A program made the translations under genes and the position numbers. The notes under the pieces are model-generated. The model ran no database searches. It was not told where the DNA came from and was given only the letters and a program-made list of their open reading frames with translations. A stretch of 64,000 nt of DNA from Sphingomonadales bacterium. GTDB lineage: Bacteria > Pseudomonadota > Alphaproteobacteria > Sphingomonadales > Sphingomonadaceae. The DNA is taken from contig JADKCA010000008.1 in NCBI GenBank assembly GCA_016714795.1, positions 66,083 to 130,082 of the forward strand, in the 5' to 3' direction. Below, piece by piece: positions 1 to 64,000 of the stretch (within the stretch, counting starts at the first letter, position 1; every line of letters begins with the position of its first letter).

Positions 1-1344
1 GCAGAGACCGGCGACAAATGGCTCGACAGCGAAATTGCAATCCGCATTGCGGGCGAAAAGCTGCAGGCCTTTGCAATCGAGGTCGCCACCGAAACCGGCT
101 ATGGCTGGGTGCGTCCGCTCGTCGGCACCCGCGTGGATCATGCTGCGGTGGAAGCGCTGCACCCGGTTCAGGTCGAAGTCGCTCCCTTGAGCGAAGACGA
201 ACAGGCACGGATCGCGACGATCGCCGATGAAATGGCCGAGATCGAAGCCAAGTTCGAGGCCGGGCTTGATGATGATGGTGACGCAGACGCGCTTGAAGAT
301 CGATTTGCTGCCCTTGAAGCCGAACTGGTCCGCATTCAGGACAAGCCCGGCATCGTGTCTGACGACCTCAAGCCGAGCGTTGGCTGCTTTGTCATCCTGG
401 ATGGCGAAGGCAAACCGGTCATCGACGCCACGCTCTACAGCGAAACCGCGCCACGCAAGCAGCGCAGCACGGCAACGACTGGCGCAAGCGCCGATGGAAC
501 CGGAACCGGCGATGGTGGAAGTGAAGGCGAAGATGGTATGGGGGCGATCAAACCGCTCTCGCAGCGCCTGATTGGCGAATTGTCGGTGCAGCGCCGCGAC
601 ATTCTGGCATCCAATCTCGCGGTCAATCCGGCGGTCGCGCTCGATCTCCTGATCTTCGCCATCGCCGACCGCACGCCAACCTATGGCCGCGACGAACGCG
701 GGACGACGATCCGGGCGCCCGAACCGTCTTGCTATCTCGATGCCTATCCGGCCTCACCCGCCTTTGAACAGCTTGCTGAAATCCGCGACGGCCTCGACAC
801 CAGCTGGACCGAGCCTGAAACGACTGTGGCCCGCTTCGAAGCCTTTGCCGGGCTTGACGATGACGCCAAGGCTGGCTGGCTCGCCTATGTCGTTGCCAAA
901 TCGCTCGAACCCAGCATCGGTGGCGCGCGCATTGGCCATCAGGGTCCCAGCGGCAACGACCTGCACGACCATCTTGCTGGCCTGATGCAAATCGACGCCG
1001 CCCAGCATTGGCGCCCGACCGCTGCCAATTATTTTGACCGGGTCGGCAAGCAGCAATTGCTCCGCCACATCACCGACATTGGCGGGACGACGATGGCGGC
1101 GAGCTATATGGCAAGCAAGAAGGGCGACCTGTCCCAGACTTGCGAGAAATTGTTCGCAGGCGAGACCATCGTCGCACCCGAGGTCAAGGCCGCCGCGCTT
1201 GCCTGGGTGCCCGATGCGATCCGGTTTGGCGCAGTTGCCAGCGGGACGACCGATGCAGCCGGTGAGCCTGAAGGTGCAGCAGAACCGCCGGTCGAAGACG
1301 CTGGCGAGGAGCGCCACAACGTCGAGGATCTGGTCGAAGCCTGA
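1..1344 (+). CDS. ParB-like conjugative-element protein, C-terminal part (5' end upstream of window)
   Basis: Frame 1 is open from nt 1; GTG 109 in the track is only the first start-like codon. Stop at 1342-1344. An acidic coiled segment is followed by the helical region 'LSQRLIGELSVQRRDILASNLAVNPAVALDLLIFAIADR', as in the long ParB/Srx-type proteins found next to ardC in alphaproteobacterial plasmids/ICEs. The ParB N-domain itself is outside the window, so the family call is from recollection. Confidence 0.5.
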   Translation, partial: AETGDKWLDSEIAIRIAGEKLQAFAIEVATETGYGWVRPLVGTRVDHAAVEALHPVQVEVAPLSEDEQARIATIADEMAEIEAKFEAGLDDDGDADALEDRFAALEAELVRIQDKPGIVSDDLKPSVGCFVILDGEGKPVIDATLYSETAPRKQRSTATTGASADGTGTGDGGSEGEDGMGAIKPLSQRLIGELSVQRRDILASNLAVNPAVALDLLIFAIADRTPTYGRDERGTTIRAPEPSCYLDAYPASPAFEQLAEIRDGLDTSWTEPETTVARFEAFAGLDDDAKAGWLAYVVAKSLEPSIGGARIGHQGPSGNDLHDHLAGLMQIDAAQHWRPTAANYFDRVGKQQLLRHITDIGGTTMAASYMASKKGDLSQTCEKLFAGETIVAPEVKAAALAWVPDAIRFGAVASGTTDAAGEPEGAAEPPVEDAGEERHNVEDLVEA

Positions 1345-1428
1345 TCCGTCTTCGCACGCCCCTTGGCACCGCGCCGCCATGCCTGCGGCGCGGTGCTCTT
1401 CCTCATAGTCCATGAAGGTCTCTCACCC

Positions 1429-3084
1429 ATGACACAGCATGAACCTGTGCGCGCTCGCGTGGCGGCTGCCGCCATAGGCAAAGTAACCCGGATGTTTTCC
1501 GGGTCGCTCGACGATATCCTGACCGAATTGTTCCAGAATGCCCGTAGGGCAGGGGCAACGCTGATCGCGGTTTCGACCAGCACTGAGCCGACCCCGAAAA
1601 TCATCATCGCCGATGATGGCAAGGGCATCGCCAGCCCGCAGGCGTTGCTTTCGCTTGGCGAATCCGATTGGGATGCGGCAGCAACGCTGCGCGAAGATCC
1701 GGCAGGGATGGGCTTTTTCTCGCTTGCCGGACGCGCGACCACCATTACTTCGTCGACCGGCGGCGACGCTTTCAGACTGGCCATTCCTGAGGATGGCTGG
1801 ACTGGCGCCCATGAATTATATGTCGACAGCGCCACACATGAACGTGGTACGACCATTGTTTTTGCGGCCAATGACGATTGGCTGCGCCAAATTGGGGGCG
1901 CTGTCGAGCGCGCTGCACGATACTTGCCCGTCGACGTGACACTCAATGGTGTTCGCCAATCACGCAATGACTTTCTCGACGGTGCAACCTACATCAAGCA
2001 GGTGGCCGGACTTGCCATTGGGGTCTTTTCAAGGCCGTTTTCCACCTATGACGACCATATCAATTTCCACGGCCTCACGTTGCGGCAGCGGCTCTTTTCG
2101 CTGGTTGAAACCGACTATCACCACTGGTCTGCCCGTATCGACATTATCGATGCGCCCGAGCTGCAGCTGGTGCTTCCAGCCCGCAAGGAGCTGGTCGAAA
2201 ACGCGCATAGTCTTGCGCTCGACACATTGGTGAAGACCGCGATCTTCGAAGCCATCCGTGAACGCGGGCGGCACTGTTTGCCCAAAAAGGATTGGGATGA
2301 AGCTGCCACACTCGGCATTGACCTTCCCGAAGCCGATGCGCTTCTCACGCAGTGGCAGCCCGGTACTGCTGACGAATATTTTGGCGCAGCACGCGAAAAC
2401 CCTGTCGAACCGGGTATAGATGCGCTTCTTGTGCCGTCTTTAGATCCGTTCACCGCGCAGATGTTGCACCGTGCGCTTGCGCTTGCTGGACCTCCACCCT
2501 TCGCACAACTGCTGGATGCTCGCCCCGCCTATCAAGGCTATCGTTGGTATGATGCGCTCGAAGTGATCAGCGACTGTCGCCCAGAGCTGGCGCATGATGG
2601 TTCCGTTCTTGTGTTGGACCAGACCAAAAGGCTGTCCGACGTCAACACGCGCATCGATGAAGCCTCGCTTGACCTCATCTTTTCGTCTGGGAGGCACCGG
2701 AGATTGTCCCTCGATCTCTATCTCGAAGCTGACCCAGACGAATACGGCACCGCCGACGAGATGATCATGCTTGTGACCCGGGAAAGTCATCTCAGCCCGA
2801 GCGAGCTTGCCGCCTATATCACATGTGCTGGATTTTGCTTTTGCGACGATAGCGATGCTGGCAGCTACAATGATCAACGTGACCATTATGAACAGGCTGC
2901 TCTCCACCGCGCTTTTGAATGCTTGAAAGCAGGCGATGAAAGCGATCTTGCCAAAATCAAACATGACTTCGGGAGGCACATTGCCTGGCTGGTGCCAAAG
3001 GGCAGGGTGCTGTCACTCGAATATGACGGGACCAGCTGTTCGGCCACATTTCTCCCACGCGAACGCGAAACGGTTGTGTCATGA
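1429..3084 (+). CDS. GHKL-type (HATPase_c-like) ATP-binding protein
   Basis: ORF 1363-3084, with ATG 1429 preferred. Bergerat-fold motifs lie near the N-terminus: 'ELFQNARRAGA' (N box), 'IIADDGKGI' (G1) and 'GMGFFSL' (G2). The stop overlaps the ardC start (ATGA at 3081-3084). Confidence 0.6.
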   Translation: MTQHEPVRARVAAAAIGKVTRMFSGSLDDILTELFQNARRAGATLIAVSTSTEPTPKIIIADDGKGIASPQALLSLGESDWDAAATLREDPAGMGFFSLAGRATTITSSTGGDAFRLAIPEDGWTGAHELYVDSATHERGTTIVFAANDDWLRQIGGAVERAARYLPVDVTLNGVRQSRNDFLDGATYIKQVAGLAIGVFSRPFSTYDDHINFHGLTLRQRLFSLVETDYHHWSARIDIIDAPELQLVLPARKELVENAHSLALDTLVKTAIFEAIRERGRHCLPKKDWDEAATLGIDLPEADALLTQWQPGTADEYFGAARENPVEPGIDALLVPSLDPFTAQMLHRALALAGPPPFAQLLDARPAYQGYRWYDALEVISDCRPELAHDGSVLVLDQTKRLSDVNTRIDEASLDLIFSSGRHRRLSLDLYLEADPDEYGTADEMIMLVTRESHLSPSELAAYITCAGFCFCDDSDAGSYNDQRDHYEQAALHRAFECLKAGDESDLAKIKHDFGRHIAWLVPKGRVLSLEYDGTSCSATFLPRERETVVS

Positions 3085-3983
3085 CCCGGTTTCGCAAAAT
3101 CGACGCGGCAGCCACCGTCACTGCGCTCATTCTCGAAAAGTTGAAGACCGGAGCCGCGCCATGGGTGCGACCTTGGTCGACGACGGGAATGCGGCCCGCG
3201 CGCCACAATGGTTTGCCCTATACAGGGGTCAACACGCTCTACCTCTGGGCAATTGCCGATGCGCGGGGGTTTGCCAGCCCCTATTGGATGACCGCAAGGC
3301 AGGCCGCCGAACTGGGCGCACAAGTTCGGGGCGGTGAGCGCCATGCGATCAGCGTCTATTATGCGACGGCCAAGCGGGCAGGCGGGCAGGGGCTTGCCGG
3401 TGAGCAAGGCGACCGGAGGTTCCGCTTCCTCAAATGCTATGCGGTCTACAATGCCGACCAGATCGACGGGTTGCCGCCGCATTATCATCCCGAACCCGCC
3501 GATTGCCTGAAAGATCCGGTCGAACAGCGATTGGGTATCGAGGCCTTTTTCGAGCCTGTTCCAGTCCCCGTCCGACACGGCGGTGACCGCGCCTATTACA
3601 GCCCGTCGAGCGATCATGTCCAGTTGCCGCGTGCCCGCCATTTCCAGTCGCTCGACCATTATTGGTCGACGCGCGCGCATGAATGCGTTCATGCAACCGG
3701 CGCTCAGCACCGGCTGAAGCGTCAGTTTGGCAAGCGTTTTGGCGACAAGGCCTATGCTTTTGAGGAGCTGGTCGCCTGTCTCGGCCAATCCTTCATCTCC
3801 GCTGAACTCGGTCTTCCTGCCAGCCTCCACGACAGCCACGCGTCTTACATCGCGTCATGGATCGATGTGCTCGAACGCGACAAGACCGCGATCATTCATG
3901 CTGCTGCCAAAGCCGAGCAAGCGGTCACTTGGCTGCGCCGCTGCAGCGCTTCTGCGGCCGCGCCTCTCAAAATTGCGGCGTGA
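3081..3983 (+). CDS. ardC: ArdC-type antirestriction protein (ssDNA-binding N-domain + zincin metalloprotease domain)
   Basis: 'PWVRPW...LPYTGVNTLYLW...YWMTARQAAELGAQVRGGE' matches the ArdC/DUF1738 N-domain. The C-terminal part carries 'HECVHATG' (HExxH). Confidence 0.85.
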   Translation: MTRFRKIDAAATVTALILEKLKTGAAPWVRPWSTTGMRPARHNGLPYTGVNTLYLWAIADARGFASPYWMTARQAAELGAQVRGGERHAISVYYATAKRAGGQGLAGEQGDRRFRFLKCYAVYNADQIDGLPPHYHPEPADCLKDPVEQRLGIEAFFEPVPVPVRHGGDRAYYSPSSDHVQLPRARHFQSLDHYWSTRAHECVHATGAQHRLKRQFGKRFGDKAYAFEELVACLGQSFISAELGLPASLHDSHASYIASWIDVLERDKTAIIHAAAKAEQAVTWLRRCSASAAAPLKIAA

Positions 3984-4068
3984 CAGGCACGAAGGCGCAA
4001 ATTTGGCAGAATGTTGACCGGCTTGGCAGCTCATGTTATACAAAAATATAATTATGGGAGGCCAGTCA

Positions 4069-4326
4069 ATGCACATTACCAATCTTCGAAAGGTCGGCGG
4101 ATCGGTGATGCTTGCAGTGCCACCGGCATTGCTGGACTTGCTGCACCTGAAAGCCGGTGCCTCTGTTGGGGTTGTTGTTGATGGCGGACGCCTTGTTGTC
4201 GAACCGTCACCGCGCCCGCGATATTCATTGGCGGAACTGCTCGCTGCATCGGATTATCCCGAGGCGCTTCCACCGGAAGATCGCGAATGGCTTGACGCAC
4301 CCGCTATGGGCAAGGAGCTTTTGTGA
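4069..4326 (+). CDS. MazE/PemI-type AbrB-fold antitoxin
   Basis: 'LRKVGGSVMLAVPPALLDLLHLKAGASV' is a SpoVT/AbrB-type sequence. GGGAGG lies 7 nt before ATG 4069. The gene overlaps the toxin gene by 4 nt. Confidence 0.8.
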   Translation: MHITNLRKVGGSVMLAVPPALLDLLHLKAGASVGVVVDGGRLVVEPSPRPRYSLAELLAASDYPEALPPEDREWLDAPAMGKELL

Positions 4327-4649
4327 ACAGGGGAGATATCTACATGGTGTCACTCAACCCTACCCAAGGTCGCGAGCAACAAGGACACCGGCCTGTGCTG
4401 GTTATTTCAGCAACCGAATTTAACGCAGCAACCAAACTGCCTGTCGTTTTGCCGATCACAAATGGCGGAGATTTTGCCCGTCGTCTCGGCTTCTCTGTGG
4501 CGATCTCTGGTATCAAGACCACGGGGATAGTGCGCTGCGACCAGCCTCGCGTGCTTGACATCGCAGAGCGCGGTGGCCGCAAAGTGGATGCTCTGCCGAC
4601 GCCATTGATAGACGAGGTACTCGCCAAGGTCGCCACGCTGTTCGAATAG
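4323..4649 (+). CDS. MazF/PemK-family endoribonuclease toxin
   Basis: 'GDIYMVSLNPTQGREQQGHRPVLVIS...LPVVLPITN' is the PemK/MazF signature. The GTG start overlaps the upstream stop. Confidence 0.85.
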   Translation: MNRGDIYMVSLNPTQGREQQGHRPVLVISATEFNAATKLPVVLPITNGGDFARRLGFSVAISGIKTTGIVRCDQPRVLDIAERGGRKVDALPTPLIDEVLAKVATLFE

Positions 4650-4760
4650 TCCTAAAGAACCTGCGTTGGACCCTTACCACAGGCCGCAGCACATAATCAC
4701 AAGAAAGGGGAGGGGGAGAGGTTTTCTCGCGCTTGAATTCATCAAGTGGGGAGATGCCCA

Positions 4761-5429
4761 ATGACCTACGACCTTGCTTTTCGCTTTGCCCGAGCGCTCC
4801 AGCCTGATGCCTTGGTAACGATCCAGAACGCCTGTGCAGCCCTTGCCGATGCAATGAAAGACGCCCGCAATGCAGGCTGCGATATCGAGCGCGATCCCGC
4901 CGTCATTCTGCTCGGTCGCCATCTGGGCCGGGTTGCCTCAGGACTCGATCCGGCGGCAAGCTATCCCGCAGATGGTGCGATGCGGCAGGCCTGCTTTGAG
5001 CGGATTGCTGAGCTTCGGGCCAAACCAGCGATCGTTCCGCTCGCTCGGCGCGGCGTAGCCTATGACCCGGAAGCAAAGCGCGCCTTACATCGCGAAGCCC
5101 GGAACGCGCTAGCAGCACTGGCGCGCGAACTCGGGCTGGTGCCGGGCGATTATGATCTGCGCGTCAATGCAGGCGGTGTCGCTGTTTCGGGCGAGGTCAC
5201 GCTGCATGGTGAAACAGTCTACGTCCAGATCAGCTGCAGCGTGATGGGGCCGGGACGCGAGATCCTCTATCGCCGCTGCAACGGGCGGCGCGATTATTGC
5301 GGCGACCGCAACCATTTTGCCGACATCTCGGTGGCCGTCGACGCCACGCGCTTTGCAAAGCTCTTGCGACGTGACCTCCATCTGGCGCCCGAAACCGTCC
5401 GGCAGGACGCCCTGGCTCCCGCCGCCTGA
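4761..5429 (+). CDS. hypothetical protein (conjugative-element conserved type)
   Basis: ORF 4746-5429. GGGGAG lies 7 nt before ATG 4761. No recognisable motif. Confidence 0.5.
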   Translation: MTYDLAFRFARALQPDALVTIQNACAALADAMKDARNAGCDIERDPAVILLGRHLGRVASGLDPAASYPADGAMRQACFERIAELRAKPAIVPLARRGVAYDPEAKRALHREARNALAALARELGLVPGDYDLRVNAGGVAVSGEVTLHGETVYVQISCSVMGPGREILYRRCNGRRDYCGDRNHFADISVAVDATRFAKLLRRDLHLAPETVRQDALAPAA

Positions 5430-5487
5430 CCATCCACACCACCCGCGCGTCTAAGCGTCTCAGACGCAAAGACCAAGGAGATACGAC

Positions 5488-6087
5488 ATGGGTTGGCTAT
5501 CAATGACGTCTGCCGGGATGGGCGGACACACCAGGCCCAAAGCCTATCTCGACGCACAGTTCAGCTTTGCACCCGATGCCGCAAAGCAGCGTGACACAGG
5601 CTTGCGCGTGTTGCGTTCGTCGATGGTTGGCCATGTCTATTATGCCGCTGTCGAAAGCTATGACGATAAGGGGACCAAGTCGGTTTTTGCTGTGGTCTGC
5701 CTAACCCGCTGGAACCCCAAGGCCCGTGACGGTTATATCTTTGCGTATAAGGATCTCGACGAAAGCTGCGGCCCCTATGAAAGCCAATGTCCGGCGCGGA
5801 TCCTTGATCTGTTGACCGAACCGGTCAACGACTATGCCCGCGAATGGCGCGCACGCTGTCAGGCGCGGCTGCTTCTTACCGGTCGCAAACTGCCCAGGAC
5901 GGGCGACCGTCTGATCTTCCCAGAGCCGGTGCGGTTCAGTGATGGCTATGAAGGCCGGGAGTTCGAGGTCGTGCGAAGACAGCGAGCAATTCTGCTCCAG
6001 AGGCCGGACACGAGCGTGCTGTGCAAGGTATCGCGCCTGATGGAGCGCCGCTGGTCGATCGTTCCCGGTCCGACCACGACCCTGTAA
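5488..6087 (+). CDS. hypothetical protein
   Basis: AAGGAG lies 7 nt before ATG 5488. Protein-like composition ('MGWLSM...VFAVVCLTRWNPK...'). No motif recognised. Confidence 0.55.
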   Translation: MGWLSMTSAGMGGHTRPKAYLDAQFSFAPDAAKQRDTGLRVLRSSMVGHVYYAAVESYDDKGTKSVFAVVCLTRWNPKARDGYIFAYKDLDESCGPYESQCPARILDLLTEPVNDYAREWRARCQARLLLTGRKLPRTGDRLIFPEPVRFSDGYEGREFEVVRRQRAILLQRPDTSVLCKVSRLMERRWSIVPGPTTTL

Positions 6088-6120
6088 TCGTGGCTTGCCC
6101 CATCCGTGAAGGAGTGTTGT

Positions 6121-6348
6121 ATGACAACGCGCACCAAGCCTATTGCCGGATCACCCCTGCGCGCGCAGCTGTGCAGCATTGAAAATGCCAATCGACTTGC
6201 GGTCCAGGTCGCCGATGATGTCGCAAGCGATACCGCTGTGGTGCGAACCGGCAATCCCGATCAACCTTTTAGGGTGGTGCTGGCGAATTGCGTGGGCGAT
6301 GCGCAGGTCATCTCGCGGACCGTCAGGTGCTCGCGATCGGCAGAGTAG
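6121..6348 (+). CDS. small hypothetical protein
   Basis: AAGGAG lies 6 nt before ATG 6121. 75 codons. It overlaps the long spurious 5' extension of the next ORF. Confidence 0.35.
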   Translation: MTTRTKPIAGSPLRAQLCSIENANRLAVQVADDVASDTAVVRTGNPDQPFRVVLANCVGDAQVISRTVRCSRSAE

Positions 6349-6409
6349 CATTAAAGGCACACATTTTGTCAGCCTTGACCTCCCAAATCCTTCCCTTCAC
6401 ACGATATGG

Positions 6410-7843
6410 ATGCCTTCCGAAACGACCCTCAACGCCAAGAATCTCGCCGGATTGGGCGCTGATCGGCTCGCTGAGCTACTGCTCGAACTGGCGCAAGGCG
6501 ATGCTGCGGCGAAGCGCGCTCTGCGGATGGAACTGGCAAGCCGCAATGGTGGCGATGTCGGGGCGGAAATTCGCAAGCGGTTGGCCTCGATTGCCAAATC
6601 CAGATCCTTTGTCGACTGGCGCAGGATCAGAGAGCTGGCCAATGATCTCGACATGCAGCGCGCTGCAATCATGGCGCATGTGGCGCCCGAAAAACCCGGC
6701 GAAGCCTTTGATCTGCTCTGGCGGATGCTTGAGATGGCTCCAAAAATCTATGAGCGCTGCGACGACAGCAATGGCACAATCGGCACTGTCATCAGCACGG
6801 CACTGGATGATCTGGGTATTGTCGCTGGTCCGGCTAATCTCGAAAAGGGCAAGCTCGCCGAAAGGGTATTTGAGGGCGTTTGCGGCAACGATTACGGTCA
6901 GTTTGATGGGCTGATCGCGTTGATGGCGGGAGCACTGGGGCAACAAGGACTTGGCCTGCTTAAAGCCAAATTCGAAGAGCTTGCAGCGAGGCCCCCGATA
7001 AAGCCCAATAAGGATGAACGGCGCATCATCGCCTATGGCTCAGGCGGCCCTATATATGAGGACGACTTTGAAGCCACGCACCATGCCCGCCTCGTCAAAC
7101 ACGCACTCACTGACATTGCCGATGCGCTTGGTGATGTTGATGGCTATATCGCCCGCTTTTCGGATGAAGATCGCACCAACCCGGCTATCGCTGCCGGGAT
7201 CGCCGAACGGCTGCTTGGCGTCCAGCGGGCGGAAGAAGCCATGGCGGTGCTCACTGGAGCCGAAGCCACATCGCAGGCCGGCGGCCATTGGCCTGATTGG
7301 CTACGGGTCAAGATCGATGTGCTCGAAGCATTGGGGCGTATGGATGAAGCGCAGGCAGAGCGTTGGGCTGTTTTCGAGCGCACGCTCAGCTCGGAATATG
7401 TACGGTCCTATCTCAAGCGGCTGCCCGACTTTGACGACGTGGACGCGGAACGGAAAGCGCTGGCCCATGTTCAGCAATACGCCAATTTTCACCATGCGCT
7501 GTGGTTCCTTGTCGGCTGGCCATCGTACGAATTGGCAGCAGAACTGGTTCTGGCGCGCCACGCCGAGATCGACGGGAATAACTATGGGCTGTTGACCCCC
7601 GCCGCTGAGGCGCTGGAACAGAATTATCCATTGGCCGCCACATTGATGCTGCGCGCGATGATCGGCTATTCGCTCGATAAGGCCAAAGCCACGCGTTACG
7701 GCCATGCCGCGCGGCACATGCAAAGCTGCGAATATCTGGCCAAGCGGATTGAGAGTTTTGGCGATCACGCAGATCACGACGCCTTTGTAGCGGGCCTCAG
7801 GCTGCGGCATGGCCGCAAGAGCGGGTTTTGGAATGCAGGCTGA
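6410..7843 (+). CDS. hypothetical helical-repeat protein
   Basis: The track ORF is 6143-7843, but its first 89 codons are Arg/Trp/Cys-rich nonsense. ATG 6410 ('MPSETTLNAKNLAGLGADRLAELLLELAQGD...') starts the protein-like part. Long alpha-helical composition. Confidence 0.6.
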   Translation: MPSETTLNAKNLAGLGADRLAELLLELAQGDAAAKRALRMELASRNGGDVGAEIRKRLASIAKSRSFVDWRRIRELANDLDMQRAAIMAHVAPEKPGEAFDLLWRMLEMAPKIYERCDDSNGTIGTVISTALDDLGIVAGPANLEKGKLAERVFEGVCGNDYGQFDGLIALMAGALGQQGLGLLKAKFEELAARPPIKPNKDERRIIAYGSGGPIYEDDFEATHHARLVKHALTDIADALGDVDGYIARFSDEDRTNPAIAAGIAERLLGVQRAEEAMAVLTGAEATSQAGGHWPDWLRVKIDVLEALGRMDEAQAERWAVFERTLSSEYVRSYLKRLPDFDDVDAERKALAHVQQYANFHHALWFLVGWPSYELAAELVLARHAEIDGNNYGLLTPAAEALEQNYPLAATLMLRAMIGYSLDKAKATRYGHAARHMQSCEYLAKRIESFGDHADHDAFVAGLRLRHGRKSGFWNAG

Positions 7844-7882
7844 GTGTTACGGTGTTCCGGCTCCGGCCCGGCAACTTGACAC

Positions 7883-8257
7883 TCAATGCGGTGTTGGTCC
7901 CCGGTCTGCCGACCATGCGGCACCCAGTTCAAACCCGGCATCGGGCGACACCAAGGGGCCATCGGGCTCTTCGGCCACATAGGGCGAGACAAGGTCGCGC
8001 CGCGTGATCCGCTTGCGGTTCAAACGTGCCGCGACAAGCCCTCTGGCCTTGAGCAGGGCTGCTAGCCAGTCGAGCGTGTCCAGCATCTCAACGACGCCGC
8101 GTCCGGCAAGCGCATAATAGATCGCGCGCTGGAAATCGTCGCAGGCATTGCTCAATATTGCCGCCAGCTTGGCCCGCCCCTCAGGAACGCCATGGTGCAC
8201 CCAGTCGACCGCTTGGGCGAGTTCGCGCACCGAGAGATAGGCATCGTCGATCCCCAT
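7883..8257 (-). CDS. hypothetical protein (only minus-strand gene candidate in this block; N-terminus uncertain)
   Basis: 124-codon ORF. The same frame stays open and protein-like upstream to about 8390 ('...FYQFDLDIALRDAACDPDLRPQQRAVANLCLG') but has no ATG/GTG/TTG there, only a CTG. Confidence 0.35.
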   Translation of the reverse strand: MGIDDAYLSVRELAQAVDWVHHGVPEGRAKLAAILSNACDDFQRAIYYALAGRGVVEMLDTLDWLAALLKARGLVAARLNRKRITRRDLVSPYVAEEPDGPLVSPDAGFELGAAWSADRGPTPH

Positions 8258-8531
8258 GCCGAGGCACAGATTGGCGACCGCGCGCTGCTGCGGGCGCAGA
8301 TCGGGATCGCAGGCTGCGTCGCGCAGGGCGATGTCGAGATCGAATTGGTAAAAGGCCCGGTCAAGCCCAGAGTGGCCATTAGTCTGGAGATGACGTCCCG
8401 GCGCACGCAGTCGGGCCGAATTGCGAACATATCATGAACATACCCGTCAACTCCCCGTGACCGAGAGGCGAGGGGGAAGGGCAGGGGTGTCGGGACAATT
8501 GTCCTGCAGCTCTTGCAAGCAACCAAGGAGA

Positions 8532-8930
8532 ATGACGATGGCGACGACCATGCCTGCCGACGCTGCACCTGATGACGTGCAGCGCGCCTGCGAATGCGCG
8601 CGGCTCAACGATCTCTGCCGATCAGGCCAGCTGCGCGAAGCACGCACCGTGTTCACGCGCGGCTGCATCGATGCCTTTTGCGATCCCGAAGATCAGCTGA
8701 GCCTGTTCGCCGTCCAGGCCGCACTTGCCGCCAAGGTGCGTACCCATGAATTCAGCGGCGACGACGACCCGCATGGCGAGCGCGATTTCGGCGTGTTCGA
8801 GCATCAGCGGCAGAAACTCTTCTGGAAGATCGATTATTATGATCCGACGCTGAGTTTCGGATCGGAGGATCCGACTGATCTGTCCAAAACCCACCGCGTA
8901 CTCACCATCCTGCTTGCGAGCGAATATTGA
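8532..8930 (+). CDS. DUF3768-type protein
   Basis: 'DDDPHGERDFGVFEHQRQKLFWKIDYYDPTLSFGSEDPTDLSKTHRVLTILLASEY' matches the DUF3768 C-terminal signature as I remember it. AAGGAG at 8525-8530; start is ATG 8532 or 8538. Confidence 0.7.
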   Translation: MTMATTMPADAAPDDVQRACECARLNDLCRSGQLREARTVFTRGCIDAFCDPEDQLSLFAVQAALAAKVRTHEFSGDDDPHGERDFGVFEHQRQKLFWKIDYYDPTLSFGSEDPTDLSKTHRVLTILLASEY

Positions 8931-8952
8931 TGCCGGGTCGGGAGTTGAGGCC

Positions 8953-9306
8953 GTGAGCCGCCACAGCCTTGTGCCCTTGCCCGAGCATGGTGCGATCTAT
9001 GAAATTGCCATTGGTTGGGACCGTCCGTTGGGCAGTTTCTTCGTCATCATCTTTGGCACCCCTGACGACGATGATTCCGCCCCAGGCGGCGACGAGCTCA
9101 CGCCGCTGCTCTGGGAAGGAGCCGCACCCGGCGCGCTGATCACCCCTGAAGCCGCCATCGCGTTCGCGGCACCCTATGCCGTCATTCCCGACGGGCTGGC
9201 GGCGCTGCTTGCTGCCGATCGTCAAGCCGAAGGCGGCTCGGTGGACCGCCCCGCGCAACGCTCAGCGCTTGCGGCGCTTTGGCCCAAACCGAAAGGCAGA
9301 CCATGA
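8953..9306 (+). CDS. hypothetical protein
   Basis: ORF 8914-9306, with GTG 8953 preceded by GGAG. The stop overlaps the next start (ATGA at 9303-9306). Confidence 0.45.
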   Translation: MSRHSLVPLPEHGAIYEIAIGWDRPLGSFFVIIFGTPDDDDSAPGGDELTPLLWEGAAPGALITPEAAIAFAAPYAVIPDGLAALLAADRQAEGGSVDRPAQRSALAALWPKPKGRP

Positions 9307-9962
9307 CCGACTATCAGACCGAAACCGCTTTCAGCCTTGTGGTGACAGCTGAGGAAGCCGCGCTTGTGGCTGAAGCTGTCGCGCTTGCCGATGCACTGAT
9401 CGCTGCAAAGCCGGGTGAGGCGCTGCCCTCGCTCAGTCCGGCTTTCGCGGCGCTGTTTCCGCCAAGTCCCGCAGGCGAGGGCGATGCCTGTTCGGGGTTC
9501 CGCCAGCTGTTCAGCGATGGTGAGTATCCCGACTTCGGGTGCGAGATCGTGGGCGAAGCCGGGGAGGGGGCAATGATCCGCTTTGCCGGATCGCAAGTCG
9601 ACACCGATGCGATTGCTGAGCTGATCCGCCGTTGCTGTGTGTCCGCCTTGCCGCTGCGCTTTGGCTGGGCTTCGACCTGCTCCAAATATCGCGACAATGG
9701 TTTTGGCGGCGGGACAATCGAGATCACGCGGTTCGATATCCGCGATATCATCAATCCAGATCTCGATGATCCGCTGCTGGTGCTGACCACCAGCGGTCGC
9801 GACGGCGAAACGCTCTTCTGGAACGAGGACGCAGGCTTTGGCCCGCTTGCGGCAGCAACGGTCTATACCGACCGCGAAGCCGAGCGCGTGACGGTGGTCG
9901 CCGCCGACGCGCCAGAATGGATGTCGCTTCCGCGCCGGGTGCCGCCGGTGCATCTCGCCTGA
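9303..9962 (+). CDS. hypothetical protein
   Basis: ATG 9303 is translationally coupled to the upstream ORF. No motif recognised. Confidence 0.5.
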   Translation: MTDYQTETAFSLVVTAEEAALVAEAVALADALIAAKPGEALPSLSPAFAALFPPSPAGEGDACSGFRQLFSDGEYPDFGCEIVGEAGEGAMIRFAGSQVDTDAIAELIRRCCVSALPLRFGWASTCSKYRDNGFGGGTIEITRFDIRDIINPDLDDPLLVLTTSGRDGETLFWNEDAGFGPLAAATVYTDREAERVTVVAADAPEWMSLPRRVPPVHLA

Positions 9963-9995
9963 GTAGGGCGTGGCTTCGAAAGGGCTAGGAGGTTG

Positions 9996-10023
9996 GCGCA
10001 CCTGAACCCGTCAGCAGGTGCGC
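9996..10023 (+). terminator. stem-loop after the 9303-9962 gene (no U-tract)
   Basis: GCGCACCTG (9996-10004) and CAGGTGCGC (10015-10023) form a perfect 9-bp inverted repeat. Confidence 0.35.
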
Positions 10024-10049
10024 AACGATGGCACCTCGCTCATCCGGGC

Positions 10050-10080
10050 AAAAAAGAGGCCCGCCGGTCAGACGGGCCTC
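10050..10080 (-). terminator. rho-independent-type terminator readable on the minus strand
   Basis: GAGGCCCG (10056-10063) pairs with CGGGCCTC (10073-10080), and six A follow at 10050-10055. On the minus strand this reads as stem-loop + TTTTTT. No minus-strand CDS ends here. Confidence 0.45.
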
Positions 10081-10205
10081 AGATGAGAGGAATTTGCACT
10101 TTCGCGCAAAAGCACTCGGGTCGCCGACTCAGCATAGCCGAATTTGGCCCGGATTTCCCCCACTATCTGCTTGCGCGAGTCAGTGGGGCCAAATGGAGTT
10201 GAACG

Positions 10206-10478
10206 ATGCTGCTTGAACGCGAAACCTATATCGTCCTGTCGACCGCGCATCTTGCGCCATCCACAGCTGCAGCGCTTGCGGGACTGCCGATCCTCTGTGA
10301 CGCGACCGACCATCGCTACCGCATCCCTTTGGGGCCTGCACTCGAGTGGCGCGATGGCCTTCCATGCGATCTTGCCGAGCTGTTGACGACGATCGCGGCG
10401 GCGACACCCGAGGCTTGTGGCGTGATGCTCGATTGTGACGGGCCGGTCGTGACTGGCCTTGCCACTTTTGACTGGTAG
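10206..10478 (+). CDS. hypothetical protein
   Basis: 90-codon ORF ('MLLERETYIVLSTAHLAPSTAAAL...') with protein-like composition. Confidence 0.5.
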   Translation: MLLERETYIVLSTAHLAPSTAAALAGLPILCDATDHRYRIPLGPALEWRDGLPCDLAELLTTIAAATPEACGVMLDCDGPVVTGLATFDW

Positions 10479-10479
10479 G

Positions 10480-11177
10480 AACGGCTTGGCTGACGCGTGA
10501 TGCGCGGGGTGGATCTATGGGTAATTACTGGCTCTGGCGCTGCATGCGCCGGGGCCATTTTTTTGCCTTCTGCCTGCGTCCGCTGGCGCGGCCTTGGGCA
10601 GGACAAAGGAGCGCGGGCTGGTGTCGCCCACCGGCTGCGCTGCGCTACGCCAGGGGGCGGCGTTGTCTGTCACCGCGCAGGCACTCTCCCGCCGGTCCGG
10701 GATGCTGGGCTGGCGGGTGCGGGCCATCCGACCTGCGCCCGGCTGGCCTCGCATCCTTGGCCCTTGGCATCTCTCTCTGGCCCTGCGGTGAGGGTGCCGT
10801 CTTTGGCGTGGCCTGTTCCGCTGCGGGGGCGGGCGAGCGGGGAAAGGGGCATTGCCCGGCGCGCGCATGGGCGCCGGACACCTTCCGCGCGCTGCCGGAT
10901 GTGGGCGAACGATGCCATCGCTCGGCTTGCGCGCTTAGCCCGGCGCTGCCGGTCTCAGCCCTGCGGGTAACGGCAAGGCCTATGTGCAAAAGCGGGTGCG
11001 GATGGTTGGATGTCTGCTGGATAGTGTGTGTTCGCCCCGCATTGTCCCTTCGGACCCAAGAGAGACGAGGGGGATTTTGATGCGGTGGATGTTCGTAGGG
11101 CGCGGCTCCTGCACGTGCATGTCTGTCGCCCATATGCTAGAGGATGTTTTCAATAGCTGATCGCGTGGAGGTGCTTC
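10480..11177. other. ~0.7-kb very GC-rich stretch without a credible ORF
   Basis: All overlapping ORFs on both strands here are Arg/Pro/Gly/Ala/Cys-rich nonsense in several frames. No RBS-start combination is present. Confidence 0.4.
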
Positions 11178-11549
11178 ATGGTTGAGACACAGCATGATCC
11201 AGTGATCGACGGGCTCATCGTTGATGCGGTCCTTGGCATCGATCCCATAAGGCTCGGCGACATGCTGCATATGACCCAGGCCGAAATCGCCGACTTGGCT
11301 GGCGTCTACCGGACCACGCTGGCGCGCAATCCCGGTTCGCCCGAAGTCCAGGCCAAATTGGGGCCGATTGCCACCATATTGTCGCGCGCAAGCGACGTGG
11401 GCGGCGGCCTTGCCAAAGCGGTGATCTGGTTTCGCCATCAGCCCATTGCCGCCTTTGGCTACAAGCGCGCGGTCGATATCGTCCATGGCCGCAAGGCGGG
11501 AGAGGTGTTGCGCTGGCTCGATGCGCTCGAAGACGGCACCTATGCCTGA
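11178..11549 (+). CDS. Xre/MbcA/ParS-type (DUF2384) antitoxin-like protein, no cognate toxin directly downstream
   Basis: C-terminal 'AVIWFRHQPIAAFGYKRAVDIVHGRKAGEVLRWLDALEDGTYA' is the DUF2384 toxin-binding domain signature. Confidence 0.7.
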   Translation: MVETQHDPVIDGLIVDAVLGIDPIRLGDMLHMTQAEIADLAGVYRTTLARNPGSPEVQAKLGPIATILSRASDVGGGLAKAVIWFRHQPIAAFGYKRAVDIVHGRKAGEVLRWLDALEDGTYA

Positions 11550-11625
11550 CCGACGATATCGGCCTTGACCAAGGCAAAATGTCTCATATATGATACCCAA
11601 ATATGGCATTTAAGAGAGCAATATT

Positions 11626-11985
11626 ATGAATATCGCTATTTTCCCGAACGCGCTTGCAGGGGATCATGTGGTGCCAGTTGGCATCACCGACGTGCTGCAC
11701 ATCACGCAGGCCGAGCTTGCCTCGACGCTTGGCATCCCGCGTGAGGCCGTTTCGAAATCGAGCCGCGTGCGCACGGTTTCGGTGCAGACGCGCTTGCGCG
11801 AGCTCGTCGACATCCTCAATCGTGTGCTGCCCTGGGCCGGATCGCCACTTGCGGCCTACGCCTGGTATCGGTCGCAGAGCCTACCATCGTTCGGCGATGC
11901 AACTGCCGAGCAGCTCGTGCGTGACGGCCGCGCTGACGATGTGCGCCATTATCTTGACCGGATCGCTGCCGGCGGCTTTGCGTGA
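11626..11985 (+). CDS. Xre/MbcA/ParS-type (DUF2384) antitoxin
   Basis: 'AYAWYRSQSLPSFGDATAEQLVRDGRADDVRHYLDRIAAGGFA'. The stop overlaps the GTG start of the RES gene (GTGA). Confidence 0.8.
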   Translation: MNIAIFPNALAGDHVVPVGITDVLHITQAELASTLGIPREAVSKSSRVRTVSVQTRLRELVDILNRVLPWAGSPLAAYAWYRSQSLPSFGDATAEQLVRDGRADDVRHYLDRIAAGGFA

Positions 11986-12521
11986 GCCTGCCACTCAGCC
12001 GGTTCACCGGCACGGTCTTTAGAGGCCATCATCCAATGTGGGCGTATGATCCCTTGTCGGGCGAAGGTGCTGCCCGCTTTGGTGGGCGCTTCAATCCTCT
12101 TGGGGTCAAAGCGCTCTATACTGCGCTTCGGCCCGAGACCGCCTGGGCCGAAGCGCAGCAAGGCTTTGCCTTCAAGGCACAGCCGCTGACGCTCTGCGCC
12201 TATGATGTCGATATGGCCGACGTGCTTGATCTTGCCGATCCTGACGTTCGCCAGGCCTGCAATATCGCCGACGAGGATCTGTCTTGTGGCTGGGAAGATC
12301 TGGCAAGGCGGCGACTCGAACCACCGAGCTGGACACTGGCCACCCGACTGCGCGCGCAGGGCGTGGCTGCCATCATCGTTCCGAGCTTCGCGCCGGGTGC
12401 ATCTGCGCGCGATCGCAACATGGTGTTTTTCGACTGGTCTGGCGAACTACCGCATCGGCTCCTCGTCATCGACGACCAGAACCGGTTGCCGAAAAACCCG
12501 AGCAGCTGGATATTGCAATAG
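11982..12521 (+). CDS. RES-domain toxin (NAD+-targeting family)
   Basis: R-E-S pattern: 'GGRFNP', the Glu region 'ETAWAE' and 'IIVPSF'. Typical size, and coupled to the preceding antitoxin. Confidence 0.85.
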   Translation: MSLPLSRFTGTVFRGHHPMWAYDPLSGEGAARFGGRFNPLGVKALYTALRPETAWAEAQQGFAFKAQPLTLCAYDVDMADVLDLADPDVRQACNIADEDLSCGWEDLARRRLEPPSWTLATRLRAQGVAAIIVPSFAPGASARDRNMVFFDWSGELPHRLLVIDDQNRLPKNPSSWILQ

Positions 12522-12626
12522 GGTCAACATTGGGCGTTGGCCCAGTTCATTGCCGTCCGAGTCTCCGACAAAACCTTGACAATCGCACCAAATGATGCGT
12601 ATAAACACATCAGGAGAAGCGTTTCT

Positions 12627-13064
12627 ATGGCAAGTGCTGTACTCAAGCCCAAATATCCGACCGCTCCAGCAGGGCTCCAGACCTTTGCAGGCGACGGCGA
12701 TCGCAAGCGGCTGACCGCGCCTGCGGTAAAAGCGGTGCTGCGGCTCGTCCGGGCCTGGGGCGGCGACAATGCCGAAGGTGCGGCGCTGCTCGGCGTATCG
12801 ACCAGTACGTGGGACCGGATGAAGGCCGGGACCTGGGCCGGCACGCTCAGCCAGGACCAACTCACCCGCGCCTCGGCGCTGATCGGCGTGTTCAAGGGTC
12901 TGCACCTGCTTTTTGCCGATTCCATGGCCGACCGCTGGCCACGTCTGCCCAATCGCGGGCCGATCTTTGCCTCGAAAACGCCGGTCGAGGCGATGATCGA
13001 AGGCGGCATCCCGCGCATGCTCGAAACCCGGCTCTATATCGACGCATTGCGTGGCGGGCTCTGA
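12627..13064 (+). CDS. Xre/MbcA/ParS-type (DUF2384) antitoxin
   Basis: CAGGAGAAG lies before ATG 12627. 'ADRWPRLPNRGPIFASKTPVEAMIEGGIPRMLETRLYIDALRGG'. It overlaps the next gene's GTG 13051. Confidence 0.8.
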   Translation: MASAVLKPKYPTAPAGLQTFAGDGDRKRLTAPAVKAVLRLVRAWGGDNAEGAALLGVSTSTWDRMKAGTWAGTLSQDQLTRASALIGVFKGLHLLFADSMADRWPRLPNRGPIFASKTPVEAMIEGGIPRMLETRLYIDALRGGL

Positions 13065-13752
13065 CGCGCCGCCAGCGCACCCGCTGGTTCGCGAGGCCTT
13101 TCCGCGCACGATCCGGCTGGTCGCAAGCGCCCGGCTGTGCGACGCGGTGCTGGCACCTCTGGCCGATGACGACGACGAACGCGCCCTCCTTGCCGAAATC
13201 GAAGGCGCGACCAGCGGTCGGCTGATCGCCGAAGAACGCGGGATCGGTGGGCTCGGGGCGGATGAACTGGTCCACGGTGTCCCGCATGCCCGCTTCATCA
13301 ACGCGAGCTTTGCCTATGCCAAGCCGCGCGCGCCGATGCGCTTCAACCCGGCCAACCGCGGTGCCTGGTATGCGGCCCTTGCGCTCGAAACGTGCATCGC
13401 CGAGGTCGGACATCATCTGACATTGGCGCTGGCGGACGCAGGCGATTTCAACGCCGTGGTTGACTATGGCGAGATGCTCGCAAGCATGTCGGGGCTGTTC
13501 ATCGACCTGCGCGCGGCTGTTGGCCATGCGGCGCTCGATCCCGATCCTGCCACCGGCTATGCAGCGGGCAATGCGCTTGCGGCTGACGCGCGCGCGCAGG
13601 GTCACAACGGGATCATCTACCCTTCGGTGCGTCACCCTGGCGGGATTTGCATTGCAGCGCTCTGGCCCAACGTCGTCCAGTCAGTGGTCCAGGGCAATTT
13701 GGTTCGGCTCATTTGGGAGGGCAGCCCGGACTATCGCTGGGAAGCGCTTTAG
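13051..13752 (+). CDS. RES-domain toxin, second copy (divergent)
   Basis: 'PMRFNPANRGAWYAA', 'ETCIAEV' and 'IIYPSVRHPGG' match the RES signature. Confidence 0.85.
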   Translation: MAGSDAPPAHPLVREAFPRTIRLVASARLCDAVLAPLADDDDERALLAEIEGATSGRLIAEERGIGGLGADELVHGVPHARFINASFAYAKPRAPMRFNPANRGAWYAALALETCIAEVGHHLTLALADAGDFNAVVDYGEMLASMSGLFIDLRAAVGHAALDPDPATGYAAGNALAADARAQGHNGIIYPSVRHPGGICIAALWPNVVQSVVQGNLVRLIWEGSPDYRWEAL

Positions 13753-13839
13753 CGCGCTGCCTCAGCTTCCGGCGTGAGAGGGGAGGAGGGTCGAACGGGG
13801 GAGGCGGGCAGGGTGCTCGCTTCGCTCGAAAGGATCCCC

Positions 13840-14292
13840 ATGGCCGACCGCGTCCCCGCCCGTATCCAGATCGGCGGCAGTCTTGCCGCAGATGAACTGG
13901 ATCAATTGTCTGCACATATTGCCACTTATGACCTGCGCTGTGATTGGGATGGCGAACCGTTTGATCGCACCGATCTGCCTGCCAATGGCCCGCTTGATCT
14001 TTACGCACTCGAAACACTGAATGGCAGCTTCGATGATCTCGAAGCCTATTGTGTAGCCTATAATCTGGCCTTCTGGCGCTGGGCGGGCGGCACAGCCGGG
14101 GCGTTCGACCCCGAGATCATTGTCTTTACCGGCAATGGCCTGCCCGAACGCTTCGCGGCGTCCGAAGGGGAGATCATCGCGCTTGATCCCGACACAATCG
14201 CCGAACTCGGCAGTTACGACGCCATCCTGGAGATGATCGAACGCAGCCGTTTCGATCCGCCGCCATTCCAGCTCACCAGCAATCCGTTATGA
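13840..14292 (+). CDS. hypothetical protein
   Basis: ATG 13840 within ORF 13774-14292. The stop overlaps the next start (ATGA). Confidence 0.5.
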   Translation: MADRVPARIQIGGSLAADELDQLSAHIATYDLRCDWDGEPFDRTDLPANGPLDLYALETLNGSFDDLEAYCVAYNLAFWRWAGGTAGAFDPEIIVFTGNGLPERFAASEGEIIALDPDTIAELGSYDAILEMIERSRFDPPPFQLTSNPL

Positions 14293-14573
14293 GCTTCGCC
14301 ATCGCCTTTTACGAGATTGGACTGGCCTATGGCGGGCCTGAGGAAGGCGGTTGGTGGTACGAGACCGGCGAGATTGTCCGGCTGATCTCGATCACCAGAA
14401 CCGAGGCCGCAGCCCTCGCCATTGCAAGCCGCGCCAACCGACTGCTCGACCGAGTCCAGCGCCATCATCGCCCGGTCCATTCAGCGGCCTATGACGGTGG
14501 CCGCTTCCGTGCACTGGTCTTCGCCGGTCTCCCACCTGCCAGCTTCCCGGTCGAGCGCCCGATTTACAGCTGA
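14289..14573 (+). CDS. hypothetical protein
   Basis: Coupled to the upstream ORF. 'YGGPEEGGWWYETGE' is a conserved-looking core. Confidence 0.5.
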   Translation: MSFAIAFYEIGLAYGGPEEGGWWYETGEIVRLISITRTEAAALAIASRANRLLDRVQRHHRPVHSAAYDGGRFRALVFAGLPPASFPVERPIYS

Positions 14574-14642
14574 ACCGCTGCGCTGTTTCGCTTGAGCGTT
14601 GCATCGGGCAGACGCGAGCATTTCCTCCAAGGAGCCCCGCTT

Positions 14643-14993
14643 ATGGACTTCGAACCTGACCGCTTCGCTTTCTCTTATGCGCGCGCCTTCTGCTTTGCGT
14701 CGAGCGGCAATGCCTATGATGCAACCCAGACCGACGCGGCGATCAGCCGCGGCGCCATCCTGCTCATTGCCTCGGAACGCATCGTCGGTCTGGCCGACAC
14801 CTGGCCGATTGCCGTGACTCAGGCGCATGGCGCGCTCCATCAGATTGCGCCTGGGCGCTTTGCCGACCTTGGGGCCTTGGTGGCTGAGTTTGGCATCTCC
14901 GAAAGTGACTTTCTCGAAGCAGCGCAATTGGCGCGCGAACTGGGCTTCGCCCTCGATCCCACGCTTGAAGCTCTCCTTGGGAGCCTCCTGTGA
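14643..14993 (+). CDS. hypothetical protein
   Basis: ATG 14643 within ORF 14592-14993. Confidence 0.45.
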   Translation: MDFEPDRFAFSYARAFCFASSGNAYDATQTDAAISRGAILLIASERIVGLADTWPIAVTQAHGALHQIAPGRFADLGALVAEFGISESDFLEAAQLARELGFALDPTLEALLGSLL

Positions 14994-15103
14994 CGGGACT
15001 GCGCGCGGGCGCGCAGCGATCGGCCTTACGGCCGAGAGGGAAGGGGGGTGGGAGGAAGTGGTCAGGCAAGGGTTTGACCAGACAATCCATCAGGAGAATA
15101 TCG

Positions 15104-15625
15104 ATGAACATCGGAACGATCAAGAAGAACGCCGCTGGCCAGCTCATTGGTCAAGTGAGCACGCTCGCTGTGACGCTGACCGTGGGTCTGCGCGGCGTCA
15201 TGAGCAACAACCCGCGCGCGCCCAAGTTCGAAATCGTCGCCTTGAACGCCGCCCGCCAGTGGGTCGTCGTTGGCGCGCTGTTCGAACTGACTGCCAACGC
15301 TACCGGCGAAAGCTTCTACCAGGGCAAGATCGACGACCCCAGCATGGCGAACCCGCTCTACATTGCGCTGTTCGCGCAGGAAGACGGCTCGTTCAACGTT
15401 GCCTGGCAGCGCCCGACGCGCCGCCGTGCGAGCACGCTCGAAGCTGCCGACTATGGTGAGGGCGACATGTTCGACGGTGCAGACAATCGCGGCGGCCTTG
15501 AAGACCGGGGCGGCGATGGCCTGGGCGAAAGCACCGCTGACGGTCCACGCAAGGGCAAGGCCAAGGTCGGTGCCGATGCTGGCACCAAGCCCGAAGACGC
15601 GCTTCCCCCGCTGGTCGACGCCTGA
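15104..15625 (+). CDS. DUF736-type protein
   Basis: 'MNIGTIKKNAAGQLIGQVSTL...APKFEI...FYQGKIDDPSMANPLYIALF...NVAWQRP' follows the DUF736 pattern. CAGGAGA lies before ATG 15104. Confidence 0.8.
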   Translation: MNIGTIKKNAAGQLIGQVSTLAVTLTVGLRGVMSNNPRAPKFEIVALNAARQWVVVGALFELTANATGESFYQGKIDDPSMANPLYIALFAQEDGSFNVAWQRPTRRRASTLEAADYGEGDMFDGADNRGGLEDRGGDGLGESTADGPRKGKAKVGADAGTKPEDALPPLVDA

Positions 15626-15793
15626 CCCCTCCCGGGCACGGCCAGTACCCTCGCAAGGGCTCGTTCGCATTCGCGAGCGGGCCCTTGCCCTTTTTCAATA
15701 CCCCACTAAACCCGTCTTGCGCAGACAGGTTCAACGCTGGTCTGTATCGAATTCTTCCGCCCATCGAGAAAAGGCCATCAGTTGGATCATGAA

Positions 15794-16249
15794 ATGCTTC
15801 TGACACAGGCCGCTGAGGTATTTGCTGCCCATGTCAGCCCAACCATGTCGCCCTGTCTGCGTGCCTGTTCTGACGGTCAGTTTGAGCGCTTGAGCTCGGC
15901 GCCCCATTGACCACTGGCGCAAGCGCTTGTTCCCGCCGTGAGCATCCGCTCCTCGGTCAAGCCTGAGACGATCACCTGTCTCGACTGCGGCAAGAAGATG
16001 CAAACGTTGAAACGTCATCTGCGAGTGAGCCGCGACTTGAGCGCGCTCGCGACCTATGATTTCGCGCGCCTGCCCGCCATCCGACGTTGCCCAAAACATG
16101 CGCAGAGCCATGCGCTCAAAATAGGCCTTGGCCGGAAGCTGGAGTATCGCAAAGCCGACTGCTCTCAAATGGCTCGGCATCGCGGAGGCATGCGGACAAA
16201 GCTGCCGGCACGGCTTCGATGCCAGATCCGGCTGCAACCAAGCCCGTAG
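15794..16249 (+). pseudogene. MucR/Ros-like transcriptional regulator gene with one in-frame TGA (15908-15910)
   Basis: A single frame reads 'MLLTQAAEVFAAHVS...SSAPH*PLAQALVPAVSIRSSVKPETITCLDCGKKMQTLKRHL...ALKIGLGRK'. The N-terminal 'LT..IV.AYVS' and the C-x2-C-x9-H zinc-finger region are in MucR-like positions. The second finger His is absent. Confidence 0.4.
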
Positions 16250-16424
16250 TGGTTCGCCGATATGCACTGTCCGCACCGGGCTCGCGAGCGCGCTGCGCTC
16301 GATAGGCATGACATTCAACTCAGGATGCATCCTCGATGATCTGCCGCCGCCCTTGCTGCGATGAACCATGCGGCGGTCGGGCCGGGGCACAACCGGCAAA
16401 GCAGCGGACCGGGAAGCCCTGCGG

Positions 16425-16540
16425 GCTTGCCGCACCACTCCTCGCTTTACCGGTTCCCCGCTGCTGGCGCGCGGTGTGCCGCCGTCCCTTGTCCCGCCGC
16501 TCCTCCTGTTCATCGCCGGGCAGTTCCGGCGAGTGTCAAC
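16425..16540 (+). promoter_or_regulatory. conserved non-coding element upstream of ssb (copy 1; homologous copy at 35088-35180)
   Basis: Shared blocks with the ssb-2 upstream region: GCC(C)GCACCACTCCT, GGTT(T)CCC, CGGTG, GTCC(C)T and ATCG(C/G)(C/G)GG. Confidence 0.4.
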
Positions 16541-16555
16541 AAGGAGGTACATCAC

Positions 16556-16891
16556 ATGAAAAATCTGGTCATTCTCATCGGGCGCATCGCATCGACCCCG
16601 GAAACCCGCAACAATGGCAACACCAGCGTCACCAACTTTACGCTCGTGACCGACCGGCCCCGCATCGTCGACGGCAAGACGGTCAAGAACGATGCAGGCT
16701 ATACCGAGACCATCCCGGAATTTCATCGCATCACGGTCTTCAACGGCCTCGGCCAGACCGTCGCCAAGCACAAGGCCAAGGGCGATATGGTCGAGGTTCA
16801 GGGCCGCCTCCATTATTCCAAATGGACCGACAAGGACCAGATCGAACGCTACTCGGTCGAAATTATCGCCGAGGAAGTCCTCTTCCTCTAG
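16556..16891 (+). CDS. ssb: single-stranded DNA-binding protein, OB-fold only (no acidic C-terminal tip)
   Basis: 'MKNLVILIGRIASTPETR...TEFHRITVFNGLGQTVAKHKAKGDMVEVQGRLHYSKWTDKD' is the SSB OB-fold signature. AAGGAGG lies before ATG 16556. The protein ends '...EIIAEEVLFL'. Confidence 0.85.
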   Translation: MKNLVILIGRIASTPETRNNGNTSVTNFTLVTDRPRIVDGKTVKNDAGYTETIPEFHRITVFNGLGQTVAKHKAKGDMVEVQGRLHYSKWTDKDQIERYSVEIIAEEVLFL

Positions 16892-17047
16892 GCGGACTGG
16901 TCCGGCACAGAGCGGCGCTATCGGCAGTGCGCTTTGCGGTTCCTGCTCTTTGCGGCACATGCTATATGGGCCAAAATTGCTCTTTTGGCAGCCGACAAAC
17001 AGGGGATTTGATCATGGCTAAATGCGCCGGACGGCGCACCGGCGCGT

Positions 17048-17260
17048 GTGAGTGTACCGCTCACCCGCTTTCACAACAATACCGGCGAGTTCCTCGACCT
17101 CGCGCTGGTACAGCCGGTCACGCTCACCAAGCATGACCGGGTCGTGCTCACGATCTGCGAGGCGGGTTATTTCGAGCGGCTTGAGGCCTTCGCTGCCGCC
17201 CATGGCGGCCCGTGCCGCGCGAGGCGGGCAGGGCTTCAAATGCTGACCAGTCTGCGGTGA
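17048..17260 (+). CDS. Phd/YefM-type antitoxin-like protein (orphan)
   Basis: GTG start. 'VPLTRFHNNTGEFLDLALVQPVTLTKHDRVVLTICEAGYFERLE' fits the Phd/YefM N-domain pattern. No toxin ORF follows. Confidence 0.55.
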   Translation: MSVPLTRFHNNTGEFLDLALVQPVTLTKHDRVVLTICEAGYFERLEAFAAAHGGPCRARRAGLQMLTSLR

Positions 17261-17271
17261 TTTGCTGTTAA

Positions 17272-17293
17272 CCGGCCCGCAGGCGCGGGCCGG
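17272..17293 (+). terminator. GC-rich stem-loop after the Phd-like gene
   Basis: CCGGCCCGC-AGGC-GCGGGCCGG forms a perfect 9-bp stem. The U-tract is weak. Confidence 0.4.
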
Positions 17294-17372
17294 GCAAATC
17301 CTATACTCTCTCTCATCTCGCCATCAGGCTGACGCTTCATCGCCATAGCATGACGCTTGGGTGCTGGCGGCT

Positions 17373-17545
17373 GTCAAGGACCAGCGGTCCCCCCAATTTT
17401 GCGCATCGGACCGCTTCGCTTGTCCGCACACAAAATCGGCTCCCCCACTGGCGGGCGGGGCCGCGACAGCGCGTGCCGCGCGTCGTCCCTGACGGCCTGG
17501 CACCAGCGTCCAGACGATCTCCATCTTTCATCCATCGGGGATGAG
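17373..17545 (+). promoter_or_regulatory. structured non-coding element A (ssDNA-promoter-like or 5'-UTR element)
   Basis: Homologous to 18688-18835. It has identical blocks, sequence-different but still complementary inner stems, and an outer stem (17373-17381 with 17485-17493). See findings. Confidence 0.5.
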
Positions 17546-17568
17546 AGGGTTTTCAATTGGAGGTCTAT

Positions 17569-18524
17569 ATGTCCCAGCGTTTTTCAAACTTCGCCGATCT
17601 TGCAGATCATTATGCCGAGCAGGTCGCAAGCCCTGATTATGGCACCGCGTTCATGGAGCAGACCGAGATGGCGCGCCTCTCGATTGCAGAGGAACCGACC
17701 ACAGCCGAGATGCCCGATCCGGACAAGGCGCAGGCCGCGCTTGAGATGATCATGGCAACAGTCTTCGACCTGTTCCGCGATACACGCATGGAGGATTTCT
17801 CCGCCGAGATTGGCTGGGGCATTGCCAACAGCTTCCATGTCGTGGCGAAGCGCCTTGATGACCGCGAGGATGCCGCCAGCCAGAAGCTTACGGAATTGCT
17901 CAAGACCTGGGACCCGTCGGAAGTCTATCAGACCGAAGTCGAGGATTTGACGATGACGGCGCGGAGCCTGTCCGAATGCCGCGACGCGATGGAATGCATG
18001 CGCGAACATGCCGCCCGCATCTACCATGTCGAGACCGGAAGGCCGTTCTCTCCGGTGCGCGGCTCGCGGGTTGCCTCCAAAGCTACGGCATCAATGATCG
18101 AAGCCCGAGACTATATTGCCAGTCGGCCCAACAACGCCGTGAACAATATGCGCCATCGGGGGCTGTCGTCGCCTTCTCGGGCGGGCAAACATGGGCTGAC
18201 CATGAACTGATCTGGGAGTATCTCGACTGCATCAAAGCACGGATTCCGTCGATGATCCTCGCCACCACGGCACAGAACAAGGGTGCCGATGTCATCGCGG
18301 CAAGCTGGGCTGCAAAGAATGACGTGAAGGTCGTGCTGTGCCGTCTTGACCGTGCCTTGGGCAACCGCGCGGCCTTTGTGCGCAACGACCGGATCGTTGG
18401 CTTCCGTCCGGTGGAAGCGATCGTCTGCAGCGGAACCGGTATCCAGGCCAATCTCGCAGACAAGTTGCGGACCGCAGGCGTGCCGCTTCATGTCTTGCGC
18501 GAGCGGACAGTGATGCACGGTTGA
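17569..18524 (+). CDS. DUF2493 (SLOG-like)-domain protein with long N-terminal extension; frame break near 18125-18129 as assembled
   Basis: GGAGG lies before ATG 17569. Frame 1 reads to '...IEARDYIASRP'. The -1 frame continues 'QQRREQYAPSGAVVAFSGGQTWADHELIW...AFVRNDRIV...GTGIQANLADKLRTAGVP', which is DUF2493-type. The track splits it into 17557-18210 and 17976-18524. Confidence 0.65.
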
Positions 18525-18687
18525 TCCAATCCGCCATCCGCCAATCAGGGGTGCCAGGCCTTACGGGTCTGGTGCCCCTTTTTTGCCCGTTCGCACATCC
18601 GAAGGATCGGGTGGCGGGCAGGGCACCCAAAACCCAAACACACACTCTCGCAAGAATTCCAAGGATGAAGACCGGAGCTAGCCCGCC

Positions 18688-18835
18688 TCAAGGATGCGCG
18701 GTCCCCCCAATTTTTTCCTCCTCTGCGCTAACGCTCCGTTCCAGAGAAAATCGGCACCCCCGCGCCCCGCTGTCGCGGCCTTCGGTCCTTGACCCGGACC
18801 AGCTCCGATCTTCTCTGAAGAGACCTCTTCGATTT
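18688..18835 (+). promoter_or_regulatory. structured non-coding element B (homologue of element A)
   Basis: GCGGTCCCCCCAATTTT at 18698-18714 and AAAATCGGC at 18747-18755 are identical to element A. The inner stem is CTCTG/CAGAG (18721-18725 / 18742-18746). Confidence 0.5.
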
Positions 18836-18852
18836 TCAACAAGGAGGTTATC

Positions 18853-19161
18853 ATGTCAGCACTTGCCGTTCAGACCATCGCCGTTTTCAATCAGCCCGCT
18901 TATGACGCAGCCTATCGCACGGCATCGATCCGGGCCCAGCACAGCTTCTTCGACCAGCACATCGTCGAAGACGAGGACGCCGGTTTCATCGCCATCGACG
19001 AAGGCGATTATAACGGCCTGACACAGGAGCTCATCGACCGGATCGTCCACACCATCGCAGCGCAGATGGCAGATGATTTCGACCTTCCCGACTACGCCCG
19101 AGCCTCCCATATCGCCGCCGGTATCGATCTCGATTTCGACGCCGACGACTGCCCATTCTGA
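18853..19161 (+). CDS. small, strongly acidic protein ending in an SSB-tip-like peptide (DFDADDCPF)
   Basis: AAGGAGG lies before ATG 18853. 102 aa. My count is 16 Asp + 4 Glu versus 4 Arg and 0 Lys. A terminator follows. Confidence 0.55.
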   Translation: MSALAVQTIAVFNQPAYDAAYRTASIRAQHSFFDQHIVEDEDAGFIAIDEGDYNGLTQELIDRIVHTIAAQMADDFDLPDYARASHIAAGIDLDFDADDCPF

Positions 19162-19170
19162 GCGCAGCCA

Positions 19171-19207
19171 AGGGGAGGGGCCGCAAGGCTCCTTCCCCTT
19201 TTTTTAT
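19171..19207 (+). terminator. rho-independent terminator
   Basis: AAGGGGAGGGGCCGCAAGGCTCCTTCCCCTTTTTTT forms a G/C stem followed by a T-run. Confidence 0.6.
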
Positions 19208-19417
19208 GCGAACCCAAAAGCCACGGCGCGGCATCGAGCCCTGCCGTGGCTTGCTTGCCAGCAGCTTTACTGACACCATCTTTCGGTCCTGATCGCTGGC
19301 CGACGGCACCCCGGTCAATGCCCGCATCATAGCAAAATCAACTCCAAAAGTGACAAGCTACTCTGCTGGGTAATCTGAAATATGAGCAGACCCTACACTG
19401 CTAAAGCAGTTTCATGG

Positions 19418-19575
19418 CAAAAATGGCGGAAATACGTCAGTTTTGACGTTCGAAACTCCCGGCAGTTTGGGGTCTGATGAATGCTGTCTGGTCCCCAGAA
19501 ATGGCGGAATTTCGGGGACTCTGGAGGGCAGTTTTGATATAAATGCATGCCATATGGTCCCCAATCGGCTCTTGC
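19418..19575 (+). repeat. two tandem imperfect ~75-78-bp units at the 5' end of the first integrase gene (att/arm-site-like)
   Basis: AAATGGCGGAA at 19421 and 19499. CAGTTTTGA at 19438 and 19529. TGGTCCCCA at 19489 and 19555. Confidence 0.45.
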
Positions 19576-20726
19576 CCGGGAATCGGGCCTATCTTGATGG
19601 CAATCTGGTTCGCCGGAAAATGGGTGAGTCTGACCTGGATCAGGTCATCTGGGACAATGAACTGGCAGGCTTTGGTCTGCGGATCCGTCCGTCGGGCAAG
19701 CGCTATTGGTTCGTCCGTTTGCGCCAACGTGGACGGCACCGCCGTATCTCGCTGGGATGCACCGACGATGTCGAGGCACCGATCGCGCGGGGCGAGGCGC
19801 GTAGGCTGTTGGCAGAAGTTGCCCTTGACGGACTGCCCAAGCGGGTCGCGGCGAAAGTGGCTCCAGTACTCGCCGACTATGTGGATGAGTTCTGGACAGA
19901 TTGCGCACGGCACTGGAAGCCCTCAACCCAAAGGCGAAACCGGAATGCCTTGGAGAAGGAAATACTGCCAGCGTTCGGAGCCATGCGGATCGACCTGATC
20001 GGTCGGGCAGAGATCACCCGGTGGCGCGACGATTATGCCGATGGGCGCGGCTCGCGTTACAACCGCGCTGTTCCGGTTTTGGGCGCAATGTTCAAATATG
20101 CTGAGCAGCTTGGCTATATTCGCAAGAACTCCAACCCCTGCAAAGGCATGCCGGGTTTTAAACCGAACAAGAAGGAGCGCTTTCTCAGTCCGGTCGAGTT
20201 TCGCAGGCTCGCGCGTGAGCTGGATGCCGACGCGGCGTCCTATCCAGTGCATGTCGCCATTGTCCGCTTGCTGATTTTTACCGGCGCGCGGATCAGCGAA
20301 ATCCGCGACCTCCAATGGGACTGGGTGCAGTTGCCGCGCCTGGTGCTGCCTGACAGCAAGACCGGTCCCAAAACCATCTATCTCAACAGTCAGGCCGTTC
20401 GGATATTTGATGGCGTCGCCCGACACGGGGACTGCCGGTTTGTCTTCCCCAATGCAAAGCGCAATGCGCCCATCATTCTTGATCCGTGGTGGCTGCAATT
20501 CCGCCGCCGCTGCGCGATGCCCGACGTTCGCCTTCACGATCTGCGGCACAGTTTTGCATCGGTGGCAGTGCGGGAGAAGGTTCAACTCGCAACGATCGGC
20601 AGCCTTCTTGGTCATGCCTTACCCGAAACGACCGCGCGCTATGCCCACCTCGCTGATGATACTGTTGCCGAGGCTGCCCAGCGCGTTTCTGGCGGCCTTG
20701 CCGAAACACTGGGTCTGTCGGCATGA
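19554..20726 (+). CDS. tyrosine recombinase/integrase (P4-like, DUF4102-type N-domain)
   Basis: 'WDNELAGFGLRIRPSGKRYW' is the arm-binding-type N-domain. Catalytic set: 'TGARISE' (R), 'DSKTGPK' (K), 'HDLRHSF' (HxxR), 'LGH' and 'TARYAHL' (Y). The start (19554 or 19620) is uncertain. Confidence 0.85.
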   Translation: MVPNRLLPGNRAYLDGNLVRRKMGESDLDQVIWDNELAGFGLRIRPSGKRYWFVRLRQRGRHRRISLGCTDDVEAPIARGEARRLLAEVALDGLPKRVAAKVAPVLADYVDEFWTDCARHWKPSTQRRNRNALEKEILPAFGAMRIDLIGRAEITRWRDDYADGRGSRYNRAVPVLGAMFKYAEQLGYIRKNSNPCKGMPGFKPNKKERFLSPVEFRRLARELDADAASYPVHVAIVRLLIFTGARISEIRDLQWDWVQLPRLVLPDSKTGPKTIYLNSQAVRIFDGVARHGDCRFVFPNAKRNAPIILDPWWLQFRRRCAMPDVRLHDLRHSFASVAVREKVQLATIGSLLGHALPETTARYAHLADDTVAEAAQRVSGGLAETLGLSA

Positions 20727-21931
20727 CGAGCCTTTCGCTCAAACAAGTCGTTGAGAAGGCGCTGGCTGAAGTCGGTGCCAATCCGCGTATTGCGCGCAAG
20801 CCCAAGGGCAAAGCGCGCACAACCACGTGGCTCCAGGTCGAGCATGGCTTTGGCATCCGTCATTATCCAAGTGGTCGGCATGTCTATATCGTCCAGATGC
20901 GCATGGCAGGCCGTATGCGCACCGTCACCATTGGCCCAGCATCGGTTTTGACACGCCATCAGGCGATGATAGTTGCCCGGCGGGTCATTGCGCATGTGCG
21001 CGTCGGCCATGACCCGGCGACCACGCGGCAGCAAATCCGCAATGCGCCGAGCATGGACGACTTCATGGACGAGTATTGGGAGAAGTGTTCTCCCAGTTGG
21101 AAGCCATCGACGGTCGAAACGGCCACCGGCTATCGTCGCTGCCATATCGATGGGGCGTTTCCGGAGGCCTTCGTTGACAGCCTGACCGAGGCCGAGGTCA
21201 TCAAATGGTTTGTGGCGCTCACGGACAATTCCGGCCCCAGCGCTGCCAATCGCTGTTGGGAAATATTGCGCGCTGCCTTCAACAAGGCGGAGAGCTGGGG
21301 CTATCGCGTTGAAAACACCAACCCCTGCCTTGCCGTGCGTCAGAACAAGCGCATCCATCGCACGCGCTTTCTGTCGAACGACGAACTCACCCGGCTTGGA
21401 GTGGCATTGTCCGGAGCCCGAGAGAGCGAAGATCGCATGGAACAGGTCCATGCAACGGCGATTTTGCTACTGATCCTGACGGGATGCCGCATGGGTGAGA
21501 TTCTCGGGCTGCAATGGAGCGACGTCAAAGGGAACCGCCTCCTTCTGCGCGATAGCAAGACAGGGCCACGTACCGTCTGGCTAGGCGACGAGGCACGCGC
21601 GCTCGTCCAGGCGCTCCCTCGTGAGGGCAGTACTCCTTGGTTGTTTTGGAATTGGCGCTTCAAGAAGCCAATCCGCAACCTTGGCCATGTTTGGGATCGC
21701 TATCGGAACGAAGTTGGCCTCAAGAATGCCCATCTACACGATCTACGCCATACTTTTGCCAGCCATGCCGTGATGGGGAAGGAGAATCTGGCGATGGTTG
21801 GTAAGCTGCTTGGCCATGCCAAGGTGGCTTCGACTGCACGCTATGCCCATTTTGATGACGACCATCTGCTTGAAGCAGCAGAGGTCATTGGCGCAGCCAT
21901 CGAGCGGGCAATGCTGACGGGCAAACACTAA
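20723..21931 (+). CDS. tyrosine recombinase/integrase, second copy, overlapping the first by 4 nt
   Basis: 'TGCRMGE', 'DSKTGPR', 'HDLRHTF', 'LGH' and 'TARYAHF'. ATGA overlap at 20723-20726. Confidence 0.9.
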   Translation: MTSLSLKQVVEKALAEVGANPRIARKPKGKARTTTWLQVEHGFGIRHYPSGRHVYIVQMRMAGRMRTVTIGPASVLTRHQAMIVARRVIAHVRVGHDPATTRQQIRNAPSMDDFMDEYWEKCSPSWKPSTVETATGYRRCHIDGAFPEAFVDSLTEAEVIKWFVALTDNSGPSAANRCWEILRAAFNKAESWGYRVENTNPCLAVRQNKRIHRTRFLSNDELTRLGVALSGARESEDRMEQVHATAILLLILTGCRMGEILGLQWSDVKGNRLLLRDSKTGPRTVWLGDEARALVQALPREGSTPWLFWNWRFKKPIRNLGHVWDRYRNEVGLKNAHLHDLRHTFASHAVMGKENLAMVGKLLGHAKVASTARYAHFDDDHLLEAAEVIGAAIERAMLTGKH

Positions 21932-21973
21932 TCTCCATTGCAGTATCCCATGCAACATGATATCTCATAGGAT

Positions 21974-22399
21974 ATGTACAGAGTCGTTCTCGATACCGAC
22001 ATCATCGTGACGGCGCTGCGCAGTGCGACCGGTGGCAGCAATGCTGTTTTGCGTGAAGCGGCCTACGGACGGATTACGCCTTTGGTCACGCCAGCTTTGT
22101 TCCTCGAATATGAGGCGGTGCTGAAACGGCCCGAACAGCGACTTGTCCACGGACTTGGTTTGCGCGACATTGACCGCTTCCTGTCTGCTCTGGCAGCAGC
22201 CTGCGAAGCGGTCGAAGTCAGCTTCCAGTGGCGACCGCAATTGTCGGACGCCAATGACGAGATGGTTCTGGAAACAGCGGTCAACGGTCAGGCCGATGCG
22301 CTCATCACGCACAATGTGCGTGATTTTGTGAAGGGCGCGGAAAGGTTTGGGTTGCGGGTGTTGCGACCCGGCGAGTTTTTGAAGGAGTTACGGTCATGA
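21974..22399 (+). CDS. PIN-domain toxin
   Basis: 'MYRVVLDTDIIV...EMVLETAVNGQADALITHNVRDF' has PIN acidic residues in the usual positions. Confidence 0.8.
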   Translation: MYRVVLDTDIIVTALRSATGGSNAVLREAAYGRITPLVTPALFLEYEAVLKRPEQRLVHGLGLRDIDRFLSALAAACEAVEVSFQWRPQLSDANDEMVLETAVNGQADALITHNVRDFVKGAERFGLRVLRPGEFLKELRS

Positions 22400-22641
22400 G
22401 CAAAGCATCCTACCCGCTCAAACTGCCAGCCTCAGTGAAGGCTGCCGCTGCACGCCTTGCCAAGGAAGATGGCGTGTCGCTCAACCAATGGATTTCTGTG
22501 GCCATCGCGCAGAAGATCGGGGTTGTAGAGACTGCGGCTGATTTTCTCTCGCGACGGGCTGGGAAGGCCAAGGCCGCGGATATGTTGCCGTTTCTCGACA
22601 AGGCGAAGCGGGAAGCGCTGCCGGTTGGGGATGAGGTTTGA
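22396..22641 (+). CDS. small RHH/Arc-like antitoxin candidate (toxin-first order)
   Basis: ATGA overlap with the PIN gene. 'VSLNQWISVAIAQKIG' resembles the antitoxins paired with this PIN family. Confidence 0.6.
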   Translation: MSKASYPLKLPASVKAAAARLAKEDGVSLNQWISVAIAQKIGVVETAADFLSRRAGKAKAADMLPFLDKAKREALPVGDEV

Positions 22642-22856
22642 ACGTCAGGTAGTTGGGAATTCTGCTTCTCGGCGTTGCTTCGGCAAAACTGCTCATCAAG
22701 ACTGGCGATCACCCAAATAAGTGTCTGCGCAAGTTCGGAACTCGGTGACAAGCGCGGCACCACACGCTAGTCCTTGAAGATCATTCGACGCAACATTGCG
22801 TCACCCTTAAATCGCTGGTCAAACGCATCCTGCGAGGTGCAGAAAAATATCGACGA

Positions 22857-25800
22857 ATGAATGCTGTAGAAATTGAAGAAGCAGTATCGGAACTTGCAAG
22901 AAAGCCCTTTGATCGGGCCGATTTCGCGTATCAATTTCTAGCCGCCTTTGGGAACAAAGAAACCACCATAAAGCGGCTTCGCGCTGCCGGTGGCTCCAAC
23001 GCCTCAGATGTTCCTGGCGGCATACTCCAGCGTAACAACATTCACTTGGCGACATGCGCGGCGGGTGAGGTCGATGCGACGTTGAAGGCCTTGCGCGACA
23101 GTCCGAAAACAGCATCGGCCAAAGCCAAGTTCATTCTCGCCACCGATGGCGAGACGCTACAGGCGGAAGACGTCACCAGCGACGACCCGCCCATTGCGTG
23201 TGAGTATGCGAAATTCCCCGATCATTTCGGATTCTTCCTGCCGCTGGCAGGCATCACCACCGTCAAGCAAATCCGCGAAAGTTCGTTCGACATTCGCGCC
23301 ACGGGGCGGCTCAACAAGCTCTATGTCGAGCTGCTGAAAGACAATCCCGAATGGGCGACCGCCGAGCGCCGACCGGACATGAACCATTTCATGGCGCGGC
23401 TGATCTTCTGCTTTTTCGCGGAGGATACCGACATCTTCAATGGCACCGGCCTGTTCACTGCGACGACCGACCAGATGAGCGAGCGCGATTCGTCGAACAC
23501 GCACGACGTCATCAGCGAGATGTTCCGAGCGATGAACACCAAGATCGCGGATCGCGGGGATGCGAAATTACCGCGCTGGGCCGACGTGTTCCCCTATGTG
23601 AACGGCGGGCTGTTTTCAGGCAGCACCGAAGTGCCGCGCTTCAGCAAGATTGCTCGATCCTACCTGATCAATATCGGCAGCCTCGATTGGAAAAAGATCA
23701 ACCCCGACATTTTCGGCAGCATGATTCAGGCCGTTGCCGATGATGAGGAACGCGGCGCGCTGGGTATGCACTACACCAGCGTCCCAAACATCCTGAAGGT
23801 TCTGAATCCGCTGTTTCTCGATGATCTGCGCGCGCAGTTGGAGGAGGCGGGCGACAATGGGCGCAAGCTGCTCAACCTGCGTAACCGCATGGCGAAAATC
23901 CGGGTGTTCGATCCGGCCTGCGGCAGCGGCAATTTTCTTGTGATCGCATACAAGGAAATGCGCGCGATTGAGGCGGTGATCAACCAGCGCCGCAACGAGG
24001 AAGAGCGGCGCAGCGACATTCCGCTGACCAATTTTCGTGGTATCGAGCTGCGCGATTTTCCGGCTGAGATTGCGCGTCTGGCGCTCATCATCGCCGAATA
24101 TCAGTGCGACGTGACCTATCGCGGGCAGCAAGAGGCGCTGGCGGAACTGCTCCCGCTGGACGCGCAAAACTGGATCACTTGCGGCAATGCGCTGCGGCTC
24201 GACTGGCTGGGCATCTGCCCGCCGACAGGGACGGGTGTGAAAATGCAAGGCGACGATTTGTTTAACACCCCGCTTGATCAGGCTCAGATTGATTTCGAGA
24301 ATGAGGGAGGTGAGACATATATCTGTGGAAATCCTCCGTATGCGGGCTCCAACTGGCAAACTATAGATCAAAAAGAAGACTTACAAAGGTTGTTTCAGCA
24401 ACGGAAAATCAATTGGAAGCAGGTGGATTATATTTTTGGTTGGTTTTTTAAGGCGGCTGAATTTGGCACCAAAACTGAATCTTCCTCTGCCTTCGTTACC
24501 ACTAACTCAGTAAATCAAGGTCAAATTGCATCGATCATATGGCCACCTATTTTTGAAACTGGTCACGAAATCTCATTCGCCCACACGAGCTTTAAGTGGG
24601 CCAATTTAGCTAGCCACAATGCGGGCGTGACGGTTTCCATTGTTGGTATTTCACGGAATCTGACTTCTGCTCGAAAACTCTTTTCGTTAGCAGATGATGG
24701 GAGCACCCTTTTAAAGCTCGTAAATAATATAAATCCCTACCTAATTCCCGCACCAAATGTGTTTATTGAGCCTAGCGGGGAATCTCTTGGGTTCAGTGCG
24801 GAGATCACCGACGGATGTGGAGCGCTCGATGGAGGCAATCTGGTAGTTACATCTGACGAGTTGGCGGAAATGCTTACTCAAAAGCCATCAGGGATAATGG
24901 AGTTTATACGACCTTATACTGGTTCGACCGAGTTTATCAGAGGTTCTCTACGATGGTGCGTTTGGATCGCTGACGAAGATCGTGATAACGCTGCCACCTT
25001 TCCTGAAATTCAACGCAGGATCGATGCCACTTATCAGTTTAGATTGAAGGCGGGCACTCGAGCGCAAACGGCTATCAACCGGCCACATAAATTTGCATGG
25101 ATAAATCAGTCTCAGAACGAACAGATAATAGTTCCTAAACATTTTTCAGAACGGCGTGAATATGTGACGGCGGGTTATCTCACAAATGAATATATTGTGA
25201 GCAATTCTGCTACTATAGTCCACAATGCAACACTAGACATATTCTCAGTTATTTCATCGAAATTACACGTTGTTTGGGTGAAGGCCGTGGCGGGGCGGCT
25301 ACGTGAAGACATTCGTTATACACCGGCAACTTGTTACAACACATTTCCAGTCGCTCAACTGACAGAAACAGATAGGGCTAAACTAACTCGCTGCGCCGAG
25401 GACATCCTTCTCGCTCGTGAGGCTCATTTTCCCAAGACCATCGCTGAACTATACGACCCGGACGATATGCCGCAGAACCTCCGCCGCGCCCATGAAGCAA
25501 ACGACGAAGTGCTGGAACGCATCTACATCGGGCGGCGGTTCAAGAATGACACCGAGCGGCTGGAAAAGCTGTTTGAACTCTACACGAAGATGACTCAAAA
25601 TACTGGAAAGTCGTCAAAACCAAGAAAGTGGCAGCTTGACCATGACGACATCCAAACCCATCCCCGCAGTCTCATTTCAGACCGCGCGAACAGGCGCATC
25701 CGCCAAACCCAACGAAATGGGTATGCGCCAGATGCAGGAACGCGCCTATGCCAAGCGCGGCGAGCAATATCTGCTGATCAAATCGCCGCCCGCATCGGGC

Positions 25801-27767
25801 AAGTCCCGCGCGCTGATGTTCATCGCGCTCGACAAGCTCACAATCAGGATGTCAAACAAGCGATCATCGTCGTGCCTGAAAAGAGCATCGGCGGCAGCTT
25901 TGCCGATGAGCCGCTTTCAAAATTCGGCTTCTGGGCTGACTGGACGGTCAAGCCGCAATGGAATCTGTGCAACGCACCTGGCCCCGATGAAGAGCGCGTT
26001 GACCCCTCCAAGGTTCGCGCCGTGGGGCAGTTCCTCGCCAGCGATGACAAGGTGCTGGTTTGCACCCATGCGTCGTTTCGCTTCGCGGTGGAGCAACTTG
26101 GCATTGAGGCGTTCGACAATCGCCTGATCGCGGTGGACGAGTTCCACCACGTTTCCGCCAGTGCCGACAACAAGCTGGGCAGCCAGCTTGGCGATTTCAT
26201 CCACCGCGACAAGGTGCATCTTGTCGCCATGACAGGCAGCTATTTCCGGGGCGATGCCGTTCCCGTGTTGATGCCCGAGGATGAGGCGAAATTCGAGACT
26301 GTCACCTATACCTATTACGAACAGCTCAATGGCTATGAGCATCTGAAATCGCTCAACATCGGCTATTTTTTCTACACGGGTCGCTATCTGGGCGCGATTG
26401 AGGCCGTGCTTGATCCGTCGCGCAAAACCATTGTTCATATCCCTTCGGTCAATTCGCGCGAAAGCACAAAGGACAAGATCAAGGAAGTCGAAGAGATCAT
26501 GGAATATCTCGGCGATTGGAAGGGTGCCGATCCCGTCACCGGCTTCCACCTGGTCGAATTGCCCGCCGATGAAAACGGGAACGTCCGCACGATCAAGATT
26601 GCCGACCTTGTGGACGACAGCGATCAGGTGAAGCGCTCGAAGGTTCTGGCGGCTCTGAAAGACCCCGCGCACAAGAACAACCGCGACCATGTGGACATCA
26701 TCATCGCGCTCGGCATGGCGAAGGAGGGCTTTGACTGGATTTGGTGCGAACATGCGCTGACGGTCGGCTATCGCTCCAGCTTGACCGAGATCATTCAGAT
26801 CATCGGTCGTGCCACCCGCGATGCACCGGGCAAGGAAGTGGCGAGTTTCACCAATCTGATCGCGGAACCCGATGCGTCCGAAGCTGCCGTGGTCGATGCG
26901 ATCAACGATACGCTGAAAGCCATTGCGGCGAGCTTGCTCATGGAGCAGGTGCTTGCACCGCGTTTCAATTTTACCCCGAAGGATAACGGGCCGCTGCCCG
27001 ACTTCAAATATGAAGGTGGGTATCAGGAAGGGCAAACGAACGTCGGTTTCAACGAAGAACGCGGCCAGTTCCATTTCGAGATCAAGGGGCTTGTGACACC
27101 CAAGAGTCCCGAAGCAACCCGCATTTGCGCCGAAGATTTGAACGAAGTCATCACCGCGTTCGTGCAGGATAAGTCTGCTCTTGAGCGCGGTTTGTTCGAT
27201 GGTGCGCACGTTGGCGGCGAAACATTGGCGGAAGAACTGACCCAGCTCAAAATGGGCAAAATCGTGCGGGATCGTTACCCCGAATTATCGGGTGAAGATC
27301 AGGAGGCGGTGCGCCAGCACGCGGTTGCCGCGTTGAACCTGACCCAGAAGGCCAAGCAGCTTGCGGGCAGCGGCGATCCTGGAGCAGGCGACATTGATGA
27401 TGGCGAGGCGCGCTCCAATACCGCATTGATCGAGGGCGTTCGCAAATTCACGATTGAGGTGAAAGACCTCGACATTGACCTGATCGACCGGATCAATCCC
27501 TTTGAAGCGGCCTATTCCGTTCTCGCCAAGGCGATGAACGAAGGGACGTTGAAGCAGGTTGCCGCCGTGATCGGCAAGCGCAAAGTCAGCATTCCCTATG
27601 ACGAAGCCCGCGACCTGGCCGTGCGCGCTTTGCAGTGGAAAAAGGAACGCGGACGCGCGCCCGAGATCACGTCGCAAGATCCGTGGGAAAAGCGCCTTGC
27701 CGAAGGCGTTGCCGCCCTCGCGAAATTCCGCGCCCAGCAGGCAGCTCAAGAGTCTGCCAATGGTTGA
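22857..27767 (+). CDS. as-assembled 1636-codon ORF: MmeI/YeeA-type N6-adenine DNA methyltransferase (to ~25.6 kb) run together with the core of an SF2 (DExH) helicase (from ~25.84 kb)
   Basis: MTase: 'NGGLF', 'FDPACGSGNFLV' (motif I) and 'GNPPYAG' (motif IV). Helicase: 'AVDEFHH' and 'QIIGRATRD'. The helicase N-terminus with Walker A is in another frame (next feature). The true MTase 3' end is therefore uncertain, and a genuine fusion is doubtful. Confidence 0.75.
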   Translation: MNAVEIEEAVSELARKPFDRADFAYQFLAAFGNKETTIKRLRAAGGSNASDVPGGILQRNNIHLATCAAGEVDATLKALRDSPKTASAKAKFILATDGETLQAEDVTSDDPPIACEYAKFPDHFGFFLPLAGITTVKQIRESSFDIRATGRLNKLYVELLKDNPEWATAERRPDMNHFMARLIFCFFAEDTDIFNGTGLFTATTDQMSERDSSNTHDVISEMFRAMNTKIADRGDAKLPRWADVFPYVNGGLFSGSTEVPRFSKIARSYLINIGSLDWKKINPDIFGSMIQAVADDEERGALGMHYTSVPNILKVLNPLFLDDLRAQLEEAGDNGRKLLNLRNRMAKIRVFDPACGSGNFLVIAYKEMRAIEAVINQRRNEEERRSDIPLTNFRGIELRDFPAEIARLALIIAEYQCDVTYRGQQEALAELLPLDAQNWITCGNALRLDWLGICPPTGTGVKMQGDDLFNTPLDQAQIDFENEGGETYICGNPPYAGSNWQTIDQKEDLQRLFQQRKINWKQVDYIFGWFFKAAEFGTKTESSSAFVTTNSVNQGQIASIIWPPIFETGHEISFAHTSFKWANLASHNAGVTVSIVGISRNLTSARKLFSLADDGSTLLKLVNNINPYLIPAPNVFIEPSGESLGFSAEITDGCGALDGGNLVVTSDELAEMLTQKPSGIMEFIRPYTGSTEFIRGSLRWCVWIADEDRDNAATFPEIQRRIDATYQFRLKAGTRAQTAINRPHKFAWINQSQNEQIIVPKHFSERREYVTAGYLTNEYIVSNSATIVHNATLDIFSVISSKLHVVWVKAVAGRLREDIRYTPATCYNTFPVAQLTETDRAKLTRCAEDILLAREAHFPKTIAELYDPDDMPQNLRRAHEANDEVLERIYIGRRFKNDTERLEKLFELYTKMTQNTGKSSKPRKWQLDHDDIQTHPRSLISDRANRRIRQTQRNGYAPDAGTRLCQARRAISADQIAARIGQVPRADVHRARQAHNQDVKQAIIVVPEKSIGGSFADEPLSKFGFWADWTVKPQWNLCNAPGPDEERVDPSKVRAVGQFLASDDKVLVCTHASFRFAVEQLGIEAFDNRLIAVDEFHHVSASADNKLGSQLGDFIHRDKVHLVAMTGSYFRGDAVPVLMPEDEAKFETVTYTYYEQLNGYEHLKSLNIGYFFYTGRYLGAIEAVLDPSRKTIVHIPSVNSRESTKDKIKEVEEIMEYLGDWKGADPVTGFHLVELPADENGNVRTIKIADLVDDSDQVKRSKVLAALKDPAHKNNRDHVDIIIALGMAKEGFDWIWCEHALTVGYRSSLTEIIQIIGRATRDAPGKEVASFTNLIAEPDASEAAVVDAINDTLKAIAASLLMEQVLAPRFNFTPKDNGPLPDFKYEGGYQEGQTNVGFNEERGQFHFEIKGLVTPKSPEATRICAEDLNEVITAFVQDKSALERGLFDGAHVGGETLAEELTQLKMGKIVRDRYPELSGEDQEAVRQHAVAALNLTQKAKQLAGSGDPGAGDIDDGEARSNTALIEGVRKFTIEVKDLDIDLIDRINPFEAAYSVLAKAMNEGTLKQVAAVIGKRKVSIPYDEARDLAVRALQWKKERGRAPEITSQDPWEKRLAEGVAALAKFRAQQAAQESANG
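25642..25843 (+). CDS. helicase N-terminal segment encoded in the +1-offset frame (Walker A 'SPPASGKS')
   Basis: Track ORF 25636-26127 reads 'MTTSKP...MRQMQERAYAKRGEQYLLIKSPPASGKSRALMFIALDKL'. It then loses sense exactly where the long ORF frame gains helicase sense ('HNQDVKQAIIVVPEKSIGG'). A one-nucleotide gap at about 25839 (CTC-CAC read as CTCAC) would join them. Confidence 0.7.
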
Positions 27768-28974
27768 TCTGTCGGACGACGAATTGCTCGCAGAACTCGG
27801 CGTTAGCGTCGAGCAAAAGGCTGCACGCGCCTATACGCCGCAGCAGGAGCGGATCATCGCGGGCTTTGAGGACATTCTCAAATTCCACGATGAGCATGGC
27901 CGCGCGCCGCAGCACGGTGAGCAGCGCGACATATTCGAGCGGCTTTATGCAGTGAGGCTCGATCGCCTGCGTGAGCTGGAGGATTGCCGTTCGCTTTTGG
28001 CAGGCTTGGACAAGCACGGTTTGCTTGAGGCGAATACGGATGCCAGCCACATCGTTCCCGATGCGCTGGATGATGATGCGTTGCTTGCTGAACTAGGCAT
28101 TGATCCTGGCGGCGATGATGACATCACGCAGCTTCGCCATGTGCAAACACGCGAGGAACGGCAGGCCGCCGAAGAGATCGCCAACCGCGAACGCTGCATT
28201 GATTTTGCGAAATTTCAGCCGCTGTTTGCCGATGTGCAGCTCGAACTTGATTCCGGCGTTCGTAGCACCCGCCCTTTCGTAAAGGACGCCGGATTTCTGA
28301 AAGCCGACATCGGCGCGGGCCAATTTTTCATCCTGGGCGGTCAGACAGCCTATGTGGCTGAGGTTGGCGAGACCATTAAGGCCCCAAATGGCGAGTTCGA
28401 CGCTCGCTTAAGGGTCATCTATTCCAATGGGACGGAGAGCAACCTGTTGCGCCGCTCCCTGCAACGCGCGCTTTACAAGGATGATGCAGGGCGGCGCATT
28501 ACCGATCCAGCGGCGGGGCCGCTTTTCTCTGACAATGCGGACGAAGACGACACCGAAAGCGGGACGATCTATGTCTTGCGGAGCAAGTCCGACCATCCCC
28601 AGATCGCCCAGCACCGTGACCTGATCCACAAGATCGGCGTGACGGGTGGCAGTGTCACGACGCGCATTGCGGCAGCGGAGAACGATGCAACCTACCTGCT
28701 GGCCGGCGTCGAGATCATCGCCGAATACAAGCTGTTCAACATCAACCGGACGAAGTTGGAAAGGCTGATCCACCGATTTTTCGCTGACGCCGCATACGAC
28801 ATCCAAATTACTGATCGCTTCGGTAAGCCCGTCCGGCCCCGTGAATGGTTTCTCGTGCCGCTCCATGTGATCGACGAGGCTGTTCAGCGGATACGAGACG
28901 GCACGATTACGGAGTGCCGATACGATGCCAAGGCTGCTCGCTTGGTGCATACCTCCTTGGGAAAATTGTCATGA
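27760..28974 (+). CDS. GIY-YIG / T5orf172-type nuclease-domain protein
   Basis: ATG 27760 overlaps the helicase stop (ATGGTTGA). The C-terminal domain reads 'GTIYVLRS...IHKIGVTGGSVTTRI...NRTKLERLIHRFF...REWF'. Confidence 0.8.
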   Translation: MVDLSDDELLAELGVSVEQKAARAYTPQQERIIAGFEDILKFHDEHGRAPQHGEQRDIFERLYAVRLDRLRELEDCRSLLAGLDKHGLLEANTDASHIVPDALDDDALLAELGIDPGGDDDITQLRHVQTREERQAAEEIANRERCIDFAKFQPLFADVQLELDSGVRSTRPFVKDAGFLKADIGAGQFFILGGQTAYVAEVGETIKAPNGEFDARLRVIYSNGTESNLLRRSLQRALYKDDAGRRITDPAAGPLFSDNADEDDTESGTIYVLRSKSDHPQIAQHRDLIHKIGVTGGSVTTRIAAAENDATYLLAGVEIIAEYKLFNINRTKLERLIHRFFADAAYDIQITDRFGKPVRPREWFLVPLHVIDEAVQRIRDGTITECRYDAKAARLVHTSLGKLS

Positions 28975-30977
28975 GCAACGTCAATGTCCGTCGTTTGGTC
29001 GAGAATATCCGTTCTGGCACCAATATCTACACGCCCATTGTCGAACTGGTGGTAAATGCCATTCAGGCGATTGACGAGAAAAAGATCGCGAAGTTTGGAT
29101 TGGTCGAAATCGAGACCGTGCGTGATGGCCAATCTGACATGGTGGACAAGCTCGAATCTGTCGACGGCTTCAACGTCATCGACAACGGTATTGGCTTCAA
29201 CCGTACGCACCGAGACTCATTTGACACGCTCTATACCGAGCAAAAAATTGGCGATGGCGGCAAAGGATTCGGTCGCTTCACCTGCCTCAAATATTTTAGC
29301 AAGGTTGAGGTTAGCAGCGTATTTGAAGAAGGCGACGAATGCTTCCAGCGGTCCTTCAAAATGGGACTGGATAAGGAAATAATAGTAGCAGAGGCGATTG
29401 AGACCATCGAGCGGATCGGCACCGGCTCATTGGTCAAAATCTCAGAAATCAAATCGGTGAAATTCCCGGACAAAGGCCTTGAGATCATTGCTCGTGTCAT
29501 TGTCGAAAAGCTGCTGCCCTATTTTGTTGAAAGGGATGAGGCTAAAAAGTGCCCCCGCATCGTAATTCGGGAGGCTAAGAAGCCTGACACCAATATCGTG
29601 CTCAATGACTATCTGGGCAAAGCGGACAGCCAGATCGTTGAGATGCCTGTTGCCAACGGCAAATTTTCACTGTCCTCGCCCGATGGCCCCAAGGAATTCG
29701 AGGTCCGCGTTTTCAAATTCTACTCACCGCGGGAAAGCAAAAGCAAAATCAGTCTGGTTGCACATCGGCGTGAGGTGACGGAAACGACGCTGCAAACATA
29801 CATCCCGGAATTTGCTGAAGAGTTTTACGAGCCTGTGCCCGAAGGTCGGGACCGCAATTTTCTGATTAAGGCCTATGTGTTCGGCGATTACCTCAATGAT
29901 AACGTTTCGTTGGAAAGAGGCGAATTCCGCTTTCAGACCGAAAGCGATTTGTCGGGCGGGATCGCGCAAAAAGACATCGAATACAAAGCCGCCGAAATCG
30001 CCCAAGCCGCAGTAGGATCGGAGATCGCTGCACGCAAAGAGCGAAAGCAGCAGACCATCGAACAATACGTCGCTACGGAAGCGCCTTGGCATCGTTTGAC
30101 GATAACCCAAGCCGACCTGAGCGACCTACCTTATAAGCCTACTAAGCCACAAATCGAAGCGCATCTCCAAGCCAAGAAATTTGAGACCGAACTGCAAACT
30201 CGCACCCAGGTTGCGGCGCTTTTGGCGGACGATAGCCACGCCGACCTAAACGGTAAGGTCGAGGAACTGGTCAAACGGATTTCAGAAACTAGCAAGAGCG
30301 ACCTCATCCATTATGTCTCCATGCGGAAATGCGTGCTCGATATCTTCGAAAAATCCCTCGAACGGGACGAGCAAGGAAAATACAAATCCGAGGGTGAGGT
30401 ACACGACATTATCATGCAGCGGAAAAAGGATTCGGACGAGATCGATTGGGAGACCCACAATCTTTGGATGCTAGATGAACGCTTGAACTTTGCTGCCTAC
30501 GTCTCTTCCGAAAAGCCTATTAACGCGGGCAATGGAAGCCGCACTGACATCACCATTTTCGATAAGCGAGTTGCATTTCGTGGTGAGAATGAGGCGAGCA
30601 ACCCGATCACCATTTTCGAATTCAAAAAGCCGTCAAGAGATGACTTTGCCAATCCTTCATCCAAAGAAGATCCCGTCCAACAGATCATTCGATACGTGAA
30701 CCAAATCCGCGACGGTAATTTCAAAACCCCCAAGGGCCGCGAGATTCTGGTAAACGAAAACACCCCCTTTTACGGCTATGTCGTGTGTGAGCTGACGCAA
30801 AAGGTGAAGACTTGGCTGGATCGTGAAAAGAATTTCACGCCAATGCCTGACGGGCTGGGCTGGTTCACCTGGTATCCAAATAACCGCCTCTACATGGAGG
30901 TTTTGAGCTGGGATAAAATTTTGAAAGACGCTGAGATGCGCAACAAAGTTTTTTTCAACAAACTTGGACTTGAGTAA
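28971..30977 (+). CDS. GHKL (Hsp90/MutL/MORC-like) ATPase with C-terminal PD-(D/E)xK-like domain
   Basis: ATGA overlap with the upstream gene. 'ELVVNAIQA', 'DNGIGF' and 'GDGGKGFGRF'. The C-terminal part has 'RTDITIFD...ITIFEFKKP'. Visibly AT-richer than its neighbours. Confidence 0.75.
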   Translation: MSNVNVRRLVENIRSGTNIYTPIVELVVNAIQAIDEKKIAKFGLVEIETVRDGQSDMVDKLESVDGFNVIDNGIGFNRTHRDSFDTLYTEQKIGDGGKGFGRFTCLKYFSKVEVSSVFEEGDECFQRSFKMGLDKEIIVAEAIETIERIGTGSLVKISEIKSVKFPDKGLEIIARVIVEKLLPYFVERDEAKKCPRIVIREAKKPDTNIVLNDYLGKADSQIVEMPVANGKFSLSSPDGPKEFEVRVFKFYSPRESKSKISLVAHRREVTETTLQTYIPEFAEEFYEPVPEGRDRNFLIKAYVFGDYLNDNVSLERGEFRFQTESDLSGGIAQKDIEYKAAEIAQAAVGSEIAARKERKQQTIEQYVATEAPWHRLTITQADLSDLPYKPTKPQIEAHLQAKKFETELQTRTQVAALLADDSHADLNGKVEELVKRISETSKSDLIHYVSMRKCVLDIFEKSLERDEQGKYKSEGEVHDIIMQRKKDSDEIDWETHNLWMLDERLNFAAYVSSEKPINAGNGSRTDITIFDKRVAFRGENEASNPITIFEFKKPSRDDFANPSSKEDPVQQIIRYVNQIRDGNFKTPKGREILVNENTPFYGYVVCELTQKVKTWLDREKNFTPMPDGLGWFTWYPNNRLYMEVLSWDKILKDAEMRNKVFFNKLGLE

Positions 30978-31257
30978 CTTTCGGGCGCTGCCTTTGGCGG
31001 TCCGCACTATTCGCTTAGCAGACCAAGCCCCTTATCCTGCCGCCCACGCGACGCGTTGGCCCGGGCGATGGCGAAAACAGATCTGGCGATACCGATAGCC
31101 ACCTGACGGACCAGGTTCTACTGGACGATCTCCGCAATAAGGGCCAGCTTCTTTGGTGGCATGATCGCCCAGCGACGAAAATCGAACAGAGGATATGACA
31201 GTGTCAGAAGAGGCGGCCGTTCGCCTGCGCTCAGCGGATCGCACCGCCCCTCCATGA

Positions 31258-33288
31258 TTAACCGTTGGCAATTCTACGGAACAAAGGGATCCACGGGTGA
31301 TTCGCCTTGCGCGACGCCGTATGAAGCAGCGGAAGGCTGTTGTTAGGCACCGTATTGGGCAGCACGAGCAGCAATGCCTGTCCGCCATAACCCAGCGGAT
31401 TGTCTGGATAGATGTTCGCGCCGATCTCGGTAGCGAGTGACTTTGCGCGATCGTATTCGTCATGCCCCGAAAAAACACCCGTGGCACCCGAGAAGGCAAA
31501 CAAACTGCTTGGTAGTACATCGCCGGTCCGAAAGTCCACATCGGGATATTCTAGCGATTTGAGTGTCTCGAGGACCCTACGTCGCCCATCCTCAGTTGCA
31601 AAGAGTGAACAGACCTCGACCCTCAGTTGGTAACGGGTGAGCAACTGGGCGTGACGTTCGACGAAGGCCTTCATCTTCTTCGAAAGTGTCCCTCCGGTGC
31701 CCACGATGTCATCGACGATCACGATCGCCTTGGGCGTTCCGTGCTTTGCCGCGAAGCGTTCGAACTCCTCCTCGAACGCGGCAGGCGAGAGGATGCCAAG
31801 CGTCTCGATTAGATTAGCCTCGGCGTAGTCCGAAGCGTATCGCTGTCCGCTCTTGCCCTCTCCGTCCACGTAGGTCAGTACGACGTCCGTTCGCTTCTCG
31901 GCGCGACTGCGGCGCGAGGGAACGCCGAGCACATCGCGTATGACCTGTCCCGCCTGCCTGAGCCGAACGAGGACCTCATCCTGACCGACGATCCGTACCG
32001 ACTGCAGAAGCTCGAATAGCACGCGCTGATCGCGGTTCCCCGGCCTCTGCTCAAGCCAGCGCCTCACGGTTTCGGGGCCGACCTGAGTCCCGCAATAGGG
32101 TTTCCAACGTTCGGTCAGCCCCACGATCTCGGCCGCTTGAACGTAAGCCTCGTCATCCAGCTTCTGCTGCAGACCGGCCAGCTCTGCCGACAATCCATCA
32201 TTCGCAAGTCGACTAACGCCGACCTCCAGCAGCCAGCGACGGAAGATTGGAAGAGCGACATCGAAGCCCGCGTCGGTCTCGACCAGTACACCGCGGTCCA
32301 CGAGGTTGTTCAGCACGGGTGCAAGCTCCACCTCGTCGATGGCGCTAGGGCCTCGGTGCGCCTGGATAGCTTGAAGAGTCGCCGGCTTCTCAGCCCGAAG
32401 ACATCTAGCTACGGCGGCCAGCGCGCGTCGCCTCTTGAGGATGACCGCCTCCCGATCCTCGACGGCGCTCGCAGTCCCATCCTCCCACAGGTGCATGAAG
32501 GCGTTCGTGTCCAGTGCCGAGACGTTTCTCGTGACCGCGCGTTCGACCTCCCGCGCGGTGATGTCCCCGTCGCGCTCGGCGACGGCTGCGGCAGCTACCT
32601 GCTTGCAGATGATCTTACTGAAATACGGATTGCCGTTAGTCATGTTGAACACAGCTGAGATGGCATCCGCATGCCAGGTGAGCACGTCCTCGGAGGGGCC
32701 CCTGATCATGCGCGTGAACTCATCGAACTCCTGACTGCGTGAGAAATAGGTCAGGTTCACCCGGTTGAACTTGTTCAGCCTTGCACCCTGACGTTCCATT
32801 ACGAACGGCATGTTCTCACCGCCGACCAACAAGAGACTGAAGTTCGTACTGGTGGTCAGAGCGCGAATGTTGCCAAAGAGCGTGACCGCCAAGTCGCCGT
32901 GAAGCCAGAGCGCCTCCGGCATCTCATCGAACTCGTCAATGAAGATCGCAAACCGTCGCGCCGGATTGCGGTCGCGCGCGACGTCGAGAAGATCCATCAG
33001 CGGCGCGAGGCTGCCGTCGTATTCCGCGCTCGCGGGAGCTTCGCCGTCGATGCCCTCGAGAACGATGCGTTCCATCGCTCGGCCGAGCTGACTCATCGAG
33101 CGCCTCGGATCCTCATGCGCGACGCGGCCCCAAAGAATTTCACCCGTCACAAGCTCGCCTTCATGGTCCTCGGCGCGCGCCTCGGCCATTGCCGTCCGCG
33201 CGAGGGACGTCTTGCCGACTCTCTTCTGGCCCGTGACGTAGGATGGCTCCATCGGACGTTGAAGAAACCGCGCGACCAGCGTCTCCAC
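31258..33288 (-). CDS. AAA/STAND-like ATPase - winged-helix region - C-terminal phosphoribosyltransferase (PRTase) domain
   Basis: Walker A 'GQKRVGKTS', Walker B 'AIFIDEFDE' and PRPP-loop-like 'IVIVDDIVGTGGTL'. The same frame reads on upstream of GTG 33288 as '...WNPYSTEPAEGPGFYGRKEQ', the typical pre-Walker-A motif, with no start codon. It is therefore probably fused to the next ORF. Confidence 0.75.
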   Translation of the reverse strand: METLVARFLQRPMEPSYVTGQKRVGKTSLARTAMAEARAEDHEGELVTGEILWGRVAHEDPRRSMSQLGRAMERIVLEGIDGEAPASAEYDGSLAPLMDLLDVARDRNPARRFAIFIDEFDEMPEALWLHGDLAVTLFGNIRALTTSTNFSLLLVGGENMPFVMERQGARLNKFNRVNLTYFSRSQEFDEFTRMIRGPSEDVLTWHADAISAVFNMTNGNPYFSKIICKQVAAAAVAERDGDITAREVERAVTRNVSALDTNAFMHLWEDGTASAVEDREAVILKRRRALAAVARCLRAEKPATLQAIQAHRGPSAIDEVELAPVLNNLVDRGVLVETDAGFDVALPIFRRWLLEVGVSRLANDGLSAELAGLQQKLDDEAYVQAAEIVGLTERWKPYCGTQVGPETVRRWLEQRPGNRDQRVLFELLQSVRIVGQDEVLVRLRQAGQVIRDVLGVPSRRSRAEKRTDVVLTYVDGEGKSGQRYASDYAEANLIETLGILSPAAFEEEFERFAAKHGTPKAIVIVDDIVGTGGTLSKKMKAFVERHAQLLTRYQLRVEVCSLFATEDGRRRVLETLKSLEYPDVDFRTGDVLPSSLFAFSGATGVFSGHDEYDRAKSLATEIGANIYPDNPLGYGGQALLLVLPNTVPNNSLPLLHTASRKANHPWIPLFRRIANG

Positions 33289-34456
33289 CTGTTCCTTGCG
33301 CCCATAAAAGCCCGGCCCCTCGGCCGGTTCGGTGCTGTACGGGTTCCAGAACTTCCAGTTTCGACCAATCCACGTCTGAACGCTGGGCGAGCATCCGAAC
33401 GCCGAATATCTCCTCCTTGCCTTTAACTTCTCCCGCTTCGCGCCAGCGGACCTCTACGTCGAAGTCGATCGCATCGCAGGACGTTGCCACAATGACGTCC
33501 ACGGCAGCTCCGAATTCCCCGGGAGCTATCTCGCCCAATATCTGCTCTTGATCGTCGACAAGCACCGACGGGTCGGAGCACGATACGCGATACACCACAT
33601 CCATTGCGGGGCCCGGACCTTCGTTGCGGAAAGGTATTACCACCCGTAGCTCGCGTTCCGCCTCGTGGAGCGGATACCGTTTCTGCAGCGCCAAGCTTTC
33701 ACGCTCGGCACGGACCACACGTGCCGCGAGCCGCCCCTTCATAGCACCAAGGAAGACGTTCAGAGCCTGCTCGGCATTCTCGAGCAAGCCACGCAGCGCA
33801 CTCGTCAGGAAGGATGGTCGACGATCCGCCAGCTCCGCCCCTCTTGCGATCTCCTGACGCGAGGCCTCGAGATCAGATTCGAAGCCGGCATCCATCTGAA
33901 GCACACGAGCGAGCGAAGAGGTGAGGTGGTCGATAACCTCCGCGACCTCGCCGACATGCCACGGCCTGCAGTAGGTGCGCACCTGAGAATGTTGCAGGGC
34001 ACCGGTCAGCCGACCCTTCGCACCTACGAGCGTATTCAGGCTGGCATAGGGCGTGCCGAGCGGCTCTAGTATCTTCGTTATACTGCTATGCGCGCCCCGG
34101 AGTTGCTCGAGCTTCTCGTAGTTCTGAGTCTTCGGCTGCACCCCGACGAACTGACATAGCTTCGGCAGGGCAGCCTCGCATAAAGATACGACGCTACGAG
34201 CCAACGCGTCCTGCCGTCCGTCAGAGAATACCCCGGCCTCGAGCGCGCGAAGAACCACGGCCGCAGCAAGATCGCGTCCGGCGGGAGCTTGGGAGACCGC
34301 GATCACTGCATCGGCAGTCGACCCCTCGACGGGAACATCCGCCGTGCTGAACAGGTAACGACGCAACGCGAGCCGTGCCCCGTCAAAATCCTGCGCTGCG
34401 ATCGCGACCTCAAATGCAGTAAGATGGTCTTCGAGAAGACTGGAGCTTTCGTTCAT
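33161..34456 (-). CDS. N-terminal region ORF of the ATPase-PRTase gene (helical part + beta-rich segment); frame break near 33341-33343 as assembled
   Basis: ATG 34456 with GAGG upstream. It makes sense up to '...DVDWSKLEVLE', then becomes Gly/Arg nonsense where the ATPase frame gains sense. The break lies at a C-run (GGG on the plus strand). Confidence 0.6.
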   Translation of the reverse strand: MNESSSLLEDHLTAFEVAIAAQDFDGARLALRRYLFSTADVPVEGSTADAVIAVSQAPAGRDLAAAVVLRALEAGVFSDGRQDALARSVVSLCEAALPKLCQFVGVQPKTQNYEKLEQLRGAHSSITKILEPLGTPYASLNTLVGAKGRLTGALQHSQVRTYCRPWHVGEVAEVIDHLTSSLARVLQMDAGFESDLEASRQEIARGAELADRRPSFLTSALRGLLENAEQALNVFLGAMKGRLAARVVRAERESLALQKRYPLHEAERELRVVIPFRNEGPGPAMDVVYRVSCSDPSVLVDDQEQILGEIAPGEFGAAVDVIVATSCDAIDFDVEVRWREAGEVKGKEEIFGVRMLAQRSDVDWSKLEVLEPVQHRTGRGAGLLWAQGTGGDAGRAVSSTSDGAILRHGPEESRQDVPRADGNGRGARRGP

Positions 34457-34871
34457 GTATTCCCGCCTCAGGACCTGATACTGTTTCTAAGCTCTAGCGT
34501 TATGTTGCTTAGACTAGCAACACCCTGATTGGCAGGTGGGTCTTTTGTCCTCGACGGCTGGCTAAGAGATATTCGCCTTTAGAGCCCGGCCGCTTGAAAA
34601 CCGCTGCCCTGCTGCCAACATCCGTTTGGCTGAGGCGGCTGCTACCAAACGAGCGGAGGGCAAACGGCCGACCTTGCTTTCGCCGCACGCCCTTCGAACG
34701 GCCGCTGCATCGGAAACCCGCCATTCACGGTCGCGTCAGTGAACGACGGCTTCGTCCCACTCCCGGTCATTCTTGTTCGCTTGCCGCTTCATGATCCGCT
34801 GGAAGGGGCGCGGATGATGACGGGCTCGTAAGGTGATTGCTGGGTGAACTACGCTCAAAGGAGAAAGGCAC

Positions 34872-35015
34872 ATGAAGCCGCCCAAGACCCTGCAAGGTTT
34901 TGGTGTCAGGCCAGCAAAGGGTGCCAAGCCACGACGTTGGCGAAGTGAGTGCATTCAGAGGCCGATTAAAACAAAGCCGTCACCGCCCAAGAAAACATCC
35001 CCTTTCATGAACTGA
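34872..35015 (+). CDS. possible small basic ORF (47 codons)
   Basis: AAGGAGAAAGG lies 4 nt before ATG 34872 ('MKPPKTLQGFGVRPAKGAKPRRW...'). Not in the track because it is under 60 aa. There is no other support. Confidence 0.2.
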   Translation: MKPPKTLQGFGVRPAKGAKPRRWRSECIQRPIKTKPSPPKKTSPFMN

Positions 35016-35087
35016 TCCAAGCCCCTGACCGGACCCGGCCAGGTCTGCAACCCGCGCTCATGCGGACCGTGTTGCTGCGCTTCGCGC

Positions 35088-35180
35088 CGCTGCCCGCACC
35101 ACTCCTGTGAGCGGGGTTTCCCTCACTGCGTTCGGTGCAGTCCTGACCGTGCCCGGTCTTATCGGGGCTCAGTCAAAGGG
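35088..35180 (+). promoter_or_regulatory. conserved non-coding element upstream of ssb (copy 2)
   Basis: Homologous blocks to 16425-16540 (GCCCGCACCACTCCT at 35092-35106, and others). Confidence 0.4.
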
Positions 35181-35224
35181 ATGGTCCCTTGGACGGTTTG
35201 AAACAGCTTCGAAAGGTCAATCTC

Positions 35225-35593
35225 ATGAAGAACACAGTCACTCTCGTCGGCTTCGTTGGCAACACGCCGGAAGTCCGCACCACCCAATCAGGCGCATCGA
35301 TCACAAGCGTCTCTCTCGCCACAACCCGCAGCTTCAAGGACGGCGAAGGCAACCGCCAGACCGAGACCGAATGGCACCGCATTACCTGCTTCAACGGCAT
35401 CGGCAAATGCGTCGCAGAGCATGTCGCCAAGGGCGCGATGATCATGGTCACGGGCCGTATCCATTACACCAAATGGACCGACCAGAATGGCACCGACCGT
35501 TACGGCTGTGAGATCATCGCCGAGCAGGTCGACTTCCTCGCCAAGGCGAAGGAAGCCTCCAAGGATGAACCCAAGAAGCGGCGCACCAAGTAG
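35225..35593 (+). CDS. ssb: single-stranded DNA-binding protein, second copy, basic C-terminal tail
   Basis: 'MKNTVTLVGFVGNTPEVR...TEWHRITCFNGIGKCVAEHVAKGAMIMVTGRIHYTKWTDQNG'. It ends '...KDEPKKRRTK' instead of an acidic tip. Confidence 0.85.
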   Translation: MKNTVTLVGFVGNTPEVRTTQSGASITSVSLATTRSFKDGEGNRQTETEWHRITCFNGIGKCVAEHVAKGAMIMVTGRIHYTKWTDQNGTDRYGCEIIAEQVDFLAKAKEASKDEPKKRRTK

Positions 35594-35624
35594 CGCCGCC
35601 TCGGTTCATCCGAACCTGAAAATC

Positions 35625-35659
35625 AATGGCTCCGGCAGGAAACCGCCGGGGCCATTTTC
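35625..35659 (+). terminator. rho-independent terminator after ssb-2
   Basis: AATGGCTCCGGCAGGAAACCGCCGGGGCCATTTT forms a stem followed by a T-run. Confidence 0.55.
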
Positions 35660-35726
35660 ATGTCTTTCATCGCGACAGTTTCAGGCTCAATATGGTCGAA
35701 AGCGCTGCCGCTTTCGGCGTTGAGGA

Positions 35727-35775
35727 GTTTGCATGCTCTTGAATGCTATTTGGTCCCCAATTCGGATCAAAGCCG
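35727..35775 (+). repeat. right-hand copy of the integrase-proximal motif set (candidate attR-like site)
   Basis: TGCATGC (35730), TGAATGCT (35740) and TGGTCCCCAATTCGGATC (35751) correspond to TGAATGCT (19478), TGCATGC (19544) and TGGTCCCCAATCGGCTC (19555). Confidence 0.35.
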
Positions 35776-36396
35776 GAACATTTGACTGGGGCAAGGAGCG
35801 CCATATCATTCGCTCGATTGCCGCAGAGGCGGCGAAACCCGCAGAAAATCGCTCTTTTTATGCCAATCTGACCACGCCCAACAGACAGGATTTGAGGCCG
35901 AAAATATACGGAATTGACAGGCACACCCTACACGGATCTCCGTTTCCAGGAATACCAGAATTCTGCGCCAAGGCAGCTGGTGCATCGTTCGGATACCGTG
36001 TATCCGCTTCACCGAAATAGACTATAATCGTTTAATAACAATACGTTAAACGGAATACGGCGTATCTGCATATGTGGTGTCGAAGCAGTAAGTTCACGTT
36101 TAAAGCTGAGGGCTCCTTCCGCTAACATAGCCGCCGTTCAAGATGCTAAATGCCTTCCTTGTAAGCCGACTTTCGTTCAGCATAGCCCGCAAAGACTGAT
36201 GGGCGGACAAAGCGATCTACTCCCATCATATCAAGAATGGCTAAGCGCCGCCGCAACTTCATACGCCGGCGGAGGCGGCAGCCTGGGGACGAGCGGACAT
36301 TTCAATTTAGTGAGGCAATCGTTGAAACAGGCAGAGCCCGAATAACAATTAACATGTACTGCTTTGAATCGGCACGATGATAGCTAAGATGTAGGG

Positions 36397-37496
36397 ATGA
36401 AGTTCATCCACTCCGCTGACTGGCAACTCGGCAAACCTTACGGCCGCTTCGATCCCGATGTCCGAGGGGCGCTGACGGAGGCCCGCTTCGATGCAATCGA
36501 CGAACTTGGAAGACTTGCTGCGGAACACGGCGCGCAGCACGTCCTCGTAGCCGGCGATATCTTTGATACCGACGGTCCCGAAGATCGCACGATCGTGCAG
36601 GCGATTTCGCGCATGGATCGGCACGACTGCCGCTGGTGGCTCCTTCCGGGGAACCACGATTTCGCGCGCAACGGAGGCTTGTGGGACCGTGTTCGGCGGC
36701 GAGCCAGCGATAAAATCGTCATCCTCTCGGAACCCAAGCCCCACGAGATAGCGGATAGGATATGGCTGCGCCCGCACCGCTGATCCATAGACATAATCTG
36801 GAGGATCCAACAACCCTCTTCGATTCCATGGAAACCCCGGGCGCCCGGCTACGCATTGGCGTCGCACACGGATCGATCAGGGACTTTGGATCGCGCGGGG
36901 AGACCAAGAACCAGATCGACCCGGAACGCGCCAGGCTATCGAACCTCGACTATCTTGCGCTCGGCGACTGGCACGGTGCCCTCAAGGTTGATGCGCGAAC
37001 ATGGTATTCGGGTACACCGGAGACTGACCGCTTCCAGCGCGACGAGCCAGGCAGCGCACTCGTCGTCGATCTCCAGCCCGAGCATGCACCTACGGTGACG
37101 CCGATCCGAACGGGTCGCTTCCAATGGCTCACGCGCGATTGGACGGTCAACGACGAGGCAGCTTTCCACGCCGAATGCCACCAGCTACTTGCCGGTGTCG
37201 ACGCTCCAAACACGCTTCTGCAGCTAGCCCTTGCTGGCATTACCAGCCTCAGCGAACGGGTCGCGATGCTTGGGCGGCTCGAAGGCGATCTCGGTCATCG
37301 TCTGCGGTATCTGGCTGTGCGGGCGGATGATCTGGTCGGCCGGCCACGCGAGGAAGACCTCGCGACGATCGCCGTCGAAGGAATGCTCGGGACCGCTGCA
37401 GCCAAACTCAGCACTAAGATCGCTGAAGGCGGTCCGAATGGTGCCCTCGCCAAGCGAGCACTCGAGCGATTGTTCATCGAGTATAGCCGGGAGTGA
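36397..37496 (+). CDS. SbcD/Mre11-like metallophosphoesterase; frame break near 36767 as assembled
   Basis: 'MKFIHSADWQLG', 'AGDIFD', 'LPGNHD' and 'VAHGSI' are calcineurin-like phosphoesterase motifs. The track splits it into 36397-36783 and 36762-37496. The sense passes from '...EIADRIWL' to 'APAPLIHRHNLEDPTT'. Confidence 0.7.
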
Positions 37497-37502
37497 CCGT
37501 GC

Positions 37503-40136
37503 ATGAGCCTCGTCATCCGGCAAATCGCGGTCGACGGCTTCCGAAAATTTCGAACGCCCTTCGCGATTGAAAATCTATCGGACGGGTTGAACATCGTCAT
37601 CGAGCCGAATGAAACCGGCAAATCCACGTTGCTGGAGGCGCTTCGTGCAGCCTTTTTTGTCCGCCACAACACGCGCAACCAGCTCGCCCAGTCCTTCGCA
37701 CCATATGGCGAGGCAGTGGCCCCTGAGATCAAGGTGACCTTCGAAATCGACGGCTCTCCCTGGTCGCTGACAAAACGCTTCCTCAGAAATCCCTCGCTTG
37801 AGATCTCGAGTCCGCAGGGTCGGGCTCAAGGCGATGACGCGGAAGCACAGCTCAACGTACTGCTGGGCTCGGTCCGTGACACCAGTCGCGGCGGTGATGT
37901 TTCTTCATACGGAGCATTGGGGCTATTGTGGGTCGCGCAGACTGAGGCACTTGCCGTCTCGGGGCCTGGACAGATTGTTCGCGACTCGATCGCATCCACC
38001 CTCGAAGCCGAGGTTGGATCGATCATGGGGGGAGAGCCTTATCGGCGGGTGCGTCAACGGATAGACGCCCAGTATGAGCTTTATTGGTCGCCCAGCGGCC
38101 AGAAGCGCGGCCGGCAGAATGATGCGCGAGAAAGGTTAGCGGCTGCAGACGCGGCAGCACGCGAGGCCAACGAACGGCTCGCGGCACTGGAGCAGAGCTT
38201 TTCCGACCTCGACGCCGCACGTGGCCGGCTCAAGATCGTCCAGCGAGAGATCGCGGATGAGACCGATACGCAAGCTCGCAAAGACCTGGTCGACTCCCTT
38301 GAGATCGCCCGTGCGGCGGCGCAAATCCTCTCAACCCGGAAAGCAGAACAGGCGGCGGCCGCTGCGAAACTGAAAGGTCTGGAAGACCTGAAATCTCGCC
38401 ACTCGTCGGCGACTAGCTCCCGCGATAACGCCACGACTGCCGTGGAGATAGCTCGGGCAAAGCGTGCGGAGCTCAGCGAGGCGCTCTCGGCCGCCAAGAC
38501 CAAGATCGTGTCCGCGCGTGAGGATCTCGAGGCGGCGCGCAGTGAGCGAAAAGACGCCCGAAGAGCGCTTGAAGATGGTGAACAGGCTGTCCGCCTCAGC
38601 CGTCGCCAAGCCGGAACCGCGGCCGCTCGCCGTCGGCATGAAGAATTGCTGAAGCTCGAGCAGTTGCTTCGCGATACAAAGGCCCTGGCCGCAACCTCCA
38701 TACCGACCGAGACGGTCGAAATGCTTGAGGCGAATGACCGCGCGGTGAGCCAAGCTCAGGCCGTCCTCGACGCAGGCGCAACACGTCTGGCGCTGTCTGG
38801 CACCATCAACGGGGTCACAATCGACGGCGAGCCGATGCCAGCTGGCGAGCGCACCATCACGCGTGCCGCCCAAATCGTGATCGGAGAGGCCCAGTTGATC
38901 GTCAGCCCGCCGGCCGCGGCCGCGAGCGCCGAAGAGACCCTCGCCGTCGCAATCCGCAAACGGACGGCTGCGCTCGACGAGCTTCAGATAGCCGATCTTG
39001 CAGCCGCTCGTTCGCGCAACCAGACGGCGCGCGACGCCACCGGCGAACTGCGCACGCTTGCTGCGCGCATCGAGGCAGTCACACCCGCCGATGAGACACT
39101 TCAGATCGCGGCTGGCGCGGAGGCGCTAAAACTGTTTGTTGCGGGGCTCGAGCCGGAGGCAAATGAGGACGATAATGCGCTTCCCGATCTAACGGCCCTG
39201 GCAGAGGCGCTTGAGGCGGCAGATACGAAGCTCGCGCGCGCTGAAGGGACTCAAGACAGTGCCATAGCGGCACTCCGGCGTTCCGAGGAAGCTGATGCGC
39301 CGCTCGCGTTAGTCGAAGCCGGCGCGATGAGCGATCTCGCCAACGCGACGGCCCTTCTCCAAGAGATCGAGGCTCGCCCGGAATGGGCATCGCTTGATGT
39401 GGACCTCGACCAGGCGCGCGAAACGGCAGCCGAGGCGGCCGTCCGCCTGGAGGAGGCCGAGCGAAACGCATCGGCGCATGATGTCGCCGCGATCAATCGC
39501 AAGATCGAGGTAATCGACGCGCGCGTCCGGGTAGCCGCTGAAACGCGCACCAGACTGGAGACCGAGATTGCCCGACTTGAGGGCACCATTGAGAGCGAGG
39601 GCGGCCTTGGCTTAGCTGATCGCGCAGCGGCGGCTCAAGAGGAAGTGGAGGCGGCGAACGCAGCGTTTCAGCGCATTACCGAAGAGGCAGATACGCTCAA
39701 GCTGCTCCGCGACACTCTGGAAAGCGCACGAAACGAAACCGCAGCCAAGTTCGTTGGCCCCGTGGCGAAACGCGCAAAGCGATATATCTCACAGCTACTG
39801 CCAGAATGCGACCTCTCCTTCGCCGAAGATCTGACGCTTGCGAGGGTTAGCCGGACTGGCGTGGACGAAAGCTGCGCCAACCTCTCTCGTGGCACCCAGG
39901 AGCAGCTCGCCATTCTGACTAGGATCGCGTTCGCGGACCTGCTTCTTGAGCAGGGGAAACCCGTTTCGCTGATCCTCGACGACCCGCTAGTCTATTCCGA
40001 CGATGGCCGTCTCGACACCATGATCGAAATTCTCACCGAAGCCGCAACACGTATGCAGATCATATTGTTGACTTGCCGAGACCGAGCGTTCCGGCACGTC
40101 CCGGGCAACAGGATCCGGGTTGGCACTGGGACCTAG
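37503..40136 (+). CDS. SbcC/Rad50-like (YhaN-type) coiled-coil ABC ATPase
   Basis: Walker A 'EPNETGKST', a very long Ala/Glu/Arg-rich coiled coil, signature-like 'LSRGTQEQL', and Walker B 'SLILDDPLVYSD'. Confidence 0.8.
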   Translation: MSLVIRQIAVDGFRKFRTPFAIENLSDGLNIVIEPNETGKSTLLEALRAAFFVRHNTRNQLAQSFAPYGEAVAPEIKVTFEIDGSPWSLTKRFLRNPSLEISSPQGRAQGDDAEAQLNVLLGSVRDTSRGGDVSSYGALGLLWVAQTEALAVSGPGQIVRDSIASTLEAEVGSIMGGEPYRRVRQRIDAQYELYWSPSGQKRGRQNDARERLAAADAAAREANERLAALEQSFSDLDAARGRLKIVQREIADETDTQARKDLVDSLEIARAAAQILSTRKAEQAAAAAKLKGLEDLKSRHSSATSSRDNATTAVEIARAKRAELSEALSAAKTKIVSAREDLEAARSERKDARRALEDGEQAVRLSRRQAGTAAARRRHEELLKLEQLLRDTKALAATSIPTETVEMLEANDRAVSQAQAVLDAGATRLALSGTINGVTIDGEPMPAGERTITRAAQIVIGEAQLIVSPPAAAASAEETLAVAIRKRTAALDELQIADLAAARSRNQTARDATGELRTLAARIEAVTPADETLQIAAGAEALKLFVAGLEPEANEDDNALPDLTALAEALEAADTKLARAEGTQDSAIAALRRSEEADAPLALVEAGAMSDLANATALLQEIEARPEWASLDVDLDQARETAAEAAVRLEEAERNASAHDVAAINRKIEVIDARVRVAAETRTRLETEIARLEGTIESEGGLGLADRAAAAQEEVEAANAAFQRITEEADTLKLLRDTLESARNETAAKFVGPVAKRAKRYISQLLPECDLSFAEDLTLARVSRTGVDESCANLSRGTQEQLAILTRIAFADLLLEQGKPVSLILDDPLVYSDDGRLDTMIEILTEAATRMQIILLTCRDRAFRHVPGNRIRVGTGT

Positions 40137-40365
40137 TCGACGCGGGCGTGGCGGGCTGAGGATTGGATTAATATTCTCCCGCAGGATATTATCAAACGTC
40201 ATAGCTTCGACCTATCCGCTCAGAGATTACACAGATGATGGTTGCCAGCAAAGGTTGTTCGTGCTGATGTTAGGCCACGACCTAGGGCTGATGAGAGTAC
40301 TATGTCAGTTATTTGGTGGTCTCGAGATAATATTGCGGGCGGATTGGTATTAGGGGGGGAATCAC

Positions 40366-42671
40366 TTGATCAGCAAGATCGAGATCGCGGACGTGGCGAC
40401 TTATCCGGCCGCCGGCGAGCGGTTGACGGACCTGAAGAAGGTTAACTACCTGTTCGGCCACAATGGCTGCGGCAAGACGACGATTTCGCGCGCGATCCAC
40501 GACCCATCCATCTGCACGGGATATACCGTCAATTGGCGGGATGGACGCGAGCTTGCGACGCTGGTCTTTAATCGAGATTTCGCCGATGCTAGCTTCGGGG
40601 ATCAAATGCAGGGCATCTTTACGCTCGGCGAGGACTCTACCGAGCAGTGGCGGAGATCGAGCGCCTTACGGCCGAGATTGCTGGACCAGATAGCGACATA
40701 GTCAACCTGCGCCGGAATCTTGTTGGAGAAGACAGCACCGGCGGGCGCGAGGCTGAACTCGTGGCGGCGCGCGTGGCGCTGATCGAGGCATGCTGGAAGT
40801 CGCAGGTCGACCACAAGGACGCGTTCATAGGCGCATTCACCGGCTTCCGTGGCAAGAAGGAGGACTTCTGCACGAAGCTGCTGGCCGAGGCAGAGGGTAA
40901 CACTTCGGAGTTGAAGACGTTGGACGCGCTGACGGCGGAGGCGACGACCGTCTTCCAAGATGCCACGACGCCGGAGATCGCGATCGCACCTATTTCCTTC
41001 GACCGATTCGCGAGTCTGGAAGCTTCCTCGATCCTTGCCCGCAGCATCGTGGGCCGCGACGACGTAGTTGTGGCCGCGCTCATCGGCCGTCTTGGCAACA
41101 GCGATTGGGTTAAGCAGGGCGTTGGATATCTGACCGCGGCGGACGGCCCGTGCCCTTTTTGCCAGCAACCAGCGCCTGCCGGATTGCTCGACGATCTCAA
41201 CGCGTTCTTCGACGAGCAATATGAGGCTGATCTCGCCTCGATCGACCTTCTGGCGGCGTCGTATCAGCAGGCGGCCAATGCCGTCGTTGAACGCATTGAC
41301 GCCCTCGTAGCAGCGCCACATCGGCTTTTGGACATGGCAGCCCTAGGCGAGCGCTCCACGGCTTTGAAGACCGCTTTCGAACTCAATATCGAACGCATCA
41401 CGGCGAAACGGAAAGAGCCAAGTGGTGTGGTTGAGCTCGACACTACGGCCGAGCTGACGACTGCTATCACCGCCCTGATCGCGGCAACGAACGCGGCGAC
41501 CGAGCAGTATAACGCCACCATCCGCAATCTCGCGAGCGCGAAGTCGGCTCTGACCGCGCATATATGGAGGTTCGTCGTCGAGGAACGACGCACGGATATC
41601 GACACCTACGAGACCACGGCCGGAACCCTTCAGCGCGCGATCGACGGAATGCGTCGCAGCATCGACGACAAGACCACGCGGCGAGCGGACCTTATACGCC
41701 AGCGTTCCGCGATTGAGGAGACGATCACCAGCGTCCGCCCGACGGTAGATTCCATCAATCGAATCCTAGGCCAGTATGGCTTCACCAATTTTCGCCTCGA
41801 AGTGGCTGGTGAGCGCAGCAACATGTATCGCATCGTGCGACTGGACGGGAGCGAGGCGGCGCACTCCTTGAGCGAGGGTGAGCGTTCTTTCATCACCTTC
41901 CTCTACTTCTATCACCAGCTAGCTGGCAGCACCTCGAGTACAGGAACCGCAGTCGAGAAAGTTGTGGTATTCGACGATCCAGTCTCGAGCCTCGACGCCG
42001 ACGTCCTGTTCGTGGTCAGCGCGCTGATCCGGAAGGTCGTATCCGACGTGCGGGAGAATGTAGGCAACGTCCGCCAGGTGTTCGTGCTCACGCACAACAT
42101 CTACTTTCACAAGGAGGTCAGTTTCGACCGAGATCGCCGCAGCAACGCGCGGTCGTTCGAGTCCTTCTGGATCGTTCGGAAACGCGAAAACGTGTCCTCG
42201 CTCACCCGCTACGATTACAACCCGGTCAAGACCTCATACGAGCTGCTGTGGGATGACGTGCGCAGTTCGGATCGACCGAACCTCACGATCCAAAACACGA
42301 TGCGCCGAATCGTCGAGAACTATCTGACCGTCCTGGGTGGGCTGAAGCAGGACGAGATCGTCGCACGTTTTGAAGGTCGCGACGCCCAGATCTGCGCCTC
42401 GCTGTTCTCGTGGATCAACGACGGATCACACAGCTCGCACGACGATATCTACGTAGCCGTCGATGACAATGCGGTGCAAGGCTACCTACGCGTGTTCAGA
42501 GAAGTGTTCGAGCGCACGGGACACGGCGCTCACTACCGAATGATGATGCGCATAAGCGATGACGACCCGGAAGATGGTGCGGTTGCTGCGGCACCTGTGG
42601 ACGCAGTTGCGATTCCTCCCGGTGCATCTGCTCCGCCCGCCTACGCTCCCGGGCAGCCAGCGGCTGAATAG
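40366..42671 (+). CDS. RloC/PrrC-like ABC ATPase (AAA_13-type) with CxxC hook and C-terminal anticodon-nuclease-like region; frame break near 40647 as assembled
   Basis: TTG 40366 follows GGGGGGG. Walker A 'GHNGCGKTT', 'GPCPFCQQ' within the coiled coil, 'LSEGERSF', and Walker B 'VVVFDDPVSSLD'. The C-terminal part has 'MRRIVENY...INDGSHSSH' (R-x3-E...H spacing like PrrC). The track splits it into 40366-40701 and 40647-42671. Confidence 0.7.
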
Positions 42672-42674
42672 GCT

Positions 42675-43517
42675 GTGGTCGGTCCGGTCTCGATCGACAG
42701 GGCGTGGTGGGAGCATCTGACTCCAACCTCGATGCACAAGCTGCGCGGGGAGGTCGAACGGCGGCTACGCGCTTGGTGCGAATTGGACTACGGTAAATTC
42801 TGGCTCAGCAGCGCGCGGACGCCTGGTGGCGTGATCCGGATTAATGCTGGCGACGCCATCCCGGATTTCCACGTGGTCGTGATGCGCAACGGCTTGAAGT
42901 TCGTCGCGCCGCAGAAGCGCATGCGCGCGGGGCACCGGAGCGTGTCGATCGGTACGGACGAATATAGGTCCGGTAAGGCCCAACAAACCGGCGAGCTCAT
43001 CCTATCGCCCGTGATCCGTCTCGACCTCGTGACCGACCCGGCGCTCATGGCCGCGGCGCGCAGGTTCGACATCAACATGCCGTCTGCGCAAGTGACCGAA
43101 CCGAGCATCCTGTTCTCAGCACCTGCGCACATCCTAATCGCGCCGAATGGCTGGCCAAAAAGGTCGTTCGTCCTCTACCAGCATATCTTCGGCGAGGGCG
43201 GCTCCTATCCCGTCGATGGTTACTTCTACGTCGGCATCACGACGCGGAGCTGGAAGACTCGCTGGACCGAGCATCGTCGCGCGATGCGAAAGGGCAGCAA
43301 CCTGCTGTTCCACCGCAAGCTACGTGAGGAATTGGAGTCCAAGCGAGTGACCTACATCCACCACAAGGTTATGGCCGTCACGACCGACGTCGAGGCGCTT
43401 TACGAAGCGGAGGAAGCACTGGTGCGCGGTCATTGGGGGGACAGCAGGCGGCTCAACATGATCCCGGGCGGTCGAAGCGGCTATCGCCACCTTCCGAATG
43501 CTGGCTTGGGCGACTAA
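42675..43517 (+). CDS. GIY-YIG nuclease-domain protein with unknown N-terminal domain
   Basis: It starts 3 nt after the RloC-like stop. 'FVLYQHIF...GYFYVGITTRSWKTRWTEHRR...ALYEAEEALV...LNMIPGG' follows the GIY-YIG pattern. Confidence 0.6.
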   Translation: MVGPVSIDRAWWEHLTPTSMHKLRGEVERRLRAWCELDYGKFWLSSARTPGGVIRINAGDAIPDFHVVVMRNGLKFVAPQKRMRAGHRSVSIGTDEYRSGKAQQTGELILSPVIRLDLVTDPALMAAARRFDINMPSAQVTEPSILFSAPAHILIAPNGWPKRSFVLYQHIFGEGGSYPVDGYFYVGITTRSWKTRWTEHRRAMRKGSNLLFHRKLREELESKRVTYIHHKVMAVTTDVEALYEAEEALVRGHWGDSRRLNMIPGGRSGYRHLPNAGLGD

Positions 43518-43724
43518 AGTTCAGAAGGTTTGCTCGAAGATCGCGATCGGGCGGTGTCTAGTTGGCTGGGCAGAAATCCTGACCGTCCTCTCCCACCAAT
43601 TTCGCCTTGGGTGACGCGATCGGCACTTTTGTCAGGCCCGGACGTTGCCGCGAATGATCTAAACGACTGGCGCTGGTTGGACCCGGAAGCTGGCTTCGAT
43701 GCGTTCGAATGTCCGCTATCTTAG

Positions 43725-43918
43725 TTCCACGAGGGTGAAGCTGACTAACCGGACCGTCCGCAAAAGGCGACGATAACGGAACCGCTGAAAGGTCCGCAAA
43801 TCCTGACGTTGGGCGATCTGTTCAAGACTAACGTTGGACTTCGGCTTGCAACGCCACCTGTAAATTGCTACACAATTGCGGCGTAAGGACCACCGGCTCC
43901 ATTTAAGGAGCTAGAACG
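43725..43918 (+). other. candidate oriT / relaxosome-binding region
   Basis: Intergenic region directly upstream of the RHH-T4CP-relaxase operon. Direct repeats GTCCGCAAA (43756, 43792) and ACGTTGG (43806, 43831), plus AATTGC x2. The nic site is not identified. Confidence 0.3.
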
Positions 43919-44200
43919 GTGAACCTCAAATTTGTGCCGGTCAGGCTGGAGCCTGATCTGGTCGATCTCCTCGACGATCAGGCTGTCAAGCGTGGAACGT
44001 CCCGCGCGTCAATCATTCGCGAGGGGCTGCGCTTCTTCATCGCGCGCCATGCGATCCTTGCCGATGTCGAGCTCCGTCGCGTCGAGGCTGACGAGTTCAT
44101 CTATATGGCGCTCGACCATATCATCCGCGCCAAGCATCATAACGTCTATCAAGGCATGCTCGAAGAAGCAGCCCGGCGCGCGCGAGCCCTCCGTGACTAA
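43919..44200 (+). CDS. ribbon-helix-helix (CopG/Arc-type) protein, likely relaxosome accessory/regulator
   Basis: AAGGAG lies 8 nt before GTG 43919. 'VRLEPDLVDLLDDQAVKRGTSRASIIREGLRFFI' is an RHH motif. Confidence 0.6.
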   Translation: MNLKFVPVRLEPDLVDLLDDQAVKRGTSRASIIREGLRFFIARHAILADVELRRVEADEFIYMALDHIIRAKHHNVYQGMLEEAARRARALRD

Positions 44201-44264
44201 GCCGGACACCTATTCCGACAATCGCCGGTCGGGTAAACTCACCCACCATTCAGCACGGGGGTCG

Positions 44265-46583
44265 ATGCCGCGCAACGCGGGCAATTTCACCCGCGGATCA
44301 CAGCTCATCACCCACGAATATATGATGTGGTTCGGCTCGGTTCGGATCCCGCTGACGGTCTGGTTCTTCCTCTTCCTCATCACCTTCTCGATCACTTCCT
44401 ATCTGGTTATCAGGGAACGTGAAGCGCAGATGATCCTCATGAAGCTCTATGCCGCCGGATGGCAGTTCATGGAGTTCAACTCAGCCAAGGTGATCAACCT
44501 GACCTTGCCATCGGGGGAGGTCATTCCCGCCCCGATCAATATGGTCAGCCACCATCCTGACGTGGTCGATGCCTGGAGCAGACTGATGCGCGCATTCTGG
44601 GGATCGGCATTCATGTCTGCCGTCATTGCGGTGCCTCTCACCATCTGGTTCGTTGATGCTTCGCACAAACGTGGTCGCGGTATTCTCGAGGAGCGCCACC
44701 AGCGTGGCGCCATGTTGGTAGATGCCGACCAATTGTCGGCAGTGATCGCCGCCCACAATGCTGCCGAGTTCGAGAAGGAGGCCCAGCGTTGCTTCCCCGA
44801 CAAGACCCGGGACGCCGTTCTGGCGATGTCTTTTGCCGGACGCAGGGCAGGCGGTGTCCATCACCCTTATGAACTGGCTGGCATTCGCTATCCATGGCGG
44901 ACCGAACAGTCGCACACCATGCTGATCGGCACGACCGGTACAGGCAAGACCACCCAGATGCGTGATATGATCGCGCAGATGCGGGCGCGGCGCGACCGGG
45001 CTGTCGTCTTCGATCTGACCGGGGCCTATGTCGAAGCCTTTTACAACCCGCAGACAGACATCATCCTAAACCCGATGGACAGGCGCTGTCCCTCTTGGTC
45101 GGTGTTCAACGAGTGCGAAAGTCATGCCGACTTTAGCAGCGTAGCGGCGGCATTAATGCCGATAGACGGGGGTGCTTCCGAACCATTTTGGATTTTGGCG
45201 GCGCGCACTTTATTTGTCGAAACCTGCATGCGGCTCAAACAGGCGGGCAAGGCGACCAACCGCGATCTGGCCAGCCGTTTGATGATGGCCAACCTGAAGG
45301 ACGTCCACAAGCTGCTCGAGCATACTGTTGCGGACCCGCTGACCGCGCCCGAAGCAGCCCGCATGGCGGAATCGATCCGGGCTGTTTTCAACACCAATGC
45401 GCAGGCACTGCGATTCCTGCCTGAAGACAATCCGCCCTTTTCTATTTGCGACTGGATCGAGCGCTCTGAGAATCCCGGCAGCATCCTGTTCATCACCTCA
45501 ACCCACAACGAGTTAGCGTTGAACCGTGCGCTGCTAACAGTCTGGATGAATGTCGCTGTCCACCGCTTGATGCGGCTGCCACGCACCCGGGATTTGCGGA
45601 CCTGGTTCTTTTTCGACGAGGTACATGCGCTGCACCGTCTGCCGGCGATCGAGGATGGCCTTCAAACGGCGCGTGGTTTCGGCGGCGCCTTCGTGCTGGG
45701 TATCCACAGCTTTGCCAAGCTCTCTGAAACCTATGGCGAAGAGGGCGCGCAGAATCTTGCCTCGCTAGCGCGGACCAAGCTCATCCTCGCAACGGCTGAC
45801 CGGGATACCGCCCAACATTGTGCGGACTATATCGGGCACCGCGAGGTACGGATGATGGATGAGGCCTATAGCTATGGCTATTCGAACATCCGCGATGCGG
45901 CAACGATCACGCCGCGCCAGCAGATCGAGCCGCTTGTCATCCCTGACGACATCATGAAGCTGCCATCGCTACGCGGCTTTCTGGTGTTCCCCGAAGGATT
46001 TGACGCTGCACGCATCCAGCTTGAATATAAGGACTATCCGTCGGTCGCCGATGCCTATCAGCCGCGAAAAAATGTAGAGCCGCTCAGCTTCGTTGCCGCC
46101 GATGTAGAGGAGAATCCTGAAGCGGGTGGTCGCGAAGGCAACGCCACACCGGAAGTTGTGATCGAAGACAAGCCAGCGGTCGCCCAAATCCCGGAATCGC
46201 GCGCTGCTGGTGCTGACGAGGCAGGTGTCGAGGAGTCTTCTGCGCAGGAAACCAATGCCATTCCGGTGCAACTGACTTCAGCTGATAGCCAGTCGCTTGC
46301 ATCGCGCAGTTATACGCCCACCGCCCCCGAGAGCCAAATCAGCAACGCGACTGTAGCAAAAGAGGGTTCCATATCGTCCAGCGTGAACAAGACAGACGGA
46401 AAGGACACGAACGAGACCAGTCCGGCACATCCGGGAAATAGCCGGCCACAGGACCAGCTCAGGCTGGACGTGACGCGTCGCGAACTTGATGAGGCTCTCC
46501 AACCCGAAACCCGGATCGAAAGGACCGTCTCCGGACCCACAGGTCATGATGGCTTCGAACCTGACGACGAATTGGACCTTTAG
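44265..46583 (+). CDS. type IV coupling protein (TraD/VirD4-family)
   Basis: Two N-terminal TM segments, Walker A 'GTTGTGKTT' and 'WFFFDEVH'. The track ORF start (43932) overlaps the RHH gene in another frame, so ATG 44265 is preferred. Confidence 0.85.
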   Translation: MPRNAGNFTRGSQLITHEYMMWFGSVRIPLTVWFFLFLITFSITSYLVIREREAQMILMKLYAAGWQFMEFNSAKVINLTLPSGEVIPAPINMVSHHPDVVDAWSRLMRAFWGSAFMSAVIAVPLTIWFVDASHKRGRGILEERHQRGAMLVDADQLSAVIAAHNAAEFEKEAQRCFPDKTRDAVLAMSFAGRRAGGVHHPYELAGIRYPWRTEQSHTMLIGTTGTGKTTQMRDMIAQMRARRDRAVVFDLTGAYVEAFYNPQTDIILNPMDRRCPSWSVFNECESHADFSSVAAALMPIDGGASEPFWILAARTLFVETCMRLKQAGKATNRDLASRLMMANLKDVHKLLEHTVADPLTAPEAARMAESIRAVFNTNAQALRFLPEDNPPFSICDWIERSENPGSILFITSTHNELALNRALLTVWMNVAVHRLMRLPRTRDLRTWFFFDEVHALHRLPAIEDGLQTARGFGGAFVLGIHSFAKLSETYGEEGAQNLASLARTKLILATADRDTAQHCADYIGHREVRMMDEAYSYGYSNIRDAATITPRQQIEPLVIPDDIMKLPSLRGFLVFPEGFDAARIQLEYKDYPSVADAYQPRKNVEPLSFVAADVEENPEAGGREGNATPEVVIEDKPAVAQIPESRAAGADEAGVEESSAQETNAIPVQLTSADSQSLASRSYTPTAPESQISNATVAKEGSISSSVNKTDGKDTNETSPAHPGNSRPQDQLRLDVTRRELDEALQPETRIERTVSGPTGHDGFEPDDELDL

Positions 46584-46586
46584 GCC

Positions 46587-49553
46587 ATGCATTCGATCGC
46601 CCCCGTCCGGTCTGCAGGCGGTGCCGCAACCTACTTTGCCAAGGACAATTATTATACCGCCGAGCAGAACGCGGAAGGCGGAGTCTGGGGCGGGCTGGGT
46701 GCGCGCGAGCTGGGGTTGGAAGGTGTGGTCGAGCCGCAGATCTTTGAGCGTCTCTTGAATGGTGAGCTGCCAAGCGGCGAGAAAGTGGGGCAGGTGGAGG
46801 GCAGGCGGCCAGGGCTCGATCTCACCTTTTCCATGCCCAAATCGGCTTCGGTGATGGCCTATATTGGAGGCGACGGTCGGGTGATCGAGGCCAATATGCG
46901 CGCGGTTCAAAAGACCATGGCCTTTGTCGAGCAGCGCTATGCCGAAGGCCGCACTTATGATCGCAACCGCCACGGCGAGCCTGAAAGGACCGGCAAGCTC
47001 GTCTATGCGCTCTTTCCCCATGACACGAGCCGTGCGCTCGACCCGCAGGCGCATATCCATGCTGTCGTCGCCAATCTGACCCGGATGGCTGACGGCAGCT
47101 GGAAGGCGCTGTGGAACGGCGAAATCTGGAAAAACAACACCGTCATCGGTCAAGTCTACCATGCGGCCCTTCGCGCCGAACTGCAAAAGCTTGGCTATGA
47201 AACCGAGGCGGTTGGAAAGCATGGCGCATTCGAGATCAAGGGGGTCTCCAAAGAGGTCCGCGACGAATTTTCGCGGCGACCCCTCGAGATCGACGCGAAG
47301 GTCAAGGAACTGGGCGTTACGTCGCCTGCGGGAAAGAAACTGGTCACACTGGCGACCCGCGACCCCAAACTCGATGTTTCCGACCGGGATGCATTGCTGC
47401 AAGACTGGAAAGACCGGGCGCAGGCTTTGGGCTTTGACGGAAATCCGCTGCACAGGGCCGCGATGGCGCGAATTGCCTTGTCTGGTCGGCCCAATTTTAT
47501 CGAGACGAGCAACGCGGCGCTTTCCGATCTGAAGGAGCGGATTGGGGGCTTGTTTCGTGCGCGCGATCCGTTGGTGACGAGCGGTATGGCCGCCGTGTTC
47601 ATGCCTGCCGAGCGTCTGAAAGCACAGCATGCGGTTGCCTCGAGCATAAGGCATCTTTCTGAACGCGAGGCTGCGTTTTCACAGGGCGATATCGTCAGAG
47701 CCGCGCTCGGGTTCCAGATCAAGGGGCTGGAGGTCGAGCCAGTCCTCAATCGCGTCACTGAACTGCTCGCATCTGGCGCTTTGATTGCCGGGCAATCGCA
47801 CCGCGCCGATGGCCAGTTCGATCTGGTGACGACCCCGGCTGCCCTCAAAATGGAGCAGGCCATCCTCGACACTATCCATGAGGGGAAAGGGCAGGGTAGG
47901 GTCTTGATCGCGCCCGGTGGGGTTCTCGCCAAATTGCAGCAAGCGTCAGGCGACCGCCTTCTCAATGAAGGTCAGACAAGTGCCGCCGTGCGGATACTCT
48001 CAGGCAGTGACCGGATGACGCTGGTGCAAGGTGTCGCTGGCGCAGGCAAATCCACGATGATCGCAGCCGTTGCAGGCGTCGCAGCGGGCGAGGGCATCCG
48101 GGTGCTGGGCCTTGCCTTTCAGAACAAGATGGTTGCCGATTTGCGGGACACCGGCATCGAGGCGCAAACCATCGCGTCGTTCGTCAATCGCTTTGCCAGT
48201 GCCGCCCATGAAGGTTCAGGTCCGAAATTCGAGGCCGCCAGGTCAGAACTTCGAAACACCATTCTTCTCGTCGATGAATCCTCGATGGTCTCCTCCCGCG
48301 ATATGCTCACACTCACCGAGATTGCGCAAAAGCTGTCGGTGGATGGCCTGCATTTTATTGGGGATCGCCAGCAACTGTCGGCAATCGAGCAGGGCAAGAG
48401 CTTTGCTGTTGCGCAAGCCGCAGGCGCACCGATGGTGCGTATGGACGAGAATATCCGTCAGCGCAGTTCGCCCTTGCTGCTTGCGGTTGCAGGTCTCTCA
48501 AACGTAGGCTTTGCAGGCCAGGCGCTTGACCTGCTCGCAGCCCATGACCGGGTCATCGAAGACAAGAAGGATCATGTCGGGGCTGCCGCCAAGCTCTGGC
48601 TCGATCTTGGCAAGGAGGGGCGAGAGCGCACAGCGATCTTTACCGCAGGGCGCGATGATCGCGCCCGGATCAATACATTGATACAGGACGGCCTGCTCAA
48701 GGAAGGCACGCTTTCGGGTGTTGGGCTGCCGGTGACCGTGCTGCAGGGCGTCAACAACAGCCGCGAGGAGCTGCGCCATACTTCGACCTATCAGGTCGGG
48801 CAGGTGCTCGAGGCCCGCTCGCGTGTTTCCGAAATCGGCCTGCCAAAGGGCAGCTATGCAGTTTCAGGGATCGATGCGCGCGGGCGGGTAACATTGCGCG
48901 ATGGCAAACAGGCCATCCGGTTCGATCCTCAAAAGATCGACCCTGCCAATCGCCAGGACCGGATAAGCCTGTCGGAGCGCGTCAGTCTCAAGCTGCATGA
49001 CGGCGAAACGATCTTGTGGCGTGAGCACGACAAGCCCCGCGACATTGTCAAATCAACCTATGCAAAAATTGTCAAAGCCGATGGCCAAGGCGTCACCGTT
49101 GAGTTGGCCGACAAACGCCAACTCCGCTTGCCAACCGGTGACCCGATGCTGGCTCGGCTTGATCTTGGCTATGCGCTCAACGCGCATATGGCCCAAGGCA
49201 TGACCAAGCCCGAAGCCATCGAAGTGATCGGGTCCTATCAGCGCAATCTGGCAACCCAGCGCACGCAAAATGTCCTCAACACCCGCGCGACCGACGATGT
49301 CCGGGTCGTGACCGACGATCTTGGTCGGCTGAAGCTTCAACTCGACCGGACGCCCGGGAACAAGACCTCTGCGCTTGAAGCGGTTGGCCGCATTGAAGTT
49401 GACCGCAAGCCCTCCGATCCCTTTGCGAAGCGCGACCTGCCGCCGCTCGCAATGAGCCCTGAGCTCAAAGCCAAGGTGGAGGCTGTTATGCCGACACCCG
49501 AACCCAAAATGCTCCCCGTGCCCGAAAAGAAGCTCGGGCTAGATCTCGCATGA
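46587..49553 (+). CDS. MOBF-type conjugative relaxase (TrwC/TraI-like) fused to RecD-like helicase
   Basis: 'AKDNYYTAE' near the N-terminus and the His motif 'HDTSRALDPQAHIHAVV'. The helicase part has 'GVAGAGKST' and 'LLVDESSMV'. Confidence 0.9.
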   Translation: MHSIAPVRSAGGAATYFAKDNYYTAEQNAEGGVWGGLGARELGLEGVVEPQIFERLLNGELPSGEKVGQVEGRRPGLDLTFSMPKSASVMAYIGGDGRVIEANMRAVQKTMAFVEQRYAEGRTYDRNRHGEPERTGKLVYALFPHDTSRALDPQAHIHAVVANLTRMADGSWKALWNGEIWKNNTVIGQVYHAALRAELQKLGYETEAVGKHGAFEIKGVSKEVRDEFSRRPLEIDAKVKELGVTSPAGKKLVTLATRDPKLDVSDRDALLQDWKDRAQALGFDGNPLHRAAMARIALSGRPNFIETSNAALSDLKERIGGLFRARDPLVTSGMAAVFMPAERLKAQHAVASSIRHLSEREAAFSQGDIVRAALGFQIKGLEVEPVLNRVTELLASGALIAGQSHRADGQFDLVTTPAALKMEQAILDTIHEGKGQGRVLIAPGGVLAKLQQASGDRLLNEGQTSAAVRILSGSDRMTLVQGVAGAGKSTMIAAVAGVAAGEGIRVLGLAFQNKMVADLRDTGIEAQTIASFVNRFASAAHEGSGPKFEAARSELRNTILLVDESSMVSSRDMLTLTEIAQKLSVDGLHFIGDRQQLSAIEQGKSFAVAQAAGAPMVRMDENIRQRSSPLLLAVAGLSNVGFAGQALDLLAAHDRVIEDKKDHVGAAAKLWLDLGKEGRERTAIFTAGRDDRARINTLIQDGLLKEGTLSGVGLPVTVLQGVNNSREELRHTSTYQVGQVLEARSRVSEIGLPKGSYAVSGIDARGRVTLRDGKQAIRFDPQKIDPANRQDRISLSERVSLKLHDGETILWREHDKPRDIVKSTYAKIVKADGQGVTVELADKRQLRLPTGDPMLARLDLGYALNAHMAQGMTKPEAIEVIGSYQRNLATQRTQNVLNTRATDDVRVVTDDLGRLKLQLDRTPGNKTSALEAVGRIEVDRKPSDPFAKRDLPPLAMSPELKAKVEAVMPTPEPKMLPVPEKKLGLDLA

Positions 49554-49579
49554 CCCTGTCCCACAGCAAAGGATGACCC

Positions 49580-49786
49580 ATGGCTTATGATTATGACGAA
49601 GCGGGGGATTTTGCCTCCGAGCGCGATGCCCGGGAATGGGCGGAACGCAACAATATCGAACCCGCCGACCTGCATGTGCGCAATCGCAGCGATCGGGGCG
49701 TGACGCTCAGCGTTCGCCGCTCCGCGCTTGGCGACACCGCACGGGGTGATCTCACTTACGGACGTCGCACCGGCTATTTTTCTTGA
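49580..49786 (+). CDS. small hypothetical protein
   Basis: 68-codon ORF directly after the relaxase gene. Confidence 0.4.
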   Translation: MAYDYDEAGDFASERDAREWAERNNIEPADLHVRNRSDRGVTLSVRRSALGDTARGDLTYGRRTGYFS

Positions 49787-49803
49787 GATTGGGAGGCAGT
49801 TCC

Positions 49804-50199
49804 ATGCGCATTTCACCCCTTCACATCGCTTACATCCTCGGGGTCTTCGCGGCGCTTCCAGCCTATGCAAAAGCACCCGCGCGCGGTCATTCCCACGACG
49901 CAGTTGCGATCGATGTTGCGTTGCGCGTGTCGCGCGATGCCGACGCGGTCTGGCAGATCATCGCCGAGCATGCAGCAGAGCACCGCATCGATGCCCCCGG
50001 CTGGCCTTGTAGCGAAGACCGGCAAGGAAAAGTCCTGCTGGCACTGCGCGCAGAAGTGCAAATGATGGCAAGCGCTGCTTCTGCCCTGCCGATCAAGCGG
50101 GCGATGGACTGCGACACTTGCGTCGCATGCGCAGATTGCCCCGAAAGGCGGTCCAGCCAGGCGCGCTGTCTGGATTGCCGCTTTCAACCCGCCGCCTGA
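49804..50199 (+). CDS. hypothetical secreted Cys-rich protein
   Basis: Signal-peptide-like 'MRISPLHIAYILGVFAALPAYA'. Several Cys in the C-terminal part. Confidence 0.5.
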   Translation: MRISPLHIAYILGVFAALPAYAKAPARGHSHDAVAIDVALRVSRDADAVWQIIAEHAAEHRIDAPGWPCSEDRQGKVLLALRAEVQMMASAASALPIKRAMDCDTCVACADCPERRSSQARCLDCRFQPAA

Positions 50200-50203
50200 C
50201 GCC

Positions 50204-50662
50204 ATGATGTGCGCTGAACATCTGCCGCATGCGGCCTGCCCGGTGTGCGGGGACGTGGTTGCCACTTGGCCGCAGCATGCATGGGTTGAACGCTGTCGTC
50301 GTTGCAGGCGGCCGCTGATACTGGTGCCGGTTCGGGTTCGGCCTTTCCGTGCCTTCCGGATCATGAGCCTGCTCGAAGGCATGCGTTGTGTGGCAGCGGG
50401 TCTCGCGTTTCTTGCCTTGGCCTGCCTCGTCGCCCGGATGGTTCCTCTGCCGCATGTCATTTTGCTGAGTGCCATGGCCTTTGCTGTCCAAGGCATCGCT
50501 GAACTCGGCGATGGCGTTCTGGGCCTGCGCGCCAACCTTGTGAGGAATTGGGGGCGACTCCACGCTGGGCACAAGGCGCGCACCGCGTCTGTCGCCAAAT
50601 GCACAATCGGCGTCATCCTTCTGTTGCTCGCTGCAACCGGCTTTTTGCTCGCAATGTCATGA
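50204..50662 (+). CDS. hypothetical membrane protein with N-terminal CxxC...CxxC
   Basis: 'CPVCGD...CRRCRR' followed by about 3 hydrophobic segments. Confidence 0.5.
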   Translation: MMCAEHLPHAACPVCGDVVATWPQHAWVERCRRCRRPLILVPVRVRPFRAFRIMSLLEGMRCVAAGLAFLALACLVARMVPLPHVILLSAMAFAVQGIAELGDGVLGLRANLVRNWGRLHAGHKARTASVAKCTIGVILLLLAATGFLLAMS

Positions 50663-50675
50663 ACAGGAGCCAATC

Positions 50676-51195
50676 ATGACCCAATGCTACAAATTTGGCG
50701 GAGACGTTCTTGCCAGCGACGATCCGAAATTTCTGTCGCGTGTTGCCCTGGCCCATTCGCGCCGGATCCGGCCCTTTTGCATGTGTCTGGGTGTGGGCGA
50801 CGGCATTGAAGTCTATGTCGCCCGCCGCTTCGAGAAATATCACCTGAAGCGCATGCCCAATAGCGGGCCAGCCCATGCTCCCGGCTGCGACCATTATGAG
50901 CCGCATGATGATCTGACCGGACTTGGCCAGTTGCGCGGTCAGGCGATTATCGATGATGAAGCGACCGGCGAAACCTTGTTGAAGCTTGCCTTCCCAATGA
51001 GCCGGGGCCCTGCGCGCCTTGCCATGGCAACTGCCAACGAGACCAAGCCCTCGGTCAAATCCGACGGGACCAAGCTGAGCATCCGGGGGTTGCTCCATTA
51101 TCTCTGGAACGAAGCGCGGTTAACGCACTGGCATCCCAAGATGCGCGGCAAACGGGGTTGGGGATTGGTTCGCAACGAATTGCTGCGCGCAGCCG
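50676..51195 (+). pseudogene. DUF1173-type gene, 5' fragment (truncated at ~51195)
   Basis: '...HLKRMPNSGPAHAPGCDHYEP...SVKSDGTKLSIRGLLHYLWNEARLTHWHPKMRGKRGW' matches the DUF1173 N-half as I recall it. After '...LLRAAEQ' the reading becomes the antisense of a sulfotransferase gene. Confidence 0.55.
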
Positions 51196-51617
51196 AGCAG
51201 ATGCGTCGTGCCCGAACGCGGCGGGCCTGCAACGATGATCGGGCGATCAATCTGAATGTCGAGGATTTCGGGGTGACGCTTGCAAATATCCTCCACCCGC
51301 AACCGGTCCGCGGCGTAACGCACGAACATGGTCCAAAGGCCAGCGTGCGAGACGGGAGAGAGATAGGCGTCTTCCTTGACGCATTCGCACCATAAATTGA
51401 GCCGGTCGACAAAATCCATCGCGCCGAAATCGGAGAGGCCGGTCTGCGCCTTGGCAGCGCTAAGGATCGCGTCGGATGAGAAGTCGAAACTGGCCTGCGC
51501 TGCCCCGGCAAGCGCCATCTTCTGAATGTCGCTCAGCACAGGCGCACGGATATCGGCAATGTCGAATATCTCGCCCTTTTTCTCACGTCCGGCCATGCGC
51601 CCTCCTGCCATTTTCAC
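51196..51617 (-). pseudogene. sulfotransferase gene, 5' fragment (truncated at ~51196)
   Basis: The minus ORF reads '...RPIIVAGPPRSGTTHLL' (PAPS-binding loop) and then runs into antisense DUF1173 sequence. AGGAGGG lies before the internal ATG 51596. It is a paralogue of 56703-57872. Confidence 0.55.
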
Positions 51618-51736
51618 TTGCGTTCCTAGACAAGGGAAAATTCCAGCCTTGCCCTACCAAAAGATATGCAGTGCGCGCGCTGCACTGGGCTAGCCCCACA
51701 CTCCAAAGAAGAATGGCGTGAGGATGGGCAATCGGG

Positions 51737-52510
51737 ATGGCAGAAAATCTGTTTGATCTGACCGGCAAGGTAGCGCTGGTAACAGGTGCCAATTCGGGGC
51801 TCGGCTTTGGCTTTGCCGAAGGGCTGGCTCGCGCCGGGAGCGACATCATCCTGTGGGGCCGCCGTGCGGACGCGAACGAGCGCGCGGCAGACAAGCTCCG
51901 CGCGCTGGGTGTGAAGGTCCATACCGAGAGTGTGGATGTGTCGGACGAAGCCGCGATTGTTGCGGGCGTCGCGTCCGGGCTGGCGGCCATGGGCAAGATC
52001 GACACCGTGGTCGCCAATGCCGGGATCGCGAGCCAGAAGGCGTTCATCGACATGGATGCCGAGACCTATCACCACCTCATCAACGTCAACCAGCACGGCG
52101 TCGTCTTCACCCTGCGCGAGGTCGCAAAGCATATGGTGGCAAGAGGTGGCGGTGGATCGATGATCGTCTGCGGGAGCGGCTCGATTTTTCAGGGCGTGCC
52201 GACGATGACGCATTACGGCGCGGCCAAAGGGGCGCTCGCCGCACTTGCTAAGGGGATCGCCGCAGAGCTCGGTCCGCACGGCATCCGCTGCAACGTGATC
52301 GCGCCGGGCTTCATCATCACCGAAATGACGATGGCGGACCCTGAAATCGGTAAGATGATCGCTGACGCGGTATCGGCCAAGGCGCCGATTGGTCGTGCGG
52401 GCAATCCCGATGATCTGTGGGGGGCGGCCGTCTATCTCGCCAGCGATCTTTCCCGCTATCATACGGGTGACACGCTCATCATTGATGGTGGCAAGATCAT
52501 CAATAACTAG
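51737..52510 (+). CDS. SDR-family oxidoreductase
   Basis: 'VTGANSGLG', 'NAG' and the Y-x3-K region 'YGAAKGA'. Confidence 0.9.
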   Translation: MAENLFDLTGKVALVTGANSGLGFGFAEGLARAGSDIILWGRRADANERAADKLRALGVKVHTESVDVSDEAAIVAGVASGLAAMGKIDTVVANAGIASQKAFIDMDAETYHHLINVNQHGVVFTLREVAKHMVARGGGGSMIVCGSGSIFQGVPTMTHYGAAKGALAALAKGIAAELGPHGIRCNVIAPGFIITEMTMADPEIGKMIADAVSAKAPIGRAGNPDDLWGAAVYLASDLSRYHTGDTLIIDGGKIINN

Positions 52511-52524
52511 AAGGAAAAGGTCCC

Positions 52525-53022
52525 GTGTTTCCGCGCCCCAACGCTTGGCATAATCAGAATGCCTATGTCACCACCGATATGGATCAGGCGCTTGCTCTCT
52601 GGCGCGATGCGTTTGACGTGACATCCTTCTTCGTGTTCGAAAATGACGCGCCCGGGATGGAATGTTCGCATCCTTACCGCCTGAGAATCGCGCTCGGCAA
52701 CGTCGGGGGCACAGAAATTGAGCTGATTCAGCCGCTGGATGGCAATGCGATGTACAGCGATGTTTTACCCAAGGATGGTAGCTTTGCGGTGCGCTTTCAT
52801 CACATTTGCATGCGCATCAATGGTCCGCTTGCCAATTTCGAAGCGCATATGGCGTCGATTGATTCGACCGCGCATCCCGTCGCTTATAGCGGCGGCATGG
52901 CCGATCTGATGCGTTTTGCCTATACTGACGAGCGCGCGACGCTGGGCCATTATATCGAGCATGTCTGGTTCGATGACGGCTTTTACAGCCAGATGGCGGC
53001 CGCCATCCCGGTTTATCCATGA
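52525..53022 (+). CDS. VOC (glyoxalase/dioxygenase-fold) family protein
   Basis: GTG start. 'GGTEIELIQPLDG' and 'HHICM' are typical VOC metal-site contexts. Confidence 0.7.
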   Translation: MFPRPNAWHNQNAYVTTDMDQALALWRDAFDVTSFFVFENDAPGMECSHPYRLRIALGNVGGTEIELIQPLDGNAMYSDVLPKDGSFAVRFHHICMRINGPLANFEAHMASIDSTAHPVAYSGGMADLMRFAYTDERATLGHYIEHVWFDDGFYSQMAAAIPVYP

Positions 53023-53777
53023 CCGCGCTTACCGCTTTGAATTTTCGCGATCTGGGTGGCCTGCCTGCCGCCAGTGGCATGATGCGGACTGGCGTGCTCT
53101 ACCGCAGCGAAGGGCCACGCAATTTCAGCGTCGGGCAACTTGCGGAATTACAGGCGCTGAACATCCGCGCCATCATTGACTTGCGGTCTGGCGAAGAACG
53201 TGAAGAGATCCCGCATGAATGGCATGACGGCGACTGCCAATGGCTCGGCCTGGATGTCGAGGCGGATTTGCGCGTGTTCGGCCATGACGGTCGGGAGCGG
53301 CTTGCCAAGGGACCGGAACCCGAAATCGCTATTGAAACGATGAAGGAAACCTATCGCTTCATTCCCAGGTCGCTGCTCAACCATTGGCCGGTCATTTCGG
53401 AAACACTGCTTGATGGCCACGTGCCAGCGCTTGTCAATTGCACGGCGGGCAAGGACCGGACGGGCGTGGCCATTGCACTTCTGCTTGAACTGGCGGGCGT
53501 GCCGCGCGACGCCATCATGCAGGATTATCTCGCGTCCGATATTTTTGGCGAGAATATGTTTCGTGCCGGAACGATCGAGGCTGGGTTCATGGGGAGTTAC
53601 GGTTTCTTGCCGAGCCCGGGGCAGATACAGGCTCTGGTTGGTGTCCGGCCTGACTATCTGGAAACAGCCTGGGGCGAGGTCGATCAGGCACACGGTGGTT
53701 TCGCCAGTTATTTTGAACAGGCCGGGGTGGACGCACAGGCTCAGGCCGCATTGCGAGCCATGCTCGTGGCAAAATGA
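53019..53777 (+). CDS. protein-tyrosine phosphatase-like protein
   Basis: CX5R P-loop 'NCTAGKDRTG'. ATGA overlap with the upstream gene. Confidence 0.8.
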   Translation: MTALTALNFRDLGGLPAASGMMRTGVLYRSEGPRNFSVGQLAELQALNIRAIIDLRSGEEREEIPHEWHDGDCQWLGLDVEADLRVFGHDGRERLAKGPEPEIAIETMKETYRFIPRSLLNHWPVISETLLDGHVPALVNCTAGKDRTGVAIALLLELAGVPRDAIMQDYLASDIFGENMFRAGTIEAGFMGSYGFLPSPGQIQALVGVRPDYLETAWGEVDQAHGGFASYFEQAGVDAQAQAALRAMLVAK

Positions 53778-53806
53778 ACACAAAATTGAGAGAAGGAAGA
53801 GACATC

Positions 53807-54664
53807 ATGAACACAGGCGGCGTTATCGGATTGGGCGGCATTGGCGGCGGCGTGGCACAGTGCCTTCAGCGCTCTGGCCAATTGACAGCCATTTTTGATG
53901 TGCGGGCAGAAGCTGCTGCAAACGTGCCGGGCGCACCGGCCATGTCGGCCACGCCGCGTGATCTGGCCGCCGCATCGGATTGTGTACTCATCGCGGTTCT
54001 GAACGGTGCGCAGACCATTGCCGTGCTGGACGGACCGGACGGTGTTCTGGCTGCCAACAAGCCGGGGCAGATGGTCATCCTGCTATCCACGATTTCGATG
54101 ACCGATCTCGCCACGTCGCAAAAACTCTGCGCTGATGCCGGTGTGATGCTGATCGACTGCGGCGTGACCAATGGTCCAAAGTCGGGGCAGAATGGCCTGA
54201 TCTGCCTGGCGGGTGGCACTGATACCGATATGGCCGCGGCCAAGCCGATCTTTGATGGCTTTGCAGGCTCTGTCATTCATATGGGTGGGCCGGGCGCTGG
54301 CATGGCGGCCAAGATCGCGCGCAACACGACCTATTTCGGTTGCATTCGTGCGGGCTATGAAGGCTCGGTCATCGCGCGCAATTACGGTGTCGATATGGGG
54401 CAATTGCGTCAGGCCCTGTCTGGCGACCCCGATTCCGGCGGCGGCCTCGAAGGCGCGCTGGCGATGGCGATCCGCCCTGAACCCGCAGGCAATGAGCAGG
54501 AAACGGGCATCCGCAATTACTTTATGGGCCTGATGATCAAGGATCTTGAAGTCGCCATTGAAGAAGCCGCCAAATTTGGTGCGCGCTTGCCGATGGTCGA
54601 ACTGATCCGCGACAATGCACTGTCCACATCAGGACTTGAACACCCGATGGGCCAACCTCTTTAA
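53807..54664 (+). CDS. NAD(P)-dependent dehydrogenase (3-hydroxyisobutyrate/6-phosphogluconate dehydrogenase-like)
   Basis: Rossmann 'VIGLGGIGGGVA'. Typical length and C-terminal helical domain. Confidence 0.7.
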   Translation: MNTGGVIGLGGIGGGVAQCLQRSGQLTAIFDVRAEAAANVPGAPAMSATPRDLAAASDCVLIAVLNGAQTIAVLDGPDGVLAANKPGQMVILLSTISMTDLATSQKLCADAGVMLIDCGVTNGPKSGQNGLICLAGGTDTDMAAAKPIFDGFAGSVIHMGGPGAGMAAKIARNTTYFGCIRAGYEGSVIARNYGVDMGQLRQALSGDPDSGGGLEGALAMAIRPEPAGNEQETGIRNYFMGLMIKDLEVAIEEAAKFGARLPMVELIRDNALSTSGLEHPMGQPL

Positions 54665-54681
54665 CCGTAAAGGACAATCAG

Positions 54682-55067
54682 ATGAGTGAGAAAAATTGGG
54701 AAAAGGGCACGGAAGTGTTCGACGCGGTCTACGGGCCGGGCACGTCGGAAATGGTCAAGCCGTACAAGGACTCGCCATTCAATCAGGAGATTGTCGGCAA
54801 CCAGTTCGCCAATCTGTGGGGAATGACGCCTTCACGATCCGCGAAAAACGGCTGATGGTTCTCGGCGCGACCGCGATGCTGGGACGTCAGGATCTGGTGG
54901 AAATCCAGATGACAGGCGCGCTGACCAACGGCGAATTTACCGATGAACAACTCGATCAGATTCCGCTCTTCCTGCTCTTCTATGCAGGCGCTGGGAATTG
55001 CACGGCTTTGTTCCGGGGCATTGAAGCCGCCAAGGCACGCATCGCTGCTGCAAAGAAGGATGGCTGA
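54682..55067 (+). CDS. carboxymuconolactone decarboxylase (CMD)-family protein; frame break at G-run 54818-54821 as assembled
   Basis: ATG 54682 reads 'MSEKNWEKGTEVFDAVYG...QFANLWG'. The -1 frame continues 'NDAFTIREKRLMVLGATAMLGRQDLVEIQMTGALTNGEFTDEQL...' (CMD core). Confidence 0.65.
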
Positions 55068-55069
55068 AC

Positions 55070-55894
55070 ATGCGTGAGCTTCCTCCGCTTGCTCTAGATA
55101 CACAGGCCTTTGCCGCGAAATATGGTCCCTGGGCCGTTATTGCCGGGGCATCGGAGGGGACGGGGGCATGTTACGCACGTGAGTTGGCGGCGATGGGGAT
55201 CAATCTGGTGTTGGTCTCACGCCGTCAGGAGGCGTTGGAGGCACTCGGGGAGGAACTGAAGGGCAGCTATGGCATCGACTACCGTGCTGCTGCGCTTGAT
55301 CTGTCGGCGGAAGGTGCTGGCCTGCGCATATTGGAAGCAGCCTCAGGGCTTGATGTCGGCCTTTATATTTCCAATGCAGGCGCGGACGATTTCGCCCGCT
55401 TTTTTGAAGACGGTGCCGAAGGCGCACACCGACTGGTGCGGATGAACATCTCAACCCTCATCGATGCCAGCAATGGTTTCGGGCAGGGCTTTCTGAAGCG
55501 TGGTACTGGTGGCATCATCGTCATGGCCTCTGGCGCGGGGCTGGGCGGTCAGCCCAATCTGGCGCTTTATTCTGCGACCAAAGCGTTCGAGATCAACTTC
55601 GCAGAATCGCTCTGGGCTGAATATCATGAGCGCGGCATCGACGTGATCGGCATTGCCGCCCCGCTGATGAAGACGCCAACGTTGCTGCGTCTGGTGCCCG
55701 AAGACTTTGACCTTTCGACCGCATATGAACCCGCTGACGTAACGCACAATGCACTGGCTGGCTTGCTGGCTGGTGAGCCGATCCAGATCGTGCCCGACGG
55801 GCCGGGGCAGGAAAAACAGCCGCAGGTAGAAGCAGACCGCAAGGCGCGCCTAGTCGGCTTCGTCGAATTCAACAAGATGTTTACCGGAGGGTGA
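55070..55894 (+). CDS. SDR-family oxidoreductase
   Basis: 'IAGASEGTG', 'NAG' and 'YSATKAF'. Confidence 0.85.
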   Translation: MRELPPLALDTQAFAAKYGPWAVIAGASEGTGACYARELAAMGINLVLVSRRQEALEALGEELKGSYGIDYRAAALDLSAEGAGLRILEAASGLDVGLYISNAGADDFARFFEDGAEGAHRLVRMNISTLIDASNGFGQGFLKRGTGGIIVMASGAGLGGQPNLALYSATKAFEINFAESLWAEYHERGIDVIGIAAPLMKTPTLLRLVPEDFDLSTAYEPADVTHNALAGLLAGEPIQIVPDGPGQEKQPQVEADRKARLVGFVEFNKMFTGG

Positions 55895-55899
55895 AGGCT

Positions 55900-56703
55900 A
55901 TGGGACGTTTGCAGGGCAAGGTCGCGATTGTAACTGGCGGTGGCGGCGGCATCGGGTCAGCTGTGGCGCGCAGGATGGTGTCCGAAGGCGCCAAGGTTGC
56001 CATTGCCGACGTGTTCATGGACTCGGCCAAGGCTGCTGCAGAACCGCTCGGCGATGCAGCGCTCGCCGTGCAGTTTGATGCGCTTGTTCCGGCTTCGATT
56101 GAGGCGATGGTGGAAACAACCGTCAGCCATTTCGGGCGGCTCGATATCCTCCACAATAATGCCGCGATGACCGATCCGGCCAAGCATCCACTTGATACCG
56201 ATGCCGTCACTATTCCCATCGACATCTGGGACGAGATTATCGACATCAACCTGCGCGGTTATCTGCTGGGGTGCAAATATGCGATTCCGCACATGATCGC
56301 GGGCGGCGGCGGTTCGATCATCAACACTGCTTCCAACAGCGGCACAGCGGGTGATCTGGCACGCATTGCATATGGTGCGTCGAAGGGCGCGATCATCACC
56401 ATGACCAAATATATCGCGACCCAGCATGGACGGCAGAATATCCGCTGCAACTCGGTCGCGCCCGGCGTGGTCTTGACCGAGGCGCTGGACAAGACGGTTC
56501 CGGGGCTGAAGGAAATCATCAAGCGCCATATCCTCACGCCTGAATTTGGCACGCCGGATGATATTGCCGCACTGGTCGCGTTTCTGGCTTCGGACGAAAG
56601 CCGCTACATTACCGGAGAGAATATCTCGATCTCCGGCGGCGGGCTGATCCACCAGCCGCATTATGCCGATCTGATGGACTTCATGGCAAAGGCGCTCGGC
56701 TGA
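55900..56703 (+). CDS. SDR-family oxidoreductase
   Basis: GGAGG lies 9 nt before ATG 55900. 'VTGGGGGIG', 'NNAA' and 'YGASKGA'. Confidence 0.9.
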   Translation: MGRLQGKVAIVTGGGGGIGSAVARRMVSEGAKVAIADVFMDSAKAAAEPLGDAALAVQFDALVPASIEAMVETTVSHFGRLDILHNNAAMTDPAKHPLDTDAVTIPIDIWDEIIDINLRGYLLGCKYAIPHMIAGGGGSIINTASNSGTAGDLARIAYGASKGAIITMTKYIATQHGRQNIRCNSVAPGVVLTEALDKTVPGLKEIIKRHILTPEFGTPDDIAALVAFLASDESRYITGENISISGGGLIHQPHYADLMDFMAKALG

Positions 56704-57872
56704 TGAGCGCCCCGCTGACCGTTGCCGGGCTGGAAGTCGCCGCGCGGTCAGCCACTGGGCTCGACGACTTCGGTCCGGACACTGGCTGGCGCAAAGGGTT
56801 TGAACGGCTTGTCGCTGCCGTGGAGGCGATGGGGCCGAATGATCAGCTCCGCCACCTCGCCACACACAATATCGTTGGGCAACTCTCGACCCGGCTGCAC
56901 TTTGTCGAGGATGACAAGAACCATCCCGACATCGCCATGCAGGATATTGGCACGCCGCTGATCGTCATCGGCCTGCCACGCACTGGCACGACGATCAGCT
57001 ATGATCTGCTCTGCCTCGATCCTGAAGCGCGTGCTCCGCGCGAATGGGAATGGTATATTCCCTGGCCGCCAACCGATGCGGCGACGTTCGACACCGATCC
57101 CCGCATCGCACAGGTCACGGCGATGTACGACAATTGGCTGCAACACGCGCCGCAATTGCTCGACATTCAGCGGTTTGACTGCACCCAGCCGGGCGAGTGC
57201 AACCACGGGATGCAATATCATTTCGGCAGCACCAATTTTGCCGCGGAACTGGGCGTGCCGGCATTTGCAGAGTGGCAGCGAAACAATCGCATCGAGGGGC
57301 AATATGTCTCGCACAAGCGGCTGCTCCAGAATTTCCAGTGGAAGGGGCCAAAGGGGCGCTGGACGCTGAAATCGCCGCAACATCTGTTCGATCTGCCTGC
57401 GCTTTTGGACGTCTATCCCGGCGCGATGCTGGTGTGGACGCACCGTGACCCGGCGCTGACCTTCTCGTCACTGTCGAGCTTCATTGCCGGTTTCCTCGCG
57501 GCTTTTGGAGGCGATAAAGACAAGGCCGCGATTGGCCGCGATGTGGTGGAAACCTGGATTGCGGCCATGAACAATGGCCTTGCTGCGCGGGCAGACCCGG
57601 CCATTGAAAGCCGCATCATCGATCTGGCGCACAAAGATGTGGTGGCTGATCCCAAGGGCGCAATCCAACGCATCTATGACAAGTTCGGCTTGAAGTTTTC
57701 CGAGGATCACAAGGCGCGCATCGACCAATTCCTCGCTGAAAACCCTGCCGCCAAGCGCATGGGCAAGCACAAGCATTCGCCCGAACAATATGGCATCGAT
57801 GTGGATGAAGTGCGGACGCGGATGGCTGAGTATTACGACCGATTTGGCGTTCTGTTGGGGAGACCAGAATGA
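56703..57872 (+). CDS. sulfotransferase-family protein
   Basis: 'VIGLPRTGTT' PAPS loop and 'WTLKSPQH'. Confidence 0.8.
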   Translation: MSAPLTVAGLEVAARSATGLDDFGPDTGWRKGFERLVAAVEAMGPNDQLRHLATHNIVGQLSTRLHFVEDDKNHPDIAMQDIGTPLIVIGLPRTGTTISYDLLCLDPEARAPREWEWYIPWPPTDAATFDTDPRIAQVTAMYDNWLQHAPQLLDIQRFDCTQPGECNHGMQYHFGSTNFAAELGVPAFAEWQRNNRIEGQYVSHKRLLQNFQWKGPKGRWTLKSPQHLFDLPALLDVYPGAMLVWTHRDPALTFSSLSSFIAGFLAAFGGDKDKAAIGRDVVETWIAAMNNGLAARADPAIESRIIDLAHKDVVADPKGAIQRIYDKFGLKFSEDHKARIDQFLAENPAAKRMGKHKHSPEQYGIDVDEVRTRMAEYYDRFGVLLGRPE

Positions 57873-58644
57873 GCGTTTTGAACCGTTTCCGTCTGGATGG
57901 TCGCACCGCCATTTTGACTGGCGTTGGCCCCGGCGTGGGTGAGCATGTGGCCAAGGCCTATGCCGAACTCGGCGCAAATGTCGTCATTTCCGCGCGCTCG
58001 CAGGACCGGCTCGACCGGATTGCGGCGGAGATCAATGCGCTGGACGGTGGCCGCGCTTTGGCGGTTGCGGCGGACGCGGGTGAGAAGGCTGACCTTGAAA
58101 ATCTGGTCGCCAAAGCGCGCGAAGCGTTCGGGCCGATCCATATCGTCTTCAACAATGCAGCGGCGGGTGTCGTTTATGCCCATGATGGCGGCCTTTGGGC
58201 GAATACGGACGAGGTCTGGAAAACGGCCATGGACGTCAATGTGCTGGCAACATGGCGACTGACGGAACTCGCCAGCGCGGACATGCAGGCGCATGGCAAG
58301 GGCGTGATTATCTCTGTGCAAAGCTGCGGCGGCTTCACGCCGATTCCGCCCGCTGTCGCTTATGGGGTGAGCAAGGCAGCGCTGGCGTTTCTGACACGCT
58401 CACTCGCGAAGGCGCTGGCCCCGCACACGCGGGTCAACGCGCTGTGCGTCGGATCGATGAGTCCCGACGGGCAGGAGGCGGAGATCCACAAGGGCTGGGC
58501 CTTGCCGAACGCAACGCCATCAAACGCTTTGGCGCGGCCGATGAAGCCGTGGGCGCGGCGATCTTGCTCGCCTCGGACGCATCAAGCTACACCACGGGAA
58601 GCACCGTCTTTGTCGAAGGGGGCCGGGTCGGCACCATCTCATGA
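57869..58644 (+). CDS. SDR-family oxidoreductase; frame break at G-run 58492-58494 as assembled
   Basis: 'LTGVGPGVG', 'NNAA' and 'YGVSKAA' in one frame. The C-terminal 'GLAERNAIKRFGAADEAVGAAILLASDASSYTTGSTVFVEGG' is in the -1 frame (track ORF 58195-58644). Confidence 0.75.
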
Positions 58645-59894
58645 GCAATCCGCTCTACACGCCCGATCAGGAGGCGTCAGAAAAGCTCGCGCTGCGCCTA
58701 ATTGAGCGCGCCGATGTGCGCGCCGCACGGGAAGCCGCTCGGCGGGCGATGAAGACCGATCCCATTGCGCAGACGCTGGATGGTTCCCTCACGCTCGACA
58801 ATGCGCTCGACCAATGGGTGCTGGCGCTCGCCATGCGGGAGGCCAATGGCGATACCGCCGCGCCAACGGTGGTGTGGAACGTCTCCAATCCGCCGCGCAA
58901 TTGGTTTGGCCATGTCTATCACGGCGCGGCGGTCGCCGTGGATAATCCGGATAATTTCAACCGCGAAATCCCGATTGATGGCGCGGGGCGTTATGTGATC
59001 GATTTGCGCTTTTCCGCCAACCCGCCGCAGTTCAGCATCGTGATCGAAATGGAGCCTGCGCATCACGCCGGTCTGGGCCGCAATATCGGCGCGCTGACAC
59101 TGCAACAACTGTTGCCGCATTGCGACGCAGCGGGCCGCGTCACGGTAACTGTCGGGCCAGAGGCGGGTGGGCCCTTGCATCTGCAAAGCGAACCGGGCCG
59201 CATCCAGATTTACACGCGCGACAGTCAGGCCGATTGGGATCAATGTCCGGCGGAAGTCTTAGTCCGTCGGCTTGATCCGCCCTCCGATTGGGTTTCCCGC
59301 AATGAGGATGACATTGCGGCAACGATCATCGCCGATATGCCCGCTTGGATTGCGTTCTGGAGCGGCTTCAAGAATGATTTTCTCGGTTTTCCAGCAACCA
59401 ACACATTGGTTGGGCCCCATGGCCGAGACGGCAATTGGGGCTATCTGGCGGGCGGGCGATTTTGCATCGCCGATGATGAGGCCTTGCTTGTGACGCTTGA
59501 TCCGATTGGCAGTTATTATACCGGCTTCCAGATCACCGACCCCTGGACCATCGCCCCGGACCCGATGCACCGGCTGGCGAGCCTCAATAAAGCGCAGGTC
59601 ACACCCAATGCGGATGGAACTGTTACCTATGCACTTGCTCTGGCCGATCCGAGGGTGGCTAACTGGATCGATACCTGCGGCCTGCATGAGGGGTGGATGC
59701 TGACCCGCTGGCAGGGCGTGCCTGTGGGTGTGCAACTCGATACCATGATCCGCGATGTGCAACTGGTGAAGATGGACGCGGTTCCCGACACGATTCCCAA
59801 AATTGATCTGGAGGGCCGACGCGCTCAAATCGCAAACCGCGCACGAGGCTTTGCACAGCGGACGAGACAGGAAGGGTGGCGCAATGCAGGCTGA
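58641..59894 (+). CDS. hypothetical protein
   Basis: 417-codon ORF coupled to neighbours on both sides. No motif recognised. Confidence 0.6.
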   Translation: MSNPLYTPDQEASEKLALRLIERADVRAAREAARRAMKTDPIAQTLDGSLTLDNALDQWVLALAMREANGDTAAPTVVWNVSNPPRNWFGHVYHGAAVAVDNPDNFNREIPIDGAGRYVIDLRFSANPPQFSIVIEMEPAHHAGLGRNIGALTLQQLLPHCDAAGRVTVTVGPEAGGPLHLQSEPGRIQIYTRDSQADWDQCPAEVLVRRLDPPSDWVSRNEDDIAATIIADMPAWIAFWSGFKNDFLGFPATNTLVGPHGRDGNWGYLAGGRFCIADDEALLVTLDPIGSYYTGFQITDPWTIAPDPMHRLASLNKAQVTPNADGTVTYALALADPRVANWIDTCGLHEGWMLTRWQGVPVGVQLDTMIRDVQLVKMDAVPDTIPKIDLEGRRAQIANRARGFAQRTRQEGWRNAG

Positions 59895-60426
59895 AGGATC
59901 GATCCTCGAGCTATGCCACGTCACTCACGATCTGGATGGCGCGCTCCTTCACTGGACGCGCGATCTGGGCGCAGGGCCATTCTTCGTGTTCGACGTGCCG
60001 GTGTTGCCGGGCCAACTTTACTATGGTGCGCCGACAGAGGTTTCGATGCGCGTCGGTTTCGGCTTTTCGGGCGGTGTGTTGATCGAATTGCTGGAACAGA
60101 CGAATGACGGCACTTCGCCGTTCCGCGATTTTCTGAGCGAGCGGGGCGAGGGGCTCCACCACATCATGCCGCGCTGTGATTTCGATGCAGGCTATGCGCG
60201 CCTCTCCGCAGCGGGGCATCGGGTGGCATATAGCGGCACGATGCCCTCGGGCGAGCGCTTCTGCCTGTTTGACACCCGCGCCAGCAACGGGGCCTATGTC
60301 GAACTGATGGAGCTTTCGCCTGCGATGCTCGGCTCGCTTGCCCTGATGGAAAAGGCCCATGTCACTTGGGACGGGGTCACTGATCCGATCCGAGGCATGG
60401 ACCGGCTGGCGGAACTGGCGGGCTGA
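59884..60426 (+). CDS. VOC (glyoxalase/dioxygenase-fold) family protein
   Basis: ATG 59884. 'LCHVTHD...GGVLIELLEQ...GLHHIM' has a VOC-like metal-ligand spacing. Confidence 0.7.
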   Translation: MQAEGSILELCHVTHDLDGALLHWTRDLGAGPFFVFDVPVLPGQLYYGAPTEVSMRVGFGFSGGVLIELLEQTNDGTSPFRDFLSERGEGLHHIMPRCDFDAGYARLSAAGHRVAYSGTMPSGERFCLFDTRASNGAYVELMELSPAMLGSLALMEKAHVTWDGVTDPIRGMDRLAELAG

Positions 60427-60486
60427 CTCAACACCGTCATTCCAAATCAAGTTTGGAATGACGGGGGGCAGATTGACGAACCAGCC

Positions 60487-61302
60487 TTACAGCTTCCCGC
60501 TGCCCATTTGCGCGAAGAGCTTCTGGAAATCGGCATAGCTCGGCTGATGCGCCGTCACGCCACCATCAATCGGGATCGCAGCACCCGTGATGAACTTGCT
60601 TTCATCGCTCGCCAGGAACGCCACCAGATTGGCAATGTCCTCTGGCGCGCCGAGTTCTGGCGTCAGGTGGTGCGACAGGAGAATGTCCTTCACGACGTCG
60701 GGCGTCGATTCAACGGCTAGCGGGGTGAGTACAAAACCGATCACCATGCAGTTGGAACGGACATTCTGCTTGCCATATTGCGTCGCGATCATGCGGTTTA
60801 GGTGGATCAGCGCGGCTTTGGATGAACCGTAAGCCGTCAGCGTCGATTCCCCCTGCACACCAAAGCCCGATGCGCTGTGGATGATCGATCCGCCGCCCTG
60901 CGATATCATGTGCGGGATGGCATATTTGCTCATCAGCATCGCGCCGCGCACATTGACCGCCATCGCCAGATCCCAGGCAGCAACATCGAGATTGACGACA
61001 TCGAGGTCCTTCTGGCGCTGCGCATCATTCTGGATCGCGGCGTTGTTGTGGAGGATGTCGATCCGGCCAAAGCGCTCAATGGCGAAATCGGCGAGCGCTT
61101 TCACCGATGCTTCGTCGGTCAGGTCCACGGCGTGAGAGACTGACCCGGCGATGCCGGATGACGCGCCTTCGGCCGCCTTGGCATCAATGTCGGCAAGGAT
61201 CACGGTTGCGCCATCTGCAGCCAAGCGCCGTGCGGAAGCCACGCCAATGCCGCCTGCCGCGCCCGTGACGATGGCGATGCGTCCTTCAAGCCGTCCCGTC
61301 AT
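60487..61302 (-). CDS. SDR-family oxidoreductase
   Basis: ATG 61302. 'VTGAAGGIG', 'NNAA' and 'YGSSKAA'. Confidence 0.9.
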   Translation of the reverse strand: MTGRLEGRIAIVTGAAGGIGVASARRLAADGATVILADIDAKAAEGASSGIAGSVSHAVDLTDEASVKALADFAIERFGRIDILHNNAAIQNDAQRQKDLDVVNLDVAAWDLAMAVNVRGAMLMSKYAIPHMISQGGGSIIHSASGFGVQGESTLTAYGSSKAALIHLNRMIATQYGKQNVRSNCMVIGFVLTPLAVESTPDVVKDILLSHHLTPELGAPEDIANLVAFLASDESKFITGAAIPIDGGVTAHQPSYADFQKLFAQMGSGKL

Positions 61303-61440
61303 CCCAAACTCCTCATATTTCGCTGCTCCGATTGTCTCGTGGCGAGCCACAGAGACCTTCGCTCGTGACCTGCCCAAGGAAAGGTCATCGCGCGAACGCG
61401 CAAGATCATGATAGCGGTAGTTTGGGGGAGAGAAACCGCA

Positions 61441-62217
61441 ATGAACACCACAATACCGCCCGTGCCGATCATGCCAGCGCCGGAGCCTGCGGGAATGATC
61501 TTTCTGACCGGAACGATCATCATCATGACGGGCTTCCTGCTCTGGTGGGCGTTTGGTGGAGAGCGGAAGCGCAATGGCTGGGTGATGCCGCTCATTTTTG
61601 CCGGAACTGCGCTGTCTTCAATCATGATCGAGCCAATTTTCGACAACACCCTATTGTATTGGTATCCGGCGGAAAATCCGCTGTCCTACTACCGCGCTTA
61701 TGATCGCACGATCCCGCTGTTTGTGCCGCTGGGCTATGCGTGGTTTTTCGGCGGATCGGCTTATCTCACTTGGCGGGTGATTGAAGGCGGAGCAACCAAG
61801 GGCCGCATCTGGGCACTGTTCGCGGGGACGGTTGTGGTGGACTGGTTGGCCGTGTCCATCTGCGAATGGCTGGGCCTTAGCGCCTTTTACGGCAACCAGC
61901 CTTACCACCTGTTCGGGTCGCCTTTGTGGTTCTCGTTCTGCGATGCGACCGATGGCTTTGTGCTGGGTGCGGCGCTGACATTGTTCATGCCCTATTTGAA
62001 AGGCATGCGGCGATTGTGGCTGCTGATCCTGCCAAGCTTCACTTATGGCTCGACGCTCGGATCAACCACCGCGCCCGTCTCGCTGGCCCTTAATTCGGGC
62101 TGGCCGACTTGGGCGGTGTGGGCTGGCGGGACTGCGACTATGGCCATGTGCCTGATCGTCGTTCATGTTGTTGCGCAAATGTCGGATGCGCGCGCAAGGG
62201 CAGGTGCCAAGGCATGA
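61441..62217 (+). CDS. hypothetical integral membrane protein
   Basis: ATG 61441. About 7 hydrophobic segments. The stop overlaps the MFS start (ATGA). Confidence 0.6.
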   Translation: MNTTIPPVPIMPAPEPAGMIFLTGTIIIMTGFLLWWAFGGERKRNGWVMPLIFAGTALSSIMIEPIFDNTLLYWYPAENPLSYYRAYDRTIPLFVPLGYAWFFGGSAYLTWRVIEGGATKGRIWALFAGTVVVDWLAVSICEWLGLSAFYGNQPYHLFGSPLWFSFCDATDGFVLGAALTLFMPYLKGMRRLWLLILPSFTYGSTLGSTTAPVSLALNSGWPTWAVWAGGTATMAMCLIVVHVVAQMSDARARAGAKA

Positions 62218-63504
62218 ATCGGTTTGCTGGGCGCGACTGGTGGTTCATCATCCTGTTCGGCTCCATCTACATGTTCAATTTCATCGACCGGATGATCATC
62301 TCGGTAGTGGGAGAACCCATCCGCCGCGAGTTCGGCCTGTCCGATCTGCAGCTCGGCATCATGGGCGGGGTCGCATTTGCGCTATTCTACGGTGGCATCG
62401 GCATTCCGCTCGCGCGGCTGGCAGAGCGGGTGAGCCGGGTCGGGATTGTCGCGACGGCCACAGCGCTGTGGTCGGTCATGACAATGCTGTCGGGCGCGGC
62501 GGGCAATTACTGGCATCTGCTGCTGGCGCGCATGGGCGTGGGCATTGGCGAGGCCGGGTTTACGCCGCCTGTCATCTCGCTGATTGCAGACCGGTTCGCT
62601 CCCGAACGCCGCGCGACGGTGTTTTCACTGATTGCCGTAGGTGTATCTGTGGGCGGCGCGATTGGTGCACTGGGTGGCGGCTGGATTGCCCAGAATCACG
62701 GTTGGCGGATGGCGTTTCTAGTGATGGGCGCGCCGGGGCTGGCGCTGGCGCTTCTGCTGTGGCTGACGATCAAGGAGCCTGTGCGGCTCAATGCGGATGA
62801 TCCTGCGCCTGCGTTCGGTGTCGTGCTGCGTCGGGTGAGCAAGTCGCGTGCCTTTGTCAGTTTCACCTTTGGCAGCGGTATCGTCGCGCTGGTGGGCTTT
62901 GGGCTCAACCTGTTCCTGATCCCGCTTCTCGTCCGTCGCTTCGGCTTCGACTTGAAAGAGGCGGCGATCACCTTCGCGCTGACCTTCAGCGCTGCGACGG
63001 CGCTCGGCGGCGTGGTGGGCGGGATGCTGGCGGACAGGTTCGCTGCGCACCAGCACCAGCGCTACGGACTGCTTCCCATGGCCAGTTCGGCGCTGCCGCC
63101 CTTGCCGCTGTTTCTGGCGGCAATCAATCAGGATGACTGGCGGTGCCTTTTTGCCGACGATCATGACGGTGACGCAGCGCTTGGTCGAACCCCGGATGCG
63201 AGCGACGGCGGCGGCGATCCATGCGTTCGGTCAGACGGTGTTCGGGCTGGGCCTCGGCTCGGTCTTTCTCGGCTGGATGAGCGACCGGCTGGCCAGCAGC
63301 CATTACGGGGTAAGCTATGCGGCGGATTGCCTCGCGCGGAAGGCAGGGACACCCTCTGCCCAATGCGCGGCGGCATCGGGCACTGGGCTGCAACAGGCGC
63401 TGATGTTGCTCGGCTTGTTCCTGCTGCTCGCCATCGCCAGCTATTGGATCGCTTCCCGCCATATTGAAACCGAAATAGCGCAAAGTGAAGGACGCCCCGA
63501 ATGA
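62214..63504 (+). CDS. MFS transporter; +1 frame break near 63126-63135 as assembled
   Basis: 'FNFIDRMIISV', 'LARLAERVSR' and many TM segments. Past about 63130 the frame turns to nonsense, while the +1 frame (track ORF 63133-63504) continues with 'TVTQRLVEPRMRATAAAIHAFGQTVFGLGLG'. Confidence 0.75.
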
Positions 63505-64000
63505 CTGACCTCTACGATGCTGTGATTGTCGGCGCTGGCCATAATGGCATGGCAGCGGCGGGCTATCTCAGTCGTGCTGGCAAAAAAGTGGTCGTCGTCG
63601 AGCGCATGGCCAAGGTCGGCGGGATGACCAGTTCGGGCTATATGATCCCCGAAGCGCCAGATTATATGGTGACGCCTTGCGCGGTGGAATTGCTGTTCGC
63701 GCGCGGCTCGGGCATTATCGAGGATCTGGAACTGACGCGCCACGGCCTGACCACCATCGATCCTGATCCCAGCTATGCCTATCTACACCCCGATGGCCAG
63801 TCGATTGCCCTGTTCCGCGATTACAAGCGCACAGCCGACGATATTGCCCGCATCCATCCGGGCGATGGCAAGCAGTATCTGAAGTTCATGGAGGTGATGG
63901 ACGCGATGATGGACATCGGCTTCCCCATCATGATGGCGGAGCCGGGGCGGCCGGATTTCAAAACCCTTTCCAAGCTGATCTCCAGCGCCGTCCGGAATGT
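63501..64000 (+). CDS. NAD(P)/FAD-dependent oxidoreductase (phytoene-desaturase/CrtI-like), 5' part; continues beyond window
   Basis: ATG 63501 overlaps the MFS stop. 'YDAVIVGAGHNGMAAAGYLSRAGKKVVVVE' is a dinucleotide-binding motif. The frame is open to nt 64000. Not in the track because there is no stop. Confidence 0.75.
   Translation, partial: MTDLYDAVIVGAGHNGMAAAGYLSRAGKKVVVVERMAKVGGMTSSGYMIPEAPDYMVTPCAVELLFARGSGIIEDLELTRHGLTTIDPDPSYAYLHPDGQSIALFRDYKRTADDIARIHPGDGKQYLKFMEVMDAMMDIGFPIMMAEPGRPDFKTLSKLISSAVRN

Follow-up and report, generated by a model that had tools for sequence, protein, structure and literature searches.

A frame-broken RloC-type gene in tandem with a truncated GIY-YIG family gene: probably two autonomous genes inherited as a block

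Does an RloC-type gene with a GIY-YIG gene directly behind it form a two-part defence system, or are the two genes neighbours that act separately? The question is raised by a locus in a stretch of 64,000 nucleotides from a Sphingomonadales bacterium (contig JADKCA010000008.1; hereafter, the window), in which the first-pass annotation, made from the letters alone, had placed a frame-broken RloC/PrrC-like gene and, 3 nt downstream of it, a gene for a 280-aa GIY-YIG protein. We consider it probable that a known RloC, dead in this copy, lies beside an independent and uncharacterized nuclease, and that these are two autonomous genes rather than a new two-part system. The features of the locus, all on the forward strand, are as follows.

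40043..40365, + strand: upstream non-coding leader, containing the left edge of the shared DNA block (blastn block boundaries)
40366..40701, + strand: 5' fragment of the RloC-type gene, 111 aa, TTG start, with the Walker A motif GHNGCGKTT; its stop is reached past the frameshift (ORF list)
40636..40648, + strand: single-base deletion relative to intact orthologues, that is, the frame break (MAFFT DNA alignment with L001, L005, and L008)
40647..42671, + strand: remainder of the RloC-type gene in another frame, a 674-aa ORF (ORF list)
42675..43136, + strand: N-terminal domain of the GIY family, approximately 150 aa, restricted to this family (structure model; HMM search)
43137..43517, + strand: predicted GIY-YIG nuclease core, ending with TAA at 43515–43517 (PHROG_314, Foldseek, invariant residues)
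43518..43724, + strand: same-frame linker remnant (LEDRDRAVSSWLGRNPDRPLPP...; ORF 43530–43724; alignment with 309-aa and 372-aa relatives)

Judged by its profiles and motifs, the product of 40366–42671 is an RloC-type protein that matches the published definition of RloC. The HMM searches that the annotation had proposed bore this out, with the two fragments together covering the Pfam AAA_13 profile nearly end to end (positions 2–94 and 128–713 of 713). The 5' fragment matched AAA_13 at positions 2–94 (E = 5e-19) and the PADLOC model PDC-S06 at positions 1–98 (E = 1e-33); the 40647–42671 fragment matched AAA_13 at positions 128–713 (E = 6e-139) and PDC-S06 (E = 3e-225), together with a weak, partial match to the PADLOC PrrC model (E = 2e-7). 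The ABC-ATPase motifs and the CPFC zinc hook that had been read from the sequence are indeed present, and the former vary little or not at all among 23 homologues. Walker A (GHNGCGKTT) is separated from the other motifs on the 5' fragment, and the larger ORF carries the CPFCQ hook in a helical insert, the ABC signature LSEGERSF, Walker B (VVVFDDPVSSLD), and the LTHN switch. CPFCQ occupies residues 263–267 of 768, midway between Walker A (31–39) and the signature (502–506), and weak matches to Rad50, SMC, and filament profiles span the flanks of the hook in this predicted coiled-coil insert. The same ORF ends in a putative HEPN-type nuclease region (MRRIVENY ... DGSHSSH). Both CPFC(Q) and the pattern QNTxRRIxExY ... 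SWxxDGSHxxHD were invariant in the homologues down to 40% identity (n = 23). The predicted nuclease triad, which had been likened to that of PrrC and RloC, reads R647-x3-E651-x37-S688-H689 in orthologue numbering, is invariant in the same 23 homologues, and fits the definition of RloC as an R-x3-E-x36-52-H motif in which Ser often precedes His (Davidov & Kaufmann 2008, PMC2610378). The databases name homologues 'wobble nucleotide-excising tRNase', and hsdS was found upstream of the RloC homologue in 18 of 85 loci, which fits the RloC identity because such a position is expected of 'restriction-linked ORFs'. A PDB sequence search with an RloC orthologue returned no match, and NCBIfam gave nothing useful for the RloC protein or the GIY protein. 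The RloC subfamily was absent from 400 genomes of the same class at E ≤ 1e-30, indicating that it is rare. RloC homologues in general gave more than 550 matches in a metagenome scan alone.

The RloC proteins of Geobacillus kaustophilus and Acinetobacter baylyi (COG4694, AAA_13; PMC2610378) resemble that of the window in length (approximately 770 aa), in their ABC ATPase motifs and R-x3-E-x37-S-H triad, in the long insert with its central CxxC hook, in the use of a rare start codon (TTG here), and in being mostly unlinked to restriction–modification (R-M) genes. The window copy differs from them in being frameshifted, and its subclade in having a GIY-YIG gene directly downstream. PrrC, from the EcoprrI type Ic R-M locus of E. 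coli, likewise combines an ABC ATPase with a HEPN-type nuclease and an R/E/H triad, but it is only approximately 400 aa long, has no coiled-coil/zinc-hook insert, and always occurs in a type Ic hsd locus, whereas the window protein is of a 768-aa type with the insert and has no flanking hsd genes within the window (ORF list). To our knowledge, a downstream GIY-YIG gene has not been described for RloC. By homology, an intact protein of this type would join a Rad50-like ABC ATPase, split by the helical zinc-hook insert, to an anticodon nuclease of the HEPN type at its C-terminus. Its ATPase head would be activated by damage to DNA or by DNA ends, and the nuclease would excise the wobble nucleotide of tRNA, stopping translation and thus aborting phage infection.

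In the window, the RloC gene is most likely dead, as judged by alignment, owing to the one-base deletion, which would cut off the Walker A segment. The orthologues at L001, L005, and L008 are uninterrupted (767–768 aa), and the missing base falls in a short homopolymer, CC or GG according to how the alignment is placed. No slippery heptamer is present at the break, which is thus read as a mutation; this and the uninterrupted orthologues rule out programmed frameshifting. An error of sequencing or assembly, which would leave the organism with an intact and active RloC, is also an unlikely origin of the break. Short CC/GG runs are typical sites of indel errors, and several further genes of the same island are frame-broken, including an SbcD-like gene, which could reflect poor local assembly. 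However, the genome keeps intact ORFs of 5989 aa (18 kb), 3504 aa, and 2549 aa, together with others of approximately 1390 aa and many of >1000 aa, and the relaxase (988 aa) and ATPase (877 aa) ORFs within the window are uninterrupted. Because very long ORFs are intact genome-wide, a high rate of indel errors is unlikely and is an improbable cause of the break. Moreover, the clustering of lesions in accessory defence genes is what relaxed selection yields.

The second gene starts with GTG at 42675, separated from the RloC stop codon (TAG, 42669–42671) by GCT. Sequence and model evidence support the assignment of its product to the GIY-YIG nuclease superfamily, with the predicted catalytic residues complete, and the proposed fold in the C-terminal half of the 280-aa product was thus upheld. 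The key residues of the core are VLY168, Y185-V-G187, R196, H200, E246, and N261; Y168 and the others do not vary within the family of its relatives (the GIY family), and the spacings (R-x3-H, 50 from R to E, and 15 from E to N) are like those of I-TevI. The profile PHROG_314, 'homing endonuclease', matched the window protein with E = 1.9e-7. In Foldseek searches of BFVD, the best matches were phage GIY-YIG homing endonucleases (E = 1.7e-7), and the named ones among the 29 matches at E ≤ 1e-3 were mostly GIY-YIG, intron, or homing endonucleases. When a domain-only model was compared with the PDB, the catalytic domain of I-TevI ranked first (target-normalised TM 0.65, rmsd 3.4 Å, E only 0.25), and PD-T4-3 (PDB 9u75), a single-gene anti-phage GIY-YIG nuclease, ranked second with a weak match (E = 0.83, query-normalised TM 0.43) and different accessory domains. 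Useful fold matches came only from the viral library and from the domain-only model; the whole chain of the 372-aa model gave nothing significant against the PDB. Pfam PF01541 remained below threshold (14.2–16.0 bits against a cut-off of 22.6, E = 0.016–0.057), PDB sequence searches with profiles of the whole GIY family and of the core returned no match, and no PADLOC model matched the protein, that of PD-T4-3 included.

The 280-aa product is not full length, as the alignment with its relatives indicates, but a truncated member of a family whose typical protein has 372 aa, and the earlier description needs amending in this respect. It stops at an in-frame TAA (43515–43517), whereas its nearest relatives continue to 309 aa; downstream of the TAA, similarity to the GIY family is lost past approximately 43610, and blastn similarity to the loci L004, L006, and L063 stops at 43602–43677. 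In the typical 372-aa protein, a family-specific N-terminal domain precedes the GIY-YIG core, which is followed by a helical domain at the C-terminus like that of I-TevI. This DNA-binding domain (helices 306–363 in the 372-aa relatives) is missing from the whole clade of 271–316-aa proteins to which that of the window belongs. Its loss is confined to the RloC-linked clade, and all family members that lack this helical domain (HTH-less) derive from an RloC-linked ancestor. The N-terminal domain was modelled with a pLDDT of 81–97 over residues 1–150 and matched no PDB fold; an HMM search with it among 1.84 billion representatives gave 58 matches, all of them GIY family members or fragments, and no other architecture. 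I-TevI and the free-standing Seg-type homing endonucleases of phages are the closest relatives in fold, being the best matches of the core: they share its arrangement (Y...Y-V-G, R-x3-H, E, N), and their linker and C-terminal helical DNA-binding domain also occur in the full-length GIY proteins. The GIY family differs from them in its additional 150-aa N-terminal domain and in its occurrence in bacterial islands and plasmids rather than phages, and the window protein also in lacking the linker-tethered C-terminal domain.

Members of the GIY family, annotated everywhere as 'hypothetical', were found on plasmids, conjugative elements, and in defence islands of proteobacteria, and a search of 50,697 phage records gave one weak partial match. 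Where it follows Lamassu, Gabija, Mokosh, OLD, or RloC, the gene lies directly behind them and mostly in the same orientation. RloC itself was upstream in 5 of 47 genome loci; at the remainder, Lamassu, Gabija, Mokosh, OLD, PDC-M68, PDC-M30, Mrr, or genes of no known function took this place. By a hand tally, a recognised defence gene was immediately upstream in approximately 40% of the distinct loci. In a second, unselected set of upstream neighbours, 1 of 10 had a PADLOC match, which rules out a defence gene being always upstream. Different genera share blocks of approximately 1.3 kb with 90–96% DNA identity that consist of the GIY ORF and at most approximately 320 bp of flank (approximately 188 bp in the clearest set) and are the sole conserved piece between otherwise unrelated islands. 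The edges of these blocks are sharp, and the unit of transfer is the GIY gene alone, as in the free-standing phage endonucleases. One attempt to find an empty site for the solitary block yielded weak matches only.

The tandem of RloC and GIY was conserved, with the two genes co-diverging, only within a single alphaproteobacterial subclade of RloC at ≥65% identity. The two-gene unit suggested by the first-pass annotation thus exists in that subclade, but not beyond it: among the more distant RloC loci (≤46% identity), the GIY family was present in 0 of 74, of which 54 extend for 900 bp or more on the downstream side. Within the subclade, the genes are inherited as a block of 3.3–3.5 kb, the left boundaries of which fall at 40043–40342 of the window (blastn against L001, L005, L008, L051, and L058). 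Orthologous loci with the cassette intact occur, for example, in Sphingobium cyanobacteriorum HBC34 and Allorhizobium borbori DSM 26385. The tree of RloC, the matched dS values of the two genes, and the shared block edges indicate a single origin followed by inheritance as a block, so that the tandem arose once. The junction is a 3-nt gap or a 4-nt overlap throughout the tandem clade, across dS > 1.5 (saturated), and purifying selection acts on both genes, with dN/dS of 0.09–0.19 for the truncated GIY gene and 0.08–0.20 for RloC. The conserved tight spacing, the purifying selection on the truncated gene, and the domain loss seen only in the RloC-linked clade are features compatible with an operon. 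The leader contains a promoter-like site at 40302–40331, by consensus match only. A megablast search of the locus against the plasmids of PLSDB found no match, and Rfam gave nothing for either the window locus or that of a full-length GIY relative.

Losses occurred on both sides, and the survey of co-occurrence that had been suggested found that the two genes are, for the most part, not mutually co-conserved. In the GIY-linked clade, RloC is intact in four of nine lineages despite loss or decay of GIY, and it is also intact in sister lineages that never had GIY; at ≥65% identity, intact RloC genes occur with a frameshifted GIY gene (L008 and L051), a remnant (L059), or none (L062, L054, and L060). 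Conversely, GIY is intact without a working RloC in two cases, namely the window, in which RloC is broken, and L004, in which Mokosh has taken the place of RloC, leaving a 200-nt RloC tail beside an intact and constrained GIY gene. Because defence genes turn over quickly, such independent losses are not proof that the two genes function separately.

How, then, should the tandem be understood? A genuine defence system with RloC and the truncated GIY protein as its two components is, in our view, rather unlikely. In such a system, GIY, now without a DNA-binding domain of its own, would dock on the Rad50-like RloC head as Mre11/SbcD does on Rad50/SbcC, and would then either make or process the DNA ends that RloC senses or serve as a second, DNA-directed effector. 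The tight conserved junction, the co-divergence with matched dS, and a dN/dS of 0.1–0.2 maintained in the truncated gene over a long divergence all speak for a partnership, as does the derivation of every HTH-less member from an RloC-linked ancestor. Two distant RloC homologues also have an overlapping downstream SbcD-like nuclease gene, and RloC-type ATPases may thus recruit nuclease partners. Against this stand the four of nine lineages that kept RloC after GIY decayed, the sister lineages without GIY, the constrained GIY gene beside Mokosh at L004, and the parent family, which moves independently and is found with many other systems. It is far less probable still that GIY is an immunity or silencing partner that would keep the tRNase off until GIY itself is inactivated, in the way that EcoprrI acts on PrrC, a role that the first-pass annotation had also considered. 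The GIY gene is immediately downstream and probably co-transcribed, and an enzyme acting on DNA is known to silence PrrC; however, a silencer could not be dispensed with as long as its toxin remains intact, and full-length RloC is kept at L008, L051, L059, and L062, where GIY is frameshifted, a remnant, or absent. This pattern rules out an essential silencer and disfavours a regulator of the EcoprrI type, and published work has RloC regulating itself through its own ATPase and zinc hook.

We therefore favour, as the probable explanation, two autonomous genes that would have been juxtaposed tightly once and then inherited as a block on alphaproteobacterial mobile elements. Since the family spreads alone beside many unrelated systems, we infer that GIY is not a dedicated partner, antitoxin, or regulator of RloC. 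The full-length family is a single gene that spreads into defence islands, and the truncated form retains the N-terminal domain and a predicted complete core without the I-TevI-like DNA-binding domain. Most likely, GIY is a DNA-cutting enzyme that works by itself, whether as a stand-alone defence nuclease of a restriction-like kind or as a selfish gene of the homing type. A more specific version, which we regard as doubtful, holds that the 372-aa proteins are free-standing endonucleases of the homing type whose genes invade defence islands and, through cuts made close to their own position, drive the replacement of neighbouring cassettes, the RloC-linked clade being a domesticated, HTH-less derivative. 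The 1.3-kb blocks of 90–96% identity, the position downstream of defence genes, and the exchange of RloC for Mokosh with a 200-nt tail left behind would fit this version.

RloC is an established abortive-infection tRNase, and the window copy, being broken, adds little to what is known of it. One alphaproteobacterial RloC lineage has nevertheless long carried a GIY-YIG nuclease without its DNA-binding domain in tight tandem, and this tandem offers a cheap test case of whether the Rad50-like RloC ever uses a nuclease partner. The negative result for co-conservation cautions against taking closely spaced genes of a defence island for a system in every case. The parent GIY family, with its unique N-terminal domain, its transfer as a single gene, and its enrichment beside defence systems, is a candidate for a single-gene defence nuclease or for a selfish element that reshuffles islands.

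The first-pass annotation had described an RloC/PrrC-like gene, with a frame break at ~40647, translationally coupled to a GIY-YIG protein. The features that it observed (the ORFs, the motifs, the 3-nt junction, and the GIY-YIG half of the second protein) were confirmed, and the ORF list resolved the region as follows.

Open reading frames of the rloC–GIY tandem in the window
40366–40701, + strand: 5′ ORF of the RloC-type gene, 111 aa, TTG start
40647–42671, + strand: second ORF of the RloC-type gene, in another frame, 674 aa, TAG stop
42675–43517, + strand: GIY gene ORF, 280 aa, GTG start, 3 nt past the TAG of the 674-aa ORF
43530–43724, + strand: 64-aa ORF beyond the TAA of the 280-aa ORF and in its frame

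Judged by sequence, a single gene is split between the 111-aa and 674-aa ORFs. Their matches to Pfam AAA_13 (E 5e-19 and 6e-139) jointly span positions 2 to 713, and both match PDC-S06, which PADLOC lists as a candidate single-gene system (E 1e-33 and 3e-225). Uninterrupted orthologues of 767–768 aa occur in Sphingobium, Allorhizobium, and Rhizobium genomes, with 84–91% protein identity over the two pieces, and DNA alignment with these orthologues showed that one base is missing from the window somewhere within 40636–40648. Because no slippery sequence was present at the break, recoding was set aside and the break is read as a probable mutation. Long ORFs kept intact in the assembly (5989, 3504, and 2549 aa, two adjacent ones of ~1390 aa, and many of >1000 aa) speak against frequent indel errors overall. 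In the same island, an SbcD-like phosphoesterase gene located 5′ of an 877-aa SbcC-like ATPase gene lies in two frames at 36397–37496 (fragments 36397–36783 and 36762–37496, break near 36770). This is probably another frameshift, and the island in general gives an impression of decay. This genome has most likely lost RloC activity and may have retained that of the GIY gene.

The RloC identity proposed for the first gene held. RloC was defined by PrrC-like ABC motifs, an insert that forms a Rad50-like coiled coil and carries a CX2C zinc hook, and the nuclease motif "Arg-X3-Glu-X36-52-His (where Ser often precedes His)", and its rare start codons were remarked upon (Davidov & Kaufmann, PMC2610378). 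All the defining features were found in the family of the window gene, and TTG is the start codon of its clade. When 23 homologues with identities as low as 40% were aligned, the Walker A motif, ABC signature (LSEGE), Walker B/D-loop, and switch histidine were invariant, as was CPFCQ at residues 263–267, halfway along the ~460 residues that separate Walker A from the signature. The C-terminal motifs QNTxRRIxExY and SWxxDGSHxxHD were also invariant and yield R647-x3-E651-x37-S688-H689, which matches the published motif; this nuclease has been classed as a HEPN domain (Anantharaman et al., PMC3710099). The name "wobble nucleotide-excising tRNase" has already been given to homologues in JGI and UniRef. 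PrrC is half the length of the window protein, lacks its insert, and is flanked by hsd genes, which the window gene is not; these three differences ruled out PrrC as the identity of the gene. The classical restriction-linked context was seen for metagenomic homologues at ~42–45% identity, with HsdS directly upstream in 18 of 85 loci and HsdR directly downstream in several (L066–L137), whereas the window's subclade lacked such neighbours. On this sequence evidence, we assign the first gene to the known RloC family, as a new but broken copy.

The second gene belongs to an unstudied GIY-YIG family and is truncated. Its 280-aa protein has 301 relatives at E ≤1e-3. No Pfam domain is recorded for any of them, and the few named ones appear as "hypothetical protein" or "GIY-YIG domain-containing protein". 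Most relatives are 370–380 aa, and the nearest (77–90% identity) are 250–316 aa and lack the last 60–100 residues. An in-frame TAA ends the window gene at a point where the relatives closest to it read on to 309 aa, similarity to the family ceases after about 43610, and the catalytic core is complete. The GIY-YIG assignment was borne out in part by profiles: the Pfam GIY-YIG profile remained below threshold, but PHROG_314 ("homing endonuclease") matched at E 1.9e-7. PDB sequence searches with the family were empty. The residues conserved in the family (Y168, Y185-V-G187, R196-x3-H200, E246, and N261, window numbering) have a spacing that we take to be the same as in I-TevI. When a 372-aa member was modelled with AlphaFold (pLDDT 87, pTM 0.77), the best BFVD matches of the model were phage GIY-YIG homing endonucleases (E 1.7e-7), aligned over both the catalytic core and the helical domain at the C-terminus. 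For the window copy, a model of the core domain alone (pLDDT 83) matched the I-TevI catalytic domain best in the PDB (target-normalised TM 0.65, rmsd 3.4 Å, E 0.25), followed by PD-T4-3, a GIY-YIG defence nuclease. The N-terminal domain (~150 residues) had no fold match, and among 1.84 billion representative proteins, its 58 matches were all members of the GIY family or fragments of them, with none in other architectures.

The proposed two-gene unit was borne out as a linkage block in one RloC clade alone. RloC was upstream in 5 of 47 GIY genome loci, all five ≥82% identical to the window protein, and the GIY family was absent from all 74 metagenomic RloC loci of ≤46% identity, 54 of which had ≥900 bp of downstream sequence. 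A three-gene order of GIY-YIG, small protein, and RloC-like genes was seen at none of 85 loci with RloC homologues. In a tree of RloC loci with ≥65% identity, two loci without GIY (L054 and L060) were basal to a clade of nine (support 93/92), for which the tandem is the ancestral state.

State of the two genes within the linked clade
L001 group, L005, L056, L061: both genes intact
Window: GIY intact, RloC frameshifted
L008, L051: RloC intact, GIY frameshifted
L059: RloC intact, GIY a 43-codon remnant
L062: RloC intact, GIY absent

At L063, the GIY gene is intact and RloC is cut by the contig edge. The Sphingomonas solaris locus (L004, 7811–8000) has an intact GIY gene, and RloC has been replaced by Mokosh MkoB upstream; of rloC, the terminal ~200 nt survive, together with the stop codon and the 3-nt spacer. 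This is a replacement of upstream defence cargo caught in the act. In blastn comparisons, the shared block extended from 40043–40342 to 43474–43525 in the window, with unrelated flanks, so that its right edge coincides with the GIY truncation point. The cassette block ends in non-coding 43725–43918, between the GIY remnant and genes for an RHH protein, a coupling protein, and a relaxase. Pairwise dS values of the two genes track each other (0.47/0.40, 1.64/1.57, and 0.24/0.40), and both are constrained (dN/dS 0.09–0.19 for GIY, 0.08–0.20 for RloC). The tandem arose once and was co-inherited through tight linkage, and where intact, both genes are probably functional.

The GIY gene is mobile by itself as well. 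Full-length copies from Paracidovorax, Acidovorax, Massilia, and Stutzerimonas (L037–L040, 7813–9161 each) share 90–96% DNA identity over the GIY block and nowhere else; this block reaches from 188 bp ahead of the start codon to 25–40 bp past the stop, with sharp edges and unrelated flanks, and two further locus pairs repeat this pattern. The block opens with a ~70-nt element (TAGAGCGTGTTCTGAACTTTGAGCGCCGCAATAG...), present in 1–2 copies per genome and without a match in Rfam; in L038 and L040, it recurs ~80 nt past the GIY stop, and a degenerate ORF similar to the N-terminus of an IS4/5-type transposase comes next. The family was found on 16 of 72,556 plasmid records, and 50,697 phage records gave one weak, partial match only. 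On an Agrobacterium plasmid, the gene lies between a CBASS operon, a Gp37/TcmP pair, and a Tn7-like transposon. Isolated 3′ fragments (residues ~276–372 or 307–372; 77–88% identity) on plasmids of Mesorhizobium, Rhizobium, and Martelella (H9 and H13–H16), of which that on H9 adjoins IS transposases, suggest that the gene is often cut by rearrangements.

Directly upstream of the GIY gene, a sample of the remaining loci contained complete Lamassu (LmuA/C/B), Gabija (GajA/B), Mokosh (MkoB), OLD, PDC-M68 and PDC-M30, an Mrr-type nuclease, and a UvrD/PD-(D/E)XK helicase-nuclease. Downstream were ZorD-like, HerA/DUF4297, DpdE, and PDC-M54 genes, likewise mobile-element and housekeeping genes. By our tally, a recognised defence gene lies directly upstream in roughly 40% of distinct GIY loci; in a second, unselected set, one of ten upstream neighbours had a PADLOC match. 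Given these mixed neighbours, the family is enriched in defence islands and tied to no single system.

The suggestion that the GIY protein is a PrrC-style regulator failed: an essential silencing role is excluded because the RloC toxin persists intact in L008, L051, L059, and L062, where GIY has decayed or been lost. Since either gene stays intact after the loss of its partner and the parent GIY family is an independent, self-transferring gene, an obligate two-component system is unlikely. In a looser, facultative cooperation, the GIY nuclease would assist the Rad50-like RloC in the manner of Mre11. Such a role would fit the tight junction conserved between the genes, the constraint maintained on a nuclease without its DNA-binding domain, and the SbcD-like genes behind two distant RloCs. 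The genes directly downstream of distant RloCs are mixed (HsdR, nSTAND, ResIII, DarT, and HD-CE). In two metagenomic loci at ~42% identity (L084, 6220–7446; L101, 6235–7458), RloC is followed by an SbcD-like metallophosphoesterase gene (Metallophos + SbcD_C) that shares 4 nt with it at the RloC stop codon, an arrangement that, for an RloC-type ATPase, resembles the pairing of Rad50 with Mre11. On balance, we regard cooperation as rather unlikely.

It is also quite improbable that the family is a homing-type element reshuffling defence cassettes. It has the layout of I-TevI/Seg-type homing endonucleases but differs from them in its unique N-terminal domain and its defence-island and plasmid habitat. 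We found no paper on this family or on an RloC–GIY tandem. Within the well-known GIY-YIG superfamily, the family is unannotated, has a unique N-terminal domain, and is transferred as a single gene.
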